From contig CAWJEN010000005.1 of NCBI GenBank assembly GCA_963841915.1, positions 640,001 to 704,000 on the forward strand: a stretch of 64,000 nucleotides of DNA, given 5' to 3'. Shown piece by piece: positions 1-64,000 of this stretch (positions within the stretch are counted from its first letter, which is position 1; each line of letters starts with the position of its first letter). The translations under genes were made by a program, and so were the position numbers. The DNA is from an uncultured Planctomycetota bacterium. Lineage in GTDB: Bacteria; Planctomycetota; Phycisphaerae; Tepidisphaerales; Tepidisphaeraceae. The notes beneath the pieces were generated by a model. It was not told the DNA's origin. It saw only the letters and a program-made list of their open reading frames with translations, and made no database searches.

Positions 1-818
1 CGTTGCTGGCCGCCTTGCCGACGACCGTCGACCTTCGCCAGCCGTGTCGCGTTATGTCGGTCGAATCAACGTCTACCGGCGTGCGGGCGAAGGTGACGGG
101 CGGTGAGATCGAGGCGGATGTCGCTGTCGTCGCTGACGGCAAAGGAACGTTGCCCGGCACGACGGCCACTCCGCCGCGGCCGACGAAAGATCTCGGGCTC
201 AAGGCGCACTTTGCCGGTGTCGACCTGCCGCCGGAGTCGATTCACCTCTTCGGCCTTTGCGGTCATTACGTCGGCGTCGCGGCGGTGTCGGACGGCGAGC
301 GGGTCGTCTGGAACGTTGCCTTCAACCTGCCGGCCCGCCGACTCGTGCCGGGTGAGGCGCACGACGACCTGTTTCATCGCCTGCTTGCTGAGAATCCGGC
401 GATGCGGCGTGCTTTCGCCGGTGCCGGGCGAATCGGCGAGTGGAAGGCGTCGCCGCTGCCCCGCTTTGCCCCGAAGCCTTCAATACACTGGCCGGCGCAT
501 GTCATTCCGGTCGGGAACGCGGCAGCGGCGCTCGAACCCGTCGGCGGCGAGGGCATGGGACTCGCCATCGCCAGCGCCCATGCGGCAGCGAAGTGCATCG
601 TCGAGGGCAATGTGCCTGGTGCCTTGGACGCGGAGTACCGCCGCCTGTGGCGGGTGCGCCGGCCGATGTGTCGAACGGCTGCCGTCGCGTTGTCGCATCG
701 GCCGTTCGACGAACTGACGGTCCTGCTGGCGAAAACGGTTCCGCTGCTGGGACGACTCGGCATGAAATGGGCAGGCAAAGCCGACGGAACGCTCAAGCAG
801 CGGCTGGCCCTGTCGTGA
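1..818 (+). CDS. FAD/NAD(P)-dependent oxidoreductase (geranylgeranyl-reductase-like), 5' truncated by window edge
   Basis: Motifs AVVADGK and VGNAAAALEPVGGEGMGLAIASA (GDAA...P..GeG second FAD motif). Confidence 0.8.
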   Translation, partial: LLAALPTTVDLRQPCRVMSVESTSTGVRAKVTGGEIEADVAVVADGKGTLPGTTATPPRPTKDLGLKAHFAGVDLPPESIHLFGLCGHYVGVAAVSDGERVVWNVAFNLPARRLVPGEAHDDLFHRLLAENPAMRRAFAGAGRIGEWKASPLPRFAPKPSIHWPAHVIPVGNAAAALEPVGGEGMGLAIASAHAAAKCIVEGNVPGALDAEYRRLWRVRRPMCRTAAVALSHRPFDELTVLLAKTVPLLGRLGMKWAGKADGTLKQRLALS

Positions 819-845
819 CAAGCCCGCGGGCGGTATCGTGCGGGC

Positions 846-1424
846 ATGAGCGACCTCGACCCGCACCCGACGGACTCCCTCACTGGTCATTCCAGCCAGC
901 CACCCGGCCCGCACGCGGCGGCAGAAGATGACGAAGTGGTTTATTACGACGGCAGTCCGTTGCTCCGCGGCGAGCTGGGGCTGGTCTCCATCTGGTTCAT
1001 CATCGGCCTGGCCCTGGCGGCGGCGCCGATCGTCTGGTTCCTTACGGCCGAACCTGACGGCGGGCCGCCCTGGTGGTTGTTCTTCCTGGTGCCGATCGGC
1101 ATCGGGTTGTTCTTCTTCCCTGCGCTGTGGGTCAAGCGAAACCGCTTCAAGATCACCAACTACCGCATCGACTACGAGCACGGCATCATCACCACCAACG
1201 TTGACACGCTCGAACTCTGGCACGTCAACGACGTCCGCATGCGGCAGGGCCCGCTCGACAAACTGTTCGGCGTCGGTTCCATCCACATCACCAGCGACGA
1301 CCGCTCCACACCCGAGCTCGAGCTGCGCAGCGTCAGCAAGCCGAGGCCGCTGTTCGAGAGCCTGAAGCAACGCGTTATTGCCGTCAAACGGCAGCGCGGC
1401 GTCATCAAGATGGACGTCGGTTGA
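846..1424 (+). CDS. Membrane protein with bacterial PH domain (bPH_2/DUF304-like)
   Basis: Two TM helices, then FKITNYRI...GII...VNDVRMRQGPLDKLFGVGSIHI. Confidence 0.8.
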   Translation: MSDLDPHPTDSLTGHSSQPPGPHAAAEDDEVVYYDGSPLLRGELGLVSIWFIIGLALAAAPIVWFLTAEPDGGPPWWLFFLVPIGIGLFFFPALWVKRNRFKITNYRIDYEHGIITTNVDTLELWHVNDVRMRQGPLDKLFGVGSIHITSDDRSTPELELRSVSKPRPLFESLKQRVIAVKRQRGVIKMDVG

Positions 1425-1496
1425 GGCCCGAATCAGGAATAAGGGCAGAGAATTTCTCTCGTTCCTTGTTGCTGCTTGGTTCGCGAAGATCAGACG

Positions 1497-1820
1497 ATGC
1501 CAGCGGACGAAGAACGGCCGGTCGACATGCCGGATACGAGCGAGACGTACGAGCGCGCCCACCCGGGCAAAACGCCCGGCGGTCAGCTCGAAGCCAACGA
1601 GCGCGTTGCCGACAATCGGGCCGACAGCGTGCAAGGCTCTGTTCGGAATGACGAGGGCGACGACGTCGACGGCCTGAGCGGTCAGGACCCGCAAAACCAG
1701 GGGGACAGTGTCGACCCGGCGGACGGCAAGGCCCACGCCGGCCGGGCCGATGCGGCCGTCGATCCCAAGGCTGACAAGTCCGGCCTTCCGCCCGAGCGTT
1801 CGCCCCACGGGAGGGACTGA
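1497..1820 (+). CDS. Small acidic, probably disordered hypothetical protein
   Basis: D/E/G/P-rich ORF with GC3-biased codons; ATG at 1497. Confidence 0.6.
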   Translation: MPADEERPVDMPDTSETYERAHPGKTPGGQLEANERVADNRADSVQGSVRNDEGDDVDGLSGQDPQNQGDSVDPADGKAHAGRADAAVDPKADKSGLPPERSPHGRD

Positions 1821-1823
1821 GTC

Positions 1824-2063
1824 ATGAGCAAAGAGCACCCCCAAAGCACGCCCGGCGACGCCAAGCCGCTGCCGGGTCAGGAAGATAACGCCGACCACTC
1901 GGTGAAGGAAGAAACGCCCCTGGGCTGGGACCAGGCGCCGAAAGAGGCCGACCAGCAAACGCCCCACCGCCACCCACGCCAGGACGGCAAAGGCGGCACG
2001 CCGGACAAGGAACTGGGCCTCGAAGAAGCCCAAGCCTCCGGCGAGGAGCCGTCAAAGGAATAG
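1824..2063 (+). CDS. Small hydrophilic hypothetical protein
   Basis: GGAGG RBS upstream, 3 nt after the previous stop; charged low-complexity sequence. Confidence 0.6.
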   Translation: MSKEHPQSTPGDAKPLPGQEDNADHSVKEETPLGWDQAPKEADQQTPHRHPRQDGKGGTPDKELGLEEAQASGEEPSKE

Positions 2064-2111
2064 CGCTGCAGGCGCAGTAACGGCCCGCAACAGAAGGCAC
2101 AGCCGATCACC

Positions 2112-2651
2112 TCAGGCGTCGCCGAACTTCACGCCGCGGAACCTCGCCGCCACCTCGCCGCGGAGCAGGTACCGCAGCGACGCGATCAGCAACAGCACCG
2201 TGATCACGATCGGCACGACCGTGCAGACGAAGAACATGCCCGTCGCACTCCGCGTCGGCGACGAATCGATCACATCCTGCAGCCCGCCCGTCAGGCGATA
2301 ACCGACCGCCAGCGTCAGGTAGAGGAGCAGGGCAATGCAGAACGTGATGAGCATCCAGCGGCCGTAGGTGATGCGGGCGATGCCCAGCACGCCGCCGACG
2401 GTGCCGAGCAGGCCGAGCAGGAAGAAGATGAACACCGCAACGGCATCGATCGGCTTGACAGCGGGCGGCGGCGGACGGTCGCCCGGCTCCATCAACGCCA
2501 CGTCAGGCGGCATCGGTGGCGACGACAAATTCAGCGCCGTCAGCGGACTGCACAACATCATCAACACGCCCAGCACGAACAACGCCCCGCAAATCGGCAG
2601 GACGAACTGATCGACGTCACGACGGGCCGGGGCTTGGTACGGATCAGTCAC
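2112..2651 (-). CDS. Hypothetical 4-TM membrane protein
   Basis: Four hydrophobic segments; probable GTG start at 2651 (VTDPYQAP) overlapping the upstream stop. Confidence 0.6.
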   Translation of the reverse strand: MTDPYQAPARRDVDQFVLPICGALFVLGVLMMLCSPLTALNLSSPPMPPDVALMEPGDRPPPPAVKPIDAVAVFIFFLLGLLGTVGGVLGIARITYGRWMLITFCIALLLYLTLAVGYRLTGGLQDVIDSSPTRSATGMFFVCTVVPIVITVLLLIASLRYLLRGEVAARFRGVKFGDA

Positions 2652-3708
2652 GTGGCATTGTTGGCGTCTGATTGGCGGGTACGCGAAGTGCGAGCCGGAT
2701 TGGCCGATGATCGCCACCGATCCAGGGGCCGACGTCAAAGGTGTCGACATGCACGTCCGTCGGCACAAGTGCGTGATCGACACCCATCATCGCGATGCTC
2801 GACAGCTCCGCCGGCCACGTGCCGCGGTGGCCGTGTCCCTCGGCGGCGAAGCGGAGACCGGCCCGCCTCGCCAGGTCGCGTGGACGGATACCGTGTGACG
2901 TTGCGTTGAAGTCACCGATCACAATCGGTGCGACGCCGGTGAGCCGACACCCGCTGGCCCAGACTGCTGCCGCGTCGTAGGCAGGTGCCTGGTCGTCATA
3001 TCGATCGCCCGGCAAAGGCCGCGTCGCACTGAAGTGCAGGAGCGAGACGTTTGCACCGCCCACAACAATCGAGACCTGCGGGAACGGCCGGGCACGGTCA
3101 GGCGTCGGATAGAGCACGACCGCCGAGGCCGAAAGATCGTCCCGCACGTAGGCCGCCGTGCCACGCGTATCGCGACGCGGCTTGGCGGCGAGCAGGCGAT
3201 AGTGCGGCAACCCCTCGGCTACCGACGTCAGCGTGCCCGTCGTCACTTCCTGCAACAGCAAAAGGTCAGGCGGATCGGCACGGACCCACTCGAAGAAGGC
3301 GTCGGTCTCCAGCATGTCGCCGCTGACGTTGGCGTGAATGACGCTGAGCGTCGGGCCGTTGTTGCTCGTGCCGGCCGGTAGATACAGCGGCACCACGGTC
3401 AGCCACGCCATCGCCGCCGCACTTGCCCACACGGCCGCCAGCCAACGCGGCTTCAGCACCAGTTGAACAACCGCCGCCAGCGCCAAACACAGTCCGAGCT
3501 GCGGCCGCAGATGGGCGAGCAGATCGAGCCTCCAGTTCAGCCGTTGGGCGTAGGTCGAGACGACGAGCAGCGTGGCAAGTGCCGCCAGGAATGCGACCGT
3601 CCATCGCGATCCACGCGTGAGGACCGACGATGCCGGGGCGGTCGCTTCGGCATCGGACGCATCGACGTCGGATGCCTCGACGTCGGGCTCAGGCCTTTGC
3701 CGGTTCAT
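2644..3708 (-). CDS. Endonuclease/exonuclease/phosphatase (EEP, YafD-like) with N-terminal TM helices
   Basis: HANV, DLLLLQEV, IGDFNA, VDHALV, GDHRPI motifs; own ATG at 3708 (MNRQRPE). Confidence 0.8.
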   Translation of the reverse strand: MNRQRPEPDVEASDVDASDAEATAPASSVLTRGSRWTVAFLAALATLLVVSTYAQRLNWRLDLLAHLRPQLGLCLALAAVVQLVLKPRWLAAVWASAAAMAWLTVVPLYLPAGTSNNGPTLSVIHANVSGDMLETDAFFEWVRADPPDLLLLQEVTTGTLTSVAEGLPHYRLLAAKPRRDTRGTAAYVRDDLSASAVVLYPTPDRARPFPQVSIVVGGANVSLLHFSATRPLPGDRYDDQAPAYDAAAVWASGCRLTGVAPIVIGDFNATSHGIRPRDLARRAGLRFAAEGHGHRGTWPAELSSIAMMGVDHALVPTDVHVDTFDVGPWIGGDHRPIRLALRVPANQTPTMPRD

Positions 3709-4932
3709 TGGCGAGGCCGAAAGCGTCGTGGATGACTTGCAGCGCCCGCGCCCGTCGCCGCGGCCGACGATGCACGAGATCTTGATTTCGCTCGTCGTGA
3801 TGTTCTCGATGTTGACTTTCGCCTCGCCGAGTGCTTCGAACATCATGCGGGCGACGCCGGTGTGCGACCGCATGCCGACGCCGACGACGCTGACTTTGGC
3901 CAGATCTTCCTGGTAGCGGACGGTGACGGTCCACGTGTCGTCGCTGAGCCGCTTGATGAGCGAGTCGACGACGGGACGAATGTCGTGCAGGTCGCCGTCT
4001 TCGACGGTGAACGAGATGTTGGCCGTGCCGTCGTCGAAGACGTTCTGGATGATGTCGTCGACGATGATGTTGGCCGCGGCGATGTCGCGGAAGATGTGGG
4101 CCGCGGCACCGGGCCGGTCGGGCACGTCGGCCAGCGTCACGCGGACGAGGTTGCGCTTCAAGGCCGCTCCGCTGACGAGAATGTCTTCCATTTCAGGCGT
4201 TTCCTTCACGACCATCGTGCCGGGGTTGTCGTTGGCGCTGTTGCGTACGTGGATCGGCACGTCGTACTTCTTGGCAAACTCGACGGCCCGCGTCTGCAGG
4301 ACGCCCGCCCCGAGGCCGCTGAGCTCGAGCATTTCGTCGTACGTGATGCGGCTGATTTTTCGGGCATCGGGCACGATCCGCGGGTCGGCCGTGTAGACGC
4401 CGTCGACGTCGGTGTAGTTTTCACACACCTCTGCCTTGAGCACGGCCCCGAGGGCGACGAGCGTCGCGTTGCTCCCGCCGCGTCCCAGGGTCGTGACTTC
4501 GCCGTTCGGCGAAACGCCCTGGAAACCAGCAACAACGACGATCTTGCCCGCGTCAAGCTGGCCGCGGATGCGGTCGGTGTCGATCGCCTTGATGCGCGCT
4601 TTGGTAAAGGCGTCGTCGGTCTGCAGATTGATCTGCGGCCCGGTGAAGCTGACGGCGTCGAAGCCCTGGGCGTAGCAGGCCATCGCAAAGAGGGCGATCG
4701 TCACGACCTCGCCGGTGGCGAGCAGTTGATCCATCTCCCGCTTGGGCGGCCGATCCCCGGCGACCTGGCGGGCGAGCAGCTCGAGCGTGTCGGTCGTCTT
4801 GCCCATGGCACTGACGACGACGACCACATCATTGCCGTCACGACGGGCGGCAACGGCTCGTGCGGCGCAGCGGTGAATGCGTTCTGCGTCAGCAACGCTC
4901 GATCCGCCGAACTTCTGGACAATGACGGGCAC
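3689..4932 (-). CDS. lysC: Aspartate kinase (single-base frameshift near 3751-3753)
   Basis: VQKFGGSS, VVSAMG, TLGRGGS, YTDVDGVYTADPR and two ACT domains. The C-terminus RALQVIHDAFGL* lies in another frame ending at 3689. Confidence 0.92.
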
Positions 4933-4947
4933 GGGTCGCCAGCGTAG

Positions 4948-5739
4948 TCAGGCCAAGCCCTGCGCCTTGAGGAACTTCAGGCTCGTTTCGATCGAGTCGA
5001 AGGGGTCGCGGTAGCAGACGTCCTGCTCGACGCAGTACCACTGCACGCCGGCTTCTTTGGCGGCGGCGAGGACGCCGTCCCAGTTGAGGTTGCCGATACC
5101 GACTTCGGCCATGTAGGGCTCTTTCTCGGAGGTGACGGCCAGGTCCTTGACGTGAATCACCGGTACCCGGCCGCTGAGCTTGTTGAGCCACGCGGCCGGG
5201 CATCCACCGGCGTGAGCGACCCAATAGACATCGAGCTCGAACCAGACGTCGTCGCTGAGGTGCTCGACGAGCAGGTCGATGGCCGTTGAGCTTTGGTAGT
5301 CGTCCTTACCGCCGACTTTGGCCCATTCGTGGGAGTGGTTATGGTAGCCGGCGTGATAGCCGAGCGCCTTGAGCTGCCTGGCCCCTTCGTTGAACTGCTT
5401 GGCGTAGGCGACCCAGTTAGCTTCGTTGAAGTCGCCCTTGCCCGGGAAATACCCGCCGACGGCGGTGTACTTGCAGTCGAGCACCTCGAGCTCATCGGCG
5501 ACGCCCTGCGGGTCCTGCCAGATGCGCTCGGCCGGGCGAGTATGCGTGGCACAGCAGACCAAGCCGTGTTCGTCGAGGATCTGCTTGACGACGACCGGGT
5601 CTTCGACGCCGACGGCACTGACCTGCACCGCGCCCCAGCCCATGTCCCGCAGTCGTTTGCACGTGGCGGCGAAATCGGATTCGGACTTGCAGTGGTCGCG
5701 GAGCGTGAAGAGCTGGACGGCAAGCTGAGTGTCGGGCAT
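4948..5739 (-). CDS. Sugar phosphate isomerase/epimerase (xylose-isomerase-like TIM barrel)
   Basis: QLFTLR, YHNHSHE, FELDVYW, IHVKD, VEQD motifs. Confidence 0.88.
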   Translation of the reverse strand: MPDTQLAVQLFTLRDHCKSESDFAATCKRLRDMGWGAVQVSAVGVEDPVVVKQILDEHGLVCCATHTRPAERIWQDPQGVADELEVLDCKYTAVGGYFPGKGDFNEANWVAYAKQFNEGARQLKALGYHAGYHNHSHEWAKVGGKDDYQSSTAIDLLVEHLSDDVWFELDVYWVAHAGGCPAAWLNKLSGRVPVIHVKDLAVTSEKEPYMAEVGIGNLNWDGVLAAAKEAGVQWYCVEQDVCYRDPFDSIETSLKFLKAQGLA

Positions 5740-5785
5740 GGCGGCAGCTTAGGAGTGCGTGCCTTGCAGCGGCACCTCGTGTAGC

Positions 5786-8236
5786 GTGCGACGCTTGCTC
5801 AAGGCGCTGCTCTGGATCGCGACGCTGGTGCTGTGCGGCATGCCGTTCGTGGCCGCTTTGTGGCCTGCGGTGACGCGACCGACGCAACTCGGCATCGACG
5901 GCGACGTCTTACGCGTCACAGCGTCGTCTGTGGCAGCAGCCGTTGTCGCAACTGCGTTGGCGGCGGGGCTTGGCATCGGACCCGCGTGGCTCATGCGACG
6001 CGGTGGGAAGCTGGCGGTCCTCGTCGCGACAGTCGCGCTGGCGACGCTGGCCATTCCCGAGGCGGCGTGGGCGTACGGCACGGCAGAGGCAACGCGAACG
6101 CTCGTCGGTGTGCCACGGCCCGGCTCGCTGGCGGCACAGGCTCGCGGCATTGTGGCGACGGCGTTGCACGTGTGGCCCGTTCCGGCGGCGGTGTTGGCAG
6201 TCGCCTGGTCGCGCCTGCCGACGGCGACACTCGACGCCGCAGCACTCGACGGGGCGACGGGGCGCATCACCACGCGACTGCTGATCGGCCCGCTCGTCGC
6301 CGGATGCGGCGGGGCGTTGCTGCTGGCCGGGCGCAACGTCGTCGCCTACGACGCGGGCGGCGTGGTGACGACGGGGCTGCTCGTCCGCGAGCGGTTCGGA
6401 CTGGCCACGGGTGACCGGACGGCCGCATCAGTGGGGGCCGGGCTGCCGATGATGCTGACGCTGGCGGCCGTGGCGACCCTCGCGTGGTGGTGGTTTACGC
6501 GGCAGGCGGCAGACGCCCGTGAATCCGACGCCCGACTGCGGCTCGCAAAGCCGCAGCTCCCACGCAGCGCGGGGCTCATTGTGGGTGCTGCGGCGAGTGG
6601 AATGATGCTGGCCATTCCGCTGGTGGCGCTCGTTGTCACGGGAGGTAAACTGGGACTTGTCGAATCGTGGCCGCAGTGGGCGACGGGTCTGGCGGTTGCG
6701 GGCGTGGCGACGCTTTACTGCGGTGTGCTGTGCGTGCTGGCGACGCTGGCCCGGCCGGCAGTTCTGCAATGGCTTGCCGTTGCGACGTTCCTCATCGGCG
6801 GGCAGTTCGTGGCGTTGGGGCTGATTCGCCTGTTTGCCGCAGTGCCCGAAGCACAGCCACTTCTTGCGGTGCAGGACGTGGCGGCGGCGTTGATGTACAA
6901 CCGGCTGCCGTGGTTCGCCTGGGCGTCGGCGGCGTTGCTGGTGTTCATCCCGCTGGCGGCGGCGGGGGCGACGTGGACCGGGCCCAATGCCCGACTGCGC
7001 GACGTAGCCGCTATCGACGGGGCCAGTCCGGTGCAAACAGCTGCGTACGTTGTGTGGCCGGTGGCGTGGCCAGGCCTGGTGGCCGCCTTGCTTGCGACTT
7101 TCGCGCTGGCCTTGGGTGAAACGCACGCAGCCGTGCTGACTTTCCCGGGCACACTCGTCAACACCATGATGGGCAACGTCCACACCCTCGCCTACGGCCC
7201 GATGGCCCGGGCCGCGTTGCTGTCGGCGACGACGGCTGTGGTGGTCTCCATGCTGGCCGTTGCCGTTTACAAGCTTGGTGCCCGATGGCGACCCGTCGTC
7301 GCCGGTTTGGTGTGCCTGGTCGTCCTCGCAGGCTGCGACGGAGCGGCAGACACGCCGGATGAAGTGCTCAGCGGACGCGGCGCAGGTGACGGCCAGGTCG
7401 TCTACCCGCGGGCCGTCGCCTATTCGGCGGCCGACGATTCGTACTGGGTTATCGATCGCACCGCCCGCGTGCAACAACTCGATGCGACGACGGGCAAGTT
7501 CATCGTCGGCTGGCCCATGCCGCAGAATGACTACGGCCGGCCCGTCGGTGTCAGCGTCGACACGCACGGCAACGTCTGGGTGCCCGACACCCACTACGGC
7601 CGCGTCATCGTCTACGCGCCGGACGGCACCGAGCAGTTCCGGTTCGGCCAAAGCGGCACCGCACCGGGCGAGTTCATTTGGCCGACCGACGTGCTCGTGC
7701 TCGACGACGATCGCGTGCTCGTCAGCGAGTACGGCGCGGGCGAGGCCGGTAACAACGACCGCGTCCAGCTCTTCGAGCGCATCGACGACACGTGGACAGC
7801 GACGGCCTCCATCGGCAGTTTCGGCATCGAAGACGGCCAGTTCCGCCGGCCACAGTCGATGGCCAAGGTCGGTGACACGCTCTGGGTCACCGACGCCGCC
7901 AACCACCGTCTTGTCGCATTCAGCTTGAACGGCGACGACTTCGGCACGTTCAAGCGATTCATCGGTGACGGCGGCGCGTCCAGCGAACCGGGCCGCTTCC
8001 GCTTTCCCTACGGCCTCGACGCCGACGCCGACGGCCACCTCATCGTCGCCGAGTTCGGCAACAACCGCGTGCAAAAGATCGACCCGCAGACGGGTGAGTC
8101 GCTCGGCCTCTGGGGCGCTTTCGGAGCGAGACAGGGCGAGCTTCGCTACCCGTGGGCCATCACCAGCGACACCAAACGCGGCCGCAGCGTCATCGTCGAC
8201 AGCGGCAACGATCGATTGCAGGCAATGCGGTTTTGA
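5786..8236 (+). CDS. ABC-type (FbpB-like) permease fused to NHL-repeat beta-propeller
   Basis: Multi-TM N half with two EAA-like loops (LDAAALDGA; RDVAAIDGAS); C half with NHL repeats (YPRAVA, RPVGVSVD, WPTDV, RPQSMA, FPYGLD, YPWAI); start 5786 or 5759. Confidence 0.75.
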   Translation: MRRLLKALLWIATLVLCGMPFVAALWPAVTRPTQLGIDGDVLRVTASSVAAAVVATALAAGLGIGPAWLMRRGGKLAVLVATVALATLAIPEAAWAYGTAEATRTLVGVPRPGSLAAQARGIVATALHVWPVPAAVLAVAWSRLPTATLDAAALDGATGRITTRLLIGPLVAGCGGALLLAGRNVVAYDAGGVVTTGLLVRERFGLATGDRTAASVGAGLPMMLTLAAVATLAWWWFTRQAADARESDARLRLAKPQLPRSAGLIVGAAASGMMLAIPLVALVVTGGKLGLVESWPQWATGLAVAGVATLYCGVLCVLATLARPAVLQWLAVATFLIGGQFVALGLIRLFAAVPEAQPLLAVQDVAAALMYNRLPWFAWASAALLVFIPLAAAGATWTGPNARLRDVAAIDGASPVQTAAYVVWPVAWPGLVAALLATFALALGETHAAVLTFPGTLVNTMMGNVHTLAYGPMARAALLSATTAVVVSMLAVAVYKLGARWRPVVAGLVCLVVLAGCDGAADTPDEVLSGRGAGDGQVVYPRAVAYSAADDSYWVIDRTARVQQLDATTGKFIVGWPMPQNDYGRPVGVSVDTHGNVWVPDTHYGRVIVYAPDGTEQFRFGQSGTAPGEFIWPTDVLVLDDDRVLVSEYGAGEAGNNDRVQLFERIDDTWTATASIGSFGIEDGQFRRPQSMAKVGDTLWVTDAANHRLVAFSLNGDDFGTFKRFIGDGGASSEPGRFRFPYGLDADADGHLIVAEFGNNRVQKIDPQTGESLGLWGAFGARQGELRYPWAITSDTKRGRSVIVDSGNDRLQAMRF

Positions 8237-8298
8237 GACAACGCTTATTTCCGGCCCTCACTGGCAACCCGACGCCTCTTCGCGGATGATGCCGGCGA

Positions 8299-11200
8299 AT
8301 GGTTGCTGTCGACGCCGTTACTCCTTTGATGCCGCTGGCCGATTTGGGCCTTGAATTTCTGGCGTGGTGGCAGGCCGCGCTCGTCTGGCTGGCGCTGGCG
8401 GTGCCGACCGTCTGGCTGGGGCGAAAGCGTCTCGAAGCCCTCGGCACCACACGCCGCAACGTCGCGATCATCGCCCGTTTGATGGTGCTGGCGCTGGCCA
8501 TCCTCATCCTCGCCGGCTTGCGGGCCGAGCGTGACAACGACACCGTCGAGCTCATCGTCGTCCGCGACACCAGCGACTCGGCCCGCCAAGCGGTCGACGC
8601 AGCCCGCGGCGAGACCGTGATCCGTCGCGTCGTCGACTACCTTGCCGAAAACTCGGTGGGCGAAACGGACAAGCAGCCAGACGACCGCATCGGCATCGTC
8701 AGCTTCGACGCCGACGCGTACGTGGACCAGATGCCCAACAGCCTGCCGCAGGCGACCGGCAGCACGGCCACCGCCGTCAATCGCGGCACGAGCGGCACTG
8801 ACCCGAGCGAGGCCATCAACCTCGCCCTGGCAACGATGAGCCCCGACGTCCGCGGCCGCATTCTGCTGGTGTGGGACGGCAACAAGACCGAGGGCGATCT
8901 CGATGCAGCCGTCGAGCGGGCCAAGCAGGCGGGCGTGCCGATCGATGTCATGCCGCTCAATTGGGCCGCCGGTGATGAAGTGTTTGTCGAGGACTTTTAC
9001 GCCCCGACGTGGCGACGCGAGGGTGAGCCGTTCACGCTCGAAATTATCCTGAGCAACACGAGCACCTTCAACGCCAGCGGCACCCTGCGTGTCGAGCAGG
9101 AAGGCCGCCCGCTGGACCTCGACCCGACCACGCCAGGCGTGCAGGCCGGTCGACCCGTCACCCTCAAGTCCGGCCGGAACAAGCAACTCGTCGTCGTCGA
9201 CGCACTGCCGGGCGAGCGGGCGAATGTCAGACGGTTCCGGGCCAGCTTCGAGCCCAATCGCACCCGAAACACCGACGGCACCGTCAGCAACATCGGTGAC
9301 GGTCTCGTCGAAAACAACTCGGCCAGCGCCTTCACCTTCGTTCGTGGCAAGGGCCGCGTGCTCTACGTCGACAATGCCATCAACGACCGCGGTGCGATCC
9401 TCGCCGACGAACTCGCCGGCGAGCAAGTGGCCGTCGATCGCGTCGGCATCGGCGGGTTTCCGACCAATCTTGTCGACCTGCAGGCGTACGACGCGATCAT
9501 CCTCGCCAACGTGCCCGCGAGGCGCAGGCGGACTCACCGGGCCTCAGGATCTGGCACTGAGCCAGTACGTCCACGACACCGCCGGTGGCCTGATCATGAT
9601 CGGCGGGCCCGACGCATTCGGTGCCGGTGGCTGGCGTGGCAGTGCGACCGAAAGCGTCCTGCCGCTCGACATGGACGTGCCGAGTCGCAAGCAAATTCCC
9701 AAGGGCGCGCTGGGCCTGGTCATGCACTCGACCGAGATGCCCGAGGGCAACTACTGGGCCGAACAGTGCGCCATTGCCGCCGTCGAAGTGCTCAACCGCG
9801 ACGATGACATCGGCGTGCTGAGCTACGACTGGGGCATGACCGGTGGCGGCATCGGTGGCAGCCAGTGGGACTACCCGCTCCAGCCCAAAGGCAGTGGCGA
9901 CCGCGTCAAGGCGGCCATTAAGAACATGGTCCTGGGCGATATGCCCGACTTTGACGACGCCCTGACGCTGGCCCTCTACGGCACGGCAGAAAACCCGGGC
10001 CTGCTCGACAGCGACGCACGGCAGAAGCACGTCATCATCATCAGCGACATGGACCCGTCGCCGCCGAGCAACCAACTGCTCCAAGCCTACATCGACAACC
10101 AGATCAGCATCAGCACGGTCCAGGTCGCCGGCCACGGGGCCGGACTCATGCAGGTGGCCAAGAACCTTGCCGAAAAGACCGGCGGCACGGCGTACGGACC
10201 GATCGAGCAGAACCCCAGCCAGCTACCGCAGATCTTCATCAAAGAGGCGACGATCGTCCGTCGCACGCTCATCAAAGAAGACGACGACGGCATTCCTGTC
10301 GTGCCGACGCTCGACGCCGGCGCGAGCGAGCTCATGCGTGGCGTCAATCCCGAGGCGACCGGCCCGATCTTCGGCATGATCCTGACGACGCTCAAAGAGA
10401 GCCCGCTCGTCGAGGCACCGCTGCTGGCCGGTGACGAGCAGGACCCGCTGTTTGCCCACTGGACGGCCGGCCTGGGCAAGAGCGCCGCCTGGACGAGCGA
10501 CGCCATCGACCGCTGGGCCGCGCCCTTCGTCGCCAGCGGACAGTTCGGCAAGTTCTGGGCACAAGTCGTTCGCGGCGTCGCCCGTGCGCCGCAGTCGGCC
10601 GACTACGAAGTGACGACAACGGTCGAGAACGGCCGCGGCAAGATTGTCGTCGAAGCCGTCGGCGAAGACGCCCGCTTCAAAAGCGACCTCGCCGTCGCCG
10701 GCAGCGTCCTGACACCAGGCGGCGTGGGGCAAAGCGTCACGCTCGTCCAAACCCGGCCCGGCACCTACGAGGCCGAGTTCGACGCCCGCGAAGAAGGCAG
10801 CTACGTCGTCGCCCTCAACGCCAGCGGACCCGAAGGCGCAAGCGCTCTTCGCGGCGGCACGAGCGTCAACGGCAGCGAGGAACTGCTGGCACTGGCCAGT
10901 GACCTGCCGGCGATCGAACGCGTCGCCGAAGCAACGGGCGGCCGTGTGCTGCCGGCGTTTACAAAGCTGCCGATCGACAACGGTTTGTTCGCCCGGTCGT
11001 GGGTCGATGCGATGGGCAACGAACAGACGCTGAGCGAGAGCAAGAGCCCATTGCCGGTGTGGGACTGGCTGGTGCCGCTCTTGATTGCGATGCTGCTGGT
11101 AGACGTCGCCATTCGGCGGATCGCGTGGGACCGCTCGATGCTGATCGCCGCCCGCCAGCGAGTGACCGGTCAGGTCACACGACTGACGGCAACGACCCGC

Positions 11201-11464
11201 CAGGATCGCAGCGGCAGCACGCTCGGCGAGCTACGCACGCGTCGCACGGAGGTGGTCGACCGCACGAGAAAGTTCGAAGCCGCCGAGGGCGCAACGGGCG
11301 ACGTCTCGTCCTTGGGCGCCACCAGTGCCACCGCGGTCGCCGAGAGCAAGGCCAAGCCGACCGCCCGCCCGAACGAATCGGCCGCCCCCGAATCCTCCGG
11401 CGGCATCGGCTCCCTGATGGAAGCCAAACGCCGCGCCCGCGAACGGATGGAGTCGGACGAGTAG
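8299..11464 (+). CDS. Membrane-anchored vWA + glutamine-amidotransferase-like (DUF1355-type) protein (frameshift near 9514-9516)
   Basis: MIDAS-like DTSDS, vWA signatures (ILLVWDG, IIISDMD), YDAIILANVP...GGLIMIGGPDAFGAGGW, C-terminal TM; two ORFs join if one C is removed. Confidence 0.8.
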
Positions 11465-11470
11465 AGAGGT

Positions 11471-11513
11471 CCGGAGGAACGCGAAGGGGCACAAGAAGCG
11501 AAGGTCCGCGAAG
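11471..11513 (+). repeat. Left arm of imperfect inverted repeat flanking the GxxExxY gene
   Basis: ccggaggaacgcgaaggggcacaagaagcgaaggtccgcgaag; the first 20 nt are the exact reverse complement of 12019-12038. Confidence 0.9.
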
Positions 11514-11527
11514 TTCAGAAAGACAGG

Positions 11528-11977
11528 ATGCAGAGCTACTGGGACCAACTACGACTGCTCAAGACCGGTGACGGCGGCTGCGGTGACCAGCGGGCAGAAG
11601 AGCTTGCATATGCCACGATCGGGGCGGCAATCGAAGTCCATCGCACCCTCGGGCCCGGTCTGCCAGAGATCGTGTACGAAAAGTCACTTAGTCATGAGCT
11701 GACGCTGCGCCGGATTGTTCACAGTCGCCAGGCATCGGTCCCCGTACGTTACAAAGACATCAGCGTCGGCGAAGGCTTTATCGACCTTCTCATCGAGGAC
11801 CGGCTCATCGTTGAGCTGAAAGCTGTCGAGTCACTGAATCCTGTACACCACGCTCAAGTGAGGGCCTATTTGTGTGCCTCTGACCGACGTCTCGGCCTCT
11901 TGATCAACTTCAACACTGACATCCTCCGCGACTCCATCAAGCGAGTGGTCCACACGCCAAGGGCATCAACCGACTAA
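11528..11977 (+). CDS. GxxExxY protein (PD-(D/E)XK nuclease-like family)
   Basis: IGAAIEVHRTLGPGLPEIVY (GxxExxY), IDLLIEDRLIVELKAV, GLLINFN. Confidence 0.93.
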   Translation: MQSYWDQLRLLKTGDGGCGDQRAEELAYATIGAAIEVHRTLGPGLPEIVYEKSLSHELTLRRIVHSRQASVPVRYKDISVGEGFIDLLIEDRLIVELKAVESLNPVHHAQVRAYLCASDRRLGLLINFNTDILRDSIKRVVHTPRASTD

Positions 11978-11996
11978 ACCACTCTGCTGCTCAGGC

Positions 11997-12038
11997 CTTC
12001 GCGGCCCTTCGCATCTTCGCCCCTTCGCGTTCCTCCGG
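11997..12038 (-). repeat. Right arm of imperfect inverted repeat flanking the GxxExxY gene
   Basis: Reverse complement ccggaggaacgcgaaggggcgaagatgcgaagggccgcgaag; 39/43 identity to the left arm by manual alignment. Confidence 0.9.
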
Positions 12039-12053
12039 CCGAACCACAATCAA

Positions 12054-13070
12054 ATGTCTGACCCGCTGACCCCCGAACAAGTTCAAGAACGCGCCGACGC
12101 GTTTCGTCGTGATTACAAGGCGGTTCATGCCGAGATCGGCAAGGCCATCGTCGGGCATACCGAAACCGTCGACGGCGTCCTGACGTGTCTCTTCACAGGC
12201 GGCCACGCGCTGCTCGAAGGTGTTCCCGGCCTCGGTAAAACGGCACTCATCCGGGCGCTATCCGAAGCGCTGCACCTGCACTTCTCACGCATCCAGTTCA
12301 CGCCCGACCTCATGCCGGCAGACGTCATCGGCACGAGCATCATCGAAGAAGACGAGCACGGCCGCCGGGGCTTCAAGTTCCAGGAAGGGCCCATCTTCGC
12401 CCAGATCGTCCTGGCCGACGAGATCAACCGTGCCACGCCAAAGACACAGTCGGCCATGCTCGAGGCCATGCAGGAGAAGCAGGTGACCGCAGGCGGCGTC
12501 GTCCGCAAGCTCGCTCGGCCGTTCTTTGTCATGGCCACGCAGAACCCGCTCGAGCAGGAGGGCACCTACCCGCTGCCCGAGGCGCAGCTCGACCGGTTCT
12601 TCTTCAAGCTCGTCGTGCCGTACAGCAGCCGCAAGGAGCTGGCCGAGATTCTTAATCGCACAACGGCCGGTGTGACGCCCGTGGTCAACGCAGTGCTCGA
12701 TGCCGAGTCGATCCAGAAACACCAGGACCTTGTCCGCCAGGTCGTCATTGCGCCGCACGTGCAGGACTACGCGATTCGTCTCGTGCTGGCCACGCACCCG
12801 CAAGGGGAATTTGCGGTGGGTGCAACGAACAGCTTCCTGCGTGTCGGTGGCAGCCCGCGTGCGGCCCAGGCCATTTCGCTCGCCGCCAAGGTGCGGGCCT
12901 TGCTCGACGGCCGCTTCCACTGTTCGTTCGATGACGTCAAAAAGGTCGCGATGCCCGCGCTCCGCCACCGCGTCGTGCTCAACTTCGAGGCCGAAGCCGA
13001 AGGCACGACCGCCGACAGCGTGATTCAGTCGATCCTCGATGAAACCCCGACCGACGTCGGCGGCGTGTGA
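12054..13070 (+). CDS. MoxR-family AAA+ ATPase
   Basis: LLEGVPGLGKT, RIQFTPDLMPAD, LADEINRATPKTQSA, ATQNPLEQEGTYPLPEAQLDRF. Confidence 0.95.
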   Translation: MSDPLTPEQVQERADAFRRDYKAVHAEIGKAIVGHTETVDGVLTCLFTGGHALLEGVPGLGKTALIRALSEALHLHFSRIQFTPDLMPADVIGTSIIEEDEHGRRGFKFQEGPIFAQIVLADEINRATPKTQSAMLEAMQEKQVTAGGVVRKLARPFFVMATQNPLEQEGTYPLPEAQLDRFFFKLVVPYSSRKELAEILNRTTAGVTPVVNAVLDAESIQKHQDLVRQVVIAPHVQDYAIRLVLATHPQGEFAVGATNSFLRVGGSPRAAQAISLAAKVRALLDGRFHCSFDDVKKVAMPALRHRVVLNFEAEAEGTTADSVIQSILDETPTDVGGV

Positions 13071-13081
13071 GGATGAACGTT

Positions 13082-14482
13082 TTAAGCCTTGCCGCCCTCG
13101 GTCGGTAACCCTTGAGCCTTCCACGCACTCCAGCTGCCCGGCACGTTGGCGACATCGGCAAACCCGCCGCGTTTGAGCAGGCTGGCGGCGATACCGGCGC
13201 GGTAGCCGCTTCCGCAGTAGCAGGCGGTGGGTCGATTCTTGTCAAGGCACGGCAGGTCGCCGTCGCGCAGGTCGCCGACATAAAAGTGCGTCGCACCAGG
13301 AATGTGGCCGCTATTCCACTCGCGGTCGCTGCGTACGTCGAGCACCTGCACGTCTGCTCGTCGGTCACTTAATTCTGTCACTGACAGTTCCGTCAGCGTC
13401 GCAAGCGGCAGACCGCGCAGGTTCCACGCCGTCATGCCACCGGCGAGGTAACCAGCGAACTGCTTGAACCCGACCCGCCACAGCAGCGTTGCCAGGTGGT
13501 CGACGCGTCGCTCGTCGTAAGCAACCAGCAGAATCGGCTTGTCCGGGTCGAGCAGGTCGCCGGCCCAAACGCTCAGCTCGTCGCGATCGCCGATGTTGAT
13601 CGCACCGGGAATGTGTCCGCCACCGAAGGCGAGCATGTCCCGCGTGTCGAGCAATTGCGCCTCACCGGCCTCCACCTGTTCGGCAAACGCTCGAGCTGAC
13701 AATGCCGGACAAGGCGGCACGTGCGCGGCGTCGTGCGGCTGCAGGTTGACCTTCTTGAGCCGCGGATAGTGGGCCGGCACGGGCGGGGCACCTTGCTTGA
13801 CGAACGCGAGAAACTCGCCTTCGTCATCGATCTTCATCGCCCGGTTGTGCCGCTTTTCCCAGGCAATGGTGCTGACAGGTCGGTCGCTGATGTCGGCCCC
13901 GCACGCGCTGCCCGCACCGTGACCGGGGAAGACCAGCATGCCGTCGTCAAGGCCTTTGAAGTAGTCGCGCATCGTCTTGAACAGCTGCCTGGCCAAGTCG
14001 TCCGTCTCCTCTGCCCCGAGCAGATCAGGTCGGCCGACGCTGCCGACAAAGAGCGAGTCTCCAGTAAAAATGCCCCACGGCTGATCAATCTTGACGCTCA
14101 CCGCCACCTCGTACGCGAGGTGCTCGGGCGTATGGCCCGGCGTGTGCCGGGCGATCAAGGTGGTGTCGCCGAACGTCAGTCGGTCGCCGTCGCAAAGGCG
14201 ATGAACGTCGTAGCCGTACTTCGGGTCGGTTTCGCCGCTTGCTGCGATCGAGAGTTTTCCGCCGAGCAGCGAGCGGAGCGCCCGGCTGCCACTCATGAAG
14301 TCGGCGTGGACGTGCGTCTCCAGCGCGTGCGTGATGGCGACCCAGTGACGCCTGGCCAGCTCGACGTAGACCGCCGCGTCGGCCCGCGGATCGATGACGG
14401 CCGCCGTGCCCGAACCTGTGTCGCCGATCAGGTACGAAAGCTGTGCAATTCCAGGCGTCTGGATCGTTTCGAGCACCATCAT
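13082..14482 (-). CDS. MBL-fold metallo-hydrolase with two rhodanese domains (persulfide dioxygenase-sulfurtransferase-like)
   Basis: ETHVHADFMSG, TPGHTPEH, FTGDSLF, PGHGAGSACG, GHIPGA x2, CGSGYRA. Confidence 0.9.
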   Translation of the reverse strand: MMVLETIQTPGIAQLSYLIGDTGSGTAAVIDPRADAAVYVELARRHWVAITHALETHVHADFMSGSRALRSLLGGKLSIAASGETDPKYGYDVHRLCDGDRLTFGDTTLIARHTPGHTPEHLAYEVAVSVKIDQPWGIFTGDSLFVGSVGRPDLLGAEETDDLARQLFKTMRDYFKGLDDGMLVFPGHGAGSACGADISDRPVSTIAWEKRHNRAMKIDDEGEFLAFVKQGAPPVPAHYPRLKKVNLQPHDAAHVPPCPALSARAFAEQVEAGEAQLLDTRDMLAFGGGHIPGAINIGDRDELSVWAGDLLDPDKPILLVAYDERRVDHLATLLWRVGFKQFAGYLAGGMTAWNLRGLPLATLTELSVTELSDRRADVQVLDVRSDREWNSGHIPGATHFYVGDLRDGDLPCLDKNRPTACYCGSGYRAGIAASLLKRGGFADVANVPGSWSAWKAQGLPTEGGKA

Positions 14483-14504
14483 GGTGCCCGACGGTAGCGC
14501 CCGC

Positions 14505-15470
14505 TTACTCGTCCTCGAGACCACGACCTGTCAGGCTCAAAAAGACGTCACGCAACGTCGGCCGCGACACGCTGGCCTCTCGCAACGCCACCGGCAACTC
14601 GCGACGCCGACCCAGCAGGTCGGCCACGAGTTCGTGCCCGTCCTCTCGCTCGATACGCACACGACCGGCCAGAAGCTGTGCGCCGTGGCCGACGTAATCA
14701 GCCAGTGCCTGGGCGTCGTCGGAGGCTTCGGGCACGAGCGTCACGACGTCGCCACCGATGCGGTTACGCAGCGAGTCGGGCGTGTCGTCGGCAACGACCT
14801 TGCCTCGATCGAGCAGGACAAGCCGGTCGCAGCCTGCGCCGTCGGCGTCGAGATCGTCGAGCAGGTGCGTGCTGACGACGAGCGTGATCGGCCGTCCGTC
14901 GTCGGCGGCTTCGCGGCGCAGGTTGGCCACGAGCGACCAAACGTCCCGCCTCGCCGCCGGGTCGAGGCCGACGGTCGGTTCGTCCATGAGCAGCACACGC
15001 GGCCGGGCCATAAGGGCGCGGGCAATCTCGACGCGACGCCGCATACCGCCGCTGAGTCGTTTGGCGATGGTGGTTGCGTCACGGGCAAGGCCGACCCGTT
15101 CGAGTAAGGACGCTGCGCGAAGCACGGCATCGCGCTTGCTCAGCCCGAGCAGGCGGCCGTGGTAAGTGAGGTTTTCAGCAGCGGTGAGCTCGCGATCGAG
15201 CGCGGGGCTTTGGAAGACGATGCCGACCAGTTCCCTCGCCGCGGCACGGTCTTGAGTGACGTCGCAGCCGCACAGTGTTGCGGTGCCTTGGTTCGGATCG
15301 AGCAGGGTGGCCAAGACGCGGAAGAGCGTGGTCTTTCCGCTGCCGTTGGGTCCGAGCAGGGCGAGCGTGCTCCCGACGGTTGCGTCGAAGCTGACACTGT
15401 CCACCGCCGCCCGGTCGGCAGCGGGATAGCGGCACACAAGATCCCGAACTTCGACGGCCAGATCGTTCAA
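14505..15470 (-). CDS. ABC-2-type transporter ATP-binding protein
   Basis: GPNGSGKT, LSGGMRRR, LLMDEPT, STH; TTG start overlapping the upstream stop. Confidence 0.9.
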   Translation of the reverse strand: MNDLAVEVRDLVCRYPAADRAAVDSVSFDATVGSTLALLGPNGSGKTTLFRVLATLLDPNQGTATLCGCDVTQDRAAARELVGIVFQSPALDRELTAAENLTYHGRLLGLSKRDAVLRAASLLERVGLARDATTIAKRLSGGMRRRVEIARALMARPRVLLMDEPTVGLDPAARRDVWSLVANLRREAADDGRPITLVVSTHLLDDLDADGAGCDRLVLLDRGKVVADDTPDSLRNRIGGDVVTLVPEASDDAQALADYVGHGAQLLAGRVRIEREDGHELVADLLGRRRELPVALREASVSRPTLRDVFLSLTGRGLEDE

Positions 15471-16306
15471 GACGCCAGCGTAGCGCTGCGGCGACGACGT
15501 AGAGCCAGAAGCGACAGCGACGCACCACCACCGGCGGCAAGTGGCTCGGGGATCACGGTCGGGGCGAGCGAGATGTTGAAGTTGTCGAAGCCGATGCGGC
15601 CGAAACCACTCGTGTCACTGTCGTGAGTCAGCTGAATAATCAAAGCCTCACCCGACGCGATGGTGACTCCTGTGAGTTGGGCTGTCTTCGTGATGGACTG
15701 CAAGTCCGAACTGGTCGACAGATCCGCCCCGTTGACGGAGAGACCCGCGACGGCGGCGTAGCTGAAGGTGCTTCCGCTGATGGCTGAGTCTGTCGCTTCC
15801 GACGCACCGGCAGAGACACCAGCGTTAATCGTCCCGACAATGGGGTCGCTGTCCGACTGGTACAAGAAATCATAGCTAAATACCGGGTCAACAACAGGCA
15901 CACTGCTGTCGTTGAAAGCGCGAACGTAGAAGCTTCCAGGAGTGAAATCGTTCCGTCCCGGTCGGATGACGACTGCCTTGTTTCCGCCAGACCGCGTAAA
16001 AAAGTACATGCCGCTGAAGCGAACTGATGACAAATCAGACGCGGCCGGGCGGAGCCAGGGATTACTGACCGCATCATTGGTCGTAACGTTGAACTGCGCC
16101 TCAGAGGATCCGAACCCGTCCGTAGCGAATGAGCGAGCATCGAGAAAGTCTCCCCGACCAGATGCATGGAACCCGGTGCGGTCCAGATAATTGAGGTCGG
16201 TCCCCGCCGACGGGACCCCATCCGTGATCGCGATACGAGCCGCCGAGGCCCCTACAGCGAGGAGCAAGACGTTCAACACGGCAGCACAACTAATTCTTAG
16301 ATGCAT
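15467..16306 (-). CDS. PEP-CTERM sorting-domain surface protein
   Basis: Signal peptide; C-terminal IPEP + hydrophobic stretch + RRRR. Confidence 0.8.
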   Translation of the reverse strand: MHLRISCAAVLNVLLLAVGASAARIAITDGVPSAGTDLNYLDRTGFHASGRGDFLDARSFATDGFGSSEAQFNVTTNDAVSNPWLRPAASDLSSVRFSGMYFFTRSGGNKAVVIRPGRNDFTPGSFYVRAFNDSSVPVVDPVFSYDFLYQSDSDPIVGTINAGVSAGASEATDSAISGSTFSYAAVAGLSVNGADLSTSSDLQSITKTAQLTGVTIASGEALIIQLTHDSDTSGFGRIGFDNFNISLAPTVIPEPLAAGGGASLSLLALRRRRSATLAS

Positions 16307-16329
16307 CTACTTCTCTCTGAAAAGCCGAG

Positions 16330-16357
16330 AAAGTACAGAATCTTTTCCCCAAGTCAA
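16330..16357 (-). promoter_or_regulatory. Candidate sigma70-type promoter of the PEP-CTERM gene
   Basis: TTGACT-N16-TACTTT on the minus strand, just upstream of ATG 16306. Confidence 0.4.
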
Positions 16358-16378
16358 AAACAGACGCCTCACGTCACC

Positions 16379-17242
16379 TCACTTGGCCACGTTGGCCACG
16401 ATGCGCCATAGCTGGTGCGGGGCGAGCGGTGCATCACCGGCGGCGACGCGGGACTCGTTGAAGCGGTCGCGCAACTGCTCGAAGTCATCGCTATAAGGCA
16501 ATCGGTCGCGGCGGCCGATGCGGCCGTTGAAGTGTTGCTCGATCAACGCTCGAACCAGCGCCGTCGCCCGCTCATCGGCCGGGGCGGCGGCTTTGGCGGC
16601 ACCGAGCTTCGGCAACTCGCCGCGCTTGCGGACCAGTAACAAGTGTCGCCACGATTCACCACGATCCGGCCCCGGCTCAGGAAACTCTGCTGCATACCCT
16701 GCGTGGATCTGCTCGAACTGCGGCGTGTACGGCAAATCGTCGGCCGTCCGGCCCGCTTTCTCATACAGCTTCGCCAGAACGTCCCGCTTAGGCGACAGCT
16801 TGGCCACAATTCCGGGAAACAATGCGTGCGGCGTCGCCGCCGTCTCGACCGCAGGCTTGGCCTCATCGGCGGGCGTCTCGAGCGTCCGGTCGATCAGCAG
16901 AAGCACCGTGCCGAACGGGTCACGCACCGTCGCCTTGAAGCCGCGACCAACGCGCGTGGGCGTTCCGCGAAAATCAAGTCGCAACGCGTCTCGCCGCCGA
17001 TGCAGATCTCGCACGTCGTCGACGAGCAGAAACACTGCTTCTTCGGGCAGATCATCATCACTGTGCAGCAGCACCTCGCGTCCATCACCTAACGCCAGCG
17101 TCGCAAACGTACCGCCGTCGCGTCGCACGCAGAGCCCGAGCGTGTCGCGGTAGTACCGCACCGCCGCCGGCACGTTGCGCACCCGCAGGACCAGGCGGTC
17201 AACACCTTTAAGAATGGGCTGAGGTGGGGTGACATCGTCCAC
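16379..17242 (-). CDS. VOC (glyoxalase-like) domain fused to a duplicated unknown helical domain
   Basis: N-term VDRLVLRVRNVPAAVRYYRDTLGL...RDPFGT; C-term with two D-x-LPY-xxx-FEQ...WR units. Confidence 0.7.
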   Translation of the reverse strand: MDDVTPPQPILKGVDRLVLRVRNVPAAVRYYRDTLGLCVRRDGGTFATLALGDGREVLLHSDDDLPEEAVFLLVDDVRDLHRRRDALRLDFRGTPTRVGRGFKATVRDPFGTVLLLIDRTLETPADEAKPAVETAATPHALFPGIVAKLSPKRDVLAKLYEKAGRTADDLPYTPQFEQIHAGYAAEFPEPGPDRGESWRHLLLVRKRGELPKLGAAKAAAPADERATALVRALIEQHFNGRIGRRDRLPYSDDFEQLRDRFNESRVAAGDAPLAPHQLWRIVANVAK

Positions 17243-17310
17243 GCGACGGCATCGTACCGTTGTTGGAGTCGAACGGGATATTCCGCAAGACTCACGCCGC
17301 CGATGCAGTA

Positions 17311-18858
17311 TCAGGCGACCCTTGCGACGGCCGCAGGTTCATCCTCGCCTGGCATCGTGCCTTTGCCCCCGTCTGTACCGCTGTATCCGCCCTTGAGGAC
17401 GAAGATCCCGCCCGTCAGGTTCCACAAGATCTGGACCACGCGGATGCACAACGCCAGTGCGAACGCCTGGGCCACCGTCGCACCTTGCGGCCGCGTGAGC
17501 AGGACCGCGAAGAACTCCATCACGCCCGCACCCTGCGGACTGATCGGCATCGACGCGCTCAGCACGATCACCGGCACGCATACGAAGTAGTAAGGCCACG
17601 GGATCGGCAACCCAAGGGCGTGACCGGCGAGCAACGCCGACACGATGACAGCCGCGTGAACGGGCACCGTCAGCAGCGCCGCCTCGACGATGCGTCGCGG
17701 GCTGTTGCGGTAGGCCTCTGCCACCTCATACAGGCTGTCGAGGCCGCCGCGGGCTTTGACGCGGACGCGTGCCTTGAGGTCGGTCGGCTCTTCGTCGAAG
17801 TCGTGCGGGGCGGCCTTGTCGATGAGCTTGCCCAGGCCGGTGCGCGAGCGGATGACGCGGCGGGCCGGTGCACTGGTCAGCACGAATCCCGCCGATGCCG
17901 ATGCGAGCAGAATGGCAACGGCCGCCCAGGCAACCTGCAGGCAGGCGACGGCAACGGGTGTGTACTGGTTGGGCTCGAGCGTGTACTGGATGAGCGCTGC
18001 CGTTCCGCCCATGGCGACGAGGACGAGCAGTCCCATGAGGCGGTCGACAAAGACGCTCATCCACGCCGCCGCCTTGCGGCCGGGCGCGGCGTGCCGGCCG
18101 GCATAGAAGGCTTTGACAAAGTCACCGCCCGTGCTGCCGAGCATGAATGTGTTGTAGAACAAGCCCACCATGTTCAGCCGATACGCCTGGCCGAGCGTCA
18201 TCTCAATGCCCAGCGGCGTCATGAGTCGCCACCAGCGCAACCCGGTCGCGATGAGGGTGATGGGAAACACCAGCACCGCCGCCACGAGCAGCCAGGGCCG
18301 CGCATCGCGGACCATGCCGCCGAGTCCGGCACGGACGATGGGTTGAGGCGGCTTGGGCTCGTAGACCCGCTGCCCCGGCTCGTAAGACGCGACGTGCCCA
18401 CCGTCGCCGCGTTCGGGCGTGTAGTACCAAAGCCGGGTCGCGACCGTCCTGCCGCCGTCGAGTTCTTCGAGGGTCATGCCCGCCAGCTCGACCTCGCCGC
18501 GCTCGAGCTGCTCCGTCTGCTTGTCCGGCCCGTTGAGCAACCGGTCGGCCGACACCGTGATCGGTAGCCCGGTCTCGGGATCCTCGTACACCGCCGACGC
18601 GTCACCTTCGTCAAACTCTTCTGCCAACGCGACGTCGATCACCATCGGCAACCCCGCCTCGTCGTCGACCAGCACGAACACGCGGTCGCGAATCGTCAGC
18701 CCGCTGACCACCCACGCCACACCGACGATGGCAATGCCCCAGCGCAACGCAAAGCCGAGCCAGCCACTCTTGCGGGCGGGCATGTCGTCGAGGTCGTCTG
18801 CCACGAGGATCGGTTCGTCGCCGATGTCGCCGGATGGATCGTGATCGGTGGACGTCAT
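17311..18858 (-). CDS. Lysylphosphatidylglycerol synthase TM / UPF0104 flippase-like protein
   Basis: LRWWRL, GLFYNTFMLGSTGGDFVKA, SVFVDR, PISPQGAGVME. Confidence 0.85.
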   Translation of the reverse strand: MTSTDHDPSGDIGDEPILVADDLDDMPARKSGWLGFALRWGIAIVGVAWVVSGLTIRDRVFVLVDDEAGLPMVIDVALAEEFDEGDASAVYEDPETGLPITVSADRLLNGPDKQTEQLERGEVELAGMTLEELDGGRTVATRLWYYTPERGDGGHVASYEPGQRVYEPKPPQPIVRAGLGGMVRDARPWLLVAAVLVFPITLIATGLRWWRLMTPLGIEMTLGQAYRLNMVGLFYNTFMLGSTGGDFVKAFYAGRHAAPGRKAAAWMSVFVDRLMGLLVLVAMGGTAALIQYTLEPNQYTPVAVACLQVAWAAVAILLASASAGFVLTSAPARRVIRSRTGLGKLIDKAAPHDFDEEPTDLKARVRVKARGGLDSLYEVAEAYRNSPRRIVEAALLTVPVHAAVIVSALLAGHALGLPIPWPYYFVCVPVIVLSASMPISPQGAGVMEFFAVLLTRPQGATVAQAFALALCIRVVQILWNLTGGIFVLKGGYSGTDGGKGTMPGEDEPAAVARVA

Positions 18859-19107
18859 GGGGCGGGTCGTCGACTCTACTTCGGCGGCTGCACCCTGTCA
18901 CGGGCAACGGCGCTCGCGTTATCGACCGCAGACGGACAATCAGCGTCCCCCTGGAGCCACTGCATCAGCACAAGCCACATCATCCAGTGTTGTGACACAT
19001 TCGCCCGTTGTGGCTGTAGCATGCACCTCAGTACCGTACCGGCCCGTTGCCTCCAAAGCCTTCCCGCCGCCTGTGCTAGCCCAGACGGCCGAGCAGAAAC
19101 AGCCGCC

Positions 19108-20636
<1,529 letters not shown>

Positions 20637-20711
20637 TCGCTACTGCGTCCGCTACACGTTCACAAGCCCCGCCCGAGTTGCATTCGTCGTCATGATGCTG
20701 AAGCTACAGGC

Positions 20712-21464
20712 GTGCGTAACGATCTTGCTGGTAAGGGCGTGTTCATCACCGGCTCCAGCAGCGGGATCGGCCTGGCCGTCGCGGAACTGTGCCTGGAGCG
20801 TGGCGCTTTCGTCGGCGGACTCGCACTGGAACCCACGCCGATCGCGCACGAACGGTTCGTCGGGTTCGAAGGCAGCGTTGCCGACGAGGCCAGCGTGCAG
20901 CAGGCTGTCGATGCAACGGCTCGCGCAGCCGAACGGCTCGACGGCGTTGTGTGCAACGCAGGCATCATGACGCCCGGCTCTATAGAAGACGTCACCGCCG
21001 TTGACCTGCGTCGGCACCTCGATGTCAACATCGCCGGCGTCGCCTGGGCGGCCAAGCACGCATTCGCCCACCTGCGACGTTCCGGTGGCGGATCGATCGT
21101 CAACTGCGCGTCAATCATGGCCTACACCGCTGCACCCAAAACCGTCGCCTACACGACCAGCAAAGCAGCCGTGCTCGGCCTGACGCGGGCGACGGCGCTC
21201 GACGGTGCGCCGCACGGCATCCGCTGCAACGCCGTCTGCCCCGGCACGATCGACACGCCGATGTACCGCCGTCACGTCGACCAGCAAGCCGATCCTGCGG
21301 CAGAACATGACCGCTTCAGCGCGTTGTTCCCGCTCGGCCGCGTGGGCAAAGCTCGCGACGTGGCAGGCGTGGTCGTCTTCTTACTCGGTGACGACTCGGC
21401 TTACATGACCGGCTCAGAACTCGTCGTCGACGGCGGCTTCATGATCAAAGGAACCAACGAATGA
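20712..21464 (+). CDS. SDR family oxidoreductase
   Basis: TGSSSGIG, CNAGI, YTTSK, NAVCPGTIDT, VDGG. Confidence 0.92.
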   Translation: MRNDLAGKGVFITGSSSGIGLAVAELCLERGAFVGGLALEPTPIAHERFVGFEGSVADEASVQQAVDATARAAERLDGVVCNAGIMTPGSIEDVTAVDLRRHLDVNIAGVAWAAKHAFAHLRRSGGGSIVNCASIMAYTAAPKTVAYTTSKAAVLGLTRATALDGAPHGIRCNAVCPGTIDTPMYRRHVDQQADPAAEHDRFSALFPLGRVGKARDVAGVVVFLLGDDSAYMTGSELVVDGGFMIKGTNE

Positions 21465-22714
21465 GACGCTGCCCGATCATCACCGACGTCCGCACCATCG
21501 TCTGCCGCCCGACGTCGGAGAACCTGGTCATCGTCCGCGTCGACACCGACGAGCCCGGCCTCTTTGGCCTCGGTGACGCGACGTTCACGCAGCGATACAC
21601 GGCTGTGGTTCGCGTCGTTGAGGACTACCTCAAACCGCTGTTGCTCGGTCGCGACGCGTCGCAGATCACCGAGCTGTGGCGGCTGATGCACCACAACGGC
21701 TACTGGCGAGGCGGGCCGATTCTCAACAATGCCATCAGCGGCGTCGACATGGCTTTGTGGGATCTCAAGGCAAAACAGGCCGATCTGCCCGTCTATCAGC
21801 TCGTCGGTGGCGCATGTAGACCGGCGGCGGCTGTCTATCGCCACACCTCCGGGCCAGATATCGACACGCTGCTCGCTGCCATCAAACGCGTTGTCGATGA
21901 AGGCGTTGGTTGCGTGCGGGTGCAGCTCACGTCTAGGGAAGACCCCAGCGTGCCGGGCGTGCTTGCCGCAGCGCAAGCGGGATATGGCGGCAGCGGGTTT
22001 GCGGGCAAGCGTCCCGACGGCAGCCACGACGGTATCTACCTTGATCCAGACGCTTATATCTGCGAAATCGACGACGCCATCGGCGAGGTGCGTAAAGGCT
22101 TCGGGCCAAGCCTGAGATTGGTGCACGACGTGCACTCGCGACTGCTGCCCGGCGACGCGCTGCGACTGGCCCGCCGCCTCGAGAAGCACGACCTGTTCTT
22201 TCTCGAAGACCCGTTGCCACCGGAGCAATTGCATTGGCTGCCGCGTCTTCGTCAGGCGACGTCTGTGCCGCTGGCGATCGGTGAGTTGTTCACGTCACCC
22301 GATCAATGGCGAGGGCCGGTCGAGCGACACGAGCTTGATTTCATTCGCATGCACGTCAGCGCGATCGGCGGGTTCACGCCCGCACTCGACGCCGCCCGCC
22401 ACGCCGCCGCTCACGACGTGCGAACTGCGTGGCACAATCCCAAAGACATCGCACCGATCGGCGTCGCCTGTAACCTGCACCTCGATGTGGCCTCATCCAA
22501 CTTCGGCATCCAGGAGTACGCCGGCTGGAGCGAGCCCGAACGTGACATCTTCGGCGGCCTGCCCGAATGCAGAGACGGCTACCTCTACCCGACCGACGAG
22601 CCCGGCTGGGGCATCACGATGGACGAAGAGGCCGCCACCCGGTATCCGCCCAAGGCCGACCTCATTGAATGGACACAGACGCGGGCACCCGACGGCTCGC
22701 TCATCCGCCCGTGA
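21461..22714 (+). CDS. Enolase-superfamily acid-sugar dehydratase (RspA/ManD mannonate-dehydratase-like)
   Basis: GLGDATF, YWRGGP, GVDMALWDLK, HDVHSR, LEDP, GELF, TAWH. Confidence 0.85.
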   Translation: MRRCPIITDVRTIVCRPTSENLVIVRVDTDEPGLFGLGDATFTQRYTAVVRVVEDYLKPLLLGRDASQITELWRLMHHNGYWRGGPILNNAISGVDMALWDLKAKQADLPVYQLVGGACRPAAAVYRHTSGPDIDTLLAAIKRVVDEGVGCVRVQLTSREDPSVPGVLAAAQAGYGGSGFAGKRPDGSHDGIYLDPDAYICEIDDAIGEVRKGFGPSLRLVHDVHSRLLPGDALRLARRLEKHDLFFLEDPLPPEQLHWLPRLRQATSVPLAIGELFTSPDQWRGPVERHELDFIRMHVSAIGGFTPALDAARHAAAHDVRTAWHNPKDIAPIGVACNLHLDVASSNFGIQEYAGWSEPERDIFGGLPECRDGYLYPTDEPGWGITMDEEAATRYPPKADLIEWTQTRAPDGSLIRP

Positions 22715-22893
22715 CGACTGAGGCGGGGTGCAGTGCGTGGTAGGCGACGAGTAGCGGGTAGAGCTTGTTCTCGTTGACGCATCAGTAGAACGCGTCACCC
22801 GCTGGCGAACATGACGCCTTTGGTTAAGCTGCGGCGGCAGGAGGCCGCGACGCTGCGGCCATCCGCTTTCGATTCTAAAACCCGCCGCTCTGC

Positions 22894-24309
22894 ATGATGT
22901 CGCGACGCCCAAACGTGCTGCTGCTCTACACCGACCAGCAGCGGTTCGACGCCATCGGCTGCGCCGGCAACACGCAGATCAAAACCCCCAACCTCGACCG
23001 GCTTGCCGCGTCGGGCGTGCGATTCGACAAGCATTTCGTGCAGAACCCGCTGTGCATGCCGTCGCGCGTCAGCATGCTCAGCGGGCAATACCCGACGAAC
23101 GTCGGCATCACCGAGATGGGCCGGCCGGTACCGCAAGAGACGCTTTGCGTGCAACACCTGCTGCAGGCGAGCGGCTACAGAACGGCCAACATCGGCAAGC
23201 TGCACTTTCTGCCGCACAGCAATCGTGACCACCGTGACCCGCACCCGGCGTACGGCTTTGACCACCTCGAGCTCAGCGAAGAGCCCGGGTGCTACGACGA
23301 CGCCTACCGCGCCCACGTCCGCCGCGTGTGCCCCGAAGCCCTGCCGATCATCGGCCGATACGTCGATCCACCGGCGGCAAAACTCTGGCGGGAGGCGACC
23401 GGACGCAGCGACGACATCGAGCGGCCGACAAACCTCAATGGCGACGTCACGCAAGTCTTTGATGGTCCCGAAGAGGCAACGCACGCCGCCTTCGTCGGCA
23501 CGCAAACAATGAGCTTTCTCGACGGCATCGGTGACGCGTCGTTCTTCTGCATCAGCGGTTTCTACAGCCCACACTCGCCGCTGTTTGCGCCGCAGCGTTA
23601 CCTCGATTTGTACGACCCGGCCGACCTGCATCCGCCCGAGGTGCCCGAAGCCACCCGCAACCTGCAGCTCGAACGCGGGTACGACGACGCCTTCCTGCGG
23701 CAGGCGCGGCGCGGCTACTTTGCAATGATCAGCGAGGTCGACCACTGGGTCGGCCGCATCCTCGACAAGCTCGACGAGACCGGCCAGCGCGACAACACGT
23801 TGATCGTCTTCACCTCGGACCACGGCGAGTTTCTCGGTGATTTCGCGCGCTTTGCAAAAGGCTATCCGGCCCCAGAGTGCATCGGCCGTGTGCCGCTGAT
23901 CGTGGCCGGGCCCGGAGTCATCGCGGGGCGTGTGGAGCGGGCGCTAGTCGAGGCGGTCGATGTCGTGCCGACCATTCTCGAGCTGTGCGGCGTCCCGGTG
24001 CCGGAGCGGATGAATGGCACGCCGCTGACGCCTGCACTTCGCGGCGAACCCTTCGACGGCAAGACGGGCGTGCTCATGGAAGACAGCGCCGCCGGCCAAT
24101 CGTGGCGGGCTTGGCGGACGAGCGACCGCCGATATCTCCTGCATGCCGACGGCCGCGAGATGCTCTTGGACCTGACCCAACCGTTCGGCGAATACGACGA
24201 TGTCGCAAGCGACCCCAACTACGCGAGCGACCTGGCGACACTGCGGCACGAGCTGGCGACAAAAATGATCGACGCCCACCGCCCGCTGCGGAAAACCTGG
24301 GCTTACTGA
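22894..24309 (+). CDS. Formylglycine-dependent sulfatase (no signal peptide seen)
   Basis: RPNVLLLYTDQQR, CMPSR, GKLH, FTSDHG. Confidence 0.92.
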   Translation: MMSRRPNVLLLYTDQQRFDAIGCAGNTQIKTPNLDRLAASGVRFDKHFVQNPLCMPSRVSMLSGQYPTNVGITEMGRPVPQETLCVQHLLQASGYRTANIGKLHFLPHSNRDHRDPHPAYGFDHLELSEEPGCYDDAYRAHVRRVCPEALPIIGRYVDPPAAKLWREATGRSDDIERPTNLNGDVTQVFDGPEEATHAAFVGTQTMSFLDGIGDASFFCISGFYSPHSPLFAPQRYLDLYDPADLHPPEVPEATRNLQLERGYDDAFLRQARRGYFAMISEVDHWVGRILDKLDETGQRDNTLIVFTSDHGEFLGDFARFAKGYPAPECIGRVPLIVAGPGVIAGRVERALVEAVDVVPTILELCGVPVPERMNGTPLTPALRGEPFDGKTGVLMEDSAAGQSWRAWRTSDRRYLLHADGREMLLDLTQPFGEYDDVASDPNYASDLATLRHELATKMIDAHRPLRKTWAY

Positions 24310-25649
24310 TCCATCTGCCGCAACCGGTCGGCCACATTCAGCAAAGCGCGACTCGTGTGGTACGACGTCTTCCAGGCGTTGGCTTTACTACGGGGCAGCG
24401 GTTGCATCTCCTCGTCGAGACCCCAGATCCAGCCGTTGCCACCGGCGGCGTCGTCCAACATGTGCTCGCAGATGAACCCCCACTGCGCGACGAACGCCTC
24501 GATGTAGGGCGACGGGTCGCCCCCTTCGCTTGCGACGTGGTCTGCCATCATGAGCAGAGCGTTGAGCGACTCGGCCTGTACCCACCAGAACTTCGTCGCG
24601 TCCCGCACCTGGAAGATAGAGCCGGCGTCCGACAGGCCGCCGTGCGTTTCATCCCAGCCCGTCGCGATCGACACATCGACGAGCGCCCGCGCCTTCTCCC
24701 ACAATTCCGGTTCGTCGCCGCGATGAAGCGACTCGGCCGCCTCGACGAGCAGGTAAGCCGTTTCGATGTTGTGCCCATAACTCGTCCAGTCGGCGACCGG
24801 CGTGTAGTCAGCGTGCGTCCAAAGATGCAGCAGGCCCGGCTCGTCGTAAAAGCGCTCGCTGATGATCGCGTACAGCTCCGACAGCCGACGCTCCAGCAGC
24901 GCACTCGGTGCGACCTCGTACAACGCGGCCAACGCTTCGAGCAGGTGGATGTGGGCGTTCATGCTCTTGTACCCGTACGGCGGCATGAGCGGGCCCTGAC
25001 CATTGACCGATGCGTCGGGGTCATCGGCCGACACAATGGCGTGACCATCGGCGGCGTAGTGCTCGGCGTAGCCACCGTTGGCCTCGTCGTGACCGTGCTC
25101 GTCAACCCAGTACAACAGAGATTCGCCGAGCTCTTTGCCGCCTTCGCCGGGCAGTGCCTTCTCGAAGGCCGCGGCGGCGTAGATGGCAAAGGCGGTGTTG
25201 TACAGATGCCGTTCGCCGTCGTGCATCGGCTTACCGTCGAGGCCGATGCCCCAATAAACGCCGCCATGGTCGGCGTTGACCATGACATCGCGTAGGTACG
25301 CAAAGCCATGCCGGGCGATCGGCTCGAACTCGCCGCGTAGCTGGGGTCGACGGTCGGCAATGGTCGCGGCGACCCACGTCATCCGCGCCTGGAAGATGCA
25401 GGTGCGGGCCGTGTCGATCGGCTCACCGTTTTCGTCAAATTCTTCGAAGAATCCACCGTCTGGGTCGACGACGCGTGGGAACCACCACCGCAGATCGTGC
25501 GTCTGCCACGCCGCCTCGACCTCGTCGGCGAGCGATGCCGGCGTCAGTCCCTCGGCCTCGAGCGCTTCAGCGACGGACGGATTCGCCGCCACTTCGGTCG
25601 CGACGACGAACAGGCACAACGCGACGAGCAGGTGACGGAGTGTGCTCAT
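24303..25649 (-). CDS. AGE-family epimerase, cellobiose 2-epimerase-like, with signal peptide
   Basis: FQARMTW, SMNAHIHLLEA, SYGHNIE, WWVQAE, WKTSYHTSR; N-term MSTLRHLLVALCLFVVATEVAA. Confidence 0.88.
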   Translation of the reverse strand: MSTLRHLLVALCLFVVATEVAANPSVAEALEAEGLTPASLADEVEAAWQTHDLRWWFPRVVDPDGGFFEEFDENGEPIDTARTCIFQARMTWVAATIADRRPQLRGEFEPIARHGFAYLRDVMVNADHGGVYWGIGLDGKPMHDGERHLYNTAFAIYAAAAFEKALPGEGGKELGESLLYWVDEHGHDEANGGYAEHYAADGHAIVSADDPDASVNGQGPLMPPYGYKSMNAHIHLLEALAALYEVAPSALLERRLSELYAIISERFYDEPGLLHLWTHADYTPVADWTSYGHNIETAYLLVEAAESLHRGDEPELWEKARALVDVSIATGWDETHGGLSDAGSIFQVRDATKFWWVQAESLNALLMMADHVASEGGDPSPYIEAFVAQWGFICEHMLDDAAGGNGWIWGLDEEMQPLPRSKANAWKTSYHTSRALLNVADRLRQMDQ

Positions 25650-27823
25650 GGCGTGCTCTCAACAGGCGTGATGCGGATGGCGATGTCGCGGCTGAAGGCG
25701 GGCACGTCAAGCAGTAGCTCAGCGCCTTCGGCCTTGACATCCTGCGAGGTGTGGCTGCCGGAACGTGTGTCCCACCACGTCACGCGGTAGGGCACGTGCC
25801 CCGAAGCGATCGGCACGATCAGGCGTACGTCGTCCAATTCGCGATGCACTTCCGCCCTTGCGTCGGTGAGATGGTTCGACGTCCGATCGAGCAACCAGAG
25901 CACCGTGTCGCCCGTCGCCTCGTCACGGAGGGCGTAGGTCGACAGGTCGGCCCGTCGTTGCTCGACGGCGTTGGTGAAGATGAGGCTCGTCAGCTTCGCC
26001 CAGTCGCCGCCGACGGTGTCGAGCGTAATTACATGCTGCCCGGCCGGCAGGTCGAAGGTTGCGGCGACGTCGATGTCGCTCTGGTACATGCCCTCGTCGC
26101 TGAGCTTGGCGTTGCTGACGCCCGGCCCGCCCGGCAGGCCGCTGAGCATGATGTCCGAGACCGGCTCGTCATCGACAAGCAGCCGCACGACGGCAAAGTC
26201 GGAAACGCCGTTGAAGCGGGCGATCACTTGCCCCGCACGCGGCAGATTGATGTCGAAGGACAGCGGGGCGTGCAGTTCCTCGTTCTCCGCACCGATGAGG
26301 TAGCGCGGCACGGCAGACGAAGCCGTGCCGTTGGGCAACAGCCGGATCGGCGTCGGGTCCATCGCTGACCAGTTGCGGACGGCTGCGACCTCGGCGTCGC
26401 CAAGTCGGCTTGCATCAATGTCGGCCTGATACGCGTCGAGCACATCGATCGGCCGATAGTCGCGACCGGCCCAGTCGATCGTCGCCGCAAAGGTCGACAG
26501 CGACGCGTAGGTGTCCCACAGGTCGAGCGTGTTGATGTAGTCTTCCCACCACCAGTTGAACGCGCTACCGGCAGACCCGCTGATGGCGGCGGCCCAGGCG
26601 GCGTTGTGGAGCGGCGTGCCGATGCCGGTCGGATCGTAGTTGACGTCGCTCGATCGGCCGTTGAGCCCGATCTCGCTGATGAGGTGCGGCTTGTCGTATT
26701 GGGCGTGGTTTTGGACAGCGTCGACGATCGCGTCGGCCATCTGCGGCTGCGAACCGCCGCCGTACAGGTGGGCCTGCGTGAAACTCATCGTCTCCTGCGC
26801 GTTCACCGCGGCGGGCACCTTGGCACTGGTCGAGATGAGGTGGTCGTACGGATCGATGTCAGCCAAATAGCCCATCATCTCGTTGTTCCAGTCTTCGAGC
26901 CCGCCGACCTTGGCGAACTCCTGCTCGTTGATGAGCTCCCAGCAGGCGACGGACGTGAACGCGCCGTACCGGGCGACGAGATACCGCAGGCGTGCCTTGA
27001 AAAGCCGGCGGGCTTCGTTGTTCGTGAAGAAGTCGGCCGACGTTTTGGCAGGGCCGCCGTTGGCAGAGTTGTACGGGTGAGGCGGCCAATTGGCCGGTCC
27101 CCACGCGTCGCGATCGACGAACTCGCGGTAGTTCATCAGGCATAGGAACACGCCGATACCTTGCGTCTGAGCGTCGTCGAGGATGCCGTCGAACGCGCGG
27201 GCGGTTTCAAGGTCGTAGCGACCTGCGACCTCGGGCTCGATCATCATCTTCCGGTTGCCCATCCACAGCCGGGCCGCGTTGCCACCGCCTCCTGCAAGTT
27301 TGGCAAAGTAGTCGCTGTAGACACTGACACGCAGGTGATCCTCCGTCGCAGGCCACGCGATGTTGGCGCCGATAGGGAAGTACGTCGAGCCGTCGTCAAA
27401 GGCAAAGTAGCGACCATTGCCTGCCACGCCGATGAAGCCGCGGCTGTCACCTTCGACGACGTCAAAGTCTACGGCCTCGCCACCCTTCCACGCACCGACC
27501 GATCGGGCGTGCCAACGGGCCGTCCACGTCCCGGCGGCCGGTGGGGCAAAGCGGACGCGGAACTGCGTTGTCGCCTCGTCTGCAACGCCGTCCCAGAACG
27601 CCGGCACCGTCACCGGGTCGGCCTTTGCCTTGGTGAAAGTGACGTCGACGGCAATGACTGCCGGGTCGAACGGGTTGTCGAACGAGCCGGGCAAATCCAG
27701 CGTCCACTCGGCCGCCTCATGCGTGCGCACCGGCTCCCGATCGGTGCGTTGAAGCGGTGGCGAAGCGACGACGGTGCTGCCAAGAACAAGGCCCGCAGCG
27801 GCGACAAGGTAAAGGTGAAGCAT
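25646..27823 (-). CDS. Secreted DUF5060 + GH5-like TIM-barrel glycoside hydrolase with C-terminal beta-sandwich
   Basis: Signal peptide; NPFDP...VRFAPPAAGTW; GRYFAFDDG...FPIGAN; RYLVARYG...WELINE; ISEIG. Confidence 0.75.
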   Translation of the reverse strand: MLHLYLVAAAGLVLGSTVVASPPLQRTDREPVRTHEAAEWTLDLPGSFDNPFDPAVIAVDVTFTKAKADPVTVPAFWDGVADEATTQFRVRFAPPAAGTWTARWHARSVGAWKGGEAVDFDVVEGDSRGFIGVAGNGRYFAFDDGSTYFPIGANIAWPATEDHLRVSVYSDYFAKLAGGGGNAARLWMGNRKMMIEPEVAGRYDLETARAFDGILDDAQTQGIGVFLCLMNYREFVDRDAWGPANWPPHPYNSANGGPAKTSADFFTNNEARRLFKARLRYLVARYGAFTSVACWELINEQEFAKVGGLEDWNNEMMGYLADIDPYDHLISTSAKVPAAVNAQETMSFTQAHLYGGGSQPQMADAIVDAVQNHAQYDKPHLISEIGLNGRSSDVNYDPTGIGTPLHNAAWAAAISGSAGSAFNWWWEDYINTLDLWDTYASLSTFAATIDWAGRDYRPIDVLDAYQADIDASRLGDAEVAAVRNWSAMDPTPIRLLPNGTASSAVPRYLIGAENEELHAPLSFDINLPRAGQVIARFNGVSDFAVVRLLVDDEPVSDIMLSGLPGGPGVSNAKLSDEGMYQSDIDVAATFDLPAGQHVITLDTVGGDWAKLTSLIFTNAVEQRRADLSTYALRDEATGDTVLWLLDRTSNHLTDARAEVHRELDDVRLIVPIASGHVPYRVTWWDTRSGSHTSQDVKAEGAELLLDVPAFSRDIAIRITPVESTP

Positions 27824-27825
27824 GT

Positions 27826-28715
27826 TCACGGCCTCTGAAGATTTTCGCGGGCCTGGGTGTACGTCTGCGACTCGGCATGGCCGTCGGCAAACACGTAGTT
27901 GGCCTTGGCCCGGTTGCCACCGGACGGCACGAGCGGGTCGCAATCCTCGGGCTGACCGCCGTGACGATTGGGCTCACCGCTACGCCAGAAGAAGGTCGAT
28001 GAACCGGCGCTTCTCGCGGAAAGTCGTACTTGTACGGGCCGGGAATGGCTGCGTTGTACTGATAGATGCCCAGCGCGTTATCGACCGAGTCGCCGTTGAG
28101 CACGCGTTTGGTGCTGTTGGGCAGCTGCGTAAGCTTGACCGTACCGACGGCAAAACCGTTGGCGGTGTTGGGGTTGACGCCCGTCGTGTACCAGTCGCGG
28201 ACAGGCGTGGTCGCCTGCGCGACGGCCGACCCGTTGATGGCGGCGACATCGGTCAGGCCGAGCCACATCTTGAAGTTCTGCCCGTAGCCGGGGCGGAACT
28301 CGGCGTAGCCGTTGTCACGCTGGAAGTCGGGGCAGCCCTGGAAAATCTCTTCGTACTCCGCACCGCCCATCTCGATCGGCTCGATCTCACCGCCCATGTA
28401 AGGCGACAGCGCCTGGTACCAGAGAATGACGCGGTTGTTCGACGGGTCGGCGGCGTCGCGGACGTAGGCCTCGACGAAGTCCGAGTTCCTCACGAACGGC
28501 AGGTAGCCGCTGTTGTCGAGGCTGTACGACTGGTACGACGAGCCGATCTGCCTCAGGTTGCTGAGGCATTTGACCGAATTGGCCGAGGATCGGGCGCTGG
28601 AGAGCGTGGGCAAGAGGATCGAGATCAGCAGCGCGATGATGCCGATGACGACGAGCAGTTCGACAAGCGTAAAGCCGGCCGAGCTGCGACAACGATGGGT
28701 GGTGGGGCGGTTCAT
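27826..28715 (-). CDS. Prepilin-type N-terminal / DUF1559 H-X9-DG protein (frameshift near 28005)
   Basis: [23 protein letters not shown]...CLSNLRQIG; the C-terminal RH...ANYVFADGH lies in another frame ending at TGA 27826. Confidence 0.85.
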
Positions 28716-28787
28716 GGGGTCCTCCAAAGGGTGCCAAAGGCGTGGCCGACACCGGCAGGTGCCGGCCACGTGGGTGCGACGTGTTAA

Positions 28788-29399
28788 TCAGCGACGAATC
28801 CGCTTGAGGCCGATCATGCCAAGGCCGAGGATCGACGCAGCGGCCGCCGGCTCGGGGACGACGGTCGGCGTGACAAGCACCTGCGACGCGACACCGCCGC
28901 CTTGGCCCATGCTCGTGAAGAACTGGAAGCCGAGGTTGCGGACGACGCTCTGGTCGAAGGTGTCGGGGTCGGCATCGTCGAGCAGGATCGTCATCGTGCC
29001 GGTCTCACCGACGTTGTCGAGCGTGACGCCGGCGCTCTGCAGGAACGGGTCGAAGTTGCCGTCCTGCGTGAACGCACGGACGAAGAGCGGCCCACCGCTG
29101 ATCAGCTCGACGTCGACCTCGATCGTGTCGAAGCCGCTCAGATCGAGTTCTGCCGGGCCGAAGTTGTTGCGGATGGCGATCTTCGGATCACCGGTGGTGC
29201 CGAGCGTGACGTCGTAGATGACGCCGTCACCGCTGACGGCCGCGCCGCCGAAGGTGCCGGTTCCGCCGAAGCCGGCAGTGACATCGTCCATCTCGAGCAG
29301 CTGGGTCTGGGTCGGCGTGTAGACGTCGGCGCTGACGACGGCCGGTGCGACCAAGGCAGCAGCGGCGACGAGTGAGGCGGTGGCAAGGGTGATTTTCAT
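28788..29399 (-). CDS. PEP-CTERM sorting-domain surface protein
   Basis: GGAGG RBS, signal peptide MKITLATASLVAAAALVAPAVVSA, C-term VPEP-TM-KRIRR. Confidence 0.88.
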   Translation of the reverse strand: MKITLATASLVAAAALVAPAVVSADVYTPTQTQLLEMDDVTAGFGGTGTFGGAAVSGDGVIYDVTLGTTGDPKIAIRNNFGPAELDLSGFDTIEVDVELISGGPLFVRAFTQDGNFDPFLQSAGVTLDNVGETGTMTILLDDADPDTFDQSVVRNLGFQFFTSMGQGGGVASQVLVTPTVVPEPAAAASILGLGMIGLKRIRR

Positions 29400-29456
29400 G
29401 GTTTCCTCCGTAAGTGGTAAAGGTGGTGACGGTCGAACCGTCGGTGCATCGAAGCC

Positions 29457-29472
29457 GCCACAATCGATTTCC
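29457..29472. promoter_or_regulatory. Candidate LacI-family operator
   Basis: gccacaatcgatttcc, pseudo-palindrome with central CG; near-copy at 30608. Confidence 0.5.
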
Positions 29473-29518
29473 ACAACAGGCGGAAAATCGCCCGCCTCCA
29501 TGGCGGGGTGACAACAAA

Positions 29519-30565
29519 TCAGGTTGCCCGTCGCGGAGGCACAACCGTCCCCTGAGCGACAAGGTGAAAGTCCAGAGACACCGTCCGCAGCTGGCGGTCC
29601 GGGGCCTTGACCCGCTCGCGCATCATCGAGACGGCGTAGCGGCCCATTTCGTAATCGGGTTCGACGTACATGTCGACGATCACGCCCGCATCGTTGTACA
29701 GCTCGGGGGCGAAGGTCGTGATCGACAGGTCGGCAGGGCACGTCAGCCCTTCCAGCGACAACGCCTGCAGCAACGGCGGGACGAAGTGCGAGAAGTAGCA
29801 CAACGCAGCAGTCGGCCGGGGTGTGCGGCGGAGCATCGAGCGGAAGAAGGCGACCTTCTCGTCGAGCGGGCACAACGCCGTCTTGGGCCGCCACGTCACC
29901 GGGGCCAGATTCGCCGCATACATCGCAGCCGCGTAGCCGGCCTCGCGGTCACCGGCGCTGAAGTGCGCGTCAGGCAATTCGTCCTGGCCCGCACAGAAGT
30001 CGATGTAGACGATGTCCCGGTGGCCTGCGTCGATCATCCGGTTCGTTGCGGCCCGGGCTGCCCGTAAACTGTCCGTTTTGACGCTGTCGTGCCCAACGTC
30101 GGCGTTGAGCCAGACGAACGGCAGCTTGCTGATGGCCAACACGTCCTCGAGGTGTGGCGGCAGCTGGTGCGTGTAGTTGACGATCAACCCGTCCGACATG
30201 AACTCCCGCAGAATCTTGGGCACGTACTTCTCGCTGGACAGCTTCTGATCGGGCACCTTGGCGATCGTCAGGTGCATGTCGTGCTCTGCCAACTCGTCAT
30301 GGATGCCGTCGAGCATCCGCGTCGACAGGTAGCTACGACCGGCCTGCGTACTCATGAGCAGCGATGCGGCGTTGAAGCAGCCCGCCCGTATGGCCCGGGC
30401 CGAGGCATTGGGCGAATAATTAAGTCGTTGCGCTGCCGCCACGATGCGATCAGTGAGGGCAGCACTAATGCCGATCTCACCGCTCTTGTTACGCAGCGCA
30501 CGGCTGACCGTGCTGCGGTCGACACCCACCTGCTCCGCGACATGATCTAGCGTGACTCTGGACAA
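29519..30565 (-). CDS. LacI-family transcriptional regulator
   Basis: VTLDHVAEQVGVDRSTVSRALR...LNYSPNASARA plus a periplasmic-binding-like domain. Confidence 0.93.
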   Translation of the reverse strand: MSRVTLDHVAEQVGVDRSTVSRALRNKSGEIGISAALTDRIVAAAQRLNYSPNASARAIRAGCFNAASLLMSTQAGRSYLSTRMLDGIHDELAEHDMHLTIAKVPDQKLSSEKYVPKILREFMSDGLIVNYTHQLPPHLEDVLAISKLPFVWLNADVGHDSVKTDSLRAARAATNRMIDAGHRDIVYIDFCAGQDELPDAHFSAGDREAGYAAAMYAANLAPVTWRPKTALCPLDEKVAFFRSMLRRTPRPTAALCYFSHFVPPLLQALSLEGLTCPADLSITTFAPELYNDAGVIVDMYVEPDYEMGRYAVSMMRERVKAPDRQLRTVSLDFHLVAQGTVVPPRRAT

Positions 30566-30607
30566 GTTAGGCTCCGGTTCTCGATCGGTTGAATCGCCTG
30601 TCGACTG

Positions 30608-30623
30608 GCCACAACCGATTGCG
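30608..30623. promoter_or_regulatory. Candidate LacI-family operator
   Basis: gccacaaccgattgcg in the divergent lacI/GH2 intergenic region. Confidence 0.5.
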
Positions 30624-30682
30624 ACTGTACAGTGTGGACGGCAGACGTCAACTCCGTCCTCACAATTCTTCGCCGTAGCTCA

Positions 30683-33367
30683 ATGCCGATGCACCCCCAG
30701 CCCGACCTAGCCCAACCCCGAATTGCCTCCCTCAGCGGTGATACGTGGACTTTGATGCTGGGCCATGTCCACGACCGCTCGCGTGGGGCGATCCATGACA
30801 AGAGCGACGTGCCGGCCGATCTGCCAGGCCACAAGGTCGCTGCCACTGTGCCGGGTTGTGTCCACACCGACCTGCTCGCCGCGGGATGGATCCCGGACCC
30901 GTACCTCGACCAGAATGAGCTTCACCTCTTGTGGATCGGCCGTTGCGACTGGAGCTACACCCGCAGCTTCGAACTGTCGGCCGCCGATCTCGCCCGGGAG
31001 CACCTGGAACTCTGCTTCGACGGCCTCGACACGGTGGCCGTCGTCAGCGTCAACGGCGTCGAGCTGGGCCGCACGGCCAACATGCACCGCCGCTACCGGT
31101 TTGACCTCAAGGACGCGTGCGTCGGAGGGTCCAACACGCTCGAGGTCGCCTTTGCCGCCCCGTTGCCCGCCGCCTGGGACGAGCAGGATCGGCTCGGCGA
31201 ACTGCCCCGCGCCGGTGGCGGCAGCAACCCTTCGCACCCGCACAACATGCTCCGCAAGATGGCCTGCAACATGGGCTGGGACTGGGGTCCGGTTCTGCCG
31301 ACCTGTGGCATCTGGCGTGACATTCGCGTCGAGGCGTGGAACGTCGGCCGACTCGGTGACGTGCGACCGATCGTGCGGTCGGCAACCGAAGCACTGGCCG
31401 TCGTCGATATAGAAGCCGACGTGCAAGGCCGCGGTGACGTGCGGGCGACGCTGACCGCACCCGACGGCTCATCCTTCGAGGGCACGCATCTGGAGATTGA
31501 GAATCCGAAACGCTGGTTCCCGGTCGGTCACGGCCAGCAACCGCTCTACACGCTGCGTGTGGAACTCCACGACGGCAACACGCTGCTCGACGTCCGCGAG
31601 CAGCGCGTCGGCCTACGCGAGGTGACGCTCGACACGACGGCCGACGTCGACCGCAACGGGAGCGACTGGCCCGTCGACGGCCTCGGCAGCGGCAATGCGA
31701 TGCAGCTCGTCGTCAACGGCCGCCCCGTCTACTGCAAGGGCGCCAACTGGATTCCCGACGACGCCTTCCCGCACCGCGTCACCCCCGACCGGTACGCAAA
31801 ACGGATCGACCAGGCGGTCGAGGCGAACATGAACATGCTCCGCGTCTGGGGCGGCGGGCTCTATGAATCAAACGATTTTTACGAGCTTTGCGACGAAAAG
31901 GGCGTGATGGTCTGGCAAGACTTCCTCTTTGCCTGTGCCGCGTATCACGAGGACGAGTCGACCCATCGCCAGGTCGAGGCCGAGTCCCGCGATAACGTCT
32001 CGCGACTGACCCGTCACCCGTCGCTGGTCCTGTGGAACGGCTGCAACGAAAACCTCATGGGCCACCACAGCTGGCATTACGACGAAAAATCCTGGGAAAG
32101 CTACATCGGTGACCGCGGGTGGGGCTTGGCGTACTACTACGGCGTGCTCGACAAGGCAACGCGTGAGCTGGCACCGGCCACGCCTTACTGGCCGGCCAGC
32201 CCGAGCAACGGCACCACGCTCGACGACTTCATTGGTAAAGACCCCAACGCCAACGAACGTGGCAACCGGCACGTCTGGAACGTCTGGCACGGGCCGGGGC
32301 ACTACCTCAATTATCTGGGGCATTACCCAAGGTTTTGCAGCGAATTCGGCTTCCACGGGCCGGCGGCATGGGCGACGCTCGAGCGGGCGATCCCCGAACA
32401 CGCACGCCGCTGGGACAGCGACGCCATGCGACTGCACAACAAGAACGGCATCACCGACATCGGCGACGGCCAAGACAAGTCGACCGCCCGCATGGGTGAT
32501 GACTTCGAGGTGCCCGACGCAGTCTGCGGCGACGCGTTCGACGACTGGCTTTACCTCTCGCAGGTCATGCAGGCGCGGGCGCTGACGGTTGGAGTCGGCT
32601 GGTACCGCTCGCTGTTCCCGTGGAACAGCGGCTCGCTGTTCTGGCAGCTCAACGACTGCTGGCCTTGTGCGAGCTGGTCGGCCATCGACGGTGACGGCCG
32701 GGCCAAGCCGATGCTCCACGCGGCCAGGCGGTTCTTCGCGCCGCGCGTCGTCAACATTGGCCCACGCGAGCCGACGCAGGTCGGCGGCTGGGACGAAGAC
32801 GCCGGGCCGCTGCGGGTCTTCCTGCACAACGATGCCGACGCGACCTGGCAGACGGCCTTGCACCTTCGCCGCTTCGACTACGACGGCATCGAGCTTGACG
32901 CGCACGAGGCGGCGGTGACGGTGCAACCACGCGCCGCTGCGACGGTCGACGTACCGACGGACTGGCACCGCCGCGACGACACATTTCTGGTAGCCGACGC
33001 GGCAGGTGGTGAGCGGGCGTTCTGGTGGTTCGCGCCGGACAAGCACGCGCCGATGCCGACACCGCGGTTCGAGGCCAAAGCCGCTGACGACGGCCGGTCG
33101 GTAACGGTGACAGCCAGGACGCTCGTGCGGGATCTGTGCTTGCTGGCCGACCGTTTGCACCCGTCTGCCGAGGCGGACGACGCGTGCGTGACCTTGCTGC
33201 CGGGCGAGTCGGTGACGTTCACGATCGACACGCCGGTGGCGCTGGACCCTGAGGCACTGACGCGTCGGCCGGTGCTGCGGTGCATCGGCGACCGTGCCGG
33301 TGCCGATGATTCGCCCGTTGTAGCAGGCGGCGAAGCCGAGCCGGTACTTGCCGGTCACGCCGGCTGA
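30683..33367 (+). CDS. GH2 beta-mannosidase
   Basis: VPGCVHTDL, GLDTVA, RKMACNMGWDWGP, KGANWIP, NMLRVWGGG, WQDFLFAC, WNGCNE, SEFG, WQLNDCWP. Confidence 0.92.
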   Translation: MPMHPQPDLAQPRIASLSGDTWTLMLGHVHDRSRGAIHDKSDVPADLPGHKVAATVPGCVHTDLLAAGWIPDPYLDQNELHLLWIGRCDWSYTRSFELSAADLAREHLELCFDGLDTVAVVSVNGVELGRTANMHRRYRFDLKDACVGGSNTLEVAFAAPLPAAWDEQDRLGELPRAGGGSNPSHPHNMLRKMACNMGWDWGPVLPTCGIWRDIRVEAWNVGRLGDVRPIVRSATEALAVVDIEADVQGRGDVRATLTAPDGSSFEGTHLEIENPKRWFPVGHGQQPLYTLRVELHDGNTLLDVREQRVGLREVTLDTTADVDRNGSDWPVDGLGSGNAMQLVVNGRPVYCKGANWIPDDAFPHRVTPDRYAKRIDQAVEANMNMLRVWGGGLYESNDFYELCDEKGVMVWQDFLFACAAYHEDESTHRQVEAESRDNVSRLTRHPSLVLWNGCNENLMGHHSWHYDEKSWESYIGDRGWGLAYYYGVLDKATRELAPATPYWPASPSNGTTLDDFIGKDPNANERGNRHVWNVWHGPGHYLNYLGHYPRFCSEFGFHGPAAWATLERAIPEHARRWDSDAMRLHNKNGITDIGDGQDKSTARMGDDFEVPDAVCGDAFDDWLYLSQVMQARALTVGVGWYRSLFPWNSGSLFWQLNDCWPCASWSAIDGDGRAKPMLHAARRFFAPRVVNIGPREPTQVGGWDEDAGPLRVFLHNDADATWQTALHLRRFDYDGIELDAHEAAVTVQPRAAATVDVPTDWHRRDDTFLVADAAGGERAFWWFAPDKHAPMPTPRFEAKAADDGRSVTVTARTLVRDLCLLADRLHPSAEADDACVTLLPGESVTFTIDTPVALDPEALTRRPVLRCIGDRAGADDSPVVAGGEAEPVLAGHAG

Positions 33368-33382
33368 TCCTCTCTGCCACGG

Positions 33383-33446
33383 TGACGCAAAACGAAGAGG
33401 CTTTGACGTAGAACGCCGTGGGTAACGCTGGTGTGTGGTGTAAAGT
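33383..33446 (+). promoter_or_regulatory. Candidate XylR/AraC-activated promoter (21-bp-period direct repeats + -10)
   Basis: TGACGCAAAACG-N9-TGACGTAGAACG-N25-TAAAGT; same layout at 37608-37671. Confidence 0.6.
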
Positions 33447-33528
33447 TGGTGTGGGAAGCAATCGCCGCAAGTGCGGCTCTTTCCGCGCTTTTGCGGACTT
33501 ACCCAACAGCGAATTGAGGAGACCGAAG

Positions 33529-34173
33529 ATGAAGAACATCAAACTGTTTGGCTTGGGATCGATGGCCGCAATGACCGCCATGCTCGGCGTTGCGATCACC
33601 CCGCAAATTGCCTCGGCGAGCCTGCTGACGAACCCAGGCTTTGAAGACGTCGACAACAATGGTGATCAAGGTGACGGCTGGGGCAGCTTCGGTGCTGCAG
33701 GCTTCAACGCCTTCTTCGGGGCCAACGGACACGCCAGCCTCTTCGCCGACACCGTCGGCAACAGTGGCGGCATCTTCCAAACCGGCATCTCAGGCGACGC
33801 GGGCGTCGAGTACACGTTCACGCTCACCGACACCTTCGTCGAATCCAACGCCCGGGCCGATCTGACGTTTGGGCTCGAGTTCTACCTTGCCGACGACGCG
33901 ACACTGATTTCCAGCGAGGTTGCCGCCATCGACCTTTCCGACCAGAACGTCAACCACGGCGGCGGGCTTGTCTTCTCGACGTCGGCCGTTGCGCCGATCG
34001 GCACTGCGTTCGTCCGCCCGGTCATCCTGTTCGAGAACGCAGATCCATTCGCTTCTGGCAGCAGCAACATCTTCGTCTTCGACGCGTCGCTGACGGCCGT
34101 GCCCGAGCCGACGTCGGCCGCCGCGGCGGGTATCGCCGGGCTGTGCCTGCTGGCTCGTCGTCGCCGCAGCTGA
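33529..34173 (+). CDS. PEP-CTERM protein with CBM4/9-like beta-sandwich
   Basis: GAGGAG RBS, signal peptide, LLTNPGFE start of mature chain, VPEP-TM-RRRR. Confidence 0.88.
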   Translation: MKNIKLFGLGSMAAMTAMLGVAITPQIASASLLTNPGFEDVDNNGDQGDGWGSFGAAGFNAFFGANGHASLFADTVGNSGGIFQTGISGDAGVEYTFTLTDTFVESNARADLTFGLEFYLADDATLISSEVAAIDLSDQNVNHGGGLVFSTSAVAPIGTAFVRPVILFENADPFASGSSNIFVFDASLTAVPEPTSAAAAGIAGLCLLARRRRS

Positions 34174-34186
34174 TTGATCCTCCTCC

Positions 34187-34228
34187 AAAAGAGAATCGCC
34201 GGCGGGCCTGTGCCTGCCGGCGATTCTC
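34187..34228. terminator. Probable bidirectional intrinsic terminator
   Basis: 13-bp perfect stem gagaatcgccggc/gccggcgattctc preceded by AAAA, between convergent genes. Confidence 0.7.
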
Positions 34229-34250
34229 GTTGCGCTTCGTCCTGCTTCGC

Positions 34251-36647
34251 CTATTGGTCGTCGGCGATGAGGAACGCGTTGTCGAACTTCACCGCTCCGC
34301 CTCGCGGCGCATCGGCACTGGGGGCGATGCGTATGAGCACCCGGAGCGAATCCGTCGGCACGGTCGCCTTGACCGTCACGAGCGACCAACCACCTGCCGG
34401 CTCGAGCGCGACGACGTCGATGTCTCGGCTGGTCAGCAGCACCGGCTGATCACCGTCGACGGCTTCGAGCGCAAGCGTCACCCGCAGTGCCGGGTTCTCG
34501 CCGTTCTGTGGCTTGTCCGCATGGGCGAAGATGCCGAACGTGTAAGTCTTGCCGGGCTCGACCTCGACGTCCTGCCACATGCCACTGTCGTCGGCCGAGT
34601 CGCGACGCCAGTGGTGGTAACCGATCATCGACTTGCCATCGAGCGTCGGTGTCCAGTCGTCGTGTCGATTGAGCCATTGGCCCCAGCGGTTCCAGTTCGC
34701 CGCCATGTCGGGTTCTTCTCCGACCGTCTCGAACGATGCATTGTTCAACAGATTCTCACCCGACGGCATCAACGGGATCAACCGTTGAGCAAGCGCAGTC
34801 GCCTCGACGCCGATCGACACCTGGTTGAACGTCGCCCGAGTCAATGAGCCGTCGGCGTGGGCACAAACAGCCAGACCCGCAACGCCTTCGGAGGCGTCGG
34901 CGATCGTTGCCTGGCCCGCTTTGTACCAGACATCTCCCTGACCGATGAACGCTGCGATGCTGTCGCCTTCTCGCGTGAGCCGAAACGCAACAGGTGCCGG
35001 GCCGGGTGCGAACTTCTCTTCTGTCGCCCGCGTCCCCTGGCTCTTGCGGCAGGTGAAGCTGACGGTGCCGTCGGGGAACGCGTTGATCATGACAAAGGGT
35101 GCACCAGGCGACTGCGGATCTGCGCCGCCGCGGAACATGAGGCCGGCTTTGGCATAGCGGTCACTGTCGAGCAGGTCCTGGAGCATGGCCGTGATCGACT
35201 GCCCGTCTGTCAACGGCCTTGCGACGAAGCCGAAACTGTCGGTCCGCTCGAAGATGTCTGATCCTCCAGCAACCACCGCCAGTAGGTCATCCTCCTGGGT
35301 CGCCCCGACGGGTGCGCCACCGACGGAGAGCAAGGCCCAATCTGCCGGGGCGGGATCGACGGGCACTTCGGTCGGAAGCGCGGGTAGCGGCGGAAGCGCG
35401 ATCTCAGGAGCCCGCTCGGCCGTCAGCGTCGCTTGCAGTGACGTGTCGATCGCCAGCGGCATCGTGGCGAGCCTCTCGAACCACGCCTCGATCGTCTCGA
35501 GTGAGTCACGCTCGAGGTCGAGCTTTGGCAGCGAGTCGGCGTTCGTGACGAAGTACCAGTTGTCGCCCGCCACGCCGCCTTCGGGCTTGAGCAGCTTGTA
35601 GCTCCACGCGGTCGCCATCCAGCCGCGGTCGGCGAAGTCGTCGAAGTAGCGTCGCATCATCCGCTCGCCACCCGTCGAGTCGAACACGACGTTGAACTCA
35701 CCGACCAGGAACGGCCCGCCTTGCGCTTCGAGGTACGCCTGCACCGCCGGGAACGTGACGCCCAGCGTGCGGGCGTGGCTGAGCAGGTTCTGCGGACTGC
35801 CGAAGAGGCCGGGGTAGTAGTGGTGCGTAAAGCCCACGTTGTGCATCGCCTCGTCACCCAGCTCTGCCCGCAAGTCGCCGTAGAAGAACGGCCCGTCCTG
35901 CAAACTGCCCGGCAGCAGGGCGATGTGATCGTCACCTTCCTCGCGAATGGCGGCGAGGCAACGCAGCATGATCTCCTTGAGCTCGGGCCGAACGTCACGC
36001 TGGTAGTCCGACCACGGCTCGTTCAGCAGGTCGTAAGCGGCGATGCTGTTGCGGTGCTTGTACCGCTGGGCAATGCGTCGCCAGATCGTGACCGTCTGAT
36101 CCTGTGCCGCCCGGTCATCCCAAAGACGATCCCGACCGGCCTCGCCTGTGTGGTGCTGGTCGCTCTGTCCGCCGGGCGCACCGTGAAGGTCGAGGATCAC
36201 GTAAATCTCCGCGGCCTCGGCCATTTCGATCGCGCGATCGAGCCAGGCAAATGCCTCGTCGTCGTCTAAGGCTTGGAGCAACTGATAGTCGAACGGCACG
36301 CGGACCACGTTGAAGCCGAACGACTTGATGATCGCAAAGTCACGCGGGCGAACGTATCCGTCGCGCCAAATCTCCATGAGCCGCTCACGCTCTGCCTCGC
36401 CGAAGCGACGGTCGAGGGTCGCAAAGACCTCGGCCTGATCATGTTGCGGCCAAGCCGACATCCACGTTTCGAGGATAAGCCAGTTGCCGAGATTGACCCC
36501 GCGAAGGACGACGTCGTTGCCCGCTGCATCTGCGACGCGAGCTCCTTCAGCGTGCAGACGCGGCAGCTCCGCACGGCTGGCGTCGGTCGCAACGAACACG
36601 GACAGGAAGGTGGCCAATGCGACCACGATGAAATGTCTCTGCTTCAT
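34251..36647 (-). CDS. Secreted multimodular GH5 glycoside hydrolase with C-terminal beta-sandwich/CBM-like domains
   Basis: Signal peptide; LRGVNLGNW, FNVVRVP, ILDLHGAPGGQ, YDLLNEP, HYYP, VGEF; later AKAGLMFR and NLLNNASFE. Confidence 0.88.
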   Translation of the reverse strand: MKQRHFIVVALATFLSVFVATDASRAELPRLHAEGARVADAAGNDVVLRGVNLGNWLILETWMSAWPQHDQAEVFATLDRRFGEAERERLMEIWRDGYVRPRDFAIIKSFGFNVVRVPFDYQLLQALDDDEAFAWLDRAIEMAEAAEIYVILDLHGAPGGQSDQHHTGEAGRDRLWDDRAAQDQTVTIWRRIAQRYKHRNSIAAYDLLNEPWSDYQRDVRPELKEIMLRCLAAIREEGDDHIALLPGSLQDGPFFYGDLRAELGDEAMHNVGFTHHYYPGLFGSPQNLLSHARTLGVTFPAVQAYLEAQGGPFLVGEFNVVFDSTGGERMMRRYFDDFADRGWMATAWSYKLLKPEGGVAGDNWYFVTNADSLPKLDLERDSLETIEAWFERLATMPLAIDTSLQATLTAERAPEIALPPLPALPTEVPVDPAPADWALLSVGGAPVGATQEDDLLAVVAGGSDIFERTDSFGFVARPLTDGQSITAMLQDLLDSDRYAKAGLMFRGGADPQSPGAPFVMINAFPDGTVSFTCRKSQGTRATEEKFAPGPAPVAFRLTREGDSIAAFIGQGDVWYKAGQATIADASEGVAGLAVCAHADGSLTRATFNQVSIGVEATALAQRLIPLMPSGENLLNNASFETVGEEPDMAANWNRWGQWLNRHDDWTPTLDGKSMIGYHHWRRDSADDSGMWQDVEVEPGKTYTFGIFAHADKPQNGENPALRVTLALEAVDGDQPVLLTSRDIDVVALEPAGGWSLVTVKATVPTDSLRVLIRIAPSADAPRGGAVKFDNAFLIADDQ

Positions 36648-36735
36648 AGCCATAGCTCCTTCAAGAACGACGCCCGGCCAGAGCCGGGCGCTTGTGCCTT
36701 TGACGGCGATTTCATGAATCACCCGCACGCCGACG

Positions 36736-37515
36736 TTATTGCGGCTGCTCGTCGGCCCAGCCGGTCCAGTAGAGCCGCGTCCGGTACTCGATGCCACCAG
36801 CCGGGACGCCGTTGATCTCGGCTGGGTAGATGGCAAGCTCGTTGCCGTCGGGGTCAAGGCGAGACTCCTTGAGTCGCGTTTCGTTGTAGTCGCTGACGTG
36901 TCCGTCGGCGAAGACGACGTTGAGCAGCTTGGCGTCGCTTCTGCCGTGTGGGAACTGCGAAGGCTGCCAATCGGGCCAGGCGATGTCGTAGAACGTCATC
37001 GCCTCGGTCGCGCTCTTGAGTGCTGCGCTGCGACGGCTCGGGGCGTAGTCCATGTTGTACCGGTAGTGCGCGGCCCCGGGATCCTGAAGCCAATCCGCGC
37101 CGGCCGCTTCGACGCCGGGGCACCGGAAGACGCCGTTGATGTCGCGCACCGTCGGGTCTTCATCCTGCGGCAGATAAGGGACCAGCAGCTCCTGGACGAA
37201 CGGTGCGTCAATCTGCGGAATGCCGACGTAGCCATCGATGGCCGGCGTCGAGAGGTTGTCGCCGTTCTGCCAGGCAAAGTTTCGCCCGCCTGGTAGTGCG
37301 CCGCCGTTGTCGTTGATGTACATCGACGTCGCCGTACCGACCTGCCGCAAATTACTCTTGCAAACGGTCTTGCTGGCCGACTCGCGAGCGCTGTTGAGCG
37401 TCGGCAGCAGGATCGAGATCAGCAGGGCGATGATGCCGATGACGACGAGCAACTCAACGAGCGTAAAACCGCCCGACCGACGGGCGCAAAGCCGATAGTG
37501 TTTCGTGTGGTTCAT
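36736..37515 (-). CDS. Prepilin-type N-terminal / DUF1559 H-X9-DG protein
   Basis: [31 protein letters not shown]...CKSNLRQVG...PH...NVVFADGH. Confidence 0.9.
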
Positions 37516-37607
37516 GAAGGTCCTCCTCAGGTGCCGCGACCCAGAGGCCGCAGAGGCGTCGCACCAGCCGTCGGACAACGTCCCGGCACCGACGCGTTGC
37601 CCGACTC

Positions 37608-37671
37608 ATGTTACATCGGCACGCCCCCCAGGCCACGACGGATCACGACAAAGCTCCTGCGTTTTGCGACA
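37608..37671 (-). promoter_or_regulatory. Candidate XylR/AraC-activated promoter (21-bp-period direct repeats + -10)
   Basis: Minus strand TGTCGCAAAACG-N9-TGTCGTGATCCG-N25-TAACAT. Confidence 0.6.
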
Positions 37672-37706
37672 CACGGCGTGGCGAAACTGGTACGCTTGCG
37701 GCCACA

Positions 37707-38891
37707 GTGGTCACCGCCAAGAGCACCAACTCCGATGCGACGGCACGGCTTCAACGCAAGCGGCGGCGGGTCAGTCTTGCCATCGATGTCACCGGTTCCT
37801 ACGGGCGCGGCGTCCTCAAGGGCATCATGGCTTTTGCCAAAACGCGCAACTGGATCGTCGACATTCAGCTCAGCGACAGCGACGGTGCTCGGGCCGACGA
37901 GTGGAACGTCGACGGCGTGATCGCCCAGGCCATCACGCGACCGCTGGATCGTCGCATCGTCAAAGGGTGCCTGAAGCACAAGGTGCCGATGACGAACGTG
38001 AGCAACATGTTCGGCGGCTCGGTCATGCCGACGGTGCTGCCCGACGACGAAGCCGTCGGTCGCCTGGCCGCCGACTACTTCGCCGGGCGCGGCTTCACGC
38101 GATTTGCGTTCTTCGGCTATCGCGATCGTGGCAGCTATTCCGAAAGTCGCAGGCACGGATTCGCCCAGGCGGTCGCTCGCAAAGGTGGCCGACTGTTCGA
38201 CCTCGACGCCGGACGTGCTGCCCCCGCACAGGTCGGACAGTGGGCCAAGTCGCTACCGGTTCCGGTGGGCGTGTTGTGCTGCAACGACCGGTTGGCGTAC
38301 GACTTTTTGAGCGAGTGCCAGCGAGCCGGTGTGGCCGTTCCGGATGACCTGGCGGTGCTCGGTGTGGACGACGACGAGCTCGTCAACACGCTTATTTCTC
38401 CGTCGCTGTCGAGCGTCACGCTGCCGACGAACCGGATCGGCTTCGAAGCCGCCAGCCTGCTGCAGAAGCTCATGGACGGACACGACGCTCCGACGACGCC
38501 GATGCTCTTCCCGCCGGTGAGCGTCGTGACGAGGCAAAGCACCGACATCACGGCCCTGGAAGATCGCGATGTCTCGGCGGCGTTGCTGTTCATTCGCAAG
38601 CACGTGACCGAGGCCATCGGTGTCGAGGATGTCGTCGCCGCCGTGGCGATTAGTCGGCGGTCGCTCGAGCGTCGGTTCCAGGCTGCGCTTGGCAGAAGCG
38701 TGCTGGGCGAGATGCGGCACCGCCGCGTCGAGCGGGCCAAAGAGCTGCTGGCGATGACGGACCTTGCCATGCCCGCCATCGCACGGGCCAGCGGTTTCGG
38801 TGACGCGACGCGTCTCGGCATCGTCTTTCGCCAGGTCACCGGCCAACCGCCGACGGAGTTCCGCCGACAGGTCCGACCGTCACCCGCGTGA
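37707..38891 (+). CDS. XylR-type regulator (LacI-like sensor + AraC HTH)
   Basis: SYGRGVLKGI, VPDDLAVLGVDDD, LSSV, RQSTD, SRRSLERRF, GFG...F...TGQPPTEFR; GTG 37707 is the likely start. Confidence 0.9.
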   Translation: MVTAKSTNSDATARLQRKRRRVSLAIDVTGSYGRGVLKGIMAFAKTRNWIVDIQLSDSDGARADEWNVDGVIAQAITRPLDRRIVKGCLKHKVPMTNVSNMFGGSVMPTVLPDDEAVGRLAADYFAGRGFTRFAFFGYRDRGSYSESRRHGFAQAVARKGGRLFDLDAGRAAPAQVGQWAKSLPVPVGVLCCNDRLAYDFLSECQRAGVAVPDDLAVLGVDDDELVNTLISPSLSSVTLPTNRIGFEAASLLQKLMDGHDAPTTPMLFPPVSVVTRQSTDITALEDRDVSAALLFIRKHVTEAIGVEDVVAAVAISRRSLERRFQAALGRSVLGEMRHRRVERAKELLAMTDLAMPAIARASGFGDATRLGIVFRQVTGQPPTEFRRQVRPSPA

Positions 38892-38969
38892 TGCTGTGCC
38901 GCAGACAACGGGCTTCACATAAGCAACGTTATCGGCCAGAAGTGCGACCTTCGCCAAACCGCCCGGCGG

Positions 38970-39298
38970 TGAACGTGACGGCCGTCGTGCCGGAACCAAC
39001 GCTCGTCATGAGCCGCGGCTTCGACGAGGACGAATCCGTCGCGTTCCAGGAGATGATCAGCGACTGGCGCGAGTGGAGGTCTCTCGACTCCGCTCCGCTT
39101 CGCTCATGTCGGCAGCTGGCCACCTGTCGAGCTGGGTAGGCGACCGCGTGCAGGTCGGTCCGACGTCCAACGACCAGGGCATCGGGTTCTGCTACGGCAG
39201 CGGGTTCGGCCTCGTCACCATTGCCCCGGCCGACCCCACGGGCACGTTCGAGATGATCCGCTACCTCACCGACCCGCACAACCTCAAGCTGACTAAAA
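38970..39298 (+). pseudogene. Probable fragmented gene remnant
   Basis: Two short GC3-biased coding-like stretches in different frames (SRGFDEDESVAFQEMISDW; HLSSWVGDRVQVG...RYLTDPHNLKL). Confidence 0.3.
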
Positions 39299-39586
39299 CG
39301 TTGGCGCACGAAGACACAAAGCATCCGGTGCCGAACATCCCACCTTGCCGGCACCGGACTTGGCTTTGTGTGACATCACACTATGCACACTTCTTCCCAC
39401 AATGGCACGCCTGTCACCGATTTGGGTGATACAGCTGCCAAACGGTGGACCCAGTTTGGGCCACCAAGACGTCCAGGTAGCCCGCAAGCAGCGACGCGTC
39501 GACGCTCGCTTGAGCCGACACGGGCGAAAAAAAGCAGAAAATAAAGCGCGTTGGCGGCCGCCACGGCGCAGCGCTGCGGCGCCAAC

Positions 39587-40228
39587 ATGATTCACCCACA
39601 TCCAGGTCCCACCACCAACAACCTCAAGCCCTTCCACAACCCACCACATGACATGGCATCGGGCTCGGCAGGTCCGTTGGTCGAGGTGGCAGAGCCAGGT
39701 CAGGCAGGTGGTGGTTTGCGACAGGAGGGTGGTGTGTTGGGGCAGGAGGGTTGGCAGATGTTGGTTGCGTGCGGTGTGGCAGACAAGGTTGCCGCCGACC
39801 TTGCCGGTGAGAACACGGTGGCGTTGGTCGCCAGGTACGTCCGGGCATTTCAGGACCAGAACCGTCGTGGCAAGACCGTCGGCCCCGGCTGGCTCGTGCG
39901 GGCCATCGCGGGTCGCTGGACCGTCGCCGATCCCGCACCACAATCAGCACCGCAGGCCACGCCTCGTCCCGCTCCGGTCGCCCCGCAGGCATGCGTTGAC
40001 ACGGACGCCCGTGGCAAGCCGCTCGCCCCATTCCTGGCAGAGTTCGACCGATTGGCGGGCCTGTCCGACGCGGCCTTGGCGGTCGAGCGGGAGGCGTTCG
40101 TCGCTGCCGAGCCGACGTGGTCGGCGAGCATTGCGAAGCTGCCGCGTGACAGCCCGCGTCTGCTGAGCCTGCTTGCCGAGCGGAACGTCGACGGCCGTGT
40201 TGACGCCACACCACCGGCGGGCGTGTGA
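39587..40228 (+). CDS. Hypothetical protein resembling the C-terminal part of a replication-initiator/HTH protein
   Basis: N/P-rich linker, then LVACGVADKVAADL...GPGWLVRAIAGRW; no N-terminal HTH visible. Confidence 0.4.
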   Translation: MIHPHPGPTTNNLKPFHNPPHDMASGSAGPLVEVAEPGQAGGGLRQEGGVLGQEGWQMLVACGVADKVAADLAGENTVALVARYVRAFQDQNRRGKTVGPGWLVRAIAGRWTVADPAPQSAPQATPRPAPVAPQACVDTDARGKPLAPFLAEFDRLAGLSDAALAVEREAFVAAEPTWSASIAKLPRDSPRLLSLLAERNVDGRVDATPPAGV

Positions 40229-40302
40229 GGCAAACTGAAAGGCTTTTGCCGTCAGCCGCATCGTTCGTACAGGCCCAAATCGCGGTACGGTGGGCGATCC
40301 TC

Positions 40303-41676
40303 ATGACACCGACCCGCCGCCAGTTTCTGCAGACGTCTGTCACCGCCGCCTCTGCCGTGACGGCTTTGGGTGCGGCCAGCCGCGCCACCAAGCCCGCGAC
40401 GGTCGACGGTCAGAAGCGGCCCAACGTGCTGTGGCTCATCAGCGAAGACATGGGTCAGCAGCTTGGCTGCTACGGCTTTCCCATTCGCACGCCCAATGTC
40501 GACCGGCTCGCCCGCGAGGGCACGCAGTTTCAGCGGGCGTTCTGCAGCTCGCCGATCTGCTCGCCCAGCCGGTCGGCCTTCACGACCGGCATGTACGCCA
40601 CGACCATCGGTGCCCACAACCACCGCACCGCACCCGAGGACAAACAACCCTTGCCCGAGGGCGTGAAGATCGCCCCCGAGTGGTTCAAGCAGGCCGGTTA
40701 CCACACCTGCATCCCCGGCTCGACCAAGACCGACTGGAACTTCGTCCACGCAGGCGACACGGGCAACAAGGCCGGGCCCGACGGCGCGTACGACAGCCTC
40801 GACTGGTCCGACCGAAAGCCGGGGCAGCCGTTCTTTGCCATGCTCAACTTCGGCGAGCCGCATCGCTACGTGTGGGGCGGCTGGGACGACCTGGCCTTTC
40901 ACCACGACCCCGACACCGTGCCCGTTCCGCCGATCTACCCGGACCTGCCGATCATGCGGCAGAACGTGGCAAAGTACATGGACTTCATCGTCGAGATGGA
41001 TCGCAAGCTCGGCCTGGTCCTGGACCGCCTCGAGGCCGAGGGCGAGCTCGACAACACCATCATCTTCTACTTCGGCGACAACGGCCGCACCATTTATCGC
41101 GGTAAGCAGTGGCTCTACGACGAAGGCCTCAGCGTGCCGCTCATCGCAAGGCACCCCGACTGGTTCGCGCCGGGCTCAATCAACGACGACCTGGTGTCGC
41201 TGATCGATGTGCTGCCGACGTCGTTGTCGTTGATCGGCCAGCGCGTGCCCGAGGCGATGCAAGGCCGCGTGCTCGTCGGCGACGACAGGACCGAGCCGGC
41301 GGACTATGTGTTCGCCAGCCGCGACACGAGCGACACGATTCCCGACCTGATCCGCAGCGTGCGGGACAAGCGGTACAAGTACATCCGCAACGACCGACCG
41401 GAGCTGGCCTACCCCGGTTCGCCTTACGTCAAGGCCAAGCACCCCGAATGGACGGAGGCCTATGACGCCTACGTCTCAGGCCGTCTGACCGAAGCTCAGT
41501 CGGCCTACTTCGCCGACGCCAAGCCACCCGTGGAGCTCTACGACATCCAGGCCGACCCGTACGAGGTCCACAACCTCGCCACCGACCCGGCCCACGCCCC
41601 CGTCGCCAAACGCCTCAAGGCGGCACTGGAGACATGGATCAAAGAGTCCGGCGACGTCGTGCTGGCAGGCAAGTAG
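40303..41676 (+). CDS. Tat-exported formylglycine-dependent sulfatase
   Basis: TRRQFL twin-arginine signal, RPNVLWLISED, CSPSR, FGDNG, ELYDIQADPYE. Confidence 0.93.
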   Translation: MTPTRRQFLQTSVTAASAVTALGAASRATKPATVDGQKRPNVLWLISEDMGQQLGCYGFPIRTPNVDRLAREGTQFQRAFCSSPICSPSRSAFTTGMYATTIGAHNHRTAPEDKQPLPEGVKIAPEWFKQAGYHTCIPGSTKTDWNFVHAGDTGNKAGPDGAYDSLDWSDRKPGQPFFAMLNFGEPHRYVWGGWDDLAFHHDPDTVPVPPIYPDLPIMRQNVAKYMDFIVEMDRKLGLVLDRLEAEGELDNTIIFYFGDNGRTIYRGKQWLYDEGLSVPLIARHPDWFAPGSINDDLVSLIDVLPTSLSLIGQRVPEAMQGRVLVGDDRTEPADYVFASRDTSDTIPDLIRSVRDKRYKYIRNDRPELAYPGSPYVKAKHPEWTEAYDAYVSGRLTEAQSAYFADAKPPVELYDIQADPYEVHNLATDPAHAPVAKRLKAALETWIKESGDVVLAGK

Positions 41677-41737
41677 TGGGCCTCGAGCCGCGTGAAGGTG
41701 GCGACCGATGCGGGTGGGCTCCTCGATGCGGGTGGGC

Positions 41738-41869
41738 TCACGGTGGGCAAGGCAGATAACGCATTTGGATGTCCGCTTCAAAGTCACGCCACACGTCGAT
41801 CGGCACGACGGCTGCTTTGCGGTGGCCGTCGGCGTCGGCGAGGTCACGGATGTCGTCAAGGTTCAGCGT
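41738..41869 (-). pseudogene. Possible truncated antitoxin (Phd/YefM-like) remnant
   Basis: GAGG then ACG (mutated ATG?) LNLDDIRDLADADGHRKAAVVPIDVWRDFEADIQMRYL; ends at a 16-bp direct repeat. Confidence 0.3.
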
Positions 41870-41908
41870 CTCTGCCTCACGATAACGCAGCGATCCGTAC
41901 CCCGCGGC

Positions 41909-43840
41909 TCAGTGCCCCAGCCCCGCGGCCGTGGCCGCTTCGTGCCCGACGGTGGGCAGGTGCGGGTCTTCGGGCTCGCGGATCGAGTCGATCATCGCCT
42001 TGACCTTGTCGCTCGGGGCCGGGAACAGGGGCATCAGGGCCAGCGTGACGGCGAAGTTGACGAGCATGCCGATCGTGCCGATGCCCTGGGCGTCGATGCC
42101 CAGCAGCCACTTCGTTCGCAGCACGCTGTCGGCGGCGAAGAGCGTCTCGGACAGGCCGTCACCGAGGATGGCGTTGGACTTCTGCGTGATGATGTAGGCC
42201 ATCGTGAACGTCAGCCCGACCACCATGCCGGCCACGGCGGGGACGGTGCCCAGGCGCTTGGTGAAGATGCCCAGCACGATCGCCGGGAAGAAGCTTGCCG
42301 CCGCCAACCCAAAGGCCAGGGCCACCACTTCACCCGCAAATCCGGGCGGACTGACGCCGAAGTAACCGGCAATGACGACCGCAAACGCGATGGCGATGCG
42401 GCCGACGAGCAGCCGCTGTTTCTCGCTGGCGTCGGGCGCAACGACGCGGAAGTAGAAGTCGTGGGCGACGCTGGAGCTGATGACGAGCAGCAGGCCGCTG
42501 GCGGTCGACAAGGCCGCCGCCAATCCACCGGCGGCGACAAAGGCGACGATCCAGTCGGCCAGATTCGCCATCTCGGGCGTGGCCAGCACAATGATGTCGT
42601 TGTCCGGCTGGGGCTTTCCGCCCATGTCCGTCAGCGTCGCGTGGGCATCGGGCGTGGCAGCGGCCCACGCGGTCGGATCGGCTTGGATGGCTTCGCGTTG
42701 GGTGCGGTCGACGCCGCTGAGGTTCCAGACTTCGTTGGGCGTGACGCCGTCGACGATTTCGCCGGTGCGGTTGGCGGTGTAGCTGACGGTGCCGTTGCCG
42801 TCGAGGTCGACCCAGTCGATGAGGCCGCTGGTCCGCCAGTTCTGGAACCAGTCGGGCAGCGTTTCGTTCGTGCGCTCGTTCAGCCCGGCGACCGGATCGA
42901 TCATGTAGTACCGCGCAAAGGCACCGACGGCAGGCGCGGTCATGTAGAGCAGGCTGATGAAGCCCAGCGCGTAGAACGCACTCCACCTTGCGGCGCGGAC
43001 GTTCTTGACCGTGTAGAAGCGGACGATCACGTGCGGCAGCCCCGCGGTGCCGAACATAAGGGCGGCCGTCACGCACAGGACGTTGAGCTTGTTGAAGCCG
43101 ATCGCGCCGGGTTCGGTATAGCTGCCGAAGCCGAACGCTTCGTTGAGATTGCTGAGCTTTTCAAGGAGATACGGCCGCATCGGGTCGACGGCCTCGGTGA
43201 CCTGCGAGCCCAAACCGATCGACGGAATGGGCGTGCCGGTGAGCTTGATGCTGATGGCGATGGCCGGGACGAGGAAGGCGGTAATGAGGACCCAGTACTG
43301 GGCGACCTGCGTCCAGGTGATGCCCTTCATGCCACCGAGCACGCTGTAGACGAAGACGATCACCATGCCGATGACGACACCGACGGTGAGGTCGACATCG
43401 AGGAATCGGCTGAAGACGACGCCGACGCCCTTCATCTGGCCGACGACGTAGGTGAAGCTGACGAACAACGCGCAGACGACTGCGACGAGTCGTGCGGTGG
43501 TCGATTCATACCGGTCACCGATGAAGTCGGGCACGGTGTAGCTGCCGAACTTGCGAAGATACGGCGCAAGAAGCAGTGCGAGCAGGACGTACCCGCCGGT
43601 CCAACCCATGAGGTAGACACCACCGGCGTAGCCGAGGGTGCTGATGAGGCCCGCCATGCCGATGAAGCTGGCGGCGCTCATCCAGTCGGCGGCGGTGGCC
43701 ATGCCGTTGGCGACGGCCGGCACGCCCTGGCCTGCGACGTAGAAGCCCTTGGTGTCTCGCACGCGGGCGAGCCAGGCGATGAACAGGTAGAGCGAGAAGG
43801 TCCCGCCGACGAAAATCCAGGTCCAGACGGCGGTGGTCAC
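41909..43840 (-). CDS. Sodium:solute symporter, ActP-like (cation/acetate)
   Basis: GMATAADWMSAASFIG, GWTGGYVLL, GTAGLPHVIVRFYTV, AAALSTASGLLL. Confidence 0.9.
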   Translation of the reverse strand: MTTAVWTWIFVGGTFSLYLFIAWLARVRDTKGFYVAGQGVPAVANGMATAADWMSAASFIGMAGLISTLGYAGGVYLMGWTGGYVLLALLLAPYLRKFGSYTVPDFIGDRYESTTARLVAVVCALFVSFTYVVGQMKGVGVVFSRFLDVDLTVGVVIGMVIVFVYSVLGGMKGITWTQVAQYWVLITAFLVPAIAISIKLTGTPIPSIGLGSQVTEAVDPMRPYLLEKLSNLNEAFGFGSYTEPGAIGFNKLNVLCVTAALMFGTAGLPHVIVRFYTVKNVRAARWSAFYALGFISLLYMTAPAVGAFARYYMIDPVAGLNERTNETLPDWFQNWRTSGLIDWVDLDGNGTVSYTANRTGEIVDGVTPNEVWNLSGVDRTQREAIQADPTAWAAATPDAHATLTDMGGKPQPDNDIIVLATPEMANLADWIVAFVAAGGLAAALSTASGLLLVISSSVAHDFYFRVVAPDASEKQRLLVGRIAIAFAVVIAGYFGVSPPGFAGEVVALAFGLAAASFFPAIVLGIFTKRLGTVPAVAGMVVGLTFTMAYIITQKSNAILGDGLSETLFAADSVLRTKWLLGIDAQGIGTIGMLVNFAVTLALMPLFPAPSDKVKAMIDSIREPEDPHLPTVGHEAATAAGLGH

Positions 43841-44127
43841 TTCGTCACCTCCCCGAGTTCACGGCGGAATTTGCGTTCGAGCGCGCCCATGGCCAGCGCG
43901 TAGACGAGGATGAGGGCGACGAAGACGAGGATGCTGCCCTGCTGGGCCATCCAGAATCCGAAGGGCACGCCGCCAAGGCTGAAGCGATTGAGCGCGTCAG
44001 CGAACAGGATGCCTCCACCGATGCCCGCCAAGGCCCAGATGGCCAGCAGGACGCCGGTCAGGGCGAGCGTTCGCCTCCAATAGCGGTCAATGGCCTCTTG
44101 CCGGGCGGAGCTGGTGGTGTTGGTCAT
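43837..44127 (-). CDS. DUF4212 symporter-associated small membrane protein
   Basis: YWRR...LNRFSLGGVPFGFWMAQQGSI; GAGGAGG RBS; stop overlaps the symporter start. Confidence 0.88.
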   Translation of the reverse strand: MTNTTSSARQEAIDRYWRRTLALTGVLLAIWALAGIGGGILFADALNRFSLGGVPFGFWMAQQGSILVFVALILVYALAMGALERKFRRELGEVTK

Positions 44128-44369
44128 GGGTTCCTCCTCGAAAGCTGCAGAGACTACAGCACACAGGGCCATCGCCACAAACCGACCGCCCCGCCGAGTC
44201 GCCTGACGAGGCCACTGCGTTGTCCCTCCGCCTGGGTCACCACAACAACCGACTCGCGTACAGGCCGCTAACGCATTCGAACCCTTGGACTGGTGATAAT
44301 CCTCTATAATTAGTGCAAACCACTGGCTTGGGCGTGCCGTTCGTCGCTGCAAGCCAGGCCCGAATTGGG

Positions 44370-44398
44370 TTGACACAGAAGTTCCTGATCGTTACAAC
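44370..44398 (+). promoter_or_regulatory. Candidate sigma70 promoter
   Basis: TTGACA-N17-TACAAC upstream of AGGAG/ATG 44471. Confidence 0.55.
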
Positions 44399-44470
44399 CC
44401 CACCTGGTGCCGGCGAGGAGGTCGGCACCGCCCCCATCCCATCTGGCCGTTCATCGGCCCAGGAGTAGCC

Positions 44471-47400
44471 ATGAAGTTGTTCCCCACGACGCGCCTCGCA
44501 CGCGTTCGGCAGGCTGTCGACTCCGTTGTTCTCGTCGACCCGCTCGAGCCTCGTCGCCTGCTGGCCGGTTGGCAGGCGTTTCACCCCGGTAGCGGCGGGC
44601 AAATGCAGGACCTGGAGCTCGACCCCAACAACCCGGGCGTCGCCTACTCGCTCAGCGACGTCAGCGGGCTGACCAAAACGACCAACTACGGCGACACCTG
44701 GGTCAGCCTTCCGGCGGTCAACACGAACAGCCTGCTCGGCATGGAGGTCGACCCGCACGACTCCGACCACCTCATACTCGGCACGATGCGAGGCGTCATC
44801 GAGTCGTTCGACGGCGGCGTCAGCTGGGACGACCTGGCCGGCACCACGCAGGAGTTCGGTCGCGAGTCGACGACGCTCCGCACCGGCCTGCCCGTTGCCA
44901 CCATCGAGTTCGACGACACCAACTCGGGACGTGCTTACTTTGCCAACAGCTGGCTCATCAAAAACTCGCTCAACGTCTGGAACGAGTTCGACTTCAAGAA
45001 CGACAAAATCGTCAACGGCGTTCGTGACGAAAGCAGCGACATCCGCCACCCCGGTGTCATCTACCGACGCGACCCGGCGCTGGGCGGTGACAAGTGGCAG
45101 CAGGTCACCTTCGAGCCGAACACGGCCAACGAGTACATGAACGTGTACTCGATCGTCTCAAACCCCGATCGGCCGCAACAAGTGTTCGTCGCCGCCCACA
45201 CCGGCATCTACCGAAGCGACAACTACGGCCAAAGCTGGCAGAAACTGCCAGGGCCGACCGATCTGGGCCAGATCGACCGTTACGCCAGCGGCATCGAAGT
45301 CAGCCCCGACGGCCAGCGGCTTTACGCAACGTACAAGCTGCAGAACGGGTTTTACGGCGACCTCGTCAACCGCGACGCCGACAGCAAGCCCGACGGCCCG
45401 TCGGTCGCGTTTTACGTGGCCGAGAACATCACCAACGGCAACAACGCCGGCAACACAACGTGGACCAAGGCAAGCAAAGACCTGTCGATCGGCCTCAGCA
45501 CCGACGGCGGTGCGTACAGCGCGCTCTACTGGAATCCCATCGTCGATCCCGACACAACCGACGGCGTCGACAAGGTCCTGCTCGGCTCGCTGGGCGGCAG
45601 CCCGGGACTGTGGCAGGCGGACTTCGACACCGGCGTGCCTGTCAACACCACACTGGCCGACAACTCCGAGTGGAACCGCATTCTGTTCAGCAGCAACCGC
45701 AGCGGCATCAACGGCGTCGACGACCTGTCGTTCCAGTACGACATGGGCTGGGACAAGGTCAACATCGGCTCCCGCATCTACACCTTCACGCCCGACAACT
45801 GGCAGCAGGCCAACGCCAACAAAGCCGGTGATCTTTGGGTGCAAGCGGGCCAACGCATCTTCGTCGGTGACACCACGCCCGGCGACGAAACGGCGTCGCG
45901 GCCTTGGCCTTACACGCCGGACAGCTGGGTGCCGCGCTACACGCAGCGGTACGACGACCCGAACGATCCCAACGACGCCGGCGGCTTTGAGACGTACGGC
46001 ACGACGGGCATTCAGTCGACCGTCAACTTCGAGTCGGCCGGTTACCAGAATTACATCGTGCAGGTCAAGGCTGACAACGGCCTCATCGAAAGCTTCGACA
46101 GCGGCCAGAGCTGGACGAGCCAGCACCGCCCGGCGCTGGTGGGCAACGTCGGCACGAACGGAAAGGCGGTGCAGATTTTCAGCAACACCGGCGCAACGCC
46201 CATCGTGCTGGCCGCAAGCGGTGGCGGCTTCGGCTCCAACGCGTACAACTTCCGGCTCCACGCGATGGAGCTCAACACGCTGACCTACGCCGACACCTGG
46301 ATCGATGGCGTCAGCACAGGACGCGGGCTCAACGAACGCAACGTCATCCGCGACATCACTCCGGCGGCTGACGGGCTGGGCTTCTACATCATCAGCGAAG
46401 CCAGCAACGCCAACACCAACAACAATCTCCCGTACGCACCGGGCGGCATTTTCTACTTCGCCGACGTGCGTCAGCTGCTGAATCCCAACAGCTCGATGCA
46501 GTTCCAGCGCTTACCGATGGCCGCCGGCGAGTTCGATCGACAAGGCTCGCGGATCGAGATCGACCCCAACGACCCGAACCGCCTCTTCGTCTACGGAAAA
46601 GACAACGAGGGCGGCAACCAGACCGGCGGGCCCGGCAACCTCTACGTCTACGAACGCTCCAACGGCGTCTGGTCGAGCACCAACATCGACTCGCAGCTCG
46701 ACGACATCACCGCCTGGGCCGACGGCAGTCAGACGTACGTCGCCTACTCCAAGGCCAGCACGTCGGGCGGCAGCGTGACCAGCGCAAGCCTGTTCCTCTC
46801 CGCCGATGCCGGTGACAACTTCACCGAAATCGTCACGCTCGATGCCACCAATACCAATCCCGCGTTCGAACTCGTACTCGGCTACGACTTCGGCCGCACG
46901 ATCACCGGTCTTGTCGGGTACAACGACAGCCTCTTCTACGGCACCGATCTGGCGGCGCACCGCAAAGGCCTGACGATGAACCGGGCCGACATCAGCGGCA
47001 CCGCCGGCTCCCCGACCGTTAACGTGGTCGACGTCACAACGGTCGACGGCGACACCCACCCCGACCCGCGGATGCGACGAGCCGGTGTGATCGACGTCAA
47101 CGGCGTGCCCTACATCGCAACCGACACCAGCGGCAGCGGACTCTGGGTCGCACCCGTCGCAGCACTGCTGGGCAACGGTGGTGGTGGCGGTGGGGGTAAC
47201 GGGCAGCAGCCGTTCGGCGGAACGCCCCGCTCCATCAGCAACGGCAGCGTCATCGAGGCAGAGGACTTCGATCAGGGCGGACAGGACGTCGCCTGGAACG
47301 ACACCAGCGTCGGCAACGGTCCCGGTGGGTATCGCAGTGGCGTTGATGTCGACGTCGTCTCCCGATCCAAGGCCAGCAACGGATTTGTCATCGGCCAGAC

Positions 47401-48469
47401 CAAACCGGGCGAATGGACCGAATACACCGTCGACAGCGACGGCGGCGCGTTCGACATCAGCCTCAGCTACGCCGCCAAGGAAGCGACCACCAGCGATGTG
47501 CTCCTGGAGTTCAACGGCAACGTCGTCGGCACCTTCAGCAACCTGCCCAGCACCGGCGGCTGGAACAACTTCAACATCGCCAACCTCACCGCAACACTGC
47601 CGGCCGGTAGCGGTGTGCTGCGGATGACAAGCCTCGGCGACCAGGTGCACCTCGACTCGCTGTCGTTCCTCGGCGGCACCGTTCGCAACGTGCCGGCACC
47701 CGACCACCGCTGGCGGTTCGATGGAGACCTCGACGACTCCGAAGGCTCGGCCGACGGGTCGGCCGTCGGGACGCTCTCGTACTCCGGCGTCGCCGCCACC
47801 GGCTCGCAGTCGCTCGTCCTCGACGGCGGCAGCGAGTTCGTCGCCGTCGACGACAGCGACCTCGAAGACAGTTTCACCTCCTACACGCTGGCCGTCTGGT
47901 ACCGCCTCGACGCCCTCAACAACACGCAGATCCTCTACGAAGAGGGCGGCGGTGACGACGGCATCGACCTGCGTATCTCCAGCGGCGTGCTACGGGCGAC
48001 CGTCTCGGCAGGTGGTGCACGCTTCGGCCGAACCGCGCCCACCGGTCTCGGCACGAGCCTCAATACCTGGCACCTGGCGGTCGTGACCTACGACGGCAGC
48101 GACGCCGGCAGGCTCACGCTCTACGTCGACGGCTCGACCAGCTACGCCCAGCGGGCGACGAACCTTGCGTCCATTCCCGCTCACAGCGACCCGGCCGGCA
48201 TCGGCGGACGCAACGGACTTGGCCTCTACAACGGCACGAGCAGCGGCGACGGCCTCGACGGCCGCATCGATGACGTGCAGGTCTGGAACAACCGCGTCCT
48301 GACCGCTACCGAGATCCAGGCGATCTATGACGAACTCGGCACCGCCGCCGCCACGGCCACAGGCAACGGCGGCTTCAACCTCGTCCGCCAGTTTGCCACC
48401 CCAGACGCCACCCGCAGCCTGTTCTCCGATGACTTCATCGACGAGGAGCAAGTTCTGTCGCTGGTTTAA
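44471..48469 (+). CDS. Large extracellular protein: LEPRRLLA leader, Asp-box beta-propellers, CBM6/35-like module, LamG domain
   Basis: DPLEPRRLLA; Asp-boxes (SFDGGVSW, SDNYGQSW, SFDSGQSW); IEAEDFDQGG...GEWTEYTV; WRFDG...WHLAVVTYDG...GRIDDVQVWN. Confidence 0.8.
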   Translation: MKLFPTTRLARVRQAVDSVVLVDPLEPRRLLAGWQAFHPGSGGQMQDLELDPNNPGVAYSLSDVSGLTKTTNYGDTWVSLPAVNTNSLLGMEVDPHDSDHLILGTMRGVIESFDGGVSWDDLAGTTQEFGRESTTLRTGLPVATIEFDDTNSGRAYFANSWLIKNSLNVWNEFDFKNDKIVNGVRDESSDIRHPGVIYRRDPALGGDKWQQVTFEPNTANEYMNVYSIVSNPDRPQQVFVAAHTGIYRSDNYGQSWQKLPGPTDLGQIDRYASGIEVSPDGQRLYATYKLQNGFYGDLVNRDADSKPDGPSVAFYVAENITNGNNAGNTTWTKASKDLSIGLSTDGGAYSALYWNPIVDPDTTDGVDKVLLGSLGGSPGLWQADFDTGVPVNTTLADNSEWNRILFSSNRSGINGVDDLSFQYDMGWDKVNIGSRIYTFTPDNWQQANANKAGDLWVQAGQRIFVGDTTPGDETASRPWPYTPDSWVPRYTQRYDDPNDPNDAGGFETYGTTGIQSTVNFESAGYQNYIVQVKADNGLIESFDSGQSWTSQHRPALVGNVGTNGKAVQIFSNTGATPIVLAASGGGFGSNAYNFRLHAMELNTLTYADTWIDGVSTGRGLNERNVIRDITPAADGLGFYIISEASNANTNNNLPYAPGGIFYFADVRQLLNPNSSMQFQRLPMAAGEFDRQGSRIEIDPNDPNRLFVYGKDNEGGNQTGGPGNLYVYERSNGVWSSTNIDSQLDDITAWADGSQTYVAYSKASTSGGSVTSASLFLSADAGDNFTEIVTLDATNTNPAFELVLGYDFGRTITGLVGYNDSLFYGTDLAAHRKGLTMNRADISGTAGSPTVNVVDVTTVDGDTHPDPRMRRAGVIDVNGVPYIATDTSGSGLWVAPVAALLGNGGGGGGGNGQQPFGGTPRSISNGSVIEAEDFDQGGQDVAWNDTSVGNGPGGYRSGVDVDVVSRSKASNGFVIGQTKPGEWTEYTVDSDGGAFDISLSYAAKEATTSDVLLEFNGNVVGTFSNLPSTGGWNNFNIANLTATLPAGSGVLRMTSLGDQVHLDSLSFLGGTVRNVPAPDHRWRFDGDLDDSEGSADGSAVGTLSYSGVAATGSQSLVLDGGSEFVAVDDSDLEDSFTSYTLAVWYRLDALNNTQILYEEGGGDDGIDLRISSGVLRATVSAGGARFGRTAPTGLGTSLNTWHLAVVTYDGSDAGRLTLYVDGSTSYAQRATNLASIPAHSDPAGIGGRNGLGLYNGTSSGDGLDGRIDDVQVWNNRVLTATEIQAIYDELGTAAATATGNGGFNLVRQFATPDATRSLFSDDFIDEEQVLSLV

Positions 48470-48488
48470 ACTTCATCCTCGACCTCAA

Positions 48489-48519
48489 GGGCGGGGCCGC
48501 TTCGGCGGCCTCGCTTTTT
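48489..48519 (+). terminator. Intrinsic terminator
   Basis: GC stem gcggggccgc-TTCG-gcggcctcgc followed by TTTTT. Confidence 0.85.
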
Positions 48520-48628
48520 CAATGGTGAAGCATGCGTGACACACCTGTGCAAGGACTATCTGTCACACACTTCCCGCTCCTGCGAAAAGCTATAGACACG
48601 TATAGTTCTCGCGTCCAGAAGGGACATC

Positions 48629-49132
48629 ATGAACCACTCGAAGACCTCCGTCGCGAACCGCTTGATCTCGACCTGGTTCCGTTGGTTCGATCCACTCGAT
48701 GCGGCCATCAGTGGCCTGCTCGACCGCTACGGCATTCGTCTGCTGCGGTGGGCATTGGCGTTCATCTTTATCGCGTTCGGCATCCTCAAACCGCTGGGCG
48801 TCAGCCCGGCAGAAGGGTTGCTGCGGGCGACGATCGATTGGGTGCCGTTCGTCACGACCGGCTTCATGTTGCACGCGATCGGCTGGTGGGAAGTGCTCAT
48901 CGGCGTCTGCTTCTTGTGGAGGCCGACGATCCGTGTTGCGATTCTCTTGCTGGCGATGCAGATGGTCGGCACGTTCATGCCGCTCGTGCTCGTGCCGTCG
49001 GCGACGTGGCAGAAGGACGTGTGGGCCCCGACGCTGGAGGGGCAGTACATCTTCAAGAACCTGCTCATCATCGCCGCCGCCATGGTCGTCGGCGGAACCG
49101 TGCGACACCGCGACGACACGCGGCGGCTGTAA
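48629..49132 (+). CDS. DoxX/DUF417-like membrane protein
   Basis: LLRWALAFIFIAFGILK...SPA...PTLEGQYIFKNL. Confidence 0.8.
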   Translation: MNHSKTSVANRLISTWFRWFDPLDAAISGLLDRYGIRLLRWALAFIFIAFGILKPLGVSPAEGLLRATIDWVPFVTTGFMLHAIGWWEVLIGVCFLWRPTIRVAILLLAMQMVGTFMPLVLVPSATWQKDVWAPTLEGQYIFKNLLIIAAAMVVGGTVRHRDDTRRL

Positions 49133-49203
49133 GTCAGTCGGCCATCGCGCATCGGCCGACGGCTGAAGCGGCACGTTTGCTTCGAATTCGGTACGCTGCG
49201 GCG

Positions 49204-50196
49204 ATGCCGATACGCCTCGCGATCGTCGTCAGCCTGTTCATCGCCACTGCCGTCCTGGCGCAATCCGGTACGGGACCGGCCGCAGCCGTCAAGGATCGTC
49301 AGACGCGAGAGGTGTACGACGTCCGGCACCTCGTCGGTGGCGACTTCGAATCCGCCGACGACGTGGCTAGGGACGTCAGAACTCACGTCGACAAATACGG
49401 GTGGCGGATCTTTGGCGGAACAAACGGCGTGATCAGCGTTTTCAACGACCGACTCGCTGTCACCGCGCCAAAGTCGACGCAGCGGATGGTCAACGACTTC
49501 CTGAAGTTGCTCGCTGCCCGGCCGACTCGCCCGGCCGAACGTCGACCCGAGCCGGTCGAAGCGGTCGTGTTTCCTGCTCCGGTGCACGATGACATGACGC
49601 TCGGTGAGCTTGTTACGATCATAGACGCCATTCCCGATGCAGCTGTTGACGTCAACTGGGAGGAGCTCAAGATGGTCGGCGTCAGCGAGACGAGCGAAAT
49701 CCGCGTGCACTGTGATGTCGACACGCCGGTGCTGGACGTTCTAACGCGAGTGATGCCGGAAGCTGTTGAAGACGCATGGGTTCAGGTGTTGTCAGAGGGC
49801 GATCGCATTCGTGTGACGACAATCGACGACCCGACGCTGCCTCAGGCTTCGGTGGTGTACGACATCGACGGCCTGGTGAAGTCGTTGGAGGCGGCGAAGC
49901 CGACACAGCAGAACGGCAATGGCGGCGCTCAAGGCGGTGGAGGTGGTTACGGTGGCGGTGGCTTTGGTGGCGGTGGCGGTGGCGGCGGTTTGGGTGGCGA
50001 TCAACTCTCCCCCGCTGATGAAATCGCAGCCGTTGTGCGTGAGTCCGTCATACCTCATGCTCTGGGCGACAGCCTCGGCGGACTGATTGAAATTTCGCCG
50101 CTGACAACCAAGCTCGTTGTCACTGCGCCGGATCACGTCCAGAAGGACGTCTCCGATCTGCTCGCCAAGTTGGCGTCATCGATGGCCAAGCCGTGA
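49204..50196 (+). CDS. Exported protein with two secretin-N-domain-like repeats and a Gly-rich loop
   Basis: Signal peptide; VYDVRHLV...LAVTAPKSTQRMVNDFLKLL and VYDIDGLV...LVVTAPDHVQKDVSDLLAKL. Confidence 0.65.
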   Translation: MPIRLAIVVSLFIATAVLAQSGTGPAAAVKDRQTREVYDVRHLVGGDFESADDVARDVRTHVDKYGWRIFGGTNGVISVFNDRLAVTAPKSTQRMVNDFLKLLAARPTRPAERRPEPVEAVVFPAPVHDDMTLGELVTIIDAIPDAAVDVNWEELKMVGVSETSEIRVHCDVDTPVLDVLTRVMPEAVEDAWVQVLSEGDRIRVTTIDDPTLPQASVVYDIDGLVKSLEAAKPTQQNGNGGAQGGGGGYGGGGFGGGGGGGGLGGDQLSPADEIAAVVRESVIPHALGDSLGGLIEISPLTTKLVVTAPDHVQKDVSDLLAKLASSMAKP

Positions 50197-50303
50197 GGCG
50201 ATTGAGCCCGCTTGCCCCTCGCCAACCGCGGGAGGTTGTCAGCAGCGTTCAACACCCGTGAAATCACAACCAAACCCGTTCTTTCAGCATAGTCTGAAAC
50301 AGC

Positions 50304-51755
50304 ATGAGCGAATTTCCCAGCTTTGACATCGACGCCGTCCTGGCCGGTAAGGCACGCCTTTCGGACGTGCAGGCGCTCCAGTTGCACCGCCACGCCGACC
50401 TGACGGACCTGGGCGACTGGGCCAACAGCGTTGCCCTCAGGCGGCACCCGGCTGACTATCGCACCTACGTCGTCGATCGCAACATCAACTACACCAACGT
50501 CTGCACGAGCAAGTGCACGTTCTGCGGTTTTCGGCGGGATCACGAGGACAGCGACAGCTACGTCCTCGATCACGCGACCATCGGCCGCAAGATCGAAGAG
50601 CTCATCGCCATCGGTGGGACGCAAATCCTCATGCAGGGCGGCATGAACGATCGGCTGCCGATCACTTACTACACGGACCTGCTGGAGTTCATCCGTCGCG
50701 AGTACCCGACGATCCACATCCACGCCTTCAGCCCGCCGGAGTTCATCGAGTTCGAGCGGTTCTGGGGCATGGACGTTCGCGAGGTGATCAAGCGGTTCGT
50801 CGGGGCCGGCCTGATGACGATTCCCGGGGGCGGTGGGGAAATTTTTCCCGAGGCCGTCCGCGGGAAAATCGGGCACATCAAGGCCAGTGCCGACGACTGG
50901 CTTCGGGTCATGCGGGTCGCCCACGAAGAAGGCCTGGGCAGCAGTTGCACGATGATGATCGGCCACATCGAAACGGTTCAGGACCGCGTCGAGCACATGA
51001 ACCGGTTGCGGCTCATGCAGGACTACGCGATCGCCCTGGCCGGCGAAGGTGACCTCGAAGCGGCCGAACTGGCGGCCAAGGCGCACATGCCGGGCGTCTT
51101 CGAGAAGTCACCGAGGCCTCAGACGTGGAGCGACACTCCTGGCCGGTACGGTGCGTTCATTCACTGGCCGTTCCAGCGGGAAAACGTGCCGCTGGGCCGG
51201 GCCAAGGAGTACGACCCGCTGGTTCACGGCGACTTCGACGCCCACGAGCACCCGGACGTGGCCAAGGGTCGCGTCGTCCGCAGTGCCGGTGCGACGGAGT
51301 ACCTGCGCATGCTGGGCCTGGCCCGGCTGTACTTCGACAACATCGAGAACCTGCAGAGCAGTTGGGTGACGATGGGCCCGAAGGTCGGTCAGCTTGCGTT
51401 GTTCTTCGGTGCCAACGACATGGGCGGCGCGATGATGGAGGAGAACGTCGTCAGCGCCGCCGGCACGACGTACGACCTGGGCGTGCGGGAGCTGTGCCGA
51501 TTGATCCGTGATGCGGGTTGGGTGCCGGCGCAGCGGGACCAGTATTACAACGTGCTGCAGCGGTGGGACGGCGATGACGCCCCGGACCTGGTTCCGCTGG
51601 CCGACCCGCCGACGCGCAAAGTGGCGACGCTGGACGACAAGACGTGGATCGGTGCCGCCCCGGGCCTGGACGACGTGAGCGTCCCGCAAATTACCGGCGA
51701 GGCCGACGGCCGCGACGTGAGCCGGCGGCTACAGCTGACGGTGCTGGGAAACTGA
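50304..51755 (+). CDS. mqnC: Radical SAM CofH/MqnC family, likely cyclic dehypoxanthine futalosine synthase
   Basis: DRNINYTNVCTSKCTFC, HAFSPPE, IPGGGGEI, QSSWVT, GANDMG..MMEENVVSAAG. Confidence 0.85.
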   Translation: MSEFPSFDIDAVLAGKARLSDVQALQLHRHADLTDLGDWANSVALRRHPADYRTYVVDRNINYTNVCTSKCTFCGFRRDHEDSDSYVLDHATIGRKIEELIAIGGTQILMQGGMNDRLPITYYTDLLEFIRREYPTIHIHAFSPPEFIEFERFWGMDVREVIKRFVGAGLMTIPGGGGEIFPEAVRGKIGHIKASADDWLRVMRVAHEEGLGSSCTMMIGHIETVQDRVEHMNRLRLMQDYAIALAGEGDLEAAELAAKAHMPGVFEKSPRPQTWSDTPGRYGAFIHWPFQRENVPLGRAKEYDPLVHGDFDAHEHPDVAKGRVVRSAGATEYLRMLGLARLYFDNIENLQSSWVTMGPKVGQLALFFGANDMGGAMMEENVVSAAGTTYDLGVRELCRLIRDAGWVPAQRDQYYNVLQRWDGDDAPDLVPLADPPTRKVATLDDKTWIGAAPGLDDVSVPQITGEADGRDVSRRLQLTVLGN

Positions 51756-51791
51756 AAGTTCCTCTGGCGCGCCCGTTGCAACTGCCTTGGC

Positions 51792-52007
51792 ATGTCCAAA
51801 GACAGCAACCTCAGCAAAGGCGACAAGGTCAAGTGGAACACCTCCCAGGGCGAGACCAAGGGCGAGGTGAAGAAGCGCATCACCGACGACATCAAGATCA
51901 AGGACAACAAGGTCAAGGCGTCGAAGGACAACCCCAAGTATGTCGTCGAGTCGGACAAGACAGGTAACGAGGCGGCCCACAAGCCGGACGCCTTGAAGAA
52001 AGCCTGA
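51792..52007 (+). CDS. DUF2945 / Hva1 TUDOR-like small protein
   Basis: KGDKVKWNTSQGETKG...ASKDNPKYVVESDKTG..AAHKPDAL. Confidence 0.85.
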   Translation: MSKDSNLSKGDKVKWNTSQGETKGEVKKRITDDIKIKDNKVKASKDNPKYVVESDKTGNEAAHKPDALKKA

Positions 52008-52008
52008 C

Positions 52009-52395
52009 GTGACCAAGTCTGCCGTTCCGCCGCCCAAGCCGTGCGTCAAGTGCGGCCGCGAGATCACGTGGCGTAAGAAATGGGCCCGTGACTGGGACGG
52101 CGTGAAGTTCTGCTCCGACGCCTGCCGCCGAGCTTCCAAAGGCTCGGCGGCAGTTGATGCATTGCTCGAACAAGCGATTCTCGACCTGCTCGATCAGCGT
52201 CAGGCAGCAGCGACGATTTGCCCGAGTGAGGCGGCACGCAAGGTTGCACCCGACGACTGGCAACCGCTGATGGAACCGGCCCGCCAAGCGGCACGCCGAC
52301 TCGTCGCGGCAGGCCGAATTGTCATCACGCAGGGCGGACGAGTCGTGGATCCGTCGACCGCCAAGGGGCCGATCCGTCTGCGGAAGGTGAACTAA
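52009..52395 (+). CDS. DUF2256-DUF3253 fusion protein
   Basis: KPCVKCGREITWRKKW..DWD.VKFCSDACR + TICPSEAAR...ITQGG..VDP...KGPIRLR. Confidence 0.88.
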   Translation: MTKSAVPPPKPCVKCGREITWRKKWARDWDGVKFCSDACRRASKGSAAVDALLEQAILDLLDQRQAAATICPSEAARKVAPDDWQPLMEPARQAARRLVAAGRIVITQGGRVVDPSTAKGPIRLRKVN

Positions 52396-52402
52396 GGCCA
52401 GA

Positions 52403-52897
52403 TCAGATCTTGCTTCGCAACTCGGCGGCCGCGTCGGGGCGGACGGCGAAGATCGTCATCGGCCGCATCAGGGCTTTGGCGGTCTCGTCCGTCAGATCAT
52501 CCTTGTCGATGACGTGCTCCCAGATGGCCATCCGCGTGTGCGGCAGGCGGTCGCTTGACTCGGGGAGCCACGCGGCGCGATAGCGGTAGCCGCCGGTGAT
52601 CATGCCGAGGTGGTAGACCTTTTTCGTCGGGTCGAACGTCACCACACCGTCGCCAGGCTGCATCTCTTTAGCAAACTGGTACAGCTGTTTGCTGGTCTGG
52701 GCGTGCTTCTGCGTGTCGTCATGTGCGACCATGGCCTGCTGTAGGTCCTTCACCGTGGCGTAGTTGTCGACCGGTTCCGGAAAGGACCAGCTGCACGAGA
52801 CGACATAGTCATCGAGAAAGTGCGACAGGTACCACCCATCGCCCCCGGCGCGAACCATCCACAACTTGGGTGCCTTGACTTCGGAGGCGTCACTCAT
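52403..52897 (-). CDS. Stand-alone N-terminal domain of Mrr-like restriction proteins (no nuclease domain)
   Basis: LWMVRAG...QLYQFAKEMQPGDGVV...YHLGMITGGYRY...HTR..W. Confidence 0.65.
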   Translation of the reverse strand: MSDASEVKAPKLWMVRAGGDGWYLSHFLDDYVVSCSWSFPEPVDNYATVKDLQQAMVAHDDTQKHAQTSKQLYQFAKEMQPGDGVVTFDPTKKVYHLGMITGGYRYRAAWLPESSDRLPHTRMAIWEHVIDKDDLTDETAKALMRPMTIFAVRPDAAAELRSKI

Positions 52898-53940
52898 GCC
52901 TCGACTGTCGCCTCAACGGCCGGTCGACGCAACTTTTCCACAACATGCGCTGGGTCTTTGGCACCGGTCACCGCCGACGTGACAGCAACGGCGGTCACAC
53001 CCGTAGCCCACACGTCGGACACATTGTCGGGCGTGATGCCGGCGATCGCAACAGTCGGCCCCGGGCTCAGCGTTGCCGCCTGACGGGCGTAGTCGAGTCC
53101 CGGGTCGATCGCTCGCGGCTTGGTCGAGCTGGCAAAGACAGGGCCGACGCCCACATAGTCGACGCCGCTTTGCCAAGCGCGGTGGAGCTGGTCGACGTTG
53201 TGCGTGCTGAGGCCGACGATGCGGTCGGGGCCGACCATTGTCCTGGCTTCTTTTGCCGGCAGATCGTTCTGGCCGACGTGCACGCCGTCCGCCCCGCTGA
53301 GGACTGCCACGTCCGGTCGATCGTTCACGACGAACAAGACGCCTCGGTCGCGACACAGCTCGCTGAGCCGCCGGGCCCGGTGCAGCAACTCGCCTGCATC
53401 AAGGTCCTTTTCGCGCAATTGCAGACAGTCGGCCCCGCCGGTGATGGCAGCGTCGGCCACCGAGAACCAGTCGTCGTAGCACACCGCCTCCGTGATGAGT
53501 ACATACACACCCACGCCCGCAAACCGGTCCCGCGGACGGCTGATCAGCGTCAGCGACTTCTCGCAGTCGTACAAGCGATAACGGAGCTGCTTGACGATGC
53601 CCGACACGGCAGGATCAAGCAGTTTCGTCACTTCCTCGACGACCCGCATCGCTTCACCCGCCCGCTTACCCGCCGCGACGGCAACGCTGCCGAGGGTGCT
53701 GCGGGACTGCTCCTGAGGCGTCGAAAGACTGGTCCCGACGTCGCGTGGCGTGTCGCGAAACGGCACCGCCGCCTCGGCCAGGTCGGCCGTCGCGCCTGAC
53801 ACGTCGTGGCGGAGCCCCTTCAGGTCGGCAGCCAGCCCGCGGTCACCGGCGGCAAAGCGGGCGTAATCCTCCATCGTGCGAAGCGCTTCGCGCAAGCGGT
53901 TCACATTGGCGTCGAGGATGCGAAGGGCGCGGTCGTCCAT
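52894..53940 (-). CDS. thiE: Thiamine-phosphate synthase with N-terminal ThiD2-like extension
   Basis: RILDANVNRLREALRTMED; QLREK, NDRPD, GVHVGQND, GLSTH, GPVFASSTK, AIAGI. Confidence 0.92.
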   Translation of the reverse strand: MDDRALRILDANVNRLREALRTMEDYARFAAGDRGLAADLKGLRHDVSGATADLAEAAVPFRDTPRDVGTSLSTPQEQSRSTLGSVAVAAGKRAGEAMRVVEEVTKLLDPAVSGIVKQLRYRLYDCEKSLTLISRPRDRFAGVGVYVLITEAVCYDDWFSVADAAITGGADCLQLREKDLDAGELLHRARRLSELCRDRGVLFVVNDRPDVAVLSGADGVHVGQNDLPAKEARTMVGPDRIVGLSTHNVDQLHRAWQSGVDYVGVGPVFASSTKPRAIDPGLDYARQAATLSPGPTVAIAGITPDNVSDVWATGVTAVAVTSAVTGAKDPAHVVEKLRRPAVEATVEA

Positions 53941-53985
53941 GCGTGGCAGTGCAGGTTATGGGACCGACAAGCCGATGAAGCGAAT

Positions 53986-55119
53986 ATGCCCGCAGCCGTC
54001 GAGAAGACCAAGACCAAGAAGAGCGTTCGCGACTACGCCGACCGGCGCAAGACGCACAGCAAAGGCCTTGCTGCGGTGAAGAAAGCCAGCCAATCGGCCA
54101 AGGCGTCGCAAAAAGCGGACGTGGTGGGCCGGATCGCTCCACGCCTTTACGATGCGGGTGGCGTGCCGAACACGAACCAAATCATCCAGGGCGATTGCAT
54201 CGACCTGCTGAACAAGGGCCCCGAGGGTTGGGTCGATCTCGTGTTTGCCGATCCGCCCTTCAACATCGGCTATCTCTACGACGGCTACGAAGACCTCAAG
54301 CCGGCCGAGCAGTACGTCAAATGGTGCAGCGAGTGGATGAAGGCCGCCCACCGGGCGCTGAGCGACACGGGCAGTTTCTTCCTGGCCATCGGTGACGATT
54401 ACGTCGCAGAGCTGTGCGTCGAGGCCAAGAAGCTCGGCTTCAACATGCGGAACTGGATCGTCTGGCACTACACCTTCGGCCAGCAGCCCAAGCACAAGTT
54501 CGCCCGCAGCCACACGCACATTCTGTACTTCACCAAGGACGCCAAGAAGTTCACCTTCAACCGCGACGACATCCGTGTCAAAAGCGCCCGGCAGACCATC
54601 TACAACGACCCGCGGGCCAGCAAAAAGGGAAAACTGCCCGACGACACGTGGTACCTGCGGCCACAGGAAGCCCAGGGCGAACTCTTCGAGCCGGGTGACG
54701 ACGTCTGGAACGAAAGCCGCGTCTGCGGCACGTTCAAGGAACGCGAAGGCTGGCACGGCTGTCAGATGCCCATCGCCGTCCTCGATCGCATCATCAAAGC
54801 CGCCAGCAACCCGGGCGACGTCGTGCTCGATCCGTTCAACGGCAGCGGGACCACCTGCCTCAGTGCCGCCCTGCTCGGCCGCCGCTATGTCGGCCTCGAA
54901 CTCAACGACGACTACGTCTCCCTCGCCCGCCAACGTGTCGCCCACGCGCTCGAAAAGGTCGAGGACCTTCGCGCCCTCAATGGCGACGAAAGCGACGCTC
55001 CGATCGATCTGAGCCAGGTCCTGGCCCACATCACCGATCCGTCGCGAGCAAGCAAGGTGCAGACCGAAACCGACGCACTAGGCCGCCCCCGCGTCGCCCG
55101 CCGCAAAGCATCGGCTTGA
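53986..55119 (+). CDS. Beta-class N4/N6 DNA methyltransferase (orphan)
   Basis: GDC, FADPPFN (motif IV) preceding VLDPFNGSGTT (motif I). Confidence 0.92.
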   Translation: MPAAVEKTKTKKSVRDYADRRKTHSKGLAAVKKASQSAKASQKADVVGRIAPRLYDAGGVPNTNQIIQGDCIDLLNKGPEGWVDLVFADPPFNIGYLYDGYEDLKPAEQYVKWCSEWMKAAHRALSDTGSFFLAIGDDYVAELCVEAKKLGFNMRNWIVWHYTFGQQPKHKFARSHTHILYFTKDAKKFTFNRDDIRVKSARQTIYNDPRASKKGKLPDDTWYLRPQEAQGELFEPGDDVWNESRVCGTFKEREGWHGCQMPIAVLDRIIKAASNPGDVVLDPFNGSGTTCLSAALLGRRYVGLELNDDYVSLARQRVAHALEKVEDLRALNGDESDAPIDLSQVLAHITDPSRASKVQTETDALGRPRVARRKASA

Positions 55120-55271
55120 AGTGCCCCTGAGCCGGAGTCCCATGGAACGCAGCTCAGGGGTCATCTGTACAAGTTGAATCCGCTGCGTGTTGGACGGTCG
55201 TGAATTGGGCGGAACAAAGCGGCCGGGATCATCCTGCCGTCGATGCCACCGCTACAGTCGCGGCGACCCGC

Positions 55272-56096
55272 ATGGCCGACGCGACTGCTCGTTCCATTCT
55301 CGCCCGCCCGACCGCTGTCCTGGCCGACTTCGGGGACTTCTGCGCTTTCGCCGGCAACGCCATCGCCTACAGCTTCGGCCGCCTCCCCAGACGCCAGACC
55401 ATCCGCGGCCTGCTCGAACAGATGTACGAAGTGGGCGTCAAAAGCGTGCCCGTCGTCGGCGTGACCGGCGCGTTCATCGGCATGGTCATGGCCATCGAGA
55501 GCTACGCCCAGTTCGTCGCCATTGGTCAGGAAGAACGCATCGGCAGCGTCATCGGTCTCACCGTCGTCAAACAGATCGGCCCCGTCTTGGCGGCCATGAT
55601 GCTTGCCGGTCGCGTCGGTGGTGCCCTGACCGCAGAGCTTGGCACGATGAACGTGACCGAACAGCTCGACGCCCTGCGGGTTATGGGCTCCGACCCGATC
55701 CGCTACCTCGTCGTGCCGCGGTTCCTGGCGTGCCTGCTGCTGACGCCGATGCTGACGATTTATAGCGATCTGTTGGGGATTCTCGGTGGCTCGTTTGTGG
55801 CGACGCAGTTGCTGGGCATCAGTGCCGAGCCGTACTGGCAGAACACGTCCGCGGGAATCGACACCTGGAACATTGTTGAAGGCCTCATCAAGAGCGTCTT
55901 CTTCGGCGGGGCCATAGGCCTTGTCAGTTGCTACAAAGGCTTTACCTGCGGCAGCGGTGCCAGCGGCGTGGGTAAGGCCTGCACCGAAGGCTTCGTCCAG
56001 AGCTTCGTCGTCATCATCATTCTCAACTTCTTCTTCGCCAAGCTGCTCCGCGACTTCTATGAAGGCCTCTACGGGCCGTCAGAGAGCTTGTTTTAA
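55272..56096 (+). CDS. mlaE: MlaE-family ABC permease
   Basis: GPVLAAMMLAGRVGGALTAELGTMNVTEQLDALRVMG.DPIRYLVVPR. Confidence 0.9.
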   Translation: MADATARSILARPTAVLADFGDFCAFAGNAIAYSFGRLPRRQTIRGLLEQMYEVGVKSVPVVGVTGAFIGMVMAIESYAQFVAIGQEERIGSVIGLTVVKQIGPVLAAMMLAGRVGGALTAELGTMNVTEQLDALRVMGSDPIRYLVVPRFLACLLLTPMLTIYSDLLGILGGSFVATQLLGISAEPYWQNTSAGIDTWNIVEGLIKSVFFGGAIGLVSCYKGFTCGSGASGVGKACTEGFVQSFVVIIILNFFFAKLLRDFYEGLYGPSESLF

Positions 56097-56101
56097 GCCG
56101 A

Positions 56102-56860
56102 ATGAGCTTGATCCGTCTCAAGAATCTCCACAAGCGGTTCGGCCCGCTCGTCGTCCTCGACGGTGTCGACCTGGAGGTCGATCCGGGCAAAACGCTCGTC
56201 GTCCTCGGCGCCAGCGGGAGCGGTAAGAGCGTCATGCTCAAGCACATCGTCGGCCTCCTTCAGCCCGACAAAGGAGAGGTCTGGTTCGAGAACACGCGCA
56301 TCGACACGCTCGGCAAACGCGAGCTCATGCAGATCCGTCCGCAGATGGGATTCCTGTTCCAGCAGGGCGCACTCTTCGACTCGCTGACCAACCTGCAGAA
56401 CGTCATCTTTCCGCTGACCGAGCACACCAAGCTCGGCAAGGAAGAAGCCCGAGCCAAGGCCCAGCGGATGCTCAACATGGTCGGCCTGCCCGAGGTGGGC
56501 AACAAGATGCCCGGCCAGGTGTCGGGCGGCCAACGCAAGCGCGTCGCCCTGGCCCGGGCCATCGTCATGGAGCCCAAGGTCATCCTCTACGACGAGCCGA
56601 CGACCGGCCTGGACCCCATCCGCAGCGACGTCATCAGCGAGGTCATTCTCAAGCTCAACCGCGAGCTGGGCGTGACGAGCATCGTCGTCACGCACGACAT
56701 GGCCAACGCCTTCAAGGTTGCCGACCGCGTGGTCATGCTGCACGAAGGCAAAATGGCCTTTGACGGGACGGTCGACGAGATCCGATCGAGCACCGACCCG
56801 GTTGTCAGCCGATTCGTCCGCGGCGAGGCCGACGAGCGCGAGCTGGGTGGTTTGCGGTAA
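56102..56860 (+). CDS. mlaF: MlaF-family ABC ATPase
   Basis: GASGSGKS, FQQGALFDSL, SGGQRKRVALARA, YDEPTTGLDP, VTHD. Confidence 0.9.
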   Translation: MSLIRLKNLHKRFGPLVVLDGVDLEVDPGKTLVVLGASGSGKSVMLKHIVGLLQPDKGEVWFENTRIDTLGKRELMQIRPQMGFLFQQGALFDSLTNLQNVIFPLTEHTKLGKEEARAKAQRMLNMVGLPEVGNKMPGQVSGGQRKRVALARAIVMEPKVILYDEPTTGLDPIRSDVISEVILKLNRELGVTSIVVTHDMANAFKVADRVVMLHEGKMAFDGTVDEIRSSTDPVVSRFVRGEADERELGGLR

Positions 56861-56897
56861 AGGCCGGTCGCTGCTTGCACGTTGACAATACTGCGGC

Positions 56898-58031
56898 ATG
56901 GCTCGTCCCGACGTTTTCATCAGTTGTGCCGAGGCCAGTGGCGACATGCACGCCGGTGGCCTGACGCGCAGTCTGTTGGCGCAGCGACCTTCGTTGCAGA
57001 TCGCCGGCATCGGCGGGCCCAAGCTCGCCGCCGGTGGGGCCGACGTGTGGCACGACACGGTCAGCAAAGCGCGGTTCGGCCTGACCAGCTTTCTACGGGC
57101 CGGTGAGGTGCTCAAGATGCTCAAAGACCTGCGCCGCCGTTGGCAGCGTGACGGTGCGCCGCGGCTGGTGATCGGGTGCGACTCGTGGACGATGAACAAG
57201 CACGTCCTGAAGCTCGCCCGCGAGTTCGGGGCGAGCGGCATGTACTACATCTCGCCGCAGGTGTGGGCCAGTCGCGAGGGCCGTGTCAAAAAGCTGGCCG
57301 AGCTGACCAAAGCGGTCGCCTGCATCCTGCCGTTCGAGGAGCAATGGCTGCGTGATCGCGGCGTGAATGCGACGTTCGTCGGGCACCCGCTCTTCGACCA
57401 CGTCGGCACGCCACTGACGGACGGCGTGCGGTTTCCTGACCGGCCGCCTCACATCGCTCTCAACGCGGGCAGTCGGCAAAACGTGACAAAGTCGCACCTG
57501 CCCGGCCTGCTCGCCGCGGCTGAGACGTTGCGCTCATTGTACCCCGGCTCGACCTTCGTCAGCCCCGTTGTCCCCGCGACCGAGCAGCTTGTTCGCGACG
57601 CGGCACCCGACTACATCGACGTGCGGCTCGACGCGTTCGATGAAGTCATCGCCGACTGCGATCTGGCCTTGACGTTGAGCGGCACGGCGACGCTGCAGAC
57701 GGCGGCGTATCACGTGCCGATGGTCGTGGTCTATCGCGCCAACCGCGTGCTGTGGGAGACGATCGGCCGGGTGCTCATCAAGACCGATACGTTCTCGCTG
57801 GTCAACCTGCTCCACCCGCGACGAGAGCACGTGGTGCACGAGCTGATCCCGTGGAACGGCAAGCCCGAGCCGCTCGTGGCCCAAGCGCAAAAGCTGCTCG
57901 ACGACCCTGCGGCGCTTCGGAAGCAAAGGCGTGATCTGGCGGATGTGGTCGAGCCGCTACGCAAGCGTGGTGCCGGTGATGCGGCGGCGGTGATGGCGCT
58001 TGGGCTGCTCGACGGTGGCAAATTACTGTGA
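56898..58031 (+). CDS. lpxB: Lipid-A-disaccharide synthase
   Basis: EASGD, YYISPQVWASR, ILPFE, FVGHP, GSR, SGTATL. Confidence 0.9.
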   Translation: MARPDVFISCAEASGDMHAGGLTRSLLAQRPSLQIAGIGGPKLAAGGADVWHDTVSKARFGLTSFLRAGEVLKMLKDLRRRWQRDGAPRLVIGCDSWTMNKHVLKLAREFGASGMYYISPQVWASREGRVKKLAELTKAVACILPFEEQWLRDRGVNATFVGHPLFDHVGTPLTDGVRFPDRPPHIALNAGSRQNVTKSHLPGLLAAAETLRSLYPGSTFVSPVVPATEQLVRDAAPDYIDVRLDAFDEVIADCDLALTLSGTATLQTAAYHVPMVVVYRANRVLWETIGRVLIKTDTFSLVNLLHPRREHVVHELIPWNGKPEPLVAQAQKLLDDPAALRKQRRDLADVVEPLRKRGAGDAAAVMALGLLDGGKLL

Positions 58032-58155
58032 AGATTGCGTGTATTTCGGCGGTCGGATGACGACACGCGGCTGAGGCACGGCCTACGCTCACCCCTTGGC
58101 CGGTCCGAGCGTGGCCGCCCCGGCCTTTGCCGATTCACCGGCCACCCCACCCGCG

Positions 58156-58830
58156 ATGAGCGCAACGATGAAGGACATGTTCGACCGGCTCCGCCTCGAT
58201 TCGGCGAGAATGGCCGGAAAAGTGCAGCAAAGTGTTTCCGACGCCGCCCAGGCGATCAGCCGTGGTGACGTGAAGCTGGCGGCAAAGGTCGTCGCCGTCG
58301 ACGATGAGATTGACGAGGCCGAGCTACTGATCGAGAAGTCTGCGATCGATTTGCTGAGTCTCTATCGCCCGCTCGCCGGTGAGTTCCGCACGGCACTCAT
58401 GACACTCAAGGCCAACGGCGAGCTCGAGCGGATTGCAGACTGTGCGGGTAATGCTGCCAACCAGGTCAAGGCGATTCTCGCCGACGCCGACCGCATGGGA
58501 ACGCCTTACAGCGTACCGACGGCATTGAGTGACCTCGCCGCCGCGGCCGACGCGATGTGTCGAAAGACGGTGCGTGCGTACAACTTCTGCGATCCTGAAG
58601 CGGCCGAGGACGTTATCCGCAGTGACGGCCGGGCCGACGCGTTGTACGCCCAGGTGTTGCAGGAAGCCTCGGCAGAACTTCGCGGCGAAAGCGACCGCCG
58701 CGAGCGGCAATTGGCCTTCATCATGACGGCCAAGAATCTCGAACGTATCGGTGATCACTGCACGAATGTGGCCGAGGACATCTTGTACATCGCCCGCGGC
58801 GAGATCGTCCGTCACCGCCACGCCGTCTGA
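58156..58830 (+). CDS. phoU: Phosphate signalling protein PhoU
   Basis: DDEID...ELERIADCAGN and D..AD...NLERIGDHCTNVAE. Confidence 0.9.
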   Translation: MSATMKDMFDRLRLDSARMAGKVQQSVSDAAQAISRGDVKLAAKVVAVDDEIDEAELLIEKSAIDLLSLYRPLAGEFRTALMTLKANGELERIADCAGNAANQVKAILADADRMGTPYSVPTALSDLAAAADAMCRKTVRAYNFCDPEAAEDVIRSDGRADALYAQVLQEASAELRGESDRRERQLAFIMTAKNLERIGDHCTNVAEDILYIARGEIVRHRHAV

Positions 58831-58833
58831 CGC

Positions 58834-60057
58834 TCAGGCGACCATGGTGCGGTGCACGCGACGGCCGATGCCGCACAAAATTTCGTACGGAATCGTCCCG
58901 CACTGCCGGGCGATCGCCTCGGCACCAATCGTGCTGGAGGCGTCGTCTTCGAGCAGCACCGCCGTCATGCCGGCCTTGGCCCACGGCGCAGGCGTCAGGT
59001 CGATCGTCACGTAGTCCATGCTCACGCGACCCACGACCGGGCACAAAGCGGGCGAAGCGTCTTGCGTATCGTCGAGCACGCGGACGTGGCCCGCATCGGA
59101 CAGCGAGCGGCGGTAACCGTCGGCGTATCCGACCGGCAGCAGCCCGATCCGCGTCGCCTTCTCCGCACGCCACGATCGGCCGTAACCGACGGTCGCGCCG
59201 GCAGGAACCTCACGAATGCTGTGGATCGGCGTGACCCAGCGGGCGGTCGGCAGCAGGCGGGCGTCGGCCTTTGCGGCCGGGTCGATGCCGTGCAGAGCAA
59301 GGCCGCAGCGGACGAGGTCAAAGCCGTCGTGATCGGCCGTGCCATGCCCGGTGAGCGTGCCGCCACTGTTGGCGACGTGACGCAGCACGCGCGGCGGCAA
59401 CGGGCGGCCGAGCTGCTCGAGGGCGGCGTGGAACAGCCACGTCTGGTCGTCGCTGAACGGCTCGTCGGCCAGCTCGCCATCGGTCAGGTGCGTACCGACG
59501 CCCGACAGACGCAGGGCCGGCTTGTCGAGACAGGCGGCGACGGTCGAGGCAAAGTGCTTGACGTCGCAGCCTTCGCGGCACATACCGGTGTCGAGCATCA
59601 CCTGCACGTCGGCCCGTTTGCCAAGTCGCTCTGCCCGGCGGGCGATGTCTCCAGCGGCTTCGGCCGTATTGACGCTGAGCCAGATGCCGGCCGTGATGGC
59701 GTCGTCGAGCAGCTTGGCATTGCCCGGTGACCACACCAGCTCAACAGGCCGCAGGCACATCACCGGCACATCGTGACCCGGCACAGCCAGCGCTTCTTCA
59801 AGCGTCGCCACGGCCAGCGCGTGCGGCACGTTTTGTGGATCGTCACCGGCAAAGAGCGCGTCGACGACAGAGGCCATGCCGTGCCCGTAAGCGTCGGCTT
59901 TAACGACGGCACAGACGCCGCAACCGGCCGCCTCACGCAACGCCGCCAGGTTGTGACGCAGGCGTGAGGCTGACACTTGCAGCGTGGGTGCGACGACCCG
60001 ACCGGCCGTTTGGCGGGGCGGGCGTCGGTCCTTCGACGTCTGGGTGCGGTCGCTCAA
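58834..60057 (-). CDS. alr: Alanine racemase
   Basis: AVVKADAYGHG, DTGM.REG, VGYG, GYADG, GRVSMD, TIPYE. Confidence 0.93.
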   Translation of the reverse strand: MSDRTQTSKDRRPPRQTAGRVVAPTLQVSASRLRHNLAALREAAGCGVCAVVKADAYGHGMASVVDALFAGDDPQNVPHALAVATLEEALAVPGHDVPVMCLRPVELVWSPGNAKLLDDAITAGIWLSVNTAEAAGDIARRAERLGKRADVQVMLDTGMCREGCDVKHFASTVAACLDKPALRLSGVGTHLTDGELADEPFSDDQTWLFHAALEQLGRPLPPRVLRHVANSGGTLTGHGTADHDGFDLVRCGLALHGIDPAAKADARLLPTARWVTPIHSIREVPAGATVGYGRSWRAEKATRIGLLPVGYADGYRRSLSDAGHVRVLDDTQDASPALCPVVGRVSMDYVTIDLTPAPWAKAGMTAVLLEDDASSTIGAEAIARQCGTIPYEILCGIGRRVHRTMVA

Positions 60058-60304
60058 GTCGGCTCACTCTAACCCGCGGTCGCCCCGGCGGCGCGAGGCG
60101 AAACCGGGTTGTACCTGCCGATAATGCTCGCGGTGGCGACTCTCTTATCGACCAGGCTACTCGTGTGACGATGCCTCTGGCAATGCTGTCTTCTCGAGCC
60201 GTTTCGACACCGTCCGCCCGCCACTCCGTACTCGCTATCGCAGCAGAGCTAAGCGTCTGCGCCGCGACAGTGATGGCCATCGCGGCCGGTGCGATGCTGT
60301 TCCG

Positions 60305-60967
60305 CTAGTGGGCGTGGTCGTGGCCGTAGGTCAGTTGGCCCGTGCTGCCGTGCGTGTCGAGGCCGGCCGCACCGAGGTGCGTCGCGACGGCTGTGATGGT
60401 CTGATCCATCTTGCCGAGGTACGTCGTCTCGAAGCTGCCGACCGGCAGCTCTTTGTCGAAAAGAAGGTCTTTGTCCAGGTTAGTCGCCGACGGGGCCAGC
60501 ACAAAATCGTACCCGTACGCGTCGGCAAACGCCTGCAGCTGGTTGTGCGTCGACTCGATCTTGCGGTTCTCGGCCGGCACGAGTTGCACAGCTCGCCTCG
60601 CGTAGCCGTCGAGACTCACGAGCTTCTCGACGTAGGCGTCGCGGTTCGACGAGATGCGGTCGGCGTGCTGCGGGAATGCCTCCATCAATTGCTCGGCAGC
60701 GGGTTCGACGGCATCTGCGGCAAAGCTGCCGATGTCGCTCCAGCCGTCAGGACTCAACTTGTCGACACGGACGTTCAAGTCGACGACATCGCCTGCCGGC
60801 GCGTGCTTGACGGGAATCCCGGTGCCGGCGACGAGGACGCTCACCGCTTCGGCGACCTCCGGAGACGCGTGCGTGACACTGACGCTCGTGGCCGCGGGCG
60901 TATCAGACTCGCCGCACCCGCATAGAAGCAAAGCAAGAAGCGTCAGCAACAAGGTGGCAAGCCGCAT
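60305..60967 (-). CDS. Degenerate ZnuA/TroA-like metal-binding lipoprotein
   Basis: Lipobox LCGC; FPQHA...N...Y...L..LD; STHNQLQAFADAYG. Confidence 0.55.
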   Translation of the reverse strand: MRLATLLLTLLALLLCGCGESDTPAATSVSVTHASPEVAEAVSVLVAGTGIPVKHAPAGDVVDLNVRVDKLSPDGWSDIGSFAADAVEPAAEQLMEAFPQHADRISSNRDAYVEKLVSLDGYARRAVQLVPAENRKIESTHNQLQAFADAYGYDFVLAPSATNLDKDLLFDKELPVGSFETTYLGKMDQTITAVATHLGAAGLDTHGSTGQLTYGHDHAH

Positions 60968-61002
60968 GGTTCATGGTACGGCCGTCTCGGCTACGGTGGC
61001 GC

Positions 61003-61890
61003 GTGAACGATGACCTGAAGATCGCCATCATCGGCGGTAGCGGCATGGCCGACCTGCTCGCCGACCGCGACGCGACCCTGTACGACATCGACACGCCTTT
61101 TGGTAAGCCGTCGGCACCGATCCTCGAGACGACCTTCGACGGCGTCCAGGTGCTGCTGCTCCGCAGGCACGGTATCGGGCACGTCCACAACCCAACAGCC
61201 GTGCCGTACCGGGCCAATGTCTTCGCACTCAAGCAGCTCGGCGCGACGCACGTGATCGCCAGTGGTGCCGTGGGCAGTCTGCGCAGCGAGATCGAGCCTC
61301 GGCACCTGGTGCTGCCCGACTCGATCATCGACAAGACGATCAAGCGACCCTCGACGTTTTACGAGCAGGCGGCGGTGCACGTGGAGCTGGCCGAGCCGTT
61401 CTGCCCGATCCTGCGGTCGCTGCTCAAAGACGCCGCCGCGAGGGAAAGCGACATCACGCTGCACCCGCGTGGCACCTATGTCTGCATGGAAGGGCCTGCG
61501 TTCAGCACGAAGGCCGAGAGCCACATGCACCGTTTGTGGGGCGGCAGCGTGATCGGCATGACACTCATGCCCGAGGCCAAGCTCGCCCGCGAGGCGGAGC
61601 TGCCTTACGCGACGGTGTGCCTGGCAACCGACTACGACTGCTGGCACGATCGGCCGCAGGATACGGACGAGACGAGCCTCGCCAGTGAGATCATGGGCCA
61701 CCTCAAAGCGGCGTCGGCCAACGCGATGACCGTGCTTCGGGGAGCGATTCAACTGGCGGCGACGCGTGATGGCGAGCTGATGTCCTGCCCGGCCCGCAAC
61801 GCGCTCAAGCAGGCGATCTGGAGCGACAAGTCGCTGGTGGACCCGAGCGAAGTCGAACGACTCGAGCCGCTGTGGGGGCGGTACTTCTAG
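61003..61890 (+). CDS. mtnP: S-methyl-5'-thioadenosine phosphorylase
   Basis: IIGGSG, TPFGKPS, RHG.GH, YRAN, EGPAFSTKAES, IGMT..PEAKLARE, TDYDCW. Confidence 0.92.
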   Translation: MNDDLKIAIIGGSGMADLLADRDATLYDIDTPFGKPSAPILETTFDGVQVLLLRRHGIGHVHNPTAVPYRANVFALKQLGATHVIASGAVGSLRSEIEPRHLVLPDSIIDKTIKRPSTFYEQAAVHVELAEPFCPILRSLLKDAAARESDITLHPRGTYVCMEGPAFSTKAESHMHRLWGGSVIGMTLMPEAKLAREAELPYATVCLATDYDCWHDRPQDTDETSLASEIMGHLKAASANAMTVLRGAIQLAATRDGELMSCPARNALKQAIWSDKSLVDPSEVERLEPLWGRYF

Positions 61891-61899
61891 TGATCGAGG

Positions 61900-62652
61900 T
61901 CAAAAGTCTCTGAGCCGCGCTTCCTCTGGTGGCAACATCTCAGGCCGTCCGATGTGAAGGCTGTCGTCCTTTCGCAGTGTGAGCGGCAGGATCAGCTTCT
62001 GTATTGCAGGTCGTGTCGCAGCCGATGACGACGTCGCCACTTCTTCGAGCGTCGCCACCAGATACGCGACTGATGGCGTCGTTTCGTCCAACTCGGCATT
62101 GAGGAAATCGAGCTTGACGGTCCCACTGACAGGTAGCTCTGCCATCGTGGTGACTCCCGAACGTGTCACCGCTGGGCTCGAGGCAAGTCCGCCGGGTTCG
62201 ATGACCGTCCAGATGAATCGAAGGCCTGCTCCTCTTGATGGCAGTCCGCTTACAAGGACGATTCGCTGATCACCCGTCACGCCCGCCCGCATCGGCCCGG
62301 CATATACGAGCTGCCCCTGACCGGCTGTGACGCCGGCCGCGGCCTGCACTCTCGTGATGTCGAGGGATGAGACTCCGCCGTACATGTAGTCGCCGACTAT
62401 GTCGTCCTGCAGATCGACCTCAAGGTGCCATTGAAGCCCCTGTGCGTTCATCAGAAGCGGCCCTTGAAGCAGCGTCCGCTCGGCGTTGATGAGCTCTATC
62501 CGGCGTTCAACCCGCGGCCAGACGATGATGGACGACGCTGCGGCAGTCACCACGAGAGCGGCGACGGCCAACTTCCCCCAGTGCCGTCGCCACGACGGGA
62601 CTGGCGGTGCATATGCGAGGGTTGTCGGCTCATATTCCACCGCAAGAAGCAT
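61900..62652 (-). CDS. Hypothetical single-TM protein
   Basis: LAYAPP followed by a TM helix and a soluble domain; start uncertain. Confidence 0.55.
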   Translation of the reverse strand: MLLAVEYEPTTLAYAPPVPSWRRHWGKLAVAALVVTAAASSIIVWPRVERRIELINAERTLLQGPLLMNAQGLQWHLEVDLQDDIVGDYMYGGVSSLDITRVQAAAGVTAGQGQLVYAGPMRAGVTGDQRIVLVSGLPSRGAGLRFIWTVIEPGGLASSPAVTRSGVTTMAELPVSGTVKLDFLNAELDETTPSVAYLVATLEEVATSSSAATRPAIQKLILPLTLRKDDSLHIGRPEMLPPEEARLRDF

Positions 62653-62676
62653 AACGCCGCTACGTTGTCGGTGCCG

Positions 62677-63165
62677 ATGCGACTGTTGCCGCATGTCCTT
62701 CTTGCTTACCTCGCCCTGGGCCTGCAGCTCGGGCTCGACGGTCTGCTCACGCTCCGAACGGCCGGTGGTGGGTATGGCAAGTTCGACCTGGTCTACACCG
62801 CCGCGGCTGGCATTTCGGCGATGCTGCCCAAGCAGACGGCCCCGACGGCGGCCCTGGTGATCGGCCTGCTGCACGACCTGGCCACGAGCGGGCCCATCGG
62901 GCCGCGGGCGGTCGGATACGGGTTGGCCGGGCTGCTCATCTCACGGGCGTCGCCGCGCGTGTTCGTGGGGTTCGTGGGTGTCGCTGCGGCCGGTGCTGTT
63001 GTGGCCAGCTTTGCCGCCTGGCTCGTGCTGAGCATTGCCGGTGGCACGCAAACGCTCGGCGGCGCGAGCCTGACCGGCTTCATGACCGCTATCACGACGC
63101 TGGCGCTGGCGTGGCCGTTGTGGAAGCTGCGGGGACGGCTCGTGTTGTCGGAGCGGAGAATGTGA
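62677..63165 (+). CDS. mreD: Rod shape-determining protein MreD-like
   Basis: Hydrophobic 162 aa with GLLHDL...G..AVGY; lies upstream of PBP2. Confidence 0.65.
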   Translation: MRLLPHVLLAYLALGLQLGLDGLLTLRTAGGGYGKFDLVYTAAAGISAMLPKQTAPTAALVIGLLHDLATSGPIGPRAVGYGLAGLLISRASPRVFVGFVGVAAAGAVVASFAAWLVLSIAGGTQTLGGASLTGFMTAITTLALAWPLWKLRGRLVLSERRM

Positions 63166-63327
63166 GGCATTCAGATTGGCTTGACCTGCCGATCGCTTCC
63201 CGTTTCGGACGAAGCCACTGAAGTGGCTCGGCCCACGACGATGTCGAAGAAACTTTGTTACGCTTCGCTGCGTACCACGCAGCGGACGACGGATCGTCCG
63301 GCACCCCTGCCACGGAAGGCAATCCTC

Positions 63328-64000
63328 ATGTTCGAGCGTCGTTCCCGGGTCGTGCTGGCCCTGCTCATTCTCGCGAGCTTCGCCCTGCTGGCCCGGTCGG
63401 CGCAGATTCAGCTCGTCCAGGCTGATGACTGGCGCCAGGTAGCAGAGGAGGCGCTCGTCAAGTCGACGCTGACGGAGGCCGCCCGTGGTCGGTTGCTGGA
63501 TCGCAAAGGTCGTGTGCTGGCCGAAGACGTGCCTTGCAACGACGCAGCCGTCGCGTACTGGTTCGTGAGCGATCCGCCTGACGAGGGCTACCTCAAGCGG
63601 CTGGCCCGTGACCTGGCTCGGCAGAGCGACGGCTACTACACGGCCGACACGGCCGAGCAGGTTCGGCGGGTAGAGGCCAACGTGCCGATCGCCGAGGAGC
63701 GACTGACAGATTTCTGGCAGGAGGTCGCCAGAATTGGAGAGGTATCGTCCAACGAAATGGCCGCCCGTCGCCGGACGACGATGGCCCGCGTCGACGCCCG
63801 AAGGCGAGACGTTGTGCTACGTCGGTACCAGCGGTCGATCGACGAGCACGCCGAAGATGAACTGTCGCCGTGGTGGCGTCGCTGGTTGCTCGGCGAGGGC
63901 GACGCTCCGCCGGAGATGAGCGACTTTGAGGAGCCCATCGCAGACGAGACGCAGGCGCACGTGGTGCTTCGTGACCTGACGAACGACCAGTACAACGAGC
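63328..64000 (+). CDS. mrdA: Class B penicillin-binding protein (PBP2-like), 3' truncated by window edge
   Basis: Manual translation: MFERRSRVVLALL...QIQLV...ARGRLLDRKGRVLAED (PBP dimerisation-domain motif). Confidence 0.75.
   Translation, partial: MFERRSRVVLALLILASFALLARSAQIQLVQADDWRQVAEEALVKSTLTEAARGRLLDRKGRVLAEDVPCNDAAVAYWFVSDPPDEGYLKRLARDLARQSDGYYTADTAEQVRRVEANVPIAEERLTDFWQEVARIGEVSSNEMAARRRTTMARVDARRRDVVLRRYQRSIDEHAEDELSPWWRRWLLGEGDAPPEMSDFEEPIADETQAHVVLRDLTNDQYNE

Follow-up and report, generated by a model that had tools for sequence, protein, structure and literature searches.

The window, a stretch of 64,000 nucleotides from an uncultured Planctomycetota bacterium, contains a vWA-MoxR gene pair whose junction is occupied by a small nuclease-like gene set between inverted repeats. 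The features of this locus are as follows, in positions of the window:

8299..11464, + strand: host vWA-domain gene, 5' of the cassette, with matches to the VWA_2, VWA and GATase1_like domains
11471..11513, + strand: left arm, 43 nt, purine-rich, with a terminal YCRGAGGAAC motif and four units, of which three are GCGAAG and one is degenerate
11514..11527, + strand: purine-rich leader, 14 nt, from the arm to the start codon
11528..11977, + strand: GxxExxY gene, 149 amino acids, PD-(D/E)XK fold, with matches to TIGR04256 and PF13366
11997..12038, - strand: right arm, 42 nt, holding four GCGAAG units and repeating the left arm in inverted orientation
12054..13070, + strand: host MoxR AAA+ ATPase gene, starting 15 nt past the right arm

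Between the vWA stop, which ends at 11464, and the MoxR ATG at 12054 lies a junction of 589 nt, and the cassette takes up 568 nt of it from arm to arm (11471-12038). A preliminary description had presented the cassette as a GxxExxY gene between inverted repeats of about 43 bp, with outer 20 bp that are perfectly complementary and 39 of 43 aligned positions matching; on recomputation, both figures are correct. The inverted repeat of the cassette scores 31.5; in 500 dinucleotide shuffles, scores averaged 8.3 and never exceeded 12.5. That the arms are built of GCGAAG holds fully for the right arm only, as the left one has three units and a degenerate fourth. The CCGG described at both outer ends is present in the sequence. 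The ORF matches the TIGR04256 GxxExxY model with 128.8 bits (cut-off 35) and PF13366 with 127.1 bits (cut-off 22), and the gene is present as a single copy in the source genome (3.63 Mb, 94% complete). The 14-nt leader possibly includes a ribosome-binding site. No sigma-70-like promoter and no promoter or terminator consensus was found in 11200-12200, and the cassette matches no Rfam family. The reading frame of the vWA gene shifts at around 9500-9510, possibly owing to an assembly indel; comparable frameshifts are seen in the PriA and ABC transporter genes of another genome of the genus (G001).

The structure model of the GxxExxY protein (pLDDT 90.6) has LHK-Exo, lambda exonuclease and Cas4 SSO0001 as its top Foldseek matches. 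A wide structure search returned PD-(D/E)XK proteins with Z scores of up to 7.7, tied with restriction enzymes, a level that may mean only a common arrangement. No Holliday-junction resolvase is prominent among these fold matches (Hjc, at Z 5.8, is one among many), and a sequence search found no relative of solved structure. PF13366 is entered as a family of unknown function in the tabulation of PMC3424549. Five residues (E47, E57, D86, E96 and K98) are invariant in all 115 sequences listed, and Q110 and Y114 (Q110xxxY114) are present in 114 of them. Assigned to motifs by position rather than by residue-level superposition, they make up an intact RecB/Cas4-type active site, with a D..ExK core and QxxxY, in a minimal domain of about 120 residues whose conserved columns hold no Fe-S cysteine set. 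A QxxxY motif after ExK is typical of the RecB family of nucleases (PMC2475608). Because the catalytic residues are invariant and the QxxxY is of the RecB type, the protein is likely to be an active nuclease.

The left arm was recognised by profile search as a member of a dispersed repeat family. Searched with nhmmer, the source genome yields 45 matches to the arm profile, spread over 26 loci, whereas its reversed sequence yields none. The search for solo arms proposed in the preliminary description thus returned gene-less copies, nearly all of them hairpins of 110-200 nt, at about 25 other loci. The profile detects both arms at 18 of the 26 loci, namely 17 gene-less pairs (113-203 nt) and the cassette, while the remaining loci mostly have a degenerate partner arm, as judged by eye. 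Wherever both arms are detected, the purine-rich arm comes first. When one further site is added, the 27 sites comprise 18 between tandem, 5 between convergent and 4 between divergent genes, which is near the genome background as estimated with a crude gene caller. Two hairpins sit in frame within genes and are apparently translated (G000 is the source genome; G001-G004 are four other genomes of the same genus):

G000:C6:964455-964590 (L142): in-frame hairpin in the gene of a protein judged PriA-like by eye
G000:C6:570305-570433 (L141): in-frame hairpin in an ABC transporter linker

Two hairpins (G000:C6:1357009-1357151 and C6:964455-964590) have small separate palindromes in their loops; the core 11-mers of these palindromes are found 14 and 9 times genome-wide.

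What lies between the arms is not shared. Among 24 spacers, the best pair scores 15, equal to the shuffled maximum, and the best match to the cassette interior scores 10; each spacer is therefore unique and none stems from the gene, so that no duplication of whole hairpins is visible. Internal deletion of the cassette as the source of gene-less copies was rejected, since the interiors of these 24 are unrelated. Arms pair with their own partner better than random (p 5e-5), an effect for which subtype structure may account; at only 4 of 26 loci is the own partner also the best. An origin of the hairpins by fold-back synthesis is unsupported, as complementarity of the spacer halves within a locus is not above that across loci (p 0.15).

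The history of the junction can be followed in the genus. Three of five genomes (G000, G002 and G003) have an intact GxxExxY gene at this very junction. In the other two, G001 and G004, the empty alleles that were to be looked for at orthologous vWA-MoxR junctions are indeed present, with 24 nt from stop to ATG, and no GxxExxY gene was found elsewhere in G001 (80% complete) or G004 (98% complete). The GCRAAG triple-unit pattern has 42, 55 and 62 matches in the gene-bearing genomes, and 1 and 4 in the two that lack the gene. Likewise, G000, G002 and G003 carry hairpins typical of each genome in their PriA and ABC linkers, where G001 and G004 have no hairpin of the GCGAAG family. The ABC linker of G004 has a purine-rich insert of a different kind, and a stretch of its PriA linker resembles a right-arm end, possibly a deletion scar.

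The GxxExxY proteins of the genus share 60-66% amino-acid identity, with pN of 0.24-0.32 versus pS of 0.63-0.71, and the gene is kept by purifying selection. The two arms of one cassette are 84-91% similar, compared with 51-65% between genomes; both arms have changed jointly, in parallel with the hairpins of their own genome. A host tree from three genes has the topology (G002,(G000,(G004,(G001,G003)))). Grouping the filled genomes as a clade, as expected from a single shared insertion, was rejected (p-AU 5.5e-7), so that the distribution requires either two losses or one loss plus a regain. The GxxExxY subtree (G002,(G000,G003)), weakly supported, is compatible with vertical descent and two losses; one loss followed by regain is equally parsimonious, and the data do not separate the two. 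Given that the cassette is an old resident of this junction in the genus, its reading as a recently mobile or excisable cassette is not supported.

The link of gene and arms extends far beyond the genus. At least 7,981 GxxExxY relatives were found among 8,000 scored candidates. A set of 109 loci was compiled, 30 from relatives (the source genome's own included) and at least 79 from named genomes, the latter found by a pattern biased to close relatives; two lie at contig ends. A flanking inverted repeat with a score of at least 14 is present at 87 of the 107 GxxExxY loci listed, versus 3 of 321 shifted controls, and the other 20 fall below the threshold. The loci listed carry 12 phylum labels, and their arms are generally arrays of about three C-R-C-N-R-A-G/T units.

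The arms also follow the protein. On the protein tree, a quick search over 133 columns with many open forks, unit type changes 36 times versus a shuffled mean of 59.2, and none of 200 shuffles was as low (86 rows listed). One clade spans several phyla, and one host family holds several clades. Among 41 genomes, the generic triple-unit pattern has a median of 70.5 matches where the gene is present (n=30) and 8 in the 11 relatives where it was not found, reaching about 800 in single genomes. Typing of units gave a match for 55 of 56 loci. Of the 25 genomes with a typed cassette, 17 have one whose unit type, out of five, is also the dominant type of the dispersed repeats, compared with a permuted mean of 8.4 (p 3e-4); this value and that obtained when G006 is left out (gene-less median 7.5, p 8e-4) are overstated, since related genomes are not independent. 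The checks proposed at the outset, whether other GxxExxY genes have such flanks and whether arms covary with the protein, both came out in the affirmative, and, together with the empty junctions, they support gene and arms as one unit. The same description had named, as grounds for abandoning its proposal, arms that are an unrelated dispersed repeat. The dispersed repeat does exist; it is gene-linked, and so not unrelated.

The surroundings of the gene are diverse. The 5' neighbours of cassettes fall into 44 Pfam families (61 assigned of 80 listed), with no transposase among them and no function in common, and some are stable within lineages (LeuRS six times and homocysteine methyltransferase four times among the loci listed). 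Such stable and diverse neighbours suggest long residence and rare relocation of the gene-bearing copy. Only 8 of 72,556 plasmid records match GxxExxY, and no phage record did. Other genera have up to seven GxxExxY matches per genome, unlike the single copy in the source genus.

Taken together, the cassette is an old resident and the likely enzyme partner of the dispersed hairpin family. The reading that best accommodates the observations, to which a probability of roughly 0.6 is assigned, is that it represents the enzyme-bearing member of a nuclease-hairpin partnership, analogous to RAYT/REPIN and Ssn/NTS and based on a PD-(D/E)XK nuclease. It draws on the linkage of gene and arms, their co-variation, the near-absence of hairpins where the gene is missing, the intact active site, and the lack of a target duplication. 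Linkage alone could produce the co-variation of gene and arms. Also weighing against this reading are the 20 of 107 loci below the score threshold, the 8 of 25 genomes whose dominant unit type differs from that of the resident cassette, repeat-rich genomes in which no cognate gene was found, other cargo between some arms, and the spacers, in which no copying of whole hairpins is seen.

In such a partnership, the protein would bind the C-R-C-N-R-A-G unit array, in single-stranded arms or in an extruded hairpin or cruciform, and the predicted nuclease would cut at or beside the array. Host repair would then copy another family member, refreshing the arms in place, and would occasionally seed a new hairpin in a permissive slot, such as a short gap between genes, a protein surface loop or an older hairpin's loop; no target duplication would be involved. 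PD-(D/E)XK nucleases are not known to have a strand-transfer chemistry, which counts against this scheme. The gene-bearing copy would relocate rarely, rely on host transcription and be held by purifying selection, with the hairpins being maintained at the DNA level by an old resident nuclease.

It is tempting to speculate further that GxxExxY is a large family of sequence-programmed hairpin nucleases, which spread and renew their own arrays by cutting and host copying without transposase chemistry, compete with other small enzyme-repeat pairs for slots by nesting and overwriting, with the symmetric Russian-doll palindromes of relatives as the outcome, and read a 6-7-nt unit code particular to each clade. 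This extension is put forward tentatively, as something that may well prove wrong. If it were true, GxxExxY clades would be a natural library of specificities for ssDNA or cruciforms.

Alternatively, the hairpins could be spread by a host enzyme or by another small protein family, with GxxExxY merely occupying their loops as a passenger. Several repeat-rich genomes fit this idea: G021 has about 180 pattern matches of three types and its one gene carries a fourth, and no gene was found in G022 (93% complete, 150 matches) or G010 (87%, 90 matches). The slots are not reserved for GxxExxY either. Of seventeen other vWA-MoxR junctions, six are occupied by hairpins that differ in sequence type and lack a gene, and GxxExxY is present in none; the PriA and ABC linkers of G019 hold two unrelated repeat types, and ORFs of other kinds lie between the arms in 2 of 14 wide pairs. 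Nor is the unit exclusive, since a four-helix-bundle gene in the source genome is flanked by similar GGCACRAA arrays. Against this stand the arms that frame most of the GxxExxY loci listed and track the protein tree across phyla, and the two gene-less genomes of the genus, which are without hairpins too. The Y1-transposase and four-helix-bundle genes of the source genome have arms of their own and occur at none of the 26 hairpin loci. A passenger role is, on balance, unlikely.

Candidates for a different partner were considered in the source genome. A RAYT or a four-helix-bundle gene was rejected, as both lie elsewhere with other arms, and a DUF559 gene was not found (94% complete). Both Y1 matches are away from all 26 hairpin loci, and one comes with a repeat family of its own. 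An ORF judged by eye to be valyl-tRNA-synthetase-like (L164:1302-1971; G000:C3 ~48085-48750) contains a Y1/RAYT-like transposase domain, fused in frame together with its inverted repeats; about 29 arm matches of this repeat family are dispersed over the source genome. The four-helix-bundle gene (TIGR02436, TGA-interrupted) lies between 36-nt inverted GGCACRAA arrays (L165:1412-1870; G000:C6 ~1616512-1616970), inserted in a dnaE2-like gene, named by eye, with a 1,287-codon frame open through the whole insert.

Further observations concern the slots themselves. GxxExxY is found just downstream of MoxR in four family genomes, and the vWA-MoxR junction of G006 (L021) is empty. Two junctions with gaps of 416 and 560 nt (L018 and L019) hold short ORFs without inverted arms, so this slot accepts other cargo too. 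Arms of GxxExxY type appear to frame an HNH-like ORF in G040 (L192:122-732) and a PEP-CTERM-like ORF in G031 (L193:85-903), both named by eye. In G032, G021 and G024, hairpins are stacked like Russian dolls, with two or three nested inverted arm types (L195, L198, L199, L201 and L205), and in G038 CACGAAG arrays are paired with CACAGAT arrays. The inner arms of nested hairpins may resemble RAYT-, DUF559-, four-helix-bundle- or NTS-type repeats. This suggests that hairpin slots may be reused by successive element families.

A second alternative, raised in the preliminary description, is that the cassette is an mRNA intervening sequence. The arms would pair in the operon transcript, loop out the ORF and be processed or bypassed so that vWA and MoxR expression stays coupled, and the protein may act on the stem. 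The arms do form a long stem in the predicted transcript fold. Outside this stem remain 6 + 15 = 21 nt, near the 24 nt of the empty junction, but a plain insertion into a short gap would leave the same remainder. Co-orientation with both neighbours is seen at 42 of 75 callable loci, a modest excess with crude ORF calls. In contrast, pairing in RNA predicts tolerance of G·U on the sense strand, and no preference for it over A·C was found in 69 cassettes (75 G·U versus 77 A·C mismatches). Gene-less copies also lie between convergent and divergent genes, at near-background frequencies, the two in-frame hairpins are apparently translated, and there is no Rfam match. An RNA-level role is accordingly improbable.

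The same description had suggested that CCGG might double as a target duplication. Since the hairpin ends vary as YCRG with inverted complements (e.g., TCGG/CCGA or CCAG/CTGG), CCGG belongs to the arm itself rather than to a duplicated target. The end motifs are inverted rather than direct, and direct repeats of at least 3 nt were seen beside 6 of the 87 cassettes listed versus 12 in controls, with element ends set by alignment, so that a duplication of 1-2 nt may have escaped notice.

Least probable is a domesticated host tool that, as SsnA/NTS in Neisseria, would cut ssDNA at repeats to control recombination or incoming DNA, with the hairpins as host-selected marks and not a replicating population: the single copy, purifying selection, long residence, RecB/Cas4-like site and an arm-gene-arm arrangement as in NTS-ssnA-NTS favour it, whereas two of the five genomes of the genus lack the gene, the search of 41 relatives did not find it in 11, its neighbours lack a common function, and the origin of new hairpins is left unexplained. 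This reading is compatible with a nuclease-hairpin partnership.

If the nuclease-hairpin partnership is correct, it would place a third enzyme fold, besides those of HUH transposases and GIY-YIG nucleases, in partnership with dispersed hairpins. It would also account for an abundant class of repeats that rewrites protein loops too, for example in PriA, and bear on the origin and persistence of REP-like repeats. GxxExxY is a large cross-phylum family without assigned function; the DNA flanking each of its genes offers a candidate substrate, and the family could be a source of small site-specific ssDNA or hairpin nucleases. Among the papers listed for GxxExxY, PF13366 and PDDEXK_3, mostly from outside subscription journals, no title or abstract opening describes such a pairing with hairpins.

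Among known systems, RAYT/REPIN (REPtrons) and TIRYT/TIRtrons consist of a single-copy chromosomal gene, mostly vertically inherited and framed by repeats, and RAYTs are likewise described as rare on plasmids and phages (10.1101/2021.07.10.451892; PMC3733652 for the former). The cassette gene is similarly single-copy and vertically inherited within the genus, and framed by repeats that it may serve. As with REPINs, the repeats are dispersed inverted doublets of about 100-200 nt with a variable spacer, mostly extragenic and in some cases inside genes, and the population is smaller where the gene is missing, as seen in the genus. Unlike RAYTs, which are HUH/Y1 transposases, the GxxExxY enzyme, whose ORF matches PF13366 and TIGR04256 only, is of the PD-(D/E)XK type; each arm is a series of tandem 8-10-nt units rather than a palindrome of about 14 bp, with no palindrome listed within the arms; and the gene is found at dozens of different sites under 12 phylum labels.

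SsnA is a GIY-YIG ssDNA nuclease, and activity has been demonstrated for Ssn (PMC11893778). With Ssn/NTS the cassette shares a small single-domain nuclease gene, the repeat-gene-repeat order, dispersed hairpins, cognate pairs and the lack of a transposase, although cleavage is here predicted from the active site. It differs in its PD-(D/E)XK fold, with no GIY-YIG match in the ORF, and in that each NTS is itself a hairpin, while here two unit arrays pair across a spacer or gene. The cassette thus belongs to neither RAYT/REPIN nor Ssn/NTS, as its enzyme is not HUH/Y1 or GIY-YIG and its arms are unit arrays.

Prokaryotic MITEs and Rickettsia palindromic elements, as presented in PMC10969869, resemble the gene-less copies in being short and non-coding, with terminal inverted repeats and in-frame insertion into housekeeping genes. 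Unlike MITEs, the hairpins have no target-site duplication and no common interior, and no cognate DDE transposase was found. At the level of the enzyme, the closest likeness is to RecB, Cas4 and lambda-exonuclease nucleases, in which the D-ExK core is followed by a helical QxxxY (PMC2475608), from which GxxExxY differs in its minimal size, its lack of the Fe-S cysteines and its modest structural score.
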